Assembly (NCBI GenBank): GCA_973851085.1
Contig: OZ316776.1
Location: forward strand, 2,976,001 to 3,040,000
DNA from: Ptychomitrium polyphyllum
Taxonomy: Eukaryota
Direction of reading: 5' to 3'
Length of the DNA: 64,000 bases
Of the stretch, positions 1-64,000 are shown piece after piece. Under the pieces are notes generated by a model that was given only the letters and a program-made list of their open reading frames with translations, did no database searches and was not told the origin of the DNA. Both the position numbers and the translations under genes were made by a program. Position 1 is the first letter of the stretch, and each line of letters begins with the position of its first letter.

Positions 1-966
1 GACGATAAAAACCATCAACCCGGAGGACGACCAACACTATAAGTCATCCACCGAGATCAGCCCCATCTGATAAATCATCCATCCGAGAGTAGTCATCCAA
101 CCGAGCGTGGTCTTGCATCCTTGGAATCATTCATCTGAGAGTGATGGACGAACGGAGAATCATCCTGAGGATGAAATACGTCAGAGAGCAGGACTGAGAA
201 GCGTGGAAGCGCCGAAGGGAGGCTGGCTATCGAGGTGGCAGGCGTTGAAGTGCGAGAAGGCATGGCAGACGAGAAGATCTGAGGGCGGAGCTGCAACCTT
301 GTGGGAGCTGCGGCTTCACTGCAATCATCGTGGTAGCTCTTTGTCACGTTGCACTTGCGGGTGCAGGTTGTGGAGCCACTGTTGGTGATGCAGGCTGTGG
401 TGAGCATTCCTAGTGATGAGACTGCAAGGTGGTAGTTTTAGGTGGGAGGATCTGTTTCGTTGGGTTGTGCAAGGCCATCTTTGATGCCAATGCTGGTTTG
501 ACAGGTTATGAGGGGGATTGTTTGTTCGTTTCGTAGCTCATTTGTGTGTAGGGCGGTGCGATTCGGATGACACCGTACGAGATGGAGGTTTGGTGATGCT
601 TGTGTTCGCTGTGTGCATGCGCGTTTCATGTTCTGGAATTAGGGTTGTGCTGCTGCTCGCTGGAGTTGGAGATCCGGGATGGGAGTAGTTTAGGAGATTT
701 TGGAGCTTGCGCGTGCTTTTCATGTGCTTAGTCAATTGACTGCAGTGAAGATTAGGTGTGTCTTGCATGCAGAGGAATGTGTTAGGGGTGTTCGTTGGAT
801 GTGAGCAGGGTTTCAGGGATGATAGAGATGTTGGACATTCTGCGCAGATGTGATTAATGCCAGCTTAGTAGGCTGCGAAGAGGGGAGGGGAGAGGAGGGA
901 CGGCGAGGTGACGGAAGCCGATACAATGTGCGTGAGAGCCTTTGCCAATGTTTCGGCTGCTTGTGG

Positions 967-3900
967 ATGGCAGCTGCCGCTGCTTTCGAATTCTTTTTGG
1001 GGCAGACAAGCTTTGGGCTCCACCCGAGTGGCATTGAACCTAGGTCACTCCCCTCCCCTGCTGCCTCTTGCTTTGGTGCGTTTCTAGATCGAACGTTTTC
1101 TTGTAATTGGAGAGCTACTTTGTACAGACAGTCTCTTTTGGCACCAGCTGTGGTCTAAAAATTACGACGGAATCCAGACAGGATGACCGTGAACTGCATT
1201 AGGATTAATGCAGTATCACTTCTTGATTCCTGATCGAGACTGGGGTGTTTTGATGAATCGCGGAAAGATGGACCAGATTTCACTTTAATGGTGATGCTTG
1301 CAAAAGTTTGTCATTATTTTTTCAGTGTGTTGCAATGTTCATAACTGGCTGCGAGTGAACGTATGGTGAGGGTTAAAATCGGATGAACAGAAGGGGGTGC
1401 GATTTGGAATTTTGCAGTTGATTAAATCTGGGGTGAAGCGATCACGAAGAGCATTAAGGATTAAATGCTTCTGAGATACCTAATTATAGTGAAGCTTTCA
1501 CTTCGGGTAAAATATTTTTACGGTGTTTGACAATTTCCTTAAAGCTTGTTTGGGTGGATTCATTTTTATCACAGGCAAGTGTGTGGCTGCAAGGAGATGG
1601 ACGAGACCCTCGATTCATCGGCATGTCACTGTTGTTGCTAATGCAATTAGGAGTCAGGAGTCGCACCCCTCGGTAAGTTGTTTAGTTCCCGTACAGATCT
1701 CTGTCAATCCAGAGACTGAAGCTCTCTGTTGCTACTGTGACAGAAGCTCATTGCCTGCTTATTCCAGTCTTCGTCATTATAGGTTGGTTATTTTAGTGAG
1801 TGGTAGTTGAAGGGTTACTCGGTGATGGCTGAAGGGTAAGCGTGAGAATTGAAAGACTCCAGGACCGGGATCGAGAGAATCAAAGTGGAGAACTTAACTA
1901 CTTTTGACAGCATGAAAATGGGGAGTTCTACAGGTGCAACTTTTGAAGGAAAATAAGGGAGAGGATAAGTTTATTATACAAACTTTGGAATTCTATTAAT
2001 GTTATCTAGGCCCAACTGTTATCTCGGTGATCAAGGTATACCGTTCAAGTGCACACAGCTTAAGGAGTTGACTCTGTTGCAATGCAGCAGGCGATTTTCT
2101 TTTCAGATGTTGGACTTGATCGAGCAGCAGAAATGCGAGTTGATGAAACCAAGCTGTCGGACGCATTCAAATGCCCAGAAGCCCTGGTATGACTGCCAGA
2201 TTCAATTTCCTGTGACAAAATGTTTCCGAAACTTTTCTACATCTTTTCACTTCAAACATGCGTTCACCCCCCATTTTTCAAGTTGTGGATAAACGGGAGA
2301 TATAATTCTGAGTCTTTGTCATGCTTGTATGACTCTTGATTGTCATTCTGTATGATCAGTTGTTTTCTGGAACAGGTAGTCCCATTGATGGAAGCAAAAA
2401 ACCTTGTGAAGAAAGGAAAGCCTGTTCTAGTGGCAGCTTCAGCCTTGCAGTTGAAGGATGCAGACCATGCAGCTGCTGGGTACCCGGTGTTTTTAGGGCT
2501 AACGAACTCCACCAGAGCTCCGGTATTTTCTGTGAATTTGGAGAAACAGCCTAGGTACTTTTTATTGTAACGTTTTGCAATTTAAGCTCTTGATGTTTCT
2601 GAGTATTTTAATAGACTGGGACAAAGAATTAGATTATGAAGCCAAGCAAAGTAATGAAAACCCACTATAGCAGTGCAGGTGGAGAAAGGCCAGCATGGGA
2701 AGATGGTGGTGAGTGGGTTGATGTGCGCCGATATGGTCCCGAACTTCAGGCATCAGATGCAGGACTCCTGGCGTATGCTCGAGGAATGGTGGAATGGCAA
2801 TCTCGCAATGTATGTTCCTGTTTCCTCCTCTTGTGGCTATCGAGTGATCCTCCCTATTGCTAATAAAAACCTAGAAATCTTTTATTGAGCAAAATACGTT
2901 CTTTTTAGTAATGGACGACTTATTGGTTAGATCATCTTCTGCGTAGGTTTTTTCAGAATATGTTTGTAAATGTTTTGAGTTTATAAAGGTATTCATGTAC
3001 CTTCATACTTGTACTTGTTGGGAAAAGAAGTTATCTTCCTTGTTCTATGCAATTGTGCAGAAGCATTGTGGTGCTTGTGGTCAACGGATGATTGCTAAAG
3101 ATGGTGGTCACTCGTTGCATTGCTCTTCCGATTCCTGTAAAACTCCTGCTTACCCAAGACTGGTACTTTCCTCCATTCTTCAGCTCGACAATCATGATAT
3201 TGAGATGTTTATGTTGGATTTCTTCAGCTTTTTTTTGTCAAGTACTACGTATGAGATGATGATTATCGAGAGACGACTAGTTGTTTTGTGTGAAAAACGG
3301 TCACAACCATGATAATCATGTAGTCTTGCCTTTTGGTGAAGCTCTTTACCAGACTGAGCTACCTCCTATGACGATAGTTATTGTATTGAATTTCATTTTC
3401 TAGTACTTGGACGTGCGCTTGTTGACTAATGTTAGGAGCGTGAAATACAAGTGACAGACAATGTGTTTGTATTCTACTTCCAGGACCCGGCTGTCATCAT
3501 GCTGGTAGCATGTGGTAATTACGTGCTCCTTGGGCGACAAGTGAGCATTTTTCTGTAATCTGATTCTTTGAGATGGCTTTTTATACAGCTGATGTGAGTT
3601 TCCCTGTGTTTCAAAACAAATTTCAGATATGGATTCTTCATATTGGTCTAGGATGAGATTATAGGTTTCCCAGACTTTTGTTGTTGTAATGAAGGGTGGA
3701 ACAAGCGTAGGAGATTGTTCTAAGAAGAAGACCGATGAAATTTTGTGAATTAGAAAAGGGAAGATCACATTCTTGCAATGTTTGCAGAGTAGATGGAACC
3801 CTGGCCGATATTCGTTGTTGGCAGGCTTTGTGGAGATTGGGGAAACATTTGAAATGGCGGTTGCAAGGGAAGTGAAAGAAGAATCTGGGATAGACATTGA

Positions 3901-5558
3901 CAGAACTAGTGTGAGGTGCCTCTCTCTCCTTTCCACTTCTGTCTCTTTGCCATTGTATGCTATATTTCTTTACGCCTCTGTATTCACATATTTATGCTGC
4001 TCTTGCTCCTAAAATAATTGTGTTGGTCATGGAAGACATGAGTCATTCACATGATGAATAAGGTGATGTTCTACAGATGGCTTATTAGCATGTCTATTCT
4101 GACGTCTAGTATTGGTCATGACTAGCTACACTTGCAGTCAGCCATGGCCTTTTCCGTCGTCACTCATGGTAGGCTTCAGCGCCTCTGCAATGAAGAACTT
4201 AAGTGAGCCTTACAGTGCCGATTCTGAGAATGATAATGCTATAGCCGTCAGTTCCGATAAACTCAGCGTTGTTGATGAAGTTCGTGCACTACCCCAAACC
4301 TCTCCTGACAAAGTTGAACTTGAGGTATTTAAACACAAGCAATCTCTTCGCCTTCCTTTTTAAATGATTCAGACTCGACCTATTTGGCCAATTTGTTGTT
4401 TTTACCGATGATAGACAGTAACGATTCTGTCAGTTTGGAAATTTCTACAGTAGCTCTTAAAATGGTGTAATGTTCTTTCAAAACATGATGTATGTGTTCT
4501 AAATCAAGCTATAGGATGCAAGATGGGTCCACAAGGATTTATTGAGGTGGATTCTCAAAGGAAATACCTTACCACACGGCATCCAATTTAGTATTCCAGG
4601 AAGCTATGCCATTGCCAATATCCTTCTGAGCCGGTGGGCAGGGAGTGAAAGTGACTCTTTATGGGCTGGGGACGATGTCAGATCTGTTGATATTGATGAA
4701 GGTAAGGCTTTCAGTCGGAACACGCGGTCTCATTGCTCTGTGGCCTTCACTTTTTAGTTCATGCTTCACTCTCCTTGGTGGGTTCTTTGATGATCTTAGA
4801 CTTCAGGAATCTGGAAATATTTCGAAACGTTTGTTTCTTAATGACATGAATTCTGAACAATGTTTGTCAGCTTGCATAGACCTGAGGAAAAACGACGCAA
4901 GTCTGTCATATGGTATCTGCCATGATAGTGGGTGTCCTAGAGTAACTTATGTTTTGAACCGGCTGGTTGTTGTGATGGTTTCAGGAGTTTTCAAATATGT
5001 AATGATGTGTATCAGTGATGACAAGGGTCGTGAGAAACTGGTGAAATCTCAAAACATCCTTCACATGCTTTCCAAATTTGGTGATCTTATTCGATTTTCC
5101 AGCTCTGAGTGCCTGAATATCTATTACTCAAGCTTCAAGCTGCTTAGACCTTGAACCACAATGAGTTGCTTGAATTGGACAGATTGTCAGGGGCAACGGC
5201 AAACTCGCATACCATTCCGATATTTTAGAAGCAACGCAGGAAGAAGTCAAGGATATGGGAATCCAGGTGAACTTCTTTTTTGTTGTTTACTTTTACGTAC
5301 TTCTATCATTTTACATGACGAGATTACTTTCAGCGTCTAAGTTGTTGAACTACTGCACCAATGATGAACTAGAAACGGGACTGCATGTTGCAGGTTTCTC
5401 AGCTAGGTGGAGGACGGATTGATCATAATGCCAAAGAGCGCAAGCTTCATGTCTACAGTTCCTCGCAAGGATTTGGTCTGGCAAACCATACTGTCACTTG
5501 TGCAATCCTCAAGCAATGGTATCCATTACATAGTATTACTCTGGCATTGGGAGGATAG
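967..5558 (+). CDS. NudC/NUDT19-like NADH pyrophosphatase (zf-NADH-PPase + Nudix) fused to a C-terminal Janus/Ocnus (PHPT1-like phosphohistidine phosphatase) domain; ~532 aa, 13 exons, probable plastid transit peptide
   Basis: Phase-consistent GT-AG exons: 967-1075, 1575-1672, 2091-2186, 2376-2554, 2671-2809, 3061-3162, 3484-3540, 3788-3915, 4126-4324, 4515-4701, 4985-5040, 5183-5266, 5394-5558 (1599 nt, ends in TAG). NudC motifs: GLDR, zinc finger HCGACG..CSSDSC, YPRLDPAVIM, LLGRQ, Nudix box [41 protein letters not shown]. Janus motifs: [38 protein letters not shown]. The N-terminus is rich in Ala/Ser/Arg. The first two exons are less certain than the rest. Confidence 0.9.
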
Positions 5559-5939
5559 TTCATTTGACCTCATGAGTTGACACTGAATCATGGACCAATA
5601 TAAATTTTTAACCTGGAAGGTATATTTCTTTAAGAGGGCAGATTGTGGAGCATAGCTTCTGGTACAAGTCTCGTCTCTTCTTGAAAACTACGTTAAATAT
5701 GCACCTGGAGCTCAGCATGAGATCTTTCAAATGCAGAGGCCTTATGTTTTACAATGAAAGGGTTTCATTTCTAACCTTTTCACGTGCATTTTGAGAGCAG
5801 CCTGGAGAACATGATCTTTCTTTAGAAATTTCAGTGGAGTCATGAAATTTCAACAAACCTGCTGGTAGCCGGTGATGCGGTAGATTGAAGCTCAAAGAGA
5901 TTGAACCCATGCATTTGATCCTGGTTATATCAACTCAAC

Positions 5940-8669
5940 TTACAAAACACTACCCACTGTAATCCCACGTTCTCTTAAGCCTGCAAGTTGTGCCAAACCC
6001 ATTTGCCCTGCCTCGAAAATATCCGATATCTTTTTGGGCTTTGAAACTGGCACGAATGAACTCCTACAGAGGACCCATGACGATGTGAGATAGTAGCATG
6101 ATCGGAGATTACATTTTAGAACAGCATACGTTGTAGTTATTATCAAGTACATATGAAAGGAATAGGTGTGCATCTGGCAGGAAGGTTATCAGCAATCAAA
6201 AGTGGCTTTTCAGGATGTTCTGGAAAATAGGAGACGGGCAAGGGGACAACGTCTACCTAGTAGATGAATCTTTTGATGATGGGTCAGCTGATTCCGGGTC
6301 AGGTGCTTGTATGAAAGGGTTGGCCACGGCCATGCTCAAGCCAGGGTTGCCATTAGTAAGTGCAAATTGTGTGGGTGTACCCTGGCTAAGATGCTGTAGC
6401 CGGACCCTTGCCAATTTGCCTGCTAATTCTGAATCACCCACCTGCAGTAGAGATCGCGTTCGTCAGATCACAGGTTCCAACTCTCAAGTTTAGACGTTTT
6501 ACATCTCTAGTGGGGATGTTTTAGACCTAGGTACGAAGCATGTTACCTTATTGCTCGCACATAAGGCCACATCACGTGACGTGATAACACCCCTGACTCG
6601 TTCAAGCACACTTGTTCGTCGTTGTTTCTTCATCTCCTCCTCAATTGATGTCTTGTCACTTCTCAGTCTGCTGTTCTCTGACAGCAGTTGATTTACTGTG
6701 TTTATCAAATCCATTTTCTCCACTGGGAGACGGCCTTTTCTATGCCCTCCGAAGAACTGCAAATTCAATTATATTTTCAAAGTTGTAATCTGTATCTCAA
6801 GCTAGTTGAAATCTAAGCAATTAATTCACATGATAAAAGCTAGACCTGTAGTGGCAGGTAATGAGATTAGGTCACCTTCTGATTCACTTTCACCATCTCC
6901 AGTTCGGACCGTAATGACTCATTTTCCTGCAGCCATCATTGCCCATAACGTATGATTAACATACTTTTGATGGTGAGTGTTGATCGCACCCGTGTAAAAT
7001 CAAATTAGCTTCAAATACGCTTGAACAGCAACCTTTCGCATGTGAAAGATCTCTGTTACAAGTTGAGCACGAGCCGAGGTCTCGTCTTTGAGACTGTCTT
7101 CGAGCTGATGTCGCGAAGCTTCAATAGTGGTAAGCTGCAATTGCAACGATTGACACTCTTGTCGAAGTTCGCTACATTTGGTCTGGTGAACAGCTTCCCC
7201 TTGCTCATACGCTTTCAACTTCGTCTGCAACCGCTTAAACTTAGCAGAATAGAGGTCCTGTGGCAGCGTTTGCCGTTGTTTCAGAATGACTGGGATGTGC
7301 ACATATCCAAGGCAATAGGCATCTTCTGATTTTCGATACAAGTTGGTGTAGGAAGACGAGAAAGATGTGTTGTACCTGTAATGCGTGAATTTCTTGCCGT
7401 AGGATATTCCTCTCAATGCCAACCTCATCTGCACAAGATTTCAGGCTCTCGACGCCTGTTTGTGGCTCCTCAATGACTGGAGGCCGCTCTCTTGCGTCTA
7501 CCAATTCGGCTCTTAGCTCATCATTCTCTTGCTTCAACTGTTCCACACCGCATGCTAATGTATCAATTAAGAGGAATATAATCAGGCCTCACACGCTCGC
7601 GAAATTGTTCGTCTTAGCAATAAGCAAGGAAAGTAGTCAGTGGTCGTTAACCTTGCCGCGGATTAGGACAAGGGTGTCGTTCTTTGCATCCACAATCACA
7701 CGCAGCATTGCAACACTGGCTTCCAACTTTTGCAACTGAAGATCCACACATTTAGCAATGGTCAGAAGAGCAATGTGGCTAATATGCCTCCTCATTCGCC
7801 GTCTTCGAAAGAATAAGATATCAACGTAAATTTATCCTCAAGCGTGCTTTAGATTAGATGTGCACCTCGTCTAAAATTTTATATGGTCCATCTGAGTCAC
7901 TTGTTTTTTGAGATTTGTTGATCTGAGTAGAAACGACTCTGAAATTCGGGAGAACGTGCTTTTGAAACGCTTCCACAGACTGTAGGATGCTGCTTGCCGT
8001 GGTAGTGCTCTTATGCATGACAGTCTCAAGGCTTCGCATGCGATCACCGTAATTGCCTTCCTCACTGTCAATTGCCTTCCTCATTGACTCTATCTCGGCC
8101 ACTAGCTGCTCCCTCTCAATGAGAGCTTTATCCTTGTCTGAGACGGCTTGCGCAACACTTGAAGCTGCGGGTTCTAACATACTCTTCAAACGCTCTATTT
8201 CTCCTTTCAGCTTTTGTGTGGTTGCATTCACCAGCGCCGACACTTCCACATCACGATGTGCCCGCAGCCTTTGCAGCTCTAGTCTCTATTGTTTGAAAGC
8301 AGACGAGGATGAACTTAAGCTTATCGAAACTCTCTGAACAAAAACTTAATATTGGGTTATGCGTTAAACAACGAAATTTGATTCCAACTGGATTTGTAAT
8401 AAACAGCACAGCATACTCACTTGATTTTTCTCACGGTTGATTAAGTCATTGAGCTGAAAACGAAGAATATCGTTCTCCTGCTGCAGAGATTTCGCCAGCA
8501 TTTCGGCCTCCGCCGCTCGATGCGTGGAGGCTCTCTGTTTCTGGAATCAACGAGCGAAAAGAATCATCCCCAGGCTAATCCAGGCTCCATGTCGACATCA
8601 AGTAGTTTCTCATAAACATTATCATATGTGATCAAGCAATATCACGGAATCACATAATACCTGACTCAT
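5940..8669 (-). CDS. Coiled-coil protein of unknown function, ~529 aa, 10 coding exons
   Basis: Phase-consistent GT-AG exons on the minus strand: 8669-8661 (MSQ), 8540-8421, 8285-7866, 7735-7652, 7537-7376, 7257-7033, 6926-6876, 6756-6547, 6441-6257, 6063-5940 (1590 nt, ends in TAA). The sequence is E/K/L/Q-rich and heptad-like (LKGEIERLKSML, LKQENDELRAEL, LQLQLTTIEASRHQLE). Further non-coding exons probably lie upstream (donor at ~8985). Confidence 0.75.
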
Positions 8670-10723
8670 GGTTGCTACAGGATTACAGCGGTTTCAAGAA
8701 TACGAGGTTAATTGCTGGGCATGAAAACAACGCACAGCTAGAAGTTAGATCGACGCGCAAGCGTACATTCCGCTCATATGGACTCAGAATTACATCTTAA
8801 CACAGTGCAAGTGAACTCTAGTCTTACTAATTCATACTCGTTTGTAATTGACTCAAGTTCTAAGATTGGTGGATGCAAACATGCAATCTACGTCCAACAG
8901 GATCATTGGTTTCTCCTTTGACAGCAACAAGAAGAGACATTGAAACCAAGCTCTGTAAAAAGGCATCGTCGAAACTTATTACGTACCTCTTTGTAGGCGG
9001 ATCAATTTCAGGGTTAAAAAGGACCACTCAAATACAATTATGCCTCATTTCTGTAATAAGACGATACAGCACCGCGAGTTCCGGTTTCTTGCGAGTACGG
9101 TATCTGGTAGACGCAGATCTTGTAACGTTCTTAGGAATTGTAACAATGGAAACGTAGACAAAGTTTGAAAGATTTAGGAACTTCAGAACCAGGCGATCGA
9201 AAGAATAGAACAACAGATTTTATACTAGAAGAGAAGATAATAGAGCAGGTTTTGACTCTGCAGATGAAAGGAAAATTTCTGCTTGATGTTTCATGCGGGC
9301 TGGAACGAGCTGTCTCTTCGTTCTTGAAGTCACTGTTATTTTACGGGAGCTGAAGATCTTAAACAGCCCTCGGATCCATCTGCGGTTCCTACATCTCGGA
9401 TTCATATTAACATGAGCAATTTCACTTTGCCGCTTTAGAGACGTTCATCGTCCATAAATTGTCCACAATCCATTTCACGATTCCTTCCCCTTGTCTCGAA
9501 ATTGTCCATAGCCGAAGTCGCTTCAGAGTAACGCCGGAAAGCACTGCATACAAGTAATGTGACAGCCACAACCAATGTAATTCAATCGAAACTCCAGCAT
9601 TGCCAAACCGTGGTTGATTAATCCTCTTTATCTGCTTATGTCATTATGTCTTCGAAGCTTCGAAACCAGCCAGGAGCATGCATGCGCCTGAATTTCCTGG
9701 TTCGGATAATCTATAACCTATTTCCGGACTCTGTTTGCACTCTTTATCAAGGTAATCTATTCCATCACTTACACGCATAAGTCAAACTCCTCTCATGTCA
9801 ATTGCCGTTGCTTCAAATAGAAATTCTGAACATGAAAATTGGAAGCGAAATTGTATCCTGCATCTCCATCACTGTTTTGTTAGCCTGTTGTCTTTCTTGC
9901 ACTTCCCTTAGTTTGAAATACTTAGATCACTCTTGCTGAAAACAATCCAGCGGCTGCTAACTGTTCTTAACTTGATCCTAAATGATCGTGTTGAATAGCA
10001 GGGCAAAGAGAATCAATTCTTGTTTAATAGCAGTTTACGAACGACCGCCGAGGGATACGAAGGCGCCGAAACTCATCCACAGAGCTCTCCACGATTTTTA
10101 AAAGTCGGGTACAAATCTCCTCGCAGAAAACACGATGTAAATTAAGTGCCGTGCCGGAATAACTAGCACAACAATATCCATTTACATGAAATAAGGCTCG
10201 TGGAGGTCAAATCCTTCTGTTAACGGCACTGCTAATCGCACATACATACATGCATCCATACATCGCCAAGGCTGTCGCATATCATTCACAGAAGCGTACC
10301 TAAAGATCACATTTCGAAGCTTCTTAGTACTCCATACGTGAAATGCCACGACATAACCTCACAACTGATTGATGAGCGAGCCAAAACTTATATTCTTGAA
10401 TGCGCACCAGAGATTCTAATTCTCTCATCCAGATATTCACCAAAAACATATAACATCGTCAAGCATTCGTCGAGAACACAGAAGAAAAGTAGTGGATTGA
10501 TTTCTCAAGCTCTGCTTCGAAATTACCGAATCCTAAGGTGCGTGAAGAGGTGTACCTATGCGAGAAGAAGAGGCGTTTACTGAAGCTTGTTCAAAGAGGC
10601 TGCCAAGCCGCCAGGTTCATTGGCAACGGCAACCGACCTCTTCTCCCCTGCGAGTCAGGCCATCCGACAATTGACTCCTCGTTTCGTTCCAAAAGAAATC
10701 TGGTCTCTTAAACCATCATCGTA

Positions 10724-10960
10724 CCTAAGTATCACACGAGTATCACACGAGTATCACACGTGTATCACACGAGTATCATGATGTATCACCTAACTATCAT
10801 CTAGTCCAGGTTATGGGATCTTTGAATGTTCTAGGAATGCTTTCCTATGAAGGATTCTTTATTTGTAAGGTGAAATATTTTATGCACTTTCGATTGATGC
10901 CCCAGTGATACTCGTGTGACCTTTTCGTAACACTCGCGTGATACCGTGTTACTACTAAGG
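10724..10960. mobile_element. MITE-like foldback element (Tc1/mariner-type TA flanks) with arms built from 11-bp GTATCACACGA units
   Basis: 10721-10779 is an imperfect reverse complement of 10905-10963. TA occurs at 10722-23 and 10961-62, flanking CCTAAGT...ACTAAGG. There are four tandem GTATCACACG(A/T) units at 10729-10772. Confidence 0.55.
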
Positions 10961-11127
10961 TACCTGCGTGACAAGTCACGCGGGTATCGAGAGTTATGGA
11001 CAATACAGGGTGTTGCCTTGAGAAGCCTGTTGAGGCTCCGTTGTGCAGGAACTGGAGATCACGCGACATCCTTTGCTGGAGAAGGGAAAGGCAAAGGGAA
11101 GCAAAAGAATGGAAAGGAAGACACAGA

Positions 11128-11181
11128 CGAGAGTGAGAGAGAGAGTGAGAGGGAGAGAGAGAGGGAGAGCGAGAGATAGAG
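11128..11181. repeat. Imperfect (GA)n microsatellite
   Basis: gagagtgagagagagagtgagagggagagaga... It reads CT-rich on the minus strand, as is typical of plant 5' leaders, and lies upstream of the coiled-coil gene. Confidence 0.85.
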
Positions 11182-12837
11182 ATGACAGTGCCGAGAAGTC
11201 ATCGTGATTTGCCATCTGCATCTGCTGCGGAGTGCCGATTGACCGTCATGCTCTGCTTCTGCTTCACTTCACTCTGGCGAGTCTGCTTGCTCTAACTCTG
11301 TCCTCACCGTCCACTTCACTATGGATTTGCGGCGTTTCTTGGCGACGTCTTGAACGATCTCGTCATGACCGAGTGCGGTGTCGTGGAGTGACTTTGATGG
11401 ATGATCGGAGATGTGACGCTGTTGTAGGGGTGGTCGAACATCGGATTGGAAGTTTTCGGGATGAATGAACGGGAGAGAGTTCTTGCTGAGAGAATGATGG
11501 CCGGTTGCTTGATTTTGGAGTAGAATGTGCTTTTTATGTGGAGCGCAGTTGGTGTGATGGAGAGGAACGCATTGGAAGTTGATTAATTTGGAGAGGAATG
11601 CCGTCGTTCTAGCTATAGCGTTGGCGATGCCCATGGGCGTGGGAGGACATCGGTGCTTAAGTTCTGGTGTGTTTACGCTTCTCAGGTCTGCTCGGGAGGC
11701 TCCGGTATTTGCACGAGAGCTAGAATGTGTGCAGCTCCTGTGGTAGAGGCTATGAAGATGGATGACTGGAGTGGCAGTGCGAAGGAAAATGGGATCCTAG
11801 GCAGGGAAATGGCGCATTCGTTCGCAAGGTCGCTCACAATTTGTGATGTGGCGGGTGTGAGCTCTGACAATGCCATTGCGGAGATAGAGTCGAAGAAAGA
11901 GACTGGGCGTCGCCTCTGCAGGCCTCCTTTGAAGGCAAGTCCCTCCCGTTTGGAACCACTGCCTGCGAGGAGCGCATCAATTTTGCGGTGCATTCGAGTG
12001 GTGCTAAGACTGTGTCGCTTTATTGTTTACTCAAATAGACTTGCAGCAAGTGCGCTCTCTTTATCTCCTTCTAAAGTGCATTCGTTGCATGTTTGAGCTT
12101 GCATTTCATGGTTCTCATCATTCTTTCTTCTGAATCACTTTAGAAGTTTTATATTGTAACTTCACTTCGTAAACTTCGGTAAAAGTTGATCGAAATCGAC
12201 AACGGTTGAATGCCACTTTCAAGATCGCTTAGGATATATGTAGAATGCTCTTTGCTCCAGATTGTTTTCAGCAGAATGAGAATTCATTCGCACACTTTAT
12301 GATGTAACAGCCTTATATATATATAAAAATAAAAGGCTTGTTTTAATCCTTTTTTTAAAACTGTTTTCAGCTTGCAAGCCCGGTGGAAAGATGTCATGAG
12401 AAATTGCTGTCTGCAAACTCATTGTCATGGGACAATCCAAATGCAGATCCACATGGATTTCACAGATTTGCAAGTCTTATGATAGTTGTTATTGCATGAT
12501 TATGTGGTTGGCCTTATCCACTGGAAATCAATTGTTGATTCATCTGATGTCCCTCTGTAGTAGTACGCTTCATCACCCTGCGTAGTTGTGCAGTAAGGTG
12601 GACCAATCTAATGCTTGAACATACTTTTCTAGAACAGAATCGCTCAGGTTAGGAGATTTTCCATGGGAGAGAGGCTCGAATGGCAGGAAATATCCTCCAG
12701 TACTCCTGACTGGACGGAGTCTAGCAAATTTGTGGGCTTCACCTTGGTATTTCTTGCATACTTTCTTCTTATTCAGTTTTTCATTTACAGAAATGGGGTT
12801 TCCTGCAATTCCTCTCGCTTTGGAAGCACTAAGCCTC

Positions 12838-12914
12838 TTGTGCAACATTTGTGCAACATTTGTGCAACATTTGTGCAACATTTGTGCAACATTTGTGCAA
12901 CAAATGTGCAACAT
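12838..12914. repeat. 11-bp minisatellite (TTGTGCAACAT)x7
   Basis: Five perfect units followed by two units with a single mismatch each. There are no spacers. Confidence 0.95.
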
Positions 12915-15523
12915 AACAGTTATACGCTGGATGAATGACCCTGCATTATGATGAACAATACTAGAACATTACTTACGAGTTCTACAATCGTAGCAGTGCA
13001 AGGTCATACCGCTAAAGATTGTTATGAACTTGGACTAGAGTCATATGTATCTGATCTTCAGACTGCTCTCTTCCTCCACTGCTATTTAATTTGATATCCA
13101 TCTATTCGCTTGTTGACCTGCAGAAGAGAGTATTGTATATTGCATGTAATGCCAGTCACCTGCCATTGATGGTCGCCCAGGAGCGAAGTGGTACCCTTTG
13201 ATAGACACCTCCAAGTCCACTCCCTACGACTTCCTTACTGATGATGTGCCTAACATTCAGGTGGCCTTGGCACAACTTTGAGCTTCCTGAGTAGTAATTT
13301 GTATCCCATGATCAGCTTTTCCGCAATTGTTCTTGCTCTGAAAGGTGAAAACGCATTCCAGCACCTCGCCAAATTTTTAGACTGAACTTTAGAGTTCAGC
13401 GAGCTTTCTGAATCTGTAAGCATCTTGAAAAGGGCCTCTAACTGCAACTTATATTCTAGAAGCACCATCTTATCTCGAGGTTCAGAAAATTATTTGCATA
13501 CTAGAGCTTGGTTAATAAGATTTTACTTACAGCAAAGGATGTAACGCAAATGCCAGGTACCTCTTGCTATTCTTGCAAATTAATTGTGAAATTGGTGACG
13601 AAAGCGTAGACTGGATCAACCTAAGCTTGCTTGGTGTCTACTGCAGTCTTTGAAACTAGCCAACCATGATTCAGATGAACTGACTGCATGCAGCTGCATG
13701 TACCAACCTAAGTGATTACTGTAATGGGACGTGGTGTACTAACGTAGTCCTTAAGAATGATTGCTCTGAGTTTTTTTCAATTCTGGCACAATGAAAAGTA
13801 TCATTGCAAAGAATAAAAGTACAACTGCACAGCGCAGGAGCGAGCAAACCATTAATCAACCTCTCTCAATCCAATTGACCCTCCTGACCGACCAACCCTC
13901 TCTGGAGCAGAAGATGACATTCTACGTCCACACTAGTCGAAGTCACATCTTACTATTGAAAGAGAATGAATGTCATATACTCAAGTTCATTTAAGGGTGG
14001 TGCAAAACAGTTTCATACAATTGTTGATACACAAGTATTCATTTATTATTCCAATTTGATATATGAACAAAATTGTAGTAATATTTTATCTCAAAATTTA
14101 AAATAGTATCATTGTTGAAATGTAGCATCAATAACCTAAAGTCATTATTTCATTGTAAGAGTTGTCTTAGCCAACCAAAAATAATCAAGGTCATGCATAA
14201 AATTGAGCTTCAAATAATTAATTGGATCTAATACCACACACCTCTTTGGTACCACGCAAAATCACATGCATAACATAAAATAAAGTAAGTATACATGCAT
14301 TGACATTTGTGCATGCTAGCTACAATTTATTTTCTAATTTTCAATCTTAAATAAAAACATTCTACAATCATGGACTCCTTCATATCATACCATATACTAT
14401 AATACTTCCACTTCCAATTGAGTTATAGATTATATTTGAAATAATCCTCTAAATTTTGATTAGGACAAAATGCTATTATTAAAGACTTGTTCATTTGTTT
14501 CAATCCAGAAATATCAAAAGAATAGTATTAAATCATTAAAAATTTTGATAAAAGGAAATCTCTTCAAAAGGTCTTAGAGTACCTTTGGTAAACAAAGCAT
14601 GAACTTAGAATATTAAATCTAAACTTCAAATTGATATACAATGAAAAGGCTTGTATAAAACTTCCTACTAAAATATTATTAGAACCATGTGGTATATTTG
14701 TCATATCATAACTTCTTTTTGGAGGGGCTTTCAAGATCATCATATTTTTCCATCAAATTCCAAAAGCGTCTAGAAAGATATTTGCTCATTTTTATTTTTT
14801 TAAAAGAACCTTCATACTTTAAAGCAAAGAGTGCCTTAATTACTTTTGTTATATATGAATTTTGTAATATCAAGTTGAAATAACTAAACAACAAAGCTAT
14901 TATTACTATACAAGATCAAGATAAAACCACAACATTTCATTTATTAGAATAGGCTAAAGAACATTTGAAGATTCAAAAGTATCTACCTACTAATATTTGG
15001 TAATTTTCCTATTAATAAAAATTAAAATCACTAATAGTTTTTGTGCTAATTTAGCATATGATATGAAAATTAGTCTAATTGCTATAAATGAATGTGTCTA
15101 CAATACAATACAAAAGTAAATAAATAAATAAATCTCACACTATCACCCGATTCTTTCCTATCCGTATCAGAAAAGTGATCGTAGTGTTGGATCATCCAGT
15201 TTTATTGAAAAAGAAACCCAAATTTGACATACAAATCTGTAAACGTTTAATAGAAGGTTTTCATGATCCAGCTTCCTAGGAAAGATTCACACGACATTCG
15301 AGTGATCAATATCAATGGCTACCGGTACTATTTTGTAAAATTACAATTCCATAAATGATGAAAGATGGCTATAACTCAGAGCCATTAGACACTGAATTGC
15401 TATGGAGGTTACGAATTCCTCCCAGAGACTCAACTTGCTTGCGATCTCTAAGACGCATCATTGATCAAGATGAGTCGAGTCGAGATAATTAAATTGATTA
15501 ATTGTTTAAATCTACACAGCTAA

Positions 15524-15550
15524 CACCACCACCACCACCACCACCACCAC
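15524..15550. repeat. (CAC)n microsatellite downstream of PAL
   Basis: About 9 consecutive CAC units. Confidence 0.9.
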
Positions 15551-15731
15551 ATTAAGTTCCCTTACAAACTCCTCACATTCCACCGGTGTAACGTAGTACC
15601 CGAGGCCGAAAAATTGGTATGAATTGTTAGTTAGGCTCCCATTCAGAGATGTACATAGAGCTAATCAAGCTAGTTGTGCGATGATTAATCTATTCAGATG
15701 GTTTATACAACTGAACGGTGACGATATTGAG

Positions 15732-18270
15732 TTAGAATGGGCCTGGAGCGAAATGCCAGCCGTCGAGAATTTTCAGCAATGGCGCGACATGCCGACCGTC
15801 GCACATGGCGTCGTAAACCGTCTCGAAGTCACTGCCGGGTGACTGCGATTGCTCGCCCGTGAGCAACCGGGTCGCGAGCTCCGTCCTCACGAAGTCGTAG
15901 AGTGGAAATGACCTGCAGTCGACCACTCTGTTAGGCACTGCAAACACGCCATTGTCAAAATTCTCACGCGCCGCCGCCACCTTCATTTGGAGATGAGTTT
16001 TCACTTCTTCTTCGAAAGCCGGGATTTTATGGAAAATCGACAGCCCCTCGTCCGAGTTTCGATTGTACTTGAGAGCGAAATCCACGAGGATCTGCCGGAG
16101 CTTTTGCATGAGAGGGTAAGCCGTGCTCGCCGCGTCGTCGATATAGGTAAAGATGGGTTGGTGGTCGACGACCTGGAGAAGCTCCTTTTCGCAGAAGCGT
16201 GCGACCTGGAGCGCGCCGTTCACGCCGACGACGAGGGTTTTTTTCGCGGCGTTCGCGACAACAGCCTTGACGGTCGCTTGCATGGTTTCTTCGAGGTGGC
16301 GCAGGTCGACGGCTTGGCAGAGCGCGACGAGGTAGGTAGAAGTCATGAGCTTGAGAATTTCAATGGCTTCCGAGGTTTTTCGCGCGGAGATGAGGCCGAG
16401 GGAGTTGACGTCTTGGTTATGTTGCTCCGCGCTTTGGACGTGGGTGGTGACGGGGTTGGCGAGGTACAGGAGCTCGCTGGTGTAGGACGCCATGGCGATC
16501 TCAGCGCCTTTCATGCCGTAGTCAAGGCTAGGGTTTGGACCCCCAGAGAGATTGGACGGTAGGCCGTTATTGTAGAAGTCGTTGACGAGCTCACTGAACT
16601 GCGCGAACATGAGCTTGCCGATTGACGCGACCGACAGGCGCATTTGGTCCATGGCGACGCCGATGGGCGTCCCCTGGAAGTTCCCGCCATGGAGCGCCAT
16701 GTCGCGCGCGACGTCGATGAGGGGGTTGTCATTCACAGAGTTGATCTCGCGTTGAATGGAGTGAGTGGCACTGCGGATGGTTTCGATGTGGGGGCCGAGC
16801 CACTGCGGGGAAGTACGCAGGGCGTACCGGTCCTGCTTCGGCTTCTTCAACGGATCGGTGGCGTGCAGCTTCGCCGCGGCCTTCATGTAGCTACTCCCGT
16901 CCAGCACCCATTCCATCATCGCCGCTGCCTCCATCTGCCCCGGGTGATGCTTCAACTTGTGCGTCAGCGGGTCGGCGAATTCTGGCTTCCCTTGCATGAC
17001 CTCACAGAACACCGCGCTGAGAACTTCCGCCATAACGACCAACACATTCGCATCGAAACAAACCGTGGAGGCCAACCCCGACCCCACCGCCGTCCCGTTC
17101 ACGAGCGCCAACCCCTCCTTCGGCTCTAGCTGAAACGGCTTCCCAACCCCAGCAATCCGTAAAGCTTCTTCACCACTCACCTCCTTCCCATCCGCTGTGT
17201 ACGCCCGCGAATTCGTCCTCCCTGTCAAGCACCCGGCAATGTAAGACAGGGGAACCAAATCCCCTGAAGCCGTAATCGTCCCCCGAAGTGGCAACTTGGG
17301 CGTCACATTCGCATTGAGCAATCTCTTCATCGCATCTAAAATCTCCCACCGAATGCCCGAGTATCCTTGCATCAACGTATTTGTCCGCACCAGCATCGCA
17401 GATCGCGTGGTCGTTGAGGGCAAAGTATTCCCATCGCCTTTCCCTACGATGCCGGCATTCAGAAACCGAATCAACTCGCGTTGCAATTCCGCTCCTTGCG
17501 TTGTCCGACGGTGTGACGTCGCCCCAAACCCTATTATTCCACCCAAACCGTTAATCCCCGATCAGCTTGTGCCAATCATTCGAAAACACCACAAGAAATC
17601 CGCTTACCACTCTCCAGCACGCTGACTCAAACGCAAATATTGATGAGATCATCGGTATTTAAATCATCTCGACAGGAAAATCTGAGGCCTTCAGTCCTCT
17701 GTTTCAGAGATGGGCCAACTCGGTCTTAGAATTGTGTGAAGGACCTATCAAGAGGGAAATTGGGGATTGTTTTCGTGTACCTGTGGTAACGCCGTAAGTG
17801 TCAGTGCCCTTCATAGCGCATGAGAGCACCCAGTTGGAGCTTTCGTCTACGCGCGCCTTGGCTGTAGCCGCGTCGAGGACCACCTTCACCTCCGGCCTGC
17901 GTGCAATAGCAGCAACCTGTGCGACGCTGAGGCTGGCGCCCTCGAGAACCACCTCGCGGCACTCGAAGAACGTCGCCGCCATGACCTTCACCTCCTCCAC
18001 ATGGCTCCCGGACAACCCAGCTGCGACCTTCCCCCAATTCAGAGGATCATCGCATCGCCCACCTTCCCTCGCATTGCAGAGTTCGGGCCCCAACGATGTC
18101 GCCTTCGCCTTCTCTGGAAATGTGGCGCCGATGAGCCCATTCGTGTGCGGCTGCTCCACCAGCTGGAACGCCATCGCTGGTGTGGACATATGCGCCTTGT
18201 GGTTCAGTCTGGCCCCCACCGCCTCCGCCTCCACCATCGCAGCCATCTTCGCCCTCTTGTTCATCAACAT
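15732..18270 (-). CDS. PAL: Phenylalanine ammonia-lyase, 2 exons (~754-762 aa depending on start ATG 18246 or 18270)
   Basis: Exon 1 18270-17781, intron 17780-17531 (GT..AG), exon 2 17530-15732. The joined sequence reads [15 protein letters not shown]. It has the MIO-forming motif [17 protein letters not shown], plus ELIRFLNAG (Phe at the substrate-switch position, consistent with PAL rather than PTAL), [26 protein letters not shown] and [11 protein letters not shown]. Confidence 0.97.
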
Positions 18271-18367
18271 CTTCACAGCCTCTCTTCACAGCAGGTTGCT
18301 CTTCTCCACAGCTCTCATCCACCACCACCGCTCCCACCTTTCTTCTCAAACAAACTCAATCCCACAA

Positions 18368-18670
18368 CTGCCACCTTTGGTATCTAAGGCCTTCAACTCT
18401 AGAATACCCCGCTCCTTCCCTATACTTCCTCTGCTTTAAGCAAAGGAAGCGTATTGTCAGCTTCAAGTGAGAGAATCAAGCAACATTAACAGCAAGCTAG
18501 ATCACATAAGCTGTTGCAACTCTCATCCACCAACTCCCACTTTTCCTCCCAAGCTCTCTAAGCTGTCACCTTTGGTATCCAAGGCCTTCACTTCACTTCA
18601 CCTGACCTCCAGAGGTTTCTGTTCAATCAAAACCACGAATATCGTCAGCTTTGAAGAGAACCAAGCTCAT
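18368..18670. repeat. Diverged ~195-bp tandem duplication upstream of the PAL start codon
   Basis: ctgccacctttggtatctaaggccttca (18368-18395) matches ctgtcacctttggtatccaaggccttca (18563-18590) at 26/28 positions. A second matching block, gtcagctt..gagaa.caagc, occurs at ~18456 and ~18645. Confidence 0.75.
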
Positions 18671-21600
18671 CAGCTCGAGCAGGAAGTTCACTTGTACTTT
18701 CAACTAAAAATTGAAAGCATACACACAGAAATAAATGGACGTTGTCAGCAACCTCGATCACAAGGTGAAGTGAAGGTGAGGGGGGGAGCATGTTAATTAA
18801 CAAAGCCTAAAGAGTTTGCAATCGGTTACAAGTGGAAACTTTAATACCAGAATTCAGTGCAATGAGAGATCATTCTGAAGAGAGTAAGCTCGTAGGGCGC
18901 AGCTGGGCATGCAATGAACGGCCCAGCTACAAAAGAAACCAATGAGCTAAAAAGAAACCAGCTAGGGAGTCCATGGCAATGTCAACAACATCCAGTGTTA
19001 ACTTACTTACAGCTCCTGACAATGAATCCCACTATCCACTTATGCAACGCCAGTACTAGCACCCACTTACTAACAACTCTGTCATCATTCACCACACCAC
19101 CTTGCAACCACCCCTAACCTCCACATTGATGCCACAAATCAATTGCAAGCGGTGATCTGCAAAACAAGTTGACAACGAAATTCTACTAATGCAAGACAGT
19201 CACTGTGATTGAAGCAGCAATTAAAGAGCAGCACATTAGAATACAACGGCAGTGGCAGAGTAATGAACGAACCTGGGCGTGAGGGAGCAGAAGTTGGGTG
19301 ACAATAAAGAGGGTGTAGTAAAGTCCAGAGGAGAGCTGTCTGGAAAAGATGAAGAGAAGCGTTGCAGTGTTGCACTGGACTGTGAGGTTTGTTGTTTGGA
19401 GGGTAGTGTGGGTGTGTAAGTTATGTATGTCAGTGTGCAAGGAAGGAAAGAGATCTCCATTGCTTGTAATCCGTACTTGGCTTCACCATGGCCGTTGATC
19501 TGGGTCCTGGATATGTGATGCGGCCACCATCGGCCACCACTGGCTTTTCCTGGCAAATTTTCATGAAGGGCCGAAGTGGCTGGTAATGAAATTTTCGGGC
19601 CTCATGACCCACATTTGGTGTTTATTGTGCGATGAGGTGCATAACACGGTGGGAGCTTCTTACGGTGTGCACGAGCATTAGATGGGTAGACCTTTTTGTC
19701 TTTTTTTAAGTTCTAGCATTTATATCTTTGATGGATGATTTAACTAAATGGATGCATAAATCCTTTTCGTGACATTTTCGAAAAACAAGTAAAATGTGTA
19801 GAATACATAAATAGACACTCTCTGTAGATGCTGCATTCTATTGTTCATTTTGAATAAATGAACAAAAATATATATTCCAGTGTAAATATAGTGAGCTGAT
19901 AAATGTCGTGATAACGAAATAAGAAAGCTAGCATGCTATCATTAGTATTTTGATTATTAACATACAATCACAAGTAATTGCAAGGATTTGTGTGATGTTG
20001 CAATCACTATCAAATATACTGTCAAGGAACATGCAATCCCTGCAAATTAAAAATTAAAATCAGATAAGTTAAGTTAAATGATTAAATAAATAAACATAAA
20101 TAGATAAATTGTGTCATGTCTGAAATGAAGGTAGCTGTTACACTAAATTTTGATTTTTCTTGTCAGAATATAGAGTGTGTTTTTTTATGATTACCAAAGT
20201 TTGAGAAGACAGAGCAATCATAATGTTGAAACGACAAGAAGCTTTCACCTTGTCATTATCAATGGATTTCAAAAAGAACTATTACTTTGCTTATTACATG
20301 AAAAAAATTTGTCTTCATTTTATTCTATCCACATCAAAATTGAACTATTTATCTCAGGATATGGTTCTGGTGCTATTCAAATACTATGGTGCTTCTTTTT
20401 GTTACCTTAAGTGTGTCGGATCAATTTTCGCAAGTGTGAACAGGCCTTAGGACTCCAAAACATACTCACCTAAAAACTCTCATGGTTTTATTTTGGAGGC
20501 TTGAAGAAGTGAAATATGAAGTTTGGAGTGGGAACTCCAAATCAGGTGGGACTTTTGAAATGCCAACTACAGGTAGCATATGTCAACAGGTGTTGAACAC
20601 TCTAAGAATTCAATTGAGGACTGCCATCATGACAATCGAGGTCCAGCAGTGCTCACAGGCAACATCCCAAATCTCAACTCTCATGTAATTCATGAGCATG
20701 CATTCACTTCTATCATCAGGGGTTTGTATGATGACATAGGGATGCTACTGCATGTGCTTTGCTTACATGATACTGTATCATTCAAATTTCTTTGGTATAC
20801 CATTCTAGAATGAGTGTTACAGCCCTTCAAATGGGAATCAACTTAATTACAAATTGAATTTAAAATGTGTTAAAATATGCTTGAGTGTAGGTTAAAAAAA
20901 ACATTATAGATTTTCAATGGAAGGTCATTCAACACCATATTCACTACAATGGAAAATTTTGACGTTCTTACATAACCTTTGGAGTGGAGTAGATTTAATA
21001 AGGGATTAAATTTCTGGAAAATGATTGTCATGTTTTAAAAGTTATATTACAACTTTTTTGTAATCTAAAGAAGTTATCATTATAGTTCCAAAATTGTTGT
21101 TTTGTCCCATTATAATGAATAGGATGTTATTCCAAAATTGGTTTTCAAATGTTATGGAGACAATTGTAGCAATCTATGTATGCAGAAAAGAAACAAATTG
21201 CATGTCAACAAGTGAATGTGGTGGTTACCAAAACAATCTAGCATTTTTTGATAGTTGAAATAATTTGTCCTTATTTCAAAAAGTAAAAAATCAAAAAATA
21301 AGCGATAGTAAGTATATGTGAAAAATGCATATCAGTATGATTCCAACTTAATGCCTTAGAATTCCTTCAATTTTTATTGAAATAAGGTTTGGACTCTAAG
21401 AATTGCATTGTTGGAAGGTAGAACAGTGCACTTGAAAGAAGGTATTCATCAAAAAGCTCAAAAGTTATGACACCCTATTCATGAAAAAGTAAAAACTTCA
21501 AGAACGTAATTTTGACCAACATTTACATGGAAATATGGCTCAAACTAAATCACAAATAGTTTAAGCACTACTTGAACTCATTTGTCAAAAAAAAGATACA

Positions 21601-23967
21601 ATAAAATATAAAAGTCAAACACTAATTATATAAATTATTTGATTATTCTATTTCTGGTGTCTTGAAATAAACTTCAATCATGACACAAGTATAATTCATT
21701 AGAATTAATTTTTTTATTTTAAAATTTTGGTATTTACTTTGCCAAAATATATTCATTAATTTAAAGTTTTGATTCAGAAACTCAATATCTGAATGTATTG
21801 ATGATTTTACATAAAATTTGGTAATGTTTACCTTTGCCACATTTTATTCGATTTTAATTTTACACAACTTAGGTACACTTATTGCTATTCACTTTGCTAT
21901 ATTCAATCTAATATAACTTTATAAAAATTGAATAGTATACTTCAATAATCATGATACACAATTTAGCATTTAGTATGTACAAATGTATTTAAATCTTTCA
22001 AGGAATTAATTTGGAATACAAAAAATGAGTAATACATAATAATTAACATTTATATGGTATTGAATGCATGAAACCATGAATTTAAATTAATTACTAATAA
22101 CGCATGCTTTTTAAAGTTTCAAATGAATATTCTTTTTACAATAAATTAACATTTTTGAAAGGAAAATCATACCTTTAGAAGTGAATGTTAAGAAGATTTT
22201 TTCAAATGACATGTTAACATTCAAAACAATCCAAGGTATCATCTTCATCAAGTGTAGATATATTAAACACGCATTACAGGATCTAATGGTGTAAAAACAA
22301 AACATAAGAGCAAATTTTATCTTGATTCTAATTATTATGCCATGTGCTGTTGGCACAACCAATGTAAGCGCTTCATGACATAAATCCGAAGTGAAATCTA
22401 AATTTTTAGCCGTTTTTCCAAATTCCCATAATTCTCAAATCCATAATATTTGAGAATCCATAACTTCTACACCAAAAGTCTGCATAGTTTTAAAGGGTTA
22501 AGAGTTTGCTCACTTCAAGGGTCATGTGGAGAATGAGTTCACCGAGCACAAATCCTGCAGAGATCACACACAAGCTCTAAGGTGCTTGTAAGATCTTACA
22601 AGCTATAAAAATGTGTAGTGCTGGAGTGGACACATAGGCTTCAGTAGTTCCAGTGGTGAGTTATAAGTTATGCTCCAAAAACGTGAGTCCTACCTTATCA
22701 CGATCCTGCCCACTTAGTCACCCAATCGTTGCTCCACCTTCATTACGAAATTAAGTTCCACTGCAGAGTCTGGAAAAGGTCACTGTCAGTTTATTACCAG
22801 GCTGGCATTATGACACTCCGTTGTTTTTGTGATTTTTTTGGTAGACTGGTGTGAAATACTGTAAGGTAGGCGCTGTTGAAGACTGAGGAGTCAGGCCGGG
22901 GGGGACTGAAGCTCCCACAGGGTGGGCTGTGATGAGACGAGCCACGAAGACGTTCCCTTTAGTTCCCGTGTGGCGGAAGGGTGCTCAGAAAACATCCTGG
23001 GGATCCATATTGTCCACATGGCCCGGTAACCAAGGTGAACGAATCACTTCCATGCAGCCTGTGTTTTCTGTACATGTGTACTACCTGTAGGGTCTACCTC
23101 GCCCTCACCAATCTGACGCTTTCCCACCCAGCCACGTCCCCGCATGGCGTGAGGAGAGCAGACCTCGGTTCTCATCACACAACCGAGTGGGTTGTCACAA
23201 CATTCAAATGTGCCCCCTCCAAAGGAATCATTCCAAGGTAGGATTCCATTTTAGTGAGCTTGTTCCATTGAAGCTTTGAGGGGCTGTGTTCCTTCAGTCA
23301 CCCTTCTACGCTCATGCCTTCATTCACTCCCTACTCCATGCTCTAATTATCAATAATTGTTGGTTTGTCAAGTGCGGGTGGGTTGGTTCAGTTGTTAAAG
23401 AGAATTGTAGTTGTATTCAAATATGTTTCAATTTGTTTCAAAATGAACGAAATTATTTATCATTCTATAAACCACAAATTTAATTTAGAGCTCTAGTGTA
23501 TACCTTGTATTATACTTATGCATGCACATGGGAAATGCTTGTATTACTTGTGCTTGTATTTGACATTGTTACTAGCCTATATGTGTTGTGATATAATTAG
23601 TTGTATGATTTAAAATTTAGCTAGTATTTATTATTTTGTAAATTTTGATTTATTGTGTTTAAAAATAGATATTAAGAAGAAGAAAAAAAAGATATAAGGA
23701 ATATAAGGGATATAAAGGTCATGGTAAAACCATAGTTTACAATGTTTTGGAAATGGAGTTAGATCTTGTCTTAGCTTAGGATAAGAAAGGCAGTTGACTA
23801 TAGTAATTTCTTGCTTCTATTCTTACTAGCAATATTAAACCACATCGAAGCATTCCAATCAACAACTTTGACAAAAATTGAATTTGGACCAATTCAATAG
23901 TTCAAATTTATCCAATCAATTAAGTTTGTGATTTGGTATTTAATCTTCTTTTTACAATTTCGTTATA

Positions 23968-23990
23968 CTTTTTTTTTTTTTTTTTTTTTT
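23968..23990. repeat. Poly(T) tract
   Basis: About 23 consecutive T in AT-rich intergenic DNA. Confidence 0.85.
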
Positions 23991-26900
23991 AAACTTCAAT
24001 CTTTTTCCTAATTTTTTCTTTTTATTTTAAGTTTTTTTTTTCCTATTTTGGATTTGTAAAGGTGGGTTCTGTCTTCTTTTATACTTTAAACTTGGAAGTT
24101 TTAATCAAAATTTGGAAAAAATGATCAATTTTTTGTATAAAATTTAAATTATAAAATTAAATTATAAAATCATCAAAAAATAAGATTGTTTTTATTGTAA
24201 AAATAGGAAAAAATAAAGGCTTGATGTAGAGAGATAAGAACTAGTGTGGAAAGATAAGAGGTGGATGTATTAATTTGACTTCCTTTCATCTATTTTCTTG
24301 GCCTTTTCCACTTCAAATAGAAGACAACCATTTTCTTGACAAGATATCATTGTATACTTCTTAGTTTGAATTGATTTTTACTAAATTTGTTTTCTTTTCT
24401 AATAAGTTTTTCAAAATGCCATTACACATTCTATTTGGAAGTAATATGTGACCGTGGCTCTAGTTTGAATAAAATTGAAACACCTGCTTTGAGTTTTTAG
24501 TAGATATTTTAAATGTTTCTAATTTTTTCTTAAAAATGGTTTTTAATAATGGAATTCGAAAAATGATTCTAACTATTTTGAAAATGATAGTATAAAAAAT
24601 TGAAAGTAAAAGACTTCTACAATAGAAAATATAAGGGAAAGTACAATCAAGCCTTTTAGAGCTCTATACAAAGTTTGGAATTGCACATTTTGAACCATTG
24701 GAGATGGTTGAAGGGATTTTTAAAGTTGATATTTCAATAAGTATTTATTATTAAAAATCAATGCATTTATAAATTTTGAAGTTTAGATTCTTTCTAAAAA
24801 AAAGTTATGAAGCAATAAAATAGAGGAAGTTCACAAACTATGGCAATGAAAATTAAGAATCTAAAAAGCATGATCTTTGGCAATTATTTAGGCTATGGCA
24901 AGGAAATTTTGAAGGTTGCACTTACAAAGCCTTGTTCTCATACTATCAAAAATTTTAAATCATAGAACCTCTAATCTTGAAGATATGGATAAAAATGCAA
25001 CTTATATTTTTTTTTATAAAAAAATATAATTTTTAATAAGGACTTGAATTCTTTAAAGATGGCGGAAAAAAGAATTGAAAAGTAAAAATTAAGGATGTAG
25101 AAGTAACTAATAAAGTGTTATTTATAAATAAAGATGTTGTAATTTTTATTACAAAATAAAAGTTATAAAAATGTATACTTGATTAATTGAATGCAAAAAA
25201 ATCTAACGTTTTCTAGAGCAAAAATTTCACTTCAATACCAAGTCTACCATTCAATACTACTAAGTTTTCAATTTGACAATATCAAATGATAGCCATTGGT
25301 TCTATTTAGTGGTAGTTCATCCAAATGATGGATATAAATCTAGAATTATAGAATCCAAAATTTCATATTCGTATTTAAAAACCTTAATTATAAATACTAA
25401 GCGTAGATTTATATTTCTTAATTTTAAGTAAAAAATTGAAACTACCAAAATAGCTCTTTTGCAATTAATTGTTTATTAATTGGATTTAAGTACTTATATC
25501 ACAATTTACAATTTTGTTAAAGAGCTGGTCACTAAGCCATCAATAGGACAATAACTTTCCTTAAACTAAAACAAATTGGTATTGGTTCTCTGATAAGTGA
25601 TAGCATCTAAGTTGATTATAAACGAAATAAATTAATTAGGTAGTAGTTCTAAGTTCTAAAGTTTAAAGTATATAAAAAAAAGCCATCCTTGAAACGGGAT
25701 GCATATTTCTTCCTTGTATAAGTATAGTTATTAAGTTGTTTAAAACTTTTATATATCTTACTTACAAATTAAGTTTTATGCATCATTTTTTCATATCTTT
25801 TCTATTGCTAAAGTTTTATTCTTTCTTCTAATTTTAGATTTGGTTTAAAAACAAGTGGTGAAAGTGACGTGATAAATTTTTAGTAGCAAATTAAGTACTG
25901 CCTAGTCAATTTCTTGTTCAATCAATAACCAACCAACTAAAGATACTTGATGGCATAAACAAACACCTAACAATTGTTTTAGTATGATTTTTTAAATTTT
26001 GGATTTAAATTATCAAATTTATTCTGTCCAATAAATACTTGCCTTAATAAAGATTAAGATGTATAAGATTTGCATTAAATGTAAAGGACCAATTATTAGT
26101 ATTTTTCTAATTAATGGTTAGCAATAAGTAACCATGCATACTATTGAAATCCAATTAATTAATTATCTTTGCTCCATCTACTATCTTCCAATATTTGAAT
26201 CATTGTTAAATATATGAATATGATTCATGTAATTACCATCATTGCCATGTAAAAAAATGCTATCACTTATCTAATAATTCATCATAAAAAATACAATCAA
26301 CTTGGAATAATCATAAGTAATTTAGTTTAAAGCCTTTAATAAAATAATTTAAAAAAAAACTTATTAAAACACATCAAACCACTTGCATACATGCAAAATC
26401 CAAACTGATTATTATAATTTATAATTTATTCAACAATTCCACAAGTATTGCATACCAATAATTTTATATACATTTTTTAACTAAGTTTAAGTTAAGTTGA
26501 CATTATACAAATGATTATTAACTTAACTAGGCTTCTGTGCTATAAATTAAACTTTTATACCTGGGAATAATCTACAAGATGGTAAGCACATATACAAGTT
26601 TGGAGATATAAATTAAAAACAATAATCATAATAATCAAATTCAAGTACCTCGGATAATCAAAGTAGGAAATGAAGGTATTCATATCAGTAATAGGTACAA
26701 ATTGTTGAATCCCATGCTTATATAAGTAATCCGCATCTTTACAAGAATACAAAAAAATTAATTCACATTCACATTCACATTCTTCTACCTCAAGGAATGC
26801 ATGTTAAAGCAATGTTTTCAAACTAGAATATGTAGAATATTTGGAATATGAACTTCACAGTAAAACTGTAAATTTAAAAATCACAAATTAATCCTGAGAG

Positions 26901-29900
26901 GGTAAAAGTGGCGAGTGCTGTATAATGCATTTCCAAATACTATTTAGATTGGTTTCACAACTTCAATGGATTTGAGGTTGAAACTCATATTCGTGTGGTT
27001 CTAATGTGCTATTTGAGTCTCAATTTGGAGCTTTTTATCGTCAGCAAATGCCAGAAATACAACATTGTTTCAAACCATTCTTTCACAAGGACTTTAACAA
27101 TTTAATTAAGTAACTAAAAAATGTGATTTCTATATGACTATTTTCGTCACTGCAAAGTTAATTTAAGTATGGCTGCTCTTCCTAAACTGGTCAGGAGTAA
27201 ATGTAGAGTCTTCTCTGTGAAGAATCTAGCCTTGCAGGGTTTAGAGTCCTCCTTGGTATCATAACTTGCAACCTATGGATCTGCCAACCTTACAACAAAT
27301 CCAGACATTCATTTGAATTCACAATCATGTCTTTCACGAATTGAATTTTCTCCCGAATACGATATCATCCACCTTGAGCCCAGAACGTTGCAACATTCAT
27401 CAAACACAAAGACTCTGCGACGCAAGCTTTATACGGTAGCTGGCTGCAGGTGCGAGCATTCACTCTCAAGTTGGGCAGTACCTTAGTTTTCAATGAACTT
27501 TTATGAACTGTTCCTACTGAAACCAGCTCAGACTTGACTTACAAATATGTTCTTGATCGTGCAAGGGATAATCCACCCCTTTCCTAAGTGCTGTCATGCT
27601 CAGTGTCACAGTATTGTAACTTGGTGTGGAGCCTCTTGTGATGCACAGAGCACAACTGTTTCGAGTGGTGTACCACAGTTGAAAGTGGATGTGATTCTGT
27701 TCACACTCAGCTTCATTTGCAGCAGAAAACTGCTCATTTTCTTGTATGTTGATGTGAACTTTCAAGGCAAGGGACAGTAGAAAGAGCCAACATGCTCATA
27801 ATTCTTAAAATGCTGTAACATCATGTTATTCCTCAGGTGCTAAAAGCTTCGTAAACTAAGACAGTTTTTGATACCAGGTTATGGTTGGGTGTTCAACACT
27901 GGACCCAGTGTGCCATTTGAGCTGAAATATACAGCTTTAGCGAACACAATATTCGAATCCAGCCTTCTTATTGAATTACATACACTGAGTTAGTTTTGAT
28001 AACAACAAGCCATCACCAGCAAGGCCAGAGAGTAGAGACATCACATTGGCTTCTATTAGGTGGGTTTGGTGCTCCATATCAAAACAGCAGTGAACTATAA
28101 CTCTTGTTGCTCGTGATGTGAGAAAGAAGTGTAGTTCCAGCGGCTGAGTCAATCTTGCTACTCACATGAAGGCCATGGCAAGTTCAGTGTTGCTGAACCA
28201 TGGTGAACGCATTGTGGTAGGCAGGCCCCTGCTTTGACAAACGACAGCTTAATTCACCAACTCAAGTTTCAGATGATTCTGCTTCGCCGCCCCAGCGGTG
28301 GCCAGGTCCGGTTCCATGTCCCGGACCTCAGCTGTTTCAGTTTCCTCCCAGGTTGCTGATTGTTGCCTTGGGCGTTAACTGTGGCCTTTTGCCCTGCCCT
28401 CAGGCGTTGTTTCTGCCCTTGTGGTATCTGTTATAAGTAATTCTCACTTGGAGTTTTTTTCTCTCAGATGATTCTGCTTCTGTCACATTTGCTAATATGA
28501 TCTACTTATAACATCTGTATCACACCAAATTTAACTTTACGGTGCAAATGCAGAGAATTTCATTGCAAATGGCGTACCATGCCTGAGCATGAGGGAAAAT
28601 CTCAATGGACATGAAACCAAAGACTGATGCCATATTGTACAGAATCTGAAATAAGCTACAACCTAGTAGGTCAACTTAATATCATACTTTTTCATACTTT
28701 TTCATATTGACGGCACTGTCGCTTCAAAGAATTGAAGCAACAACTGGAGCCTGGAGTTTTTTCTTTCAACAAGGCACTTCAAATTTTTTATGATTTGTAT
28801 TCATGTTGATTTTAGTATACTGTGTACACTTGTTAGATTTCGATTGTTTATGGTGAATAGTTAACATCGTCTAAAAATATAATTTTGCACACCAAATTTT
28901 CCTTGAAATCCATTTTTTGCCTTCATGTTAAAAAATTGAAAAACAATTACCTGTGTTGTCCAGCAGCTACGGCATCTACTTTTAGAAGTATTTTCAGCCC
29001 ACCTTGCATACAATATAATAGGGGTTCCAAGGCAATAAATGTTTACTTTGAACGAGACATCAAAAAAGAAGTTTTTGATGTTTAATTTTAGTATCACTAT
29101 GTAATATGTGCAGACGAACGGGAAACCCAAACTCATAAAATAAAAGTCCAATTATATAAAATTTAAGTTTGGATTTAATGTTTATGTAAAATCTATTATC
29201 CAATAAAATCAATAAAAATTTAAAATGCAAAATAATCATGCATGTCTTCAATGCATTGACAATTTTAAAAGTGAAAATTGCCAAAAGGTTTAATAAATGA
29301 TTGTCTTTTTAAGAAATATAATTGGAATTTCAATTATGAAATGTAATTAGAATTGTAATTGAAAATAGCATCACAAGTATTTTAGATATTTTCTATAATT
29401 CTCACAATCTTTACATGTAAGAATATTGCTAAAATTACAATTTTATTTATTTTATAAGACCTACAATATTACAAAATTTGGGAGACAATTTTACTCTTAC
29501 TTGGAAAGATGTGAAGTTACCATCAAAATACGATTAATTAAGCATTTATATGCCTTAATTTCATATTGGTAAATATATGGGATATATAATTTTCTCAAAT
29601 TGTCCAATATGGACAGCAAGTGCATGTTCTTTGCAAACTCCCCTCATTAATATGTGTAGTGATTACAACTTTTTAAAGGCAATTTTGTAACTGTGACATA
29701 TTTAAAAATTAATATTATTTCAATAAATACAAAATCAAATACAAAATGGCATTCATACAAAAATTCAAAATGTAAACACCAATCAAGAAGAAATCTTCTA
29801 TCAAATGATTCAAAAAAAGTTAGCTACAAGCTTGATCACTCAATTTTCTAATTACAACAAATCAACACAAATACACATAGCACTTATTTCTAGTGTTTGT

Positions 29901-31180
29901 GACAAAAGATTCCTGAGAAGTAAAATAAAGTATGATGGATACCAAGATGAATACGTAATCACATTGATGCCACATCAGCACCATACTCACAAATTGACAT
30001 GCAGGATGAGCTTGCAAGTTCAATTGGATGAAGGGCTCCATAATGTTGTTATAAATGGATTGAATATTGAAAGTCACTCCTACTATCAGATGTATGAACA
30101 TTGATTTTAAAACTCAAAGACTAATTGAATTTTAAATTTCAAGATTTTTAATAACAATTATGTTTGTAAAAATCTCATGTTTTATAAATTAATTTTAAAT
30201 GAAAGTTAGTTTTTATAAACTTGATCACCTCTATGTAATTTATTATATTAGAAAAAATGATGGCTGAAATAACTTAATATACTTAGTATATCTCAAATTT
30301 AGTGTGATAGGTACAAAGCAGTGTTGGAGGATGAAGGTTAACTTATAGCTTCAGTACTCCATATTTTTACATTGATGAAACTAATGTTCTAATGTTTTAT
30401 AATATGAAAACTTCAATCAATTACTTAACATATTAATATACTCAAAATGAAGGAAATTTTCTTATTAAATGGCTTAAAGAAAGAAGTAGGTGATATATGC
30501 CAAACTTTGTATTTCATATTGGCTAAATAAATTATGTTTGAGGTTATTCTTGGCTTTGGAGTATTTTTTTATATTATATTCAACATATAGCTATAAAAAA
30601 AACTATATCATGTTTGCATTAAAAATCATGAATACACTTGTCTTAGATAATCTTTTATATTAAATTGGTCATGTAATTACACAAAAAGACATAAAAGATA
30701 TGTTGCGCTACATTGTATGAAATTCATTATGCCTAAAAATTCATCATTTTCTACTAAAACTTATTTTCCAATCATAAGAATCTTATAATGTACCATTAAT
30801 ATTAAGACAACATGCTTTCTTTCTTATTCTACTAAGAGTAATTTTCAATTAAAAGTAATCAATGTGATATCATTATTAAGGATTTAAAACTTATTGATAG
30901 GAAAAAAACACTTATTATACTCTTTTAAGGACATCAACCACTTTACACAAGAAATTATAAAGCTTCATTAGATATTATAAGAAAAAAATCGGTCCATACT
31001 TTTTTATCTTTATTGATAGAAACTAAGGCATTTATAGTCTTTAATTAACATATTTACACATGTAAATGCATATGTCCATTACAAAACTATGTGTATGTTG
31101 GACTTTCAAAGAAAAATAGTTTCATAGACATACATTCCACAATATAGCTTAAAAAGATCTTCTAGTAGTTTCCAATAACC

Positions 31181-33979
31181 TTTAAAAACCTTCCAATAGT
31201 AACTAAAATCTTCCATTTCTTTGAAAAACTCCTTAAGAAAGTTTTATAAACTTCCAAAACATTCTATAATTTCATAAAAAGCTTGTTTAGAAGTATTTTA
31301 AGAAGTGTAAGCTTCATGATTTAGATTAAATTCATGATGACGTACACCTCAATTTTGCCAATATAAGCATTGTGCTACATTGTTTTTAATTATTGCACCA
31401 ATTTTGATATCCATTAGCTATTTGGGGAAGCTAATTTTGAAACCACTTCTTTATTCTTTGTGTTTCTAAAAAATAATATACTTTCAATATATATAATAAT
31501 GAGTATGTAAAGTGACAACAATATATGCATTAATGGCCTTTTAATAGGCTATATTGATATACCAATTTTTTATTAATAAAATTGGTTTCTTTTTTAGAAC
31601 TTTTAAATGGAAATGTATAAAGCTACAAACCACAATATACCTTATAAAAATATCATATGTTGGTAATTATAGCAAAAAAATTCAAAAAAAAATTACATTC
31701 TATATTTTGATGGTTTATAAATTGGAACTTATATTGAATTTCAACAATCCATTCTTGGAACTATTAATAGAACATTTGAATCATGTCATAGATATGAAAA
31801 TGTTTTTATATATTTATTAATTTTAACATTTGTTTTCAGATTAAAGATGGATAATATACAATAGTAGATATAAAGCCAAGAATTTCAACAAGCACAATAA
31901 ATTATTAATTGAATGTTTATTATTAAAAAATTGTATCATTTTTGAAGTACTCAATATCAATATATAATATAATTTTATTATAAATAATATGTAAAAACAT
32001 TTTAGTTCTTATTTTAAAACAAAAATCCATATTATTCAATTTTTACATCACCTATTATTTAAATTTCCATTAAAATAAACAGAAAAGAAAAGAAAAATTA
32101 AAAATTAAAAATTAGCTCAAACACATGTTATAGTCCTTTGTATATGAAGGATGATATGTAACCATAAAGTTTCTTCATATTCATTCAGAAGCAAATGGAG
32201 CTTGGAAATATTTTTAATATTTATTATAAAATTATTTTTTAATTTTTAAATTTCAACATTAAAGAATATTTGTAAAACATAACGAAAAAAAAAACATTTT
32301 TTGGTTAAATATGAAAAAAAATACACAATCAAACGTTTTTCATATAATATTACAAATTATAACCTTAAGAATACTTTTATATCAATTTATATTTAATCAT
32401 AATTAGCTAAATCATTGAAATAGCTACATACTGTATATATGCTACATGGTGTACCTTTCTTTGCAGTTAAGTCTTAAATGCAATGCATCTGATCACATCT
32501 GATCACATTTAAAGCTTTCATATTGGATCTCCAAATGTGTTATAAACAGTCATAGTAGATAAAATAGTAGTAGCTTGCCTACTATAAACAAAGCCTTCTG
32601 TGTAGCCAATACCATTTGTGAGAAAGTGGATGAATTGCTGCCCTTTGTGAGCATGTTGCTATAAGTGCAAGGTTCCCGTACTTTTAATGCCAAGCCGGAT
32701 TATGGTATTTGTAGCCTGCCACCTTGTGGCTTGTAGCAGCTTGTAGTCTTGACTGTAGATGTTTATACTAATGGGGGCTCTTTTCTTTTCTGTCTTCATT
32801 TACTTCCAAATTTTTTCCTTCATCTTATTATTTTCTTTAATTCCAAAACTTGACATACAAGAAGGTTGAAATTTTTAAAATATTGCAATATAAAAATTGC
32901 AAAAACTACCCAAAATTCTTTACCAGGTGAATAAAAAAGAAAATATAATACATTGGTTATGTTCTTTCTTACACCACAAATGAAGAATTCAATAATGCAA
33001 GTGTACAAAGAAATCCAAGGACTGTACTAAATGATTGCACCAATAGCTCTAAGCAAATCCTAACCAGAGTTTGTTTTTCTCAAATTTCATCCATTAGCCT
33101 TAATTTGACAAAATATGCCCAACTAAAAGAGTTCTTCTATCTAATATTCCATTCAAACTCAATTTGGCACTAATAAGACTATTTAATATGAAATTTATAG
33201 TAAATGGATGAAAGGGGTCGTAAACTAACTTATACTGCATTCAACCAATATAGATTGGCATCTAATGCCACATCATGTGACAATAGAAACCTTGAATGCT
33301 TTTATCAATATGTACACACTATACCATATTACTATCAAAAAAACTAATGACATTTCATGTAGTTAATACCTAACAAATGGCCTATTTGATTTCCAAAAAT
33401 ATATTTTATTTTATATGACAACAATATAATTTAGAATTTATCGGCATTACAACTTTCAAATATAGATATATGAATCTCAAATAAATAAATAAACGACATA
33501 CTCTAAAATGCCTTTAAAAAAAATCTCATTATTACAATTGCATACTACATATTATATTATCATTTTGCACTAAATAATATATGGAAATAAATTATAAACC
33601 ATTGTTCTTTGTAAAAAAGCCAATTTTTCAATTACATGTTAAATATGCAACTCTATCAAATATTAGAGACACAAAGAATTCGGAACCAAATAAGAAGTGG
33701 TTTCAAGAACAAGCAATTCTAAGAGGCTATTGGATATCAAAAATTGGTGCAATAACTAAAAACAAGGCAACACAATGGATGTGCTCTATAACCTACACTA
33801 GCAAAATTGAAGTGTATCTCATTATGGCTTTAATTTAAATCATGAAGCTTATGCTTCTTAAGATTCTTCTAGACAAGCTTCTTATCAAACTATAGTATTT
33901 TTTGGAAAATTATGGAATTTTTTTAAGGAGTTTCTCAAAGAGATGGAAGGTTTTAGAAACTATTGGAAGTTTTTTTAAG
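31181..33979. repeat. Pair of ~300-bp diverged inverted repeats (31181-31469 and 33662-33979), transposon-derived
   Basis: aaaaccttccaatagtaactaaaatcttccat (~31184) matches the reverse complement of atggaaggttttagaaactattggaagtttt (~33943). aagcttcatgattta matches taaatcatgaagctt, and ttattgcaccaattttgatatcca matches tggatatcaaaaattggtgcaataa. Confidence 0.85.
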
Positions 33980-35075
33980 ACAGTGTTGCGCGTACTGTAT
34001 ATCCAGATTACTAATCTAAATACATGGTTCTATATACTATTTAAATGTAGATAATAATACATACATGTCCCTATTACAACAAACAAAGTCTAAATGTTAT
34101 ATATTAATGAATGTTAGTACTTTCAATAAAAAACTTCAAGAATTTGCAAATCCACCATGGCTATTTTTATACATGTGTGAGAATTAAAGATGTCATAGCA
34201 ATAAAGATTTTAAACTAGACACAATGTCCATTAGAGGATTATCATATTGTCATCCACCACCACAAAATTTGAATTTGAATTTAATATTCAATTCATTGAA
34301 TTTATAAATTGCAATAATAGATTTTCTTTAAAAGCTAAAGAAGAGAAAACTCATAAATACCAAACACATATCTTTGCCAAAGGATGGAATGTGATGTCAT
34401 TTATAGTATTACAAGTTGAGCTCAAGCATTTGCACACACCTCCTCAATAAAGATCTAAGAATAAATCTTTCAAATTCCTGGAATGTTTATAAAAATACCT
34501 TTTACAAAATTAACACAATTTTATTTACCATACCATGTCTATATTATTATACAAAAAAAGAAGTGAATACAGTCAATTCTTTTTTAATATATGTATATAT
34601 ATATATTTCACTACAAAAGAAGATTGTAATGACTAAAAGCCTCTTTTTTTCAATATTCAAATCATAATTTGTCACAAATATGGAATTAGGATTAATTGGT
34701 TGATACAACAATTTCTTACATGCATGTGTTATCAAATAAGTGCCCAAGCCAATATATATACATATCCACTTTAATAAATAAATGAGGGTTCAAACATTAA
34801 TGGAATGTAGAAAATAATGGCTTTAACCAACCAACTTCAAAGTTAAAGTCTTTCTATTTATAAGGCAGAGAATTTCAAACATCAATAAACAGTTACTATT
34901 CTTACATGGTTCTACAGGCACAATTCATAATTCTTACTTACTGATTAATAACTACTAAATAGTCTCACATAATGCTTAAAAGGGAGCATTCTGTACCACC
35001 AACCTGTGTCCTGGTGAAATGAAGAGACATTTTACTCACGCCATTCCCCTTCAAGGACCGGATTTCTTCTTCTTG

Positions 35076-35400
35076 TTACGTTTGCCTTCAGAAATTACAT
35101 TCACGTCCATACTGCCAACTCCAGTAAAAGGTAACTTGCATCTGAAGCTAGTAACGTTCATCTCTGAACCATATACGTAGGTTTCACCAGACGTGCAGCA
35201 TTCGTATTCCACTTGTCCTTTTCCACTTTCCTTAAAGTCACCTCTCGCCGACCAGTAAAAAAAACTACAAACTCTTTGCCAGGCTAACCTGGAATCCGAC
35301 GTGTCAATCATGCCCACGTCGGTATCCGTCTACGTGGCAACCCCAGTCCAAAATCACGACATCCGCATGCCGAAGAATTCAATCCCAACACCTACCTAAT
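35076..35400. promoter_or_regulatory. Cluster of ACGT-core (ABRE/G-box-like) motifs upstream of the SMP gene
   Basis: ACGT at 35078, 35103, 35154, 35175, 35191, 35299 (ACGTGTC), 35316 and 35332 (ACGTGGC). DRE core GCCGAC at 35247. AC element CACCTACC at ~35389. Confidence 0.5.
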
Positions 35401-36638
35401 CCCAGACTATCTACTATTTTCCGAAGATTTGGTCGTCAAACTAACCAGTATTGTAGATCTCATGAAAATAGCAGCAGTAACGCAATTGGGCTCTATAGAC
35501 GCATTAAGAATGAAACTGCTCCCGTAGAATCTGGTGAGGTGAAGCAAAGAAACCACCTTTTGAAGATTTGAGTTTCCAAGTGCAGCGCTGTTTCTAGAGT
35601 TGGGTTGCAAAACAGTTCTTGTGCTGTTCTAGAAATTTTTTGCAAACGAGTGCCTCAAAGTGGGCGGAGATATGATCGTCTAGGTCGAAGTTGCGCTTGA
35701 AATGAAGGTGATGTGGGTGATGTCCATCATGTGGGTGGATCCAGTTCTACGCAGCTACGGGAATTCTTTTTGTGGGTGTCCGTGTTGATTGCACTTGAGT
35801 CTTGGGTTGCCTGAAAGTTTGCAGCTTGGTGGTCGATTGATGGCCAGCTTTGTCTGCAAAAACCCTAAGTTTGAACCCAACAGTTACAGGGAGAATTTGA
35901 GTGGAGATCATAGTGGCAGTGCGTGGTTTGGATTCTCTCATGTGCGTTTGATTCTGTGTTGCTGAAGTGGGTAGTGGGATTCTTCGTTGTTGGGCTTGGC
36001 AAAGGAGGAAGTTTTGGAAGTTTGCTGTGTATTGGGGAATTAGGGTTAAGGTTCGCAGCTGCAGTGATTATAACTGATGCGGAATCATGTGTTGCTGATT
36101 TGACAGCTTGCTCACATAACAGCATTCGTCGCTCTCCCTTCTGCCCAAGGTACGTCATGAGATTGACTGCGAGATGTTTCATTACTATTGGTCGATTCAA
36201 CTTTGTGCAGTTCTCTGAGAATGATTTTGAGGGCATCACTCATGTATGTTCCTGTGCGTAGCCATTGCCGTAGGAAGTCATACAGGTTGGAAAGAATTTT
36301 GTGCTGTGCGATTGAATCGCTGTGTGATACATGGCGTGGAGAAGGTGAAGGTTGAGTTGTTGAGTTTTTGTAGCTGGACTAGCCTAATCGTCAGCCTTGT
36401 TCTGCTTCATGCTGTATCAAATTGCCTGGCTCAGTCACAATGAAGCTCATGTTGTAGGACCTGCTATTTGGTTACTCATTTTGCAACTGGTTCTAAATGA
36501 AGTTGCAGCATGGTCCTGACGAGTGCGCCTTTAACGTCAGTTGCTGTTTTACGTACTTGAGGCGTCACGGGATTGATGCTACTACATTTGTTACCCTAGA
36601 TGTTGGTGTTTTACAGAGGTGTGGAGAATATTCTACAG

Positions 36639-39600
36639 ATGGGGGGGTTAGGTGACATGTCCCCGCCGTTAGTGTTGATGTCGGGGGCACCGAATTGTTG
36701 TACCACATTGAACTGCTTGCCCTCCTTCTTGGGGGGGGTTTTGGTATTAGCGCTTGTAGAGGTTGTATTTGTGTTATATTTTGTTAGCAGATTGTTAGCC
36801 AAGAAACCTAGCCAGCCAAGCCCCACTTCTTCATTGGAATACACAACTGAAGATAGCTCCATCAGTTTCAGTCTCCAGGTTACATCTCTATTACCCTGGC
36901 AACTCAAGTTGATGCTCTAAGTGCAGCGAGTTGCTTTAATTGTTGTTTGGTTGTGATGTCTGTAATCGGCCAGAGGCTATTAGTTCTTGTATTACAGTTG
37001 TAAATCTAGCGCTTGGGCGAAAATCGACTGGCACCTTGTGGGGTATCGAGGTGGTACTTGATTGACGTTCTGGAGTCTAAACTCTTCTTTTTTGAACTCA
37101 TGTGAAGCGTACTTTTAAGCTTGGCTATTGTAACTTCTATCTGGCCGCGCCTATTGTTCTTGTCAAATCTTATATAGTATATTGCTCTCGCTAGTTGCAG
37201 TTAGTAGTTGGGCTTTCACGTGCTAGTTATGTTTATCAGGACAACTGTGAATCTGTCAACATAGATACCGAAACCGAATCAGTAATTTCTCATAGCCATG
37301 CAGCTGTAAGTTTTATTTTCATTAAAAGTGTGTTGCAGTGAACGACATATTAAGAATTCAGGTGCATGAGTATAGGGGGTTATCATTCAGTTCCAAGCCG
37401 TTTTCTAAGACGAAAGTTGCCCATCCAAACAGGGAAATTTGTGGGTTGCACCGCTGCCTGAAGGAGACTGGAGTAAAGCCGTGTTGCAAAGGCAAGGAAA
37501 AGATAAGAAGGAGAAAGAAGCGGAGAAGGATGGGCCCAAAGAGGGTTCGAAGCGGGGGGAGGCTAGAAATGATGCACTGGAGATTGCTCCAATGTGGAGG
37601 CATGTGGTCTTGAAAGAAGCGATTTTGCTTTTGAAGGCAGCTGATGGTGTTGAAGAGCAAATTTCATTAGAAGGCTGCGAAGTTTTGACAATCTCAGCTG
37701 GCGATGGACCAAGTGGGAAATGGTTCGTGCAAGAGAGCTTTCCTCGTCTTTTATGACTATTGGAGGATTAAATTCTGCTTCTTAATTAGGTCTTGATATT
37801 TAGGGTACGGGGTGAGAGGTTTCGTCGTTCATATGATGTTCATTTACCTCTCTCGATTCCAGTTTTTCAATCTATTTATACTTTGTGCAAGAGGTGAAAA
37901 TCCTCATGGCATGCGAACGTGGTGCGCAGGTCAAGAAGGTTTCCCATCAAGCTTCACCACCCTACTCGCATATTATATCGCGAGTGCAAAGACTGTCTCT
38001 TCTATGCAGAATCAGGATATGAGAAGGAAGCCTGGTGCGAAGTCCTTCGAGCAACTGCGAGGGCACATACTCCTGCCAACGACTGGTTTGTTAGGTTGAA
38101 GAAGGAATTTTGGCAGTACACTGATGGAGCTGAAAAGCACGTGCCTTATCTGATTAGGTTCCGCTCCGGGTCAAATCATTTGGCCCTAACACGGAAGGAA
38201 GAGAATGACCTCAAGAGTCCAGAGGAAGCTGTTTCAAAGAGACGGTTGATTTGGAAAAAACTGTTGCGGCGTGGTTCGAAGGGGAAGCAACCCAAAGACA
38301 CCACTAGGTCACCGAATGCTATAGAAGAACTTGGAAAATTCACCCAAAGGATTAACCTCCTTGGACAGGGGCAGGATGAAGAAAGCAGCAAGAAGGGGAA
38401 AGAGAGTTTCATCTCTGACGACCTTGAGGATAGCAAAAGTGCATCACGTGCAAGCCAGGCGAGCGATGAGAGTTTTGCACGAAATGAATCCACGTCCAGT
38501 GACAGTGATGTGGAGAAGGCGGCCCCACTAACAACTCCGAAAGATAATTCAGAATCCAACGAGGTGCTTGCAGCTGCACTGATGGACGGCCATGCCAATG
38601 AAGGGGTTCAGAAAGAGATTGATCCAGGATTGCTCTGTTTTAACATGATTATGGGGAGACTCTTTTTTGATTATTACCATAGCGAATCACGGATTGCATG
38701 GTTGCGAGACCTAATTCAGGCGAGTCTAATACTCCTATCATGTGTTGTATATTGTTGTGTTCAAGAAATTGGCATGTATTCTTACCCTGATTTATGCAAT
38801 TCTTCAGAGGTTGATGTCGAGGATAAAGACTCCCAGTTACATCAAATCGTTCACTATCAAAGAGCTTGATCTTGGAAATGAGGCTCCTTTTGCAACCGGA
38901 CTTCGTATGCTGCCTGCGGATGCAGGAGGGGCTTTAGCTTTGGAAGTCGATCTGGAATGGCATGGTGGAGGCTTTATCACAATTGAGACGCGAGTGGATG
39001 TTCGAGATCAACGTGCACAAGAGAAAGTGGCCTCACACATGGCTGAACCAGGGTCAGCAGGGGCCGCTGCTGCAGCTATTGTATCAGGCATAGGGGAGGA
39101 TCCTGAGAATGCGGGATTACCAGATATGTCTTCAACATTGATGGAGGCAAGGCAAGTTGCCAGCAGAAAACCTGGACCAGGTACTCTGCCATGATCCTTC
39201 TTTCGTTTAACTACACGCTTCTCTATTGAACACAGAAAAAAGAAATTTGGCGTTAAGTCTTGTGAAAGTAGTGGCTATGATGTCTAGTCTTTCAGCAAAA
39301 GGCTAGGAATTCTTGGACTAGCTCGAGGCCATTTCAAGACGTTTTATTTCCCATCTTTGATACTTGAAGTATCAAATAATATGTTCAACAAGACACTCAG
39401 GTTCTACTATATCCAGGAAGGATATTATTGGTGTTGTTTCCTGACTTGACGGATGTAGGCGTACTTAGTTCTTGTAGCTTAGCACCGATTTAGCAATATA
39501 GATGGAAATGCTTATGAGGGTCTACTTGTGTGCAACGTGATCAGTCAGCGTGACTAAGAGTGCTGTACTCTGTATTATTACGTAGTTATTACCTGGCACT

Positions 39601-41541
39601 TTGTTGAAGATAAAATCTTAGTTCTTCGAGTAAATTTCTTTAACAGGAGCTAGAAGTTCTATTATTATTGGCAGGTGAAGACAGCAGTAGAAAGGCGGGA
39701 TGGATGAACTCAATGAAAATCATGATGTCTCGTGTTGCTGATCAGGTTTCTCAGGTCTCTGAATTCTCCTTCCTGAACACCTTTCGTTTGCATCTGCTTG
39801 TCTTGTAGGAGCTATTGGACTGTTGACTTTGAGGATGTCTTCGAAAGAGCAAGTTTACCAATAAAATTCTGATTTCTCTATTGTGTGTAAATGATCAGGT
39901 GCCTCTTTTGCTGAAAATCAGGTTGGTGTCGGTCAAAGGAACTTGCATCGTAAGCTTGAGAGCACCACCCACTGATCGCATATGGTTTTCTTTCAAAGAG
40001 ATGCCCGATATCGATCTGGTACCTGAGCCATGTATTGGTGATCACCGTATCAGCAGCGGACCTTTAGGTAGCTTTATTACCAATCAAGTAAAGGTACTAC
40101 TCAGGCCTTCCCTATTTGTCAATTCCAACTAGATCGACCTTGCATTTTCCTTATGTTTTTAGTCACTTCTCGAACTTGAGTTGTGGTGAAAATGTAGTGA
40201 GTCTTTTGGCTGTTGGTTTCGTGAGTTCGTGATCAATCTTACGAAATATCATGTTTCCCATCATTCGAAGAAGCAGACTCTTTTGCTGTTGGATAAGCAA
40301 GTTTGGATGAGTATGCTGAATCAAGGATGACCTTTTGCTGGCTCAGTGGCTGTTGAATAGAAATAGGAGCACATGTGACCAGGCCATTAGTTCCATACCA
40401 GATCTTTTATCCACTGCTGCATGCAGGTACAAATTCGTGAGCAAATTGTCATGCCATATTGCCAAGATCTCTTCCTTCGTTGGATGATGGCTCAACAAGA
40501 TGACTGGCTACCGGCAAGCGCCTTCCCTGTTGCGTTCTCTGCTGTGGCTACTGAAAACCAAAGCTCGAAACAAAACCTTGATTTGCAAGCTAAGGTTGCT
40601 GAGGAGAATGATAAAAGTGGTCAATCACTTCCTTCGAGTGTCCTTGATAATGTACACAACGAGCCTTCGGGGGGTCAGGTTTTAGAAGCCTCTACCCATA
40701 GCATCAACCGTGGGTCAACAGTCTCTGAACCGCCTATTCTGCTTACGAACCCGCCTACAAATCCTGACTCTCAGAGCAATATCCAACGCTCTACATCCAA
40801 CATGAACCAATCACGACAACCAGCTATCTCAGAACAGTCAAATTTCCAACCTGCAGTTCCCACACGACCACCAGGAGTAACACCATCTTCGTCGGTATCT
40901 TCATCAATCCGAGGAGGCAAAGAGTCTGATTTAACAAAGCCTTTGCTGGATAGCAATGACTACAGTAAATTTTTGGAGTCGACTCAGTCGAGTAGTGAAT
41001 TCGATGCAGGTGTTCCTGACAAGGTGATTGATGCTGTATACAATGACCTCTTGCTACAGTCGGAGGGCTCGGCTTCAGAAAGCGAGTCACAGCAAATGTC
41101 TAATCAGGTTGTAAGTACTACCCATGGACTTGGAGCATGAGCTTAGGATATCTACTTGTGATCAATCTTGACTGGTTTGTCCTTCATTTCCAGTTCGTTG
41201 ATTTCCTAGCTTGAGTGCAGTCTGAATCTGCAACAGCTCGAAACCCTTACATGATGTGATTTCGTCATGTATAGGATTTCAGAGTTCACAATACTGACCT
41301 TCCGGGCTGCGTCCCGATTTCGTTGCAGATTGCCAACCAGGAACATACCCAGGCGGACCTGACAACAGGTTTAGATTCGAGAGTATCACGGCGCACCAAG
41401 ATGTTTTCTTTGGGCAAGAAGGTCGGGACCAAGCTCGATGAAAGGCGCCGGATTGTTTTGGAGAAATTGCGGGAGAGGAGAGCTGAGGGTAGCGAAGGTG
41501 GTTCTTCTCGTCACCAAGGTAGCGGTTCACTACATACGTGA
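36639..41541 (+). CDS. TEX2/Nvj2-like membrane-contact-site protein: N-terminal TM helix, PH-like domain, SMP (TULIP) lipid-transfer domain, low-complexity tail
   Basis: Exons 36639-36878, 37433-37722, 37930-38719, 38808-39180, 39675-39754, 39899-40093, 40427-41107(or 41110), 41329(or 41275)-41541; phases are consistent. TM: FLGGVLVLALVEVVFVLYFV. PH-like: KWSRRFPIKL and YAESGYEKEAWC. SMP: NMIMGRLFFD, IKTPSYIKSFTIKELDLGNEAP, PPTDRIWFSFKEMP, IVMPYC. Confidence 0.9.
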
Positions 41542-42380
41542 TGTGTACAAGGTGATGTCCTAATACGCGTGAAGTCTGATGCTCCGCTTTCAAGGCATGG
41601 GAGAGCAAACTACAAAGCTGTGTCCAGGGTATGATTTCTTTGAAAGGTACCCGAAACTAAGATTTTAGGGTGCAATAGAAATTTAGAGTAGAGGCATGTA
41701 TACTAGAATCCGAGAAATTGTTTCTTATGATCGTAGTAACATGTGATGCTCAGGCAACCATTGATTAATAACTTGGCACGATGTGCTCTCTCGGTTTTGA
41801 AAGATTTGTACACTCTGCCCCCGATCTCTTCAGCAACTCTGCTGTCTGAATGGATGGAAAGTGCATGCACCTGAGAGGACAATAAAATTTGGGTTTTCAG
41901 GGGTGCATCAATGTTCACTTTTTAGTGGCAATGTACCTCATATGAACCTAGCTTCCATTGATGATATGTTCAATTTTTATTCCTTTCGCTTCGTACATTT
42001 CCATATTTTTGAAAAATATTCAATTCAAATATAACAATATTCAAAAGTCTCAATTTAAACAATGATGTTAAAAAGTTGAGGCTGGAACTTGCATCACCTT
42101 CAATGCATAACACTCTTTAACAAGCTTCTTGATCCCCAAGAATAAAGAAACTGAATTCCAAACCTTCCAATTTTGAACATTTATAACTTATTCATACATT
42201 GTCCAAGTAATATGATTTTCTATTTTCAAAATGCCTTAAACGTTGCCGTTGAATGTCACCAGATTGAGGATGGACCTTGATGGAAATACGATATTTGAAC
42301 TGAGATTTCAGTCTAGGGTTTGCAAAACTCACCTTGGAAGTTAGGGAACCACGTAAATCTTTACCAACAGATACTCCAGT

Positions 42381-42554
42381 TCTACAAGATGAGGTGCCCG
42401 GGAAATGTCTTGGGGAGTGATTAATGTCCCCATTTTATACTCTGCAGCGATTAAGAACAGCAGCGGTTGTGCTGCATGAACAGAGAATCACGTGGCGCAT
42501 CAAATTCCGTGCAAAGAGTTGGCATATTGCAATCCTGACCTAGTTGTCATGCCT
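42381..42554 (+). repeat. Segment upstream of the kinase that has an inverted copy at 47512-47684
   Basis: gtgattaatgtccccattttata...ttgtgctgcatgaacagaga...aaattccgtgc...gcatattgcaatc aligns colinearly to the reverse complement of 47512-47684. Confidence 0.85.
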
Positions 42555-43188
42555 GCGGACTAAATGAACTGTTGACTTTTGTCATCCAGCCTGTTACCGC
42601 GTTTCAACTGACACAAGCACCAGCCTACTGTGAGTCTACCTACATGTACAATAGGCTGCGGTCTCACACGCTGGAGTTCTTTGGCCTCAATTCGTATCGC
42701 AGCTCCTCAGCGTTTCCGAAGTGTCGTTGAGGAGAATTTGTGTCTGCACAGCCCGCATACGAGGAAGCGCCCTTGCCTCCACCGACGAGCGAGGGACGGC
42801 GATCTTTCCTTTGTGCGGTTTCCTGTAAGTGCTTGGGCGCTCTTCCACCGAGATATCCCCCCTTCTCGCGGCTCGGCCTTCATCCGAAGTCTTTAGATCC
42901 CATCGTTTACCGTCGCTGCTGCACTTACCGTGTAGAGATCATTCCATGTGCAATAGTTTCTTCGTTTGAGGGGGAGCATAGCGAGTTCGCAACTTCGCAC
43001 TCTGGAGTTCCCATGTCGCAGCAAGCTTCAGCAGAGCAGCGTTGTTGGCTTGGGTTTCCAACATCTGAGAGGACATCCGTATTTTTGTGCGAAAGTAGAC
43101 GTCGTCCCTCTTAGGACCCTCACTCCTCAGCTTCGACTGCAAGGGGCTAGAAATGCGAGCCGTTCCATACCTGGGGCAGTGAGTAGTG

Positions 43189-44601
43189 ATGGCAGATACA
43201 AGTGCACGCAGCGGCCGGTTGGAAGAAGTGCACTCGTCAGAGCCTTGTTTATGGAGCAGTGCATCGGGCGGCTTAGAGCCTGTCTCGGCACTGGGAAGTG
43301 AAATCGAGCATGCCGCCACCGCTTCTCCAGCATTCCTCCCTGCGCGCGCTGAGAGCACCGGGACCACTGCGACCGTGAGGAAGAGGACGGAGAGAGATGG
43401 GAACAGGCTGAGCGTGGAGGAGCAGATCGAGCATTCGAAGAGTCACTGGAGTGAGGTGGTGAAGCCCAGTTCTAGGAAGGCGGGATGTAAGAAGTCGTGT
43501 AGTTGTTCAAGAATCTTGGGTGCTTGCTTTGGTGGAAGTAGGCCCGATCCCGATGAGATGGTGGTAGAGGAGAGCAACGTGGAAGTGTTCAAGGCTCTGC
43601 AATCGCATCCCAGTTGGGGTCCTTTCTTTTGCACATTTGGTTATAATTTAGGAATACGAGAAAGTGACGGTTCACTGGTGGTGGGGGAGAAGTTTGCAGA
43701 GGGTGGGCAGGCTGAGCTCTTTCATGCCCATATCATGTGGAGAAGCGAACGGTTCAACCAGGAGTGTGTGAGACGGAGGCATGAGTGGGTGCTGAAGGTG
43801 TTTAAGAAGGGCACCTTGTTGAGCGATTTGGAGAAGCAGTGGCCTCGTGGACTGTTGCAATTTGATGCGGAGAAACTTAGACGCACCAGGCTAAAGCTAC
43901 CTCAACCGTTAGCATACACTTGTGATGTTCAATGTGCAACATTGTTGGAGGACGGCCGGTTTGCATTTGTGATAAAAAGGGAAGTTGAAGATTTGCGAGC
44001 TCTCATTGATCGCAACATGAAGTTTAAGATTGGCCAAGAGTGTGGTCCGTTTGAGAAAGGAAGAGCCGAATATGCCATGTATTGTATTGTACTTGGGATG
44101 CAATGGTTGCATGATCGTGACATTGTGCATCGGGACCTCAAGGCTTCCAATGTGCTTATATCTTATAGTAAAGAAGGTTGGAATTTACGTGTATCCGATT
44201 TTGAATGTTCGAATTTAGTCATTGGAACAGGATTTTGGAGGGCTCCAGAGATATTGCAAGCTCTTAAAGATAGGAGTGTCTATGAAAGGTCCAAAATATT
44301 TTCAAAAGAAGCGGATGTGTATGCGTTTGGAATGACATGTTATGAGATATTGACAGGGAAGCGTCCGTTTGGAAGTCATCCTTGGAGTGATTACGATCTT
44401 ATCTTAAATGGACAACGTCCAAAGATTCCAAAGTATGTTGATGGCTGGATTCGCGAACTAGTGAGTAGATGTTGGCATTCCAATCCTAGAGCTAGACCTT
44501 CATTTGGAGAAATAAGTGATATACTTTTAGAAAAATCAACCTCGGTTAAAGTGTTTGATGAAGAGAGAAAAAAATTTATGGAAGATAAGGGGATAGTTTG
44601 A
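43189..44601 (+). CDS. Intronless TKL-like (Ser/Thr/Tyr-like) protein kinase with non-canonical DFE motif, 470 aa
   Basis: Single ORF with ATG at 43189. Kinase motifs: FAEGGQAELF, VLKVFK, IVHRDLKASN, VSDFE, GTGFWRAPE, DVYAFGMTCYEILTGKRPF, CWHSNPRARPSF. Confidence 0.9.
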   Translation: MADTSARSGRLEEVHSSEPCLWSSASGGLEPVSALGSEIEHAATASPAFLPARAESTGTTATVRKRTERDGNRLSVEEQIEHSKSHWSEVVKPSSRKAGCKKSCSCSRILGACFGGSRPDPDEMVVEESNVEVFKALQSHPSWGPFFCTFGYNLGIRESDGSLVVGEKFAEGGQAELFHAHIMWRSERFNQECVRRRHEWVLKVFKKGTLLSDLEKQWPRGLLQFDAEKLRRTRLKLPQPLAYTCDVQCATLLEDGRFAFVIKREVEDLRALIDRNMKFKIGQECGPFEKGRAEYAMYCIVLGMQWLHDRDIVHRDLKASNVLISYSKEGWNLRVSDFECSNLVIGTGFWRAPEILQALKDRSVYERSKIFSKEADVYAFGMTCYEILTGKRPFGSHPWSDYDLILNGQRPKIPKYVDGWIRELVSRCWHSNPRARPSFGEISDILLEKSTSVKVFDEERKKFMEDKGIV

Positions 44602-44706
44602 TAAGGTTATTGTTGTAATTATATTGTAATGGAATTCAAATGTGAGAGTAGCAATTATGTCTATAATTATTCTTATTTCCATCCTACACCTTAAGCATGA
44701 GAGTTT

Positions 44707-45230
44707 GTATTGGACTTTGAATGTTCAAATGGAATCATTGGAATAGGATTTTGGAAGGCTTTAGAAATATTACAAGTTTTCAAAGACAAGAATGTTTATA
44801 AAAGGCCCAAATTATTTTTAAAAGAAGCAGATGTGTATGCCTTTGGAATAACATGCTATGAGATCCTAATAAGGAAGCTTTCATTTGAGAATCATTCATG
44901 GAGTAATTATGATCTTGTCTTCAATGGGCAACGTCTAGAGGTACTTGAATATGTTGATGTGTGGGCACATAAATTGTTGAATAAATGCTAGCAAGTTCAT
45001 TTTAGAGCTAGACATTCATTTGGAGAAATGTCAGATTTAATTTTAGAAATATAAGCAAATGCAAGAGTTTATGATGAAGGAAGAAAGTTTATGGAAGATA
45101 ATGGAATATTTTGATAAAGTTCTTTTTGTAGTAGTTGAATAATAAAATTCCAATGCAAGATTGGCAATGGTGTTTCTAATTTATCCATTGTATTTTTTTT
45201 TTCTTTAGTTTTTAAACATAAGAGTTTGTA
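44707..45230 (+). pseudogene. Decayed partial tandem duplicate of the kinase C-lobe and 3' flank
   Basis: Colinear with 44191-44709. It reads DFECSNGIIGIGFWKALEIL...DVYAFGITCYEIL, has an in-frame TAG at 44989-44991 (W->stop), and lacks the N-lobe and HRD motif. Confidence 0.9.
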
Positions 45231-45335
45231 AATGGCGTGCCTTTGTTCTTATTGGTAATGCATATGCCATTTGCCATTTTTTTAATGTTCTTTAAGATAC
45301 TGCTTGTGAATCTTATTCATTGTGCTTATGATGTG

Positions 45336-46500
45336 TGTCGCAATCCTTGTAATGTACCTTAGCAAACGTCACGAGCGTCAACCCTGCACACCTCCACATG
45401 CACATGGTTAATCCCCATTTTCACTCTCTAAATCCCAGACTTGGTTTCCAATTTCCCTTACCATTTCTATCAGAACATCCAATTGATTGGTAGCCAATAA
45501 TTAGGTGCGGACTTCCATTCATGTCCAAGGTCTCACTTGGTGTTATTCCCATTTTACACGGCCTAACCGCATTTAGTAGTGTCTTCTCACCACCACTCAT
45601 GATCTCCATGTGATCTTAAGATCATTCTGGGCCATCATGGTGCCGACGTGAAGATACCACCCCAACTTAGTGGTAACAAGCGTACTCTTTGAACGTGCTA
45701 GTTCCCTTTGTGAAACCGGCCGTCCACCGGCTCACAATGGTGTGGGAGTCCCCGTGGTGAAGCTTCAACACTAACTCCACCAACCGGGACTCACTCTTAG
45801 TTCCTATTGGAACATTAGGGGAGTGGGGAGGGGGACCAGCTCTCCCCTATAGTACTCTTTGTGGGATTTGGCAGGCTGCCTAGCCCTTTGTAGCTAGCTG
45901 AACCTCGACACATCCAAAACTTTGGAAAACCACCCGATCTCTTTTGGAACTTAACAATTGGAAGCCTCTAGAACTTCCTATGGACCTTCAAAGAGCCATA
46001 TCTTCCACTTTTGGTATCTGAATCTATCAAGCAACCACTCTATCGTCATTTACTCTTTGCATAGATGCCAATAAATTCCTCAAACGTCCGATTTGACTTA
46101 GTATTCTGGGAGATATGCTTCTCTAAAGATTTGGAACTCCCGGGGAGTTTCTCCATGCACTGTCCCAGTCCAATACAGTCACTGTCTAGGGCTGCCATAG
46201 TCCAGAACAGCCCCTTGGCAGCCCCAACTTTGGAATGCCATATCTTTTAGTTCCCTTGTCCGATTTGAGCAATCTTTAGCATTCTACAATCAATTCGTTG
46301 TCAGTCCTTTAATGCCTACAATTTCTCCCTTGTGGCCCTCGGTCTACATGGGCAAGGATGTTTCTCCCCCTCGAGATCTTTCCCATGCTAGACATACTTC
46401 AGCCACTTCACTATCGGTGCCACAAGTTCCGAATGTCACTCCAGGATCCCCCTTGTGCCCCTTAGTGTTGCGGGCACTCCTCAAAGAGAGGTGCACGACA
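45336..46500. mobile_element. Solo LTR (1165 bp) of an LTR retrotransposon, with 5-bp TSD
   Basis: Begins TGTCG and ends CGACA (TG...CA with a 5-bp terminal inverted repeat). Identical ATGTG at 45331-45335 and 46501-46505. GC content is sharply higher than the flanks, and there is no gag/pol sequence. Confidence 0.88.
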
Positions 46501-46556
46501 ATGTGCTTGTTTGTGCACCAATGACATAGTTAATTTCTTCCTAGAATTTAGAATTG

Positions 46557-46649
46557 TTTTATAAATCTTTATCAAAATTGAAAAGAGTGTTTGATGAAAT
46601 AATTTTTTTTTATAAATCTTTATCAAAATTGAAAAGAGTGTTTGATGAA
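46557..46649. repeat. Perfect 42-bp direct repeat (period 51)
   Basis: ttttataaatctttatcaaaattgaaaagagtgtttgatgaa at 46557-46598 and 46608-46649. Confidence 0.92.
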
Positions 46650-47511
46650 GTAAAGTAAATATGAGCAATTGAAAGCTTTTCTTTGATTGGATTGGAGGAC
46701 ATAATAAAATTGGGCAAAAAGATAGATCACTTGAATGATATAAAAATCACTACAATCATATAATAAAATTGGTGGATGGATTGAATTGTTATTCTTATAT
46801 AATAATTTGTCTAATTGCTTTGCAACTTGAAAGTTGCCTTGTACATTATCACTGCAAAAATTAAAATCATAAGAATGAGAAGCTATATTAATTTGGAAAT
46901 CTTAGATTCTATTTTAAAATATGATTTCTAATTTCTGCTTTTAATGACCATAATTCCTATTGATGATGAAGAGGTTTCTTAGTGCTAAAAGTTTCATTTG
47001 TATATGTGCCACAAAAGATTAGACATCATGGTACTACTATTGCTATTGTATATTAAAAGGACACTAATACGTTTATGTGCTAAAAAAACATCATGTTTTG
47101 ATGAATGTCTACCTTTCCATGATATGTAATGGTTGGATTAAAAAAAATTAGTATAATTGTCAGGAGATTTCCATTGGAATTGCATTATAAGGCTAATAAA
47201 CAACATTTGGCATTGTTTGTTGAAACTAGCCACTAAGCTCCACACATTCATTGCCAATTCTACAACCTTCTAGCTAATGTTCATATTTAGAGAAAATTTG
47301 GAAAACCATTGGATTCAAAACGCCATAAATATCCCCTTTATGCACTTCAATTCAAGATTTATCAAAAAACCAACACAAGAGCATGAAAGAAATGAAACAA
47401 CAACAATCATAATGTAAATGTTGACAGATCTACAATAGGACGTTTCTTTTGTCAATTGGAAGTAGTAATAGAATGGCAAAAGTTGATGAAGTAACACTTT
47501 ACTTTTTTTGA

Positions 47512-47684
47512 AGGCTTGTCACTGAATCAAGATTGTAATATGCTAACTCCTAGCACGGAATTTAATACACGACATGAATCTCTATTCATGCAGCACAACT
47601 GCTCCTGTTTTCAATTGCTCCATATTATAAAATGGTGACATTAATCACTTTGCCACGCATTTTCCAACCACTTCATCTTGTAAA
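47512..47684 (-). repeat. Inverted, diverged copy of kinase upstream segment 42381-42554
   Basis: The reverse complement reads tacaagatgaagtgg...gtgattaatgtcaccattttata...ttgtgctgcatgaatagaga...aaattccgtgc...gcatattacaatc. Confidence 0.85.
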
Positions 47685-50600
47685 AAGTTGGCTCTTCAAC
47701 TTGGCAACCAGAGCATTTTCAAGTATTTATGGACGTAACATGAATTTGGAAAAAAAAGCATTCAAAAAAGAATATAAAACACTCAAAAGTAGCTTTCTTG
47801 TTCCTCATGTTTTGCAATGAGTGATGTTCTATAGGAGGTTGTTAACGTCACCATTATAAAATTTCCTGCAAAGATGCACCTGGCAGCAAAAGTTTGGAAT
47901 GTGTTAGTTATGGACACTCTCAAATAATGTGGTGGAAAACAAGACCTTGTACAAGTGATCTTTGAACAAGATTAATGTGAACTTTTTTCAAAAAGTATTA
48001 TAGGTTTGTATCTCTAGAACTCAAGAACTCAAAAAAGAAGGCCTTGAATTTTATTTTTTTAACTTAGTAAATTATCATCAAGGAACATGCTACAAAACTC
48101 ATTTGATTGCCCAACATCCATTGCAAACCTCAAACCAAATCATAAATCATAAATTGAGGGACAAGTTGGGTGCCTTTGAGTCCCATGCTTCATTGCATTC
48201 AAGGCTTAAGAGATAATCCAGATTGTGTTGACCGGATTCTACCAAATGTCTTAAGAAAAGTTTTGAAAAACTGAAGTGTACAAATGACTGTTATTGGTAT
48301 GAAGAAGGACGAAAGCTGCAAGCCTCAACATGGGTTGCTTTAGACAAATGCAAGTTCATATGGGAATCATAATCATGTGTTCAGTCTTGCATGCACAAGA
48401 TGTGTGCATCTACTCCACCTTCGTCACTGTTAATAGCTCTACTCTCTTTACCCCAGATATGACCTAGAAATTGCAACACTTGAGCGACCTGCCGTTCGTG
48501 AATGATAAGGTTTGAAACAGAATTATGCCATGTGAATTTCAGACGCTATCCTTTTTTCTACAGTGATTCTCTATTTTCAGACTGCTGTTAATCATCTTAA
48601 CACTTCTAAACTGGTTTTATAAGTACAAATGTAGAGGTTCTAAAAAGAAATTACCATACTAATGCAAAAATATTGCTTCCTATTATAGGCATTTTATATT
48701 TGTACCTATGCTAATTGTTGAAATTTCCCATTTGTAAATTATTTCTATTAGATAAGATTATTCTCAAAATTAATCTCCTCTTCTTTTTCTACTTTCAAAA
48801 GAAAGATAAATATAACAACAATTAAAGCATAGTATAATGATACAATTGCTGATTGTACAATGTCTCAACCACAAATTGTTTAAAAGAAATAGAGTTTGAT
48901 GGAATTTGATACATATGAAAAAAATATGTGCAAATTGTGAATTTTAAATTGTGCATATATAATACATATTCCCATAATATGTGAATATAATTGTTTTCTA
49001 CAATAGTACCAAAAATGAAATTTTGATTTCTATAAACATGACAAACAAGCTTTCAATATATTAAATCAATGCAATTTTTAAGCTTTAATTAACAAAAAAT
49101 ATCAAGCAATTTTGCGTACAAATTACAACACTAATAATGCAATACAAGAAAATATATATAATAGACATTTTATTATTAATTTTTAACATCTATGGTAGTT
49201 TATATACTTATCATTGTTGCTTTTTAAACATTGACTGTATAAATGAAGATTCACATTTTTGCTTTTATTTTGTAAAGCCTTCTTACAAGTGCAATTTTAC
49301 ATTTGCTTTTTCTTTTCTTTTCTATTTTTCCAAATTGTTTTCTTTTCATTGTTTTTAGCTAAGTTCACCAAGGAATATTATGAAAAGAAAAATGTATATT
49401 GCACCTTTTAGTTCTAAAAAGATTAATTTAAACTCAATTCTAGTTATTTAATGATGTTTTTTACTCTTTATGTTTTAAACTTTATAAATATAATTGATAT
49501 TAGAAGTTTTTAAATACATACAATGAAAACATAATTTTATTTAAATTATAGAAGAAACACAACAAAAGTAATGATAAAAATGTATGTCAGCTCTTTATGG
49601 AATCAAATTTGATATAAAGCTATTTCAATTTTCAATTCATTAAAGTGAAATGAGTAGTTTTATGCTATGATAATTACCACCTAAAAGCATCACATTGTAA
49701 ATCCATCTACTCAATCAATATTAAATAAGTCATTGTAATTAAAATTATAAGAAATTGTTAATTAAAAGATATGAATATTTTATTCAAAATTAAATGGTTA
49801 AAATTCCATGAATATAATTATATGTATATAAAAGATAAATTTGGAAATCCTTAAGTCTTATAATCACATCAATATGAAAATACTCCTTTAAAAATACTTT
49901 TAAGAAGTTTTTCTAAAACTTCATATTACAAAGAATCCTTTAGACTTTTGAAATTAAAAAAGCATTAGCAATCATTACTATGGTGTATACAACCATAAAA
50001 ATTTAAAAATCATTAATGTTATAATTTCTTTGCAAAATAGGTAATTTATAATTCTTGAGAATTTGATATATTTAACAAAAATGACTTATTCAAAATTGAA
50101 TAGTTTTGCTTGTAGCATATTTTATGTTGTAAACAGTGCAAATGAATTTCTTTTAATTTTAAACACTACCAATTTCTATGAAACACATAAAAATCACATC
50201 TATTATTTATAATTCAATTTTATTAGAGGTAAAGCACTTGGTACATTAAACCTTGTTAAATCATTTTGCATTATAAGAATATTGTAAAAAATTCATTAAA
50301 AGAATTCTTTTATTGCATCTACAAGATAAATATTCCATTGAGCTAATAAAGAATTCAAAATTAAGCTACAAAAAGAGCAATACATTACATCATTTTTCAT
50401 TACATCATAATGCCTTAATTTTGTTGTGCCTCCAACTATATTTTAAAAAAAGCTCCAAATTTGTCTTTTTATAAAATATATCATCATTATTATCATTATA
50501 AATCCAATTTTCACTATGTATATGAATTGTTGTAGTTTCTAATTGCCAAGGCATCCAACTATGGTATGATGAATGTAACAATTAATATGATTTTATTAAG

Positions 50601-52808
50601 CTTGCCTTATAAGAATCTAAAATAAATATAATGTCAAAAAAATTAAGTTATGTGGTTAATATAAATAAAATGCATGCATGAAAATTTTCTTCAATAATTA
50701 AGTATGCATGTAATAGCTCTAGTGTTGATTAAATAGTTTATCAAAATGACAAATGAAGTTGGATGAATAAATTGTTTAACAAGAGAAAACAACTTCAATT
50801 GTAATAAAATGTATGAAAAGATTATGTTAAATTTAATTAAAAATTTGGCAGCCAACCATAGGTTTTAAAAAATATATTTTAATTCTTCATTTATTATATT
50901 GATGTTTGTCTTTTCCAAAAAATAAATATAAATATTTTAACTTCATAAAATTTAATATATCACATAGCAATTATTGAAAATAAAATTTACCTTCATTAAA
51001 ACATAACAATATATTTGAACAAGTTTCAATGTATACCAAATTGAATCATTGGCACCTAAAATTTTATTAATATTGAACAAATAATAGTTTGAAAACCAAT
51101 CATTTAAAAAAACAAGACAAGATTAATTTATTATGCTTAAAAAAATCTTTGTAATTGTAGCTCATATACATATAGAAAAGACAATGCTTATACCAAAAAA
51201 TAACATTTATATTCTATCTATATAAGCCTTTGCATGCAATATTGCACATAATATTAATTAAATGATAAAAAAAGATATATAACAAACTATATAAAGAGAA
51301 TGTGCAGTGTTATGCTTTATTGAAAATACTATAAGATTATTACAATGCTTATATACAAATAAAAATATCATTTTACTATGAATATTCATTCAAAATTCTA
51401 TTTTATATTTCTATTAATGCTATTCTGAAATTAAACTTTTTTAAAACATCTTCTAAGTTTTTATTTTATTTACTTTTAGACATCAATGTTGCATCCTACT
51501 AACATCTACAATTTATATGTTTGCTATTTTTGAGCATATATGAATCATAATTTCTTAATCTTTACTCTAGGATATTAAATTTTCAACAAACTTTTTATTT
51601 CAATAATTCTACAATCAATCTAATACATATGTTGCTATAAACATTTACATGCTTTACAACTGCATGTAAGTAATGATAATGAAATTATACTCTAATTTTA
51701 TTTATGTATTAAAATTTTCTTTGTATTCAACATGCATATTAAAGATAAGAGGTGATTTCATCAATATCATCAATGAACATTGCACTATTACTGTAAATAG
51801 GTAAATATTATTGATACATTCCAACTTTTGATTTTTTGTAGGACAATGAAATAAAATCATACTTACAATGAAATTCCATCTTTTTCTTCTTCAAGCATTT
51901 AAAAAAATTTATCTAGTAAGCTGGAGTTTCCACTCTGCAAAATATATAAAAATGTAAAGTAAAAAATAAAGAATGGTACAATATGCAAAACAAAATCTAA
52001 AGATGTTATAAATAAATTACAAATTGTTCACTTACTATTATATAGATTTTATCATAAACTTCCAGACTTTAGCTTCACAAGTTCAAAGTACTTTATTAAT
52101 ACCAAAAAATTTCATAAGTTCTAAACACCTTAGAAGTGTCAAAATAAAATAAAATTATCAAACATTTCAAGGCTTCATATGAAAAAAAAAGATTGCTTTT
52201 AACCTTAAAAGTCATAGTTATATTGACAACCTATGATTTGTTTTAGCCTTTGAAGTAAATCAATGATAAAAAGTATTGAACCTATATTTGTTATATTTTG
52301 TCTTTCTTATACTTCTTCATTTAAAAAAAATAATATCATCAATAGATTGAAGTTGATTGACTTGCACTTTAATAATTCTACATAAATGCTCTTTATATTT
52401 AACTATAAATATAATAAAAATAACCTTTACTATTTTGCATAACAAAACTAAGTCTTTGTTTATTTTTGGCAATACAATCCATCATAAGATGTCACTCCTG
52501 TATAAACAGACACTGTCTTTTACTCAATTTCTATAAAATGAAATAAAAATATTGTTTACAATAAACTACTATAATATCAACACATAAAAAAATTCTTCAA
52601 TCATTCACATATTTCATTACAAAGTAAAATAATACTGCTGACAAATACCTTATGCACATGTAAGTTATGAAGTTGCTTCCTTAAAAGCAATTTCTAAAAA
52701 CTATCATGAATTATAATTAATATTAAAAAATATTTTCATGAAAAAAAAATCCATACTTATAAAAATAAATTGTTAAAATAAATTGTATCTTGGAAACAAA
52801 AACCTCTT

Positions 52809-55042
52809 TTAATATTTTAATTCAATATGATCTTCATAAAAAAGATTACATTTTAATGTGCCCAACTTTGGTGCTAATGCAATTGATGTTGTTGCTTGTA
52901 GACTTTGTGCTATAGAAGGTGATGGAGAAGGCTCAATGGATATTCCTAGGCTCTTCAATTGTTCCCTGGCACGTGCTAATTTACATTGTAGCCTCAAATT
53001 CACCATTCCCAATTTCCAATTCTTAAATACATTATGTTTATTTACAAAAAGTTTTTCTTTACAAATCTTTTGTAGTTGAATTTTTAAAGCTTTATTTTGA
53101 GTAACTTTTATTTCTTCCATAGGTACTGCTTTATCAAGTTCTTGATTATCAAATAAATCTAAATTTGCTGGAGAAGGATGAGATCTTTTAACAATTGTTA
53201 ACAAATTATCTTCTTCATAACTATCAATGATGATTGGATCATTCAAAGTATTTATTAAACTTGGTATAAAAAAAGGACTTCTTTTACTTATTCTGTCTTC
53301 ACATTTGCAAGAAGCAAATTGAATTGTCTTTCTAATTCCACATCTACTTCAACAATACTTGTAGCAATTAAATTTTGTAAAAATATAGGACTTCCAATAC
53401 ATAAGTTATCCATCAATTGAAGGCTACAAATACATAGAATCTAAATTAACTTAAGATTTTTAACTTGCACATTTGTTGAAGGATTTAGATTTGCTATATG
53501 TGAATTAAGTAAAGATTCCTCACTTGCTTCACTTTGATTTGGTTTAGGCTCCAAATTTGATGCATGTGACTTCTGCAAAAGCTCAGGAGTTGATTTATAA
53601 GGATCAAATGCAGGTTTTTCACTTGCTTCCCACTAATTTGATAAGAAAATTGGAGAAGCATGGCTTGATAAAGATATTGCCCTTCTTACATGCTCTTGCG
53701 GAAGACCATCCTCAATATTACCAAAAGAGATAGCAAACTTTGAATTCAAAAATATTTACTTATTAGAGTAGCTTCATCAAATTCCATATTGTTTCCTATA
53801 TTTGTAAAAGTTTCTATAATTTATTAGAACAAAATTGTAAATACTCATATAAAAATTTCTTATACATTTAGAAATCTTATTTTTTGCTCCTTGCAAATTT
53901 AGATGTCATTTGCATTATCTTCTTCTATAGATTTTTCAAAAGATTGGTTTGAGATTTCTTCTATTTCTTTGGCCTCATCAAGAACTGAAATTTGTTATGC
54001 AAGTCTTTTATTTCTTCTTTTACAATTGGTTGCAATATTTTCCTCCAAAGTTGATATATTACTGATATTAAAAAGATGTGGCCAATGGGAATTGTTTGTG
54101 ATCATTGAAGGAATGAATAAATACTCAAATCTTCAAAAATTACATCCAAAGATTAGGGGTGTACATATACTTCTCCAAATCCTTGCTATCATCATTGATA
54201 ATAGCAACTAGTTGCATTCCATGCATCTGATTACAAAACACAATAATTAAATAGGATCATAATTATTTAATCCCTGAATGTTAAATTTACATATCCATGA
54301 TATAATTACTCTTTTGATATAATAGAAATGACTAATGCAAAGTATAATACCATCTTTAGAACAATTTTTAACCACATTTCAAAGTATTATTTATGAAATT
54401 GAGTGTAGAAACAAATAATAGTAATGACAATTAAAATTAAGATTCTATAAGCAATTGACCATTAGATGACAACTTACAATTGAAGCAATCATTGGCTTTC
54501 TCCCAAGGGTGATGCTAAAAAATACTTCCAATTTCATTTGGAATATTTAACAATTTACAAATCTTTGAAATAAAATCAAAATAAACTATTAGTTGAAGTT
54601 CATTTTCATATATATTAAGAACATGTTCATATAATTCACCAATACTTTTGTTGAGCTCATTGCAAATCAATTGTTTTGCCCAAGTCAAAGAAGGGAAGTC
54701 TAACTTCCTTGAAATAAACACAATAGTGCCATTTTCCATCTTCAATATTGAGTTTGAAAAGAAATGTTTTTCTCCTTGAGTAGGCACATAGAAACTTTTA
54801 AAGATATTGTAGTTTGGAAAGTGAAATTGTAAGGCGTTAAAGACTCCTTTTGACTTTATAGAATGGGCTGTTACCATCCAATATAAAGAAGTTTCTAAGT
54901 AATTTGCAAATTTTGACAATATGGATATATATGGTACAATGAAAGATGGCAAGTCACTTCTGATTACTTTTAGAAATAGGTCCAGTGTACAGAGGTCTAT
55001 TATTCCACTTACAAAACAAAAATCAGACATATCCATTGTCAC
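52809..55042 (-). pseudogene. Decayed coding remnants, probably a second ORF of the adjacent DNA transposon
   Basis: Fragmented, protein-like 145-aa and 175-aa ORFs (coiled-coil-like KLARAREQLKSLG) in very AT-rich DNA, divergent from the transposase remnant. I do not recognise the family. Confidence 0.35.
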
Positions 55043-55539
55043 TCAAACATTTGAGTTAGATTTTTGTTCCAACATATCTTTTAAATTGTCATCTATTTGC
55101 ATAGAAGCAATATTTGTAACGAGTCCGTTTTTCTTAAATAAAGAAAATATTGGAAAAACATGGAGATCTTCAATAGTTTTATTTAAAAAAATCCACTACA
55201 TCTCTATAATAAATTACTTAGGAGGTGGAACTTGCTTTTGCTTTGGTTTATCATTAATTTTCATGAACTTTGCAAAATAGCCTTTTGATGCACGTCGGAT
55301 CAATTCATCCATATGTATATTAGTAAAGTCTACTTGTTTCTTGAATTTCCTCCATTCTCTAATGTTAATGTCTTTTCCATTCCAATGTGTTCATTGGAGC
55401 TACCACTTTTTTCCAAGGTTATTTCAAAAAATATGTATTGTAGAAAGAAGATTTATATGCATGCAAATATGGCTCTTGATAAATGGAATATCATAATGTA
55501 ATTTTTTTCAATACAAAAAATATGTTGTTAATGGCCGCT

Positions 55540-57693
55540 GTCCGCAATATCATGGAAGTAAAGAAAGGAAAAAAACATCACATATTGTTGCTCAAGCTAT
55601 TCAAAAAATGGCTATGATTCTAATATTTAAGGCAGATGTTATGCTATACAGATTTTGCATTCAAATATGTGGTTTACTAAAAACTAAAAAAATTGTGGAA
55701 AAAATTCTACCTAGTGGTACAAAATGGAAAAAATACAAGAAGAAATAAACAAGGTAATGTATTGGTATTATTTTCCTCAAAGTATCTATAGTTTTTTTCC
55801 TTGTTGTAATAACAAATTTTTCATTAATTAATTTGCTAACGGTATTTCATATTTTTCATTTTAAAATATGCCATTTACATTGTATAGGCTATTGTAAGTG
55901 CAAGTTGAATGTGCAGAGAAGGTTATTTTTCAATCATCTTATAGCAAATATTGCAAAGAATATATTTTTGAATTTCAAAATGAAACGCAGAGGAAATGGA
56001 TTTGCTCGTTGTAGAAGATGCGGTGAATTTAATAAACTTTGAGACGTACATGTTTATAGATTACTAGACTTTTTGAATACTATCCATTTATTCAAAGTTC
56101 ATTTACGTGAGCAAGAAGCTAGTCAAGCTTACTATTTCTTGAATAGAACATTGGCTTGTTATTGTCCATTACAAGTTTTATCTATAATGCATGACAAAAT
56201 GGACCATTCAAAAACAACATCTCCTTACTTTATTGTTAATAATAAAGCACTTGGTAGTCTAATGAAATTGCTAGTCTATGTAATAGGGATGCTTGCCCAT
56301 GGACACAATGATAAAAAATACGCTTACTATACACTTGACTTGTATCTTGTTGATGACAATTGGATCAATAACAAAGCTTCTTTGTGACTTAGAAAATCAA
56401 ATAAACCTTGCCTACAATATAAGGACTTACCAAATTGCCACCTATATTTCATGTGCAGCTTGATAATTGTTAGAAAGACAACAAGAGCAAACATATAATG
56501 TATTTTTGGTCTTTGTTTATCGCCAAAGGTATATTTGAAGAAATACAAGTTTCTTTTCTCCTTGTTGGATATACACATGATGACATAGATGCTTCTTTTG
56601 GACGATGGAATATGAAATTGCGAGAAAATGATTATTCTACCATTCCATTGTTGATGAAATCATACATGGATTTGGATGAAGACCTCATTATTCTTATCTT
56701 CATTGAAGAAGTTTTTGAATTCAAATCCTTCATTCAAAGATACATCAATGAAGACTATCTCATTGAACATTTTTAATGCTGGCAACTTTATTTATATATA
56801 GGTTGTAATGGATGGCCCTTAATGCAATACAAATTGAAATGCACAAATGATAAATGGAATCCAAAAGAGGAAATCAAGTTATGGCAAGAAGATAAAGATG
56901 GAAAGCCAAAATTACCATTTAAAATCTACCTATTGTTTTACCACACCTAATGAAGGGACATGATGAAATCATAAAAGACATTAATGGTTTCATTGAATAT
57001 TGGAAAAACACTAGTGAAGCAGATATGATGGGAGAATATACACGTCAATATGGACATCTTGTACAATATTGGACTAGAGTGAAAGAAGCTCTTTATGAAT
57101 AAGAAATGGAAGTAGTGGATGTTTTTTGTATGGACTTTTGGCCTGAAAGTTGCGAGTCTATTGATGTTCAAATATTATATACTTTGGATGGACAAATATA
57201 AGATGAATTTAGAAAAGATGATTATTATATTGGACCTAAGAGTCTTTATCTATCACTTGCATTTTGAGTAGGACAAGATTGTCATAGTGGATATTTTTTG
57301 TTGATTCGTCCTACATTGAATAATATTGCTTCTATTTAATTAACAAAGGCAAAATCTAATCTTAATTTAACATATTGAGATGTGAATTATAAACCCTTTA
57401 AGGTAAAATGGTACAAACCTTTTGCTAGATCAAATTATGCAATAAAAAAATACCAAAATTGGAATACACATAAGAACTTCAAATGGAAACCAGATCCTAC
57501 TTATGAAGAACAAATGACAAACACAAGTAGTACATTAACACCATGGAAATTCCAAAAATCACAAGAAACAATAACAAGTAATAGTTGTAGTTCCAAAATG
57601 ACATATTATATTAGTTTCCTAGTGAGGCTTGCATATAATGTAGAAGTAATATCAAATGCTTTAGAAATAGCTAGTGGAATTGATAATGAATAA
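55540..57693 (+). mobile_element. Degenerate DDD-type DNA transposase pseudogene (Sola-like)
   Basis: Ordered motifs broken by stops and frameshifts: FARCRRC (~56000), LSIMHDKMDHSKT (~56180), IGMLAHGH, FHVQLDNC*KDNK (~56447), VSFLLVGYTHDDIDASFG (~56547). The DNC.x.NK and G(H/Y)TH.D.D pattern is characteristic of this RNase-H-fold transposase group. Termini were not found. Confidence 0.7.
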
Positions 57694-60600
57694 TTCATAT
57701 GGTATGTTCACATTAATATGAATAAAGTATTGATGTATCTTACTTGCATTAATATCTATTAAATTTGTACAATTCACTATGTAAATTTAAAATTGTAAGA
57801 TAATTAGTCAATTACTTATTTTTAATATTGATGACATAATTTAGTGATGACTACATTATATAATAACTCTTTTATTTCTACAATTGTAGACCATGAATAT
57901 GAATTATACTAAAACAAAAATTCTTTTAGATTTGGTTGTATTATAATATTATAAATATTGTTATTTCATATGAAGATGCATAAATATAAATTTAATATTA
58001 AAATAAGTTATTCTTTACTCTTTTAAGATTGTAATATTATAAAATAATGTAGATTGAAATAATTTAAAAAGTGATGAAATATATATCATCAATCTTAATT
58101 ATTTAGTGTTTCAGTATGACATATAATAGTTTATAATACAAAAAGAATACATCAAATTACATTACTGTTTAAAGAAACAAAATTTAAAATATTTCATGTA
58201 AGCTTATAAACTTCTACAATTTCAAAATTATAATCAAGAATATGTACAATTCTTTTTAAGTATAAATAAATGTATTGTAGTAATAAATAGATAATTCATT
58301 ACAAAAATAAATCAAATTTTAGACACTTTTTTGAAAAGAACATTATACCATTTAAATAAACAAAATTGTGGCCAAATTTCTTCAATTTGGACTATTCCTT
58401 GAATTAGAAAATTGTATAAATTAATTTTTTTAAAATTTAGAGATGTAAGAAGTGGAAATATGTAAATTACATTTGTATTTTTTTTCAAATTATACAAACT
58501 CTAAATTTCAATTTTCTAGTTTTTTTTAGTAAAATGAAGCATTAAACTCATCTATCATAGGATATAGCTTATTACTTCTTACAATCCAATAATGATAACA
58601 TTCAATTGACAGAAATTCCAAATTTGAAGATGCGTCTAAATCTAACAAATATAGCTTTTACATAGCTCACATACAAAATTAGTATTAAGTAAGATGTAAG
58701 AGTCTTGGGTAATATCACTTGAGCAATTTTGCACCTTCTTTTTATCATTTCTATGGTAGATATTTTAATATAGAGTACATGAAGATTTCTATTATCTATC
58801 ATGACATTGAAATAAATGTGACCATATAGTATTAAAGATATAATGTTCATTAACATATTATAAAAACTATAATAACCAAAGTCTACTGTATTTTATTAAT
58901 ATGTTTGTTGAGAACTTCATTACAATATAAAAAACATAATCAACCGATGCACCAAGTTTTACTTATGTTTACTTATGTGTCTTCTTTTTGTATTGCAAAG
59001 AATAAAAGAATTTGAAAACTAATTAGTTGTCTTGCATGTATATCAGCGTATAAATCAGCTTTTTTTTGCAAAATAAATTCTCTTATCATTTTGCATATTA
59101 ATTGTGGATTTTCTAATTAGAATATGACATATCTAAAGGATCTAAAAGATTATAATGCACATGATGCATTCACTCATTAAACAACACTGTGTGCAAATAA
59201 CATACCATGTGCAAAGTAACATGTTTGAACACATTGTTTTCTACTATCAATATGAACAATAAAAAAAATTTGCAACAAAACAATAACAATAGATATATGA
59301 TAAAGTAGTTTGGAGATTAAAGGAGTCATATATTGTTCAAAAGTCAGGTACTACCATATAATATTGGAATTTTCTTAGAAGTACCTTGAATTCTTGAACA
59401 TCTAACATCCACATATATGGCTAAACTTAACAACATACAATCTACATCAAATATTATTAAATATGTAAGAAATGACAAGTCATCTCCTATAACATAGGCC
59501 TTTAGTATTTCATTTTGCCAATGCAAACTAATGAAACTATTAAGTAATTGTGCTAATATGTAGTCCTAAGACGTCCCAAATTTGAGGAATAGTCCCAACT
59601 AAACGAATATGATGTTATAGCTTCCGTACATGTTGATTGTTCAACATAGTTATAACCGAACTTGAAAGGTTGCTGTGCAGGATTTGGTAGCATCGACTGT
59701 CGATCGACAGCTCCATATACGGATCCAAAAACTGGAATCTTATAGGTTCCTAACAGTCGCTACACCTCTGTTGGACCAAATGTTCCCTTCTTTAGAGCTT
59801 CGCCCTTTCGGTGCTGGAGCCTTTGAGCTGGAGTGTCTGGCGGATAAGAACTTATAGTTCAATACTTAACGAAACGATTATGGTGGAACTCCGGACGAGA
59901 AGATAAGGTACGACGTTCTTGTCTCTCATCAGGTTCTTCCAAATCACGGTCGTGAATTTCGGAATGCACTTCTAATTTAACTGGGTTTGATGACAGAGGA
60001 GTAATCTCCCAGGAATGCCCCTCTGGGTATCCTTGTTAACTTGTACTTTGCAGAGTTTAGTCAAACAAGTTCACTGACGTCGAGAGGATTTACCATCGAT
60101 TTCAGCACCTATCCAGTGAATATCTATTAAGCTGCAGGAGGTAGCCGGAAGTCGACTACTATAAGTTTTGTCACTTGAGCAAACTTGTCCCACATCCTTT
60201 TTGACACATTCTTCAACTCTTACATCAACTGACCTTCCGTTGTTGATTGCTATCGATGTTTATCTACATTCGCCTTCAATACTTCCAACAAACTTAACAG
60301 ATGGCCAGCCTTCTCCACTTTTGAATTTATGCGAATTTGACAACGTTGAGACTGACAGTAATCAGTCTAGGTTGAGGTCCATTAATTAGGGGGTCCTAAT
60401 TCGCATGTACTGCAATCTGTATTGTTGCAGTACTTAAGAAAATCAAGACTTCACACACGCTAACAAGGTGAGGCGGAGATCCATGCCTACCCTAGACTAT
60501 CAATTAAAGTGGTACTGCTGGTCCCAGTATAAGAGTACCTGATATGTAAGCTTCTCTTTTCATTTCAATAATCAAAGGTTGTAAGTAAGCTTTTTATGTT

Positions 60601-63600
60601 ATTGAGAGAACTGGATCATCATCCAAATGTTTTTGCTAAAAATCCTTTTTCTAATGTTTCAAAGGTTCAAAATATATTTGGTATTCAATTGTTAAGTTAT
60701 CCATGTTGCAATGTACTAAGTGTGGAAAAACACCCCTTTGGATAAATTTCTAACAATTGGTTACTATATCACTTAGTAATCGATTGGACAACACTTAATA
60801 ATGCAAAATAAGGATATACCATTGAACACTTAGTAATCCTCATGTACAACTCTCGAATTGTAACTCTAACTTATACTTAAAATCAATCCAAACAACAGAA
60901 AAACTTGAAGATGATGTAAAATACTCTATTAACCAAAAAAATGTACAAGAAGTGAGACAACTCTCAACAAGTTTACTAGTAAAAAAATATATATATATAC
61001 CATATCTAGGGCAACTCTTCAATACATGCACTAAAATTAAGCTTCAAATCCACTTTTCTAAGATTTGAGTTAAACTTGTTCTAATCCTAAAATTGCTATT
61101 GATTACCAAGATGTGCTTGACTATTGATTCATCCCAATTTAAGGGCAGCTACTAACCAGGCCTGTTGATTGGTAACTGATTCCTTAACGTGTTTCAATGT
61201 GATACTATGTGAATCCAGCACCTACACTCCAATCTCTAAAGCGCCATTCTTCCAAGCAACAGCTATGGCGGCCACACTCGCAGTCGTCACAGGAGCAGCA
61301 AAAACAACGCTTTGTGAATCATTAGTGCAATTGAACCAAGGTTCGTATGCGAACGTTAAAGACAATGTGGTACAAAACACTCAAGCCTGTTTCAGTTTGC
61401 TAAATATAGTGCACATCGCCAGTGCTCGTCATATTCTCTTCCCTCTCACAACAAGGAATAAACGAAAACTATCCTTAGTAATCTACCCGCTTGTAGTTGC
61501 CCTTCACCGCAAATTGATCCTCTCAAGTATAGCAATTCTCGCAAGACTGCGAGCACGCTCATCTGCAATTCCAACCAGGAAGCACATCAATCTAAAGTGC
61601 GTGACTAAACTTAAATTCTTGATTGCATAGACGCACAAATGGGGTGCAGGTTTTCCTTAATAAGCTCATGGCAATACCACAACGCAACAGCATAACACAC
61701 CTCCCTTTTCACCATCATGAAGGACAAACTTAAAGCCTCTGCATTGCAGCAAGGACGATCACGCAATTCACAAGCTCTCATTTCTTAACTTTGTCCGAGG
61801 AACAAAATTATTCAATGAGGCTATACTGAGATTGTTGAGCTTTCTTTACTTGACATTGCTTGCGACTACTCAAGAGCTTCATCCACAAGACAGCATCTGC
61901 ATGTTTATGAACAATCGGCATTGCTGACATAGGACAGCTGATCAACTCGTCTAAGGCTGGAAAAACAAGGAAAACAAATGCTTCTTGCAAGGTACTGTTA
62001 TTGCATTCTACAACAATTAAGAGGACTACCCTTTGAGAGTTGCATCAAACTAAGATTCCAAAGAAATTTAGCTTTATATGCAATGTGGATGAATTACGTC
62101 TTGTTAAGACACTTTAAGAAACTAACGTCTGTTAAATGCACTGAAGACATTGATTAAGGATATTAATGTGTCTTAAAAGGTGCGATGTTCATGAATCCAG
62201 CTAGTTTTGAGCCTGGTAATTTGCGAATCCAATATGGCCATGACGATGACATCTAAGTCAACTTCAAGAGTACTTTCAGTCAGTTGATTAATTTCTGCAA
62301 CCAAAGCTTGTAAAAATTAAAGTAAAAGTCATGACGTACAACATCCTAGAATCAAGAGTTTGACTTACAAAAAGAAAAAGTTTACAACAGTGAACTAATG
62401 AAGAAAAACAAATTTATAACTTAGAATTGTTATGAGCAAAGCATGGAAAACAATCATTCATATTGGAATTAATGCATGGATGAATATTTAGAAGTTTCTT
62501 CTAAACCTATTAACCAAGATAGCAACATTTGCAAAACTTTGAAAGTCCTTATAAAATACCCTTTGTTGGAAACATATACTCCACCAATATTTTTTCTTCT
62601 AACAACATTTAGCAACAAGGAAGAAGGCCTAAAATTCTAGGCTATAACTACTATATTTACAAAGTTGATAAGGACCTTGATTGAATAATGAACTTAATTT
62701 TTTCTTAAACTCCTTTCAACCATCCTTTACATTAAGCTCCCTTCTACAATTTTCCATTGCAATTCAAGTGTGTTTACAAGCAAGAAGCTATCAATAAAAG
62801 GTAGTGAAGAGGTCAGTAAAGAGAAAAAGAACATCATATGATTTTTTGTATCTAAGTTGAGAATCTACAAGATGACATGATTGTTGAAGATGAGAAAAAA
62901 ACAACTCAATTCAAAATAAGACAAGCATAGATATTTATATAGAAGCAAGTGATATTTTAGATTCTACAAATCAATGAATATAGCATTATAGAAGAAAGAC
63001 TTAACATTGGAGCAAATTTCTTCTTCTTTAATTATCTGTAATATGGAGATTAGCTTAATACAATAAAAATGGCACTTTTTTATTTGTCTCTTTTACTAAT
63101 TTTTAGTTTAGCTTCCACTTTTTCTTATTTTATATCTTATTACTATGAATCAATTACAATTTTTTTTTGATTTAATCCATAATCATAGTTTTATTATTTA
63201 TATACTTTTAGATTGCATTCATATCCTTTAATCTATAATTTGTCCAAATGGCTTTAATTACAACCTTCAAGCACAAATTTTTGGCCTTTTGAGATTTACA
63301 TCTTACTTTGATTTATACTTCATTTACTTCTAAGATCCGCCTTTAAAATCCACATCTTCTTTTAGACATGTACCTTCACTTTTTAAGACATTTTCCTAAG
63401 TATTTTTGCTTAATTGGATTTTTTTTTAAAGTAAAAAATCATCAAATGGATGTACTTCAAAATTTGGATGAAAATCTTTAAAAAAAAACCACAATCTATA
63501 GTGAGGAGAATATATAAATAGTTATTATTTTTAATAATTTAAATTTTATATAGAATTTCATTTAGGTTACATTAATTTCAACAAAAAAATAAGTGTGTAG

Positions 63601-64000
63601 ACTTTTATTTAAAATAAACTATTTCAGATTTCAAAATATCTTATATTTAAAGTTTATTTCCAAATTTTAAGATTTACAACTTTTTTGAGGTTGTAAGAAA
63701 TAAGTTTTATTAAGTCTTTATAAATATTATTAACATTTACCACTTAAGCTTCTAAATAGATTTTTTATCCAAAGAATTTTGCTTAGATTGAAATTTGGGA
63801 AGAGTTGATAAGGATTACAATATATTTAGGTACAATGGTAATAGCAAGAAAACTAACACCTATTAGTGGATTAAATGAAGAAAGGTGTCATTTAACATAA
63901 TATCAATTCTTTTCATTATACCAAATACATAATGGCTTTTAATTGGAATAAATGAATGGTGGTTTCTTTTGGACCATTTATGAATTATAATTGTATAATT

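What the first reader, a model, noticed from the sequence alone, without database searches (positions are those of the whole stretch)
4660..5558. NADH pyrophosphatase (NudC-type) fused to a PHPT1/Janus phosphohistidine phosphatase domain
Seen: after the Nudix domain the frame continues through four exons (…4701, 4985-5040, 5183-5266, 5394-5558) with canonical GT-AG sites and matching phases. The joined sequence is [109 protein letters not shown]. Established: this is colinear with human PHPT1 (VDIDSDGVFKYV…IVRG…YHADI…LGGGRI…IHVYGYS…AQH…KYP). Equivalents of K21, R45, catalytic H53, R78, S94 and H102 are all retained. Janus/PHPT1 is mainly studied in animals, and Arabidopsis NUDT19 lacks this domain to my knowledge. 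Inference: a probably plastid-targeted bifunctional enzyme linking NAD(P)H or NAD-cap hydrolysis with P-N bond (pHis/phosphoramidate) hydrolysis. It could point to an uncharacterised organellar pHis-signalling or metabolite-repair system in bryophytes. Automated annotations may already list the architecture, but I know of no functional description.
Basis: partly seen in the sequence, partly recalled or inferred. Interest (0 to 1): 0.9.

Follow-up and report, generated by a model that had tools for sequence, protein, structure and literature searches.

The report
Moss NudC–PHPT1 fusion, already reported
This moss gene joins a NudC-type Nudix domain to a domain related to the animal phosphohistidine phosphatase PHPT1; a 2016 paper already noted the pairing, but it also occurs in ferns and a conifer and keeps the catalytic histidine, so it is likely a two-activity chloroplast enzyme whose function is untested.

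Summary
The fusion is real. Thirteen exons (926-5558, 12 of 12 introns GT-AG) give one 536-aa frame: organellar-type presequence, NUDIX-like, zinc ribbon, NUDIX, Janus/Ocnus. One exon (4515-4701) carries both the Nudix end and the Ocnus start. The architecture is not new: Maruta et al. 2016 (PMC5118724) list an 'Oncus' domain on subgroup II AtNUDX19-type enzymes of Physcomitrella, Klebsormidium, Chlamydomonas, Volvox and Coccomyxa. My searches found no functional study. Against a simple reading: Physcomitrium has Glu at the K21 site, Sphagnum Trp at R78, Chlamydomonas Trp at R45. Best reading: an organellar NAD(P)H pyrophosphatase carrying an active P-N phosphatase. Ordinary as an architecture, moderately interesting as an untested enzyme.

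The parts
926..1043 (+). Exon 1, ATG at 926; start of a predicted organellar presequence (aa 1-73: 8 R, 8 S, 1 acidic residue)
   Evidence: 56 of 73 aa identical to the Ceratodon orthologue P0002
1575..1672 (+). Exon 2, rest of the presequence
2088..2186 (+). Exon 3, start of the mature NUDIX-like domain (alternative acceptor 2091, NAGNAG)
2376..2554 (+). Exon 4, NUDIX-like domain
   Evidence: whole-protein Pfam on P0002
2671..2809 (+). Exon 5, end of the NUDIX-like domain (PF09296)
   Evidence: E=1.2e-6
3061..3162 (+). Exon 6, C4 zinc ribbon (C214, C217, C232, C237)
   Evidence: PF09297 E=6.6e-7
3484..3540 (+). Exon 7, start of the NUDIX domain
3788..3915 (+). Exon 8, Nudix box GX5EX7REUXEEXGU (aa 277-299)
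   Evidence: PF00293 E=4.2e-9
4126..4324 (+). Exon 9, SQPWPFPxS motif (aa 311-319) and a roughly 33-aa insertion
4515..4701 (+). Exon 10, junction exon: Nudix C-terminal strand and helix, W-x-G linker (4662-4670) and first strand of Ocnus
4985..5040 (+). Exon 11, Ocnus; K439 (human K21) at 4993-4995
5183..5266 (+). Exon 12, Ocnus; R457 (R45) and catalytic H465 (H53) at 5213-5215
5394..5558 (+). Exon 13, Ocnus; R490 (R78), S506 (S94), H514 (H102), fusion-specific W524; TAG stop 5556-5558; no peroxisomal SKL-type tail

Best explanation
The gene encodes one 536-aa protein in which a NudC/NUDT12-type Nudix module is fused to a PHPT1/Janus domain; it is likely imported into chloroplasts (possibly also mitochondria), where the Nudix module likely splits NAD(P)H at the pyrophosphate bond and the Janus domain likely removes N-linked phosphate from phosphohistidine enzymes. 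Shown: gene structure, domain order, catalytic motifs and wide conservation. Predicted: presequence function and a fixed packing of the two domains through fusion-specific residues (W423-x-G425, W524). Inferred: Mg-dependent hydrolysis of NAD(P)H to NMNH plus AMP or 2',5'-ADP, as for AtNUDX19 and NudC; H465 acting as general base for water attack with K439, R490 and S506 holding the phosphate, as proposed for human PHPT1. The targets would be organellar phospho-His enzymes such as NDPK, PPDK or GWD/PWD (recalled candidates, not tested). The net role would be housekeeping of reductant and high-energy phosphate rather than a dedicated signalling cascade.
For: Nudix box, SQPWPFPxS and C4 zinc ribbon are intact. 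Closest solved structures are NUDT12, M. abscessus NudC and E. coli NudC. The model's tail overlays human PHPT1 2NMM at rmsd 0.9 over 108 columns. Among 66 non-redundant fused domains: H53 66, K21 65, S94 65, H102 64, R78 59, R45 54, close to the 138 Ocnus-only rows for H53, K21, S94 and H102 but lower for R78 and R45 (132 and 130 of 138). K21, H53, R78 and S94 are named as catalytic-site residues in PMC4817053 (passages); H53 and H102 in PMC11277029 section 3.1. AlphaFold2 pTM is 0.79 for P0002 and 0.85 for P0020, above the rough ceilings of 0.64 and 0.75 that I estimate for an unplaced Ocnus domain. W524 occurs in 42 of 65 fused versus 1 of 116 stand-alone domains. A 559-aa, 61.5-kDa 'NAD(+) diphosphatase' (Mp1g13840) is in 3 of 3 replicates of a Marchantia polymorpha plastid proteome with 5, 6 and 9 unique peptides (PMC13419835 supplement); the M. 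paleacea fusion P0004 is 559 aa, 61.6 kDa.
Against: No activity assay for any member was found. Physcomitrium has Glu at the K21 site in 9 of the 9 cluster members in which the motif was found, of 10 printed. Sphagnum and Psilotum have Trp at R78, and 10 of 66 rows including Chlamydomonas have Trp at R45. The window's protein changes peptide-contacting E51, Y93 and M95 and the near-invariant G92 (G in 134 of 138 Ocnus-only rows), so its substrate may differ from PHPT1's. TargetP gave mitochondria for 5 of 5 published fusions. The Marchantia proteome entry was matched by name, length and mass, not by sequence. No interface coordinates or PAE were returned, so docking rests on pTM arithmetic.
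Confidence: 0.45

Rival explanations
1. Two-step nucleotide clean-up: the Janus domain is a small-molecule phosphatase that removes phosphate from the Nudix products (NMNH, AMP or 2',5'-ADP) or from damaged pyridine nucleotides, so the fusion joins consecutive reactions.
For: Fused enzymes often catalyse consecutive steps (general knowledge). The phosphate-binding residues are kept while the peptide-contact residues E51, Y93 and M95 have changed. The domains are predicted to pack in a fixed way. The proposed PHPT1 mechanism is direct water attack with no phospho-enzyme, which is not limited to proteins.
Against: No paper seen here shows PHPT1 acting on nucleotide monoesters; my search for small-molecule substrates listed nothing relevant. 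E51 and M95 also vary among Ocnus-only rows. Angiosperm subgroup I enzymes work without the domain.
Confidence: 0.2
2. The Janus domain is mainly a phosphate- or nucleotide-binding regulatory or structural partner of the Nudix module, with weak or no catalysis in several lineages.
For: Lineage-specific loss of K21, R78 or R45 in otherwise intact genes. Fusion-specific surface residues. Micromonas subgroup II enzymes lack the domain altogether. Analogy: in mycobacterial MutT1 (Nudix plus RHG histidine-phosphatase domain) the Nudix domain does the pHis dephosphorylation, and a section heading says the C-terminal domain supports it (PMC11784022 abstract and outline).
Against: H53 is kept in 66 of 66, S94 in 65 and H102 in 64 of 66 fused domains across green algae and land plants. 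All six residues are intact in this gene.
Confidence: 0.2
3. Convenience fusion: two independent enzymes share one promoter and transit peptide with no functional coupling.
For: Linker length varies from 19 to 69 residues between fixed columns. A Ceratopteris annotation lists an 89-aa Ocnus-only product of the same locus, although it lacks the K21 strand.
Against: pTM values imply a fixed arrangement. W-x-G and W524 are specific to fusions. No clearly split green-lineage pair was found; 7 short Ocnus rows nesting among the fusions could not be classed.
Confidence: 0.13
4. Artefact: two adjacent genes or a mis-joined model.
For: The exon joins of this species were inferred from sequence, not read from transcripts.
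Against: One exon holds both domains. Orthologues of 537-542 aa sit on contigs no longer than about 2.0-2.4 kb, against a 4.6-kb gene span here, which implies spliced transcripts. Fern entries carry transcript-assembly-style names. 23 of 24 hits carry both Pfam domains.
Confidence: 0.02

Closest known systems
Subgroup II (B) SQPWP / AtNUDX19-type enzymes with 'Oncus' domain, e.g. Physcomitrium Pp3c14_12120, Klebsormidium kfl00032_0450, Chlamydomonas Cre13.g582476 (Maruta et al. 2016, PMC5118724)
   Same: Same four-domain order, size (533 aa in P. patens, 536 here) and motifs. The P. patens cluster P0003 is 82% identical in the Nudix part and 86% in Ocnus. This gene is the orthologue.
   Different: This gene keeps Lys at the K21 site where P. 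patens has Glu. The paper links the domain only to Drosophila Janus/Ocnus in the passages read, reports no function, and surveyed no ferns or gymnosperms (0 occurrences of those words).
AtNUDX19 (At5g20070), human NUDT12, E. coli NudC
   Same: NUDIX-like + zinc ribbon + NUDIX, Nudix box and SQPWPFP motif; Foldseek E 8e-28 to NUDT12.
   Different: None has an Ocnus domain in the records seen. AtNUDX19 ends in a peroxisomal-type tripeptide; this protein does not. Substrate preference (NADH, NADPH or NAD-cap) is untested here.
Human PHPT1 (PDB 2AI6, 2NMM, 2HW4; Pfam PF05005)
   Same: Same fold (rmsd 0.9) with K21, R45, H53, R78, S94 and H102 equivalents kept.
   Different: Fused rather than stand-alone, with a predicted organellar presequence. 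E51, G92, Y93 and M95 differ. The Cys before the GGG motif, common in stand-alone forms (77 of 122), is nearly absent in fusions (2 of 66).
Mycobacterial MutT1 (PMC11784022)
   Same: A Nudix domain followed by a histidine-phosphatase-type domain; linked to NDK phospho-His removal (abstract).
   Different: Different Nudix class (8-oxo-dGTPase) and an unrelated RHG phosphatase fold, so this is an analogue, not a homologue of the fusion.

Membership tests
NudC / SQPWP NAD(P)H pyrophosphatases | Nudix box GX5EX7REUXEEXGU | tested here: met
   aa 277-299; PF00293
NudC / SQPWP NAD(P)H pyrophosphatases | SQPWPFPxS motif after the Nudix box | tested here: met
   aa 311-319
NudC / SQPWP NAD(P)H pyrophosphatases | N-terminal NUDIX-like domain and C4 zinc ribbon | tested here: met
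   PF09296 and PF09297; four Cys
NudC / SQPWP NAD(P)H pyrophosphatases | Hydrolysis of NADH, NADPH or NAD-capped RNA | not testable with these tools
   needs an enzyme assay
Subgroup II SQPWP enzymes (Maruta 2016) | C-terminal Ocnus domain on the SQPWP core; close to Pp3c14_12120 | tested here: met
Subgroup II SQPWP enzymes (Maruta 2016) | Nudix part groups with subgroup II rather than subgroup I in a tree | not tested
   no subgroup I sequences were fetched; trees were of the Ocnus domain only
PHPT1 / Janus-Ocnus (PF05005) | Profile match above the curated cut-off and the PHPT1 fold | tested here: met
   last exon 49.6 bits versus cut-off 23; orthologue model against 2NMM, rmsd 0.9
PHPT1 / Janus-Ocnus (PF05005) | Catalytic-site residues K21, H53, R78, S94, H102 | tested here: met
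   K439, H465, R490, S506, H514
PHPT1 / Janus-Ocnus (PF05005) | Substrate-binding residues E51, Y52, Y93, M95 of the human enzyme | tested here: inconclusive
   only Y52 is kept; E51 and M95 also vary among Ocnus-only rows, Y93 to S is unusual
PHPT1 / Janus-Ocnus (PF05005) | Phosphohistidine phosphatase activity | not testable with these tools
   needs an enzyme assay

The most novel reading that the evidence does not exclude
Green plants have carried, since near their origin, an active PHPT1-type phosphohistidine eraser inside the chloroplast, rigidly docked onto an NAD(P)H pyrophosphatase so that pyridine-nucleotide status controls dephosphorylation of stromal phospho-His enzymes (NDPK, PPDK, GWD/PWD). 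The system survives in algae, bryophytes, ferns and conifers and was lost only in flowering plants.
Probability: 0.2. Interest if true: 0.8.

Novelty: new member of a known kind. Interest (0 to 1): 0.4.

Why it matters
If the Janus domain is active, this is a concrete, knock-out-ready candidate for phosphohistidine turnover in plant organelles, in tractable models (Marchantia, Ceratodon, Chlamydomonas). The distribution moves the published loss from 'higher plants' to, most likely, flowering plants. A practical caution: the usual model moss, Physcomitrium, carries Glu at the K21 site and may be a poor choice for the assay. The architecture itself is not a discovery.

Tried and rejected
No genome is held for this window, so copy number outside it was not checked; within the window there is one copy. 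RNA: no RNA holder listed. The two runs laid are contigs without joints and may be this DNA's source; this says nothing on expression. Prokaryotic or phage Ocnus neighbours as functional clues: two weak genome hits did not match an Ocnus HMM; viral contigs and phages gave none; these were close-relative searches only. Literature: 'nudix'+'ocnus' gave 1 paper, PMC5118724; gene ids and 'oncus domain' gave the same paper; searches gave 0; one search listed nothing on this gene among 20 of 397. Most subscription journals are not searched, so a characterisation could exist there. An alternative ATG at 967 was rejected: it is out of frame with the orthologue-matching exon 1 and runs into a stop. The careful tree did not finish; quick trees are reported. 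Repeats in 1-7000 look like chance pairs. Searching the Marchantia supplements for 'ocnus' or 'PF05005' gave nothing.

Full report
Observation. The sequence at 4515-5558 is as described. Splicing 13 exons from ATG 926 to TAG 5558 gives one 536-aa frame with 12 of 12 GT-AG introns. Of 10 exons scanned singly against Pfam, 5 hit: NUDIX-like, Zn_ribbon_NUD, NUDIX and Ocnus twice. The spliced tail scores 118.6 bits on an HMM made from 14 stand-alone Ocnus proteins, against 10.9 for the best of 1000 shuffles. Exon 4515-4701 contains both the Nudix C-terminal helix and the first Ocnus strand, so the two domains lie in one frame whatever the later splices. The protein is 91% (311 of 341) and 89% (98 of 110) identical to Ceratodon purpureus M758_2G064100 (P0002) in the Nudix and Ocnus parts, so the window is from a moss. 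Full-length orthologues of 537-542 aa are recorded on contigs of at most about 2.0-2.4 kb, in up to 210 contigs, which I infer to be spliced mRNA since the gene here spans 4.6 kb.

It is in print. Maruta et al. 2016 (PMC5118724; passages, figure legend and supplement part 1 of 2 read) split AtNUDX19-type 'SQPWP' enzymes into two subgroups and state that all subgroup II enzymes except those of Micromonas have 'an additional Oncus domain'. Their table lists it for Physcomitrella Pp3c14_12120, Klebsormidium, Coccomyxa, Chlamydomonas and Volvox. They say substrate use remains to be addressed and conclude that subgroup II was lost in higher plants; the higher plants tabulated are nine angiosperms. 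Eight further searches listed no functional follow-up; two searches returned only this paper. The library lacks most subscription journals.

Distribution. An Ocnus-region search among proteins of 294-938 aa gave 24 hits from 92 candidates, 23 with both NUDIX and Ocnus, including Sphagnum, Riccia, Calypogeia, Marchantia, the fern Ceratopteris and the conifer Cryptomeria. A phmmer search of 1.84 billion representatives gave 956 hits, of which only the best 150 were listed. Of 232 sequences then held, 78 were fused, 153 Ocnus-only and 1 Nudix-only. Named fused holders include Prasinoderma, Chlamydomonas, Myrmecia, Mesostigma, Spirogloea, Psilotum and Pteridium; many rows have no name. No named angiosperm appeared, which agrees with the paper but is not an exhaustive test; lycophytes and hornworts were not seen by name. 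In an Ocnus-domain tree of 204 rows, the 66 fused rows fall in one 82-row group (support 86), and 19 land-plant-type rows form a starred clade (97) with ferns and conifer apart from bryophytes. After relabelling 6 truncated fusions, removing 7 unclassifiable rows and 34-35 near-duplicate or long-branch rows, and thinning stand-alone rows by half, fused rows form one side of a branch in both halves (support 87 and 83, not starred). One early origin in green plants is therefore not ruled out and is the simplest reading, but it is not shown.

Active sites. The Nudix box, SQPWPFPxS and four zinc cysteines are intact; the nearest structures are NUDT12 and NudC. Human numbering was taken from the alignment to 2AI6. 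After dropping 28 of 232 rows (duplicates, short or split domains), the 66 fused domains keep H53 in 66, K21 in 65, S94 in 65, H102 in 64, R78 in 59 and R45 in 54. PMC4817053 (passages) names K21, H53, A54, R78, S94 and A96 as catalytic-site residues and E51, Y52, Y93 and M95 as substrate-binding. PMC11277029 (section 3.1) describes H53 as general base, with H102 also important; the role of R45 is recalled. The window's protein keeps the core set but has A, S and Q at E51, Y93 and M95, and S at G92; the G92S plus Y93S pair occurs in 7 of 66 fused rows, all mosses or liverworts by name or by tree position. Results against full conservation: Physcomitrium has Glu for K21, Sphagnum and Psilotum have Trp for R78, and Chlamydomonas has Trp for R45.

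Structure. AlphaFold2 on 60-row alignments gave pLDDT 85.3 and pTM 0.79 for P0002, with residues 1-58 and 65-69 disordered as expected for a presequence, and pLDDT 89.5 and pTM 0.85 for P0020. If the Ocnus domain were unplaced, pTM should stay near or below the Nudix fraction, about 0.64 and 0.75 (my estimate), so a fixed arrangement is predicted. W524 is found in 42 of 65 fused against 1 of 116 stand-alone domains, and a W-x-G linker motif is conserved; these are candidate interface residues (inference). The Atlas holds a named cluster 'NAD(+) diphosphatase' of 68 members, 75% with Ocnus, so databases also list the architecture.

Location. The first 73 residues have 8 Arg, 8 Ser and 1 acidic residue. 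TargetP called the five published fusions mitochondrial, while WoLF PSORT called three chloroplastic and two mainly mitochondrial. In a Marchantia polymorpha plastid proteome (PMC13419835, a preprint; passages and supplement rows read), A0A2R6XF87 / Mp1g13840, 'NAD(+) diphosphatase', 559 aa, 61.5 kDa, is found in 3 of 3 replicates and in the filtered list. The M. paleacea fusion P0004 is 559 aa and 61.6 kDa. The match is by name, length and mass only. The authors checked purity by Western blot for ER and mitochondrial markers; dual targeting is not excluded.

Mechanism. Best reading (0.45): an organellar NAD(P)H pyrophosphatase carrying an active P-N phosphatase for phospho-His enzymes. Rivals: a two-step nucleotide clean-up (0.2); a regulatory or structural Janus domain (0.2), with mycobacterial MutT1 as a loose analogue (PMC11784022, abstract and outline only); an uncoupled fusion (0.13); artefact (0.02). 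Earlier scan notes on bacterial PHPT1 relatives, one described as catalytically dead, are unchecked leads and were not used as support.

Verdict. Observation confirmed; interpretation partly supported; new member of a known, published but functionally unstudied kind; interest 0.4.

Noticed in passing
window 15732-18285, minus strand: A phenylalanine ammonia-lyase-like gene in two ORFs (15732-17561 and 17704-18285); Pfam Lyase_aromatic E=5e-136 on the larger one.
   Followed up: partly
window about 6100-8300 and probably further, minus strand: Exons of a convergent gene for a long coiled-coil protein that ends close behind the fusion gene; only weak, sub-threshold coiled-coil Pfam hits.
   Followed up: partly
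window 2088/2091 and 2671/2674: Tandem NAGNAG-type acceptors; Physcomitrium isoforms of 533, 534, 534 and 535 aa suggest one-residue splice variants are used in relatives.
   Followed up: no
P0025 (Ceratopteris KP509_13G063500): An annotated 89-aa isoform holding only the later part of the Ocnus domain and lacking the K21 strand; probably an annotation by-product.
   Followed up: partly
P0024 (Dunaliella), P0084 (Closterium): The Dunaliella model runs from a truncated Ocnus domain into a DNA primase, and one Closterium model ends in short repeats right after the Ocnus start; both look like gene-model errors.
   Followed up: no
Atlas structure search: Three clusters of about 100-aa mostly phage proteins have an Ocnus-like predicted fold (TM 0.58-0.63 by query); one has PF05005 on 22% of members.
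   Followed up: no
alignment A2: Only 20 of 43 full-length fused proteins match a four-cysteine zinc-ribbon pattern; several algal forms appear to have lost the zinc ligands while 42 of 43 keep the Nudix box.
   Followed up: partly
window 3192-3209 and 5744-5761: One other contig in both runs matches these two 18-base stretches in opposite orientations and then runs on unlike; probably a chance match or a small repeat.
   Followed up: no
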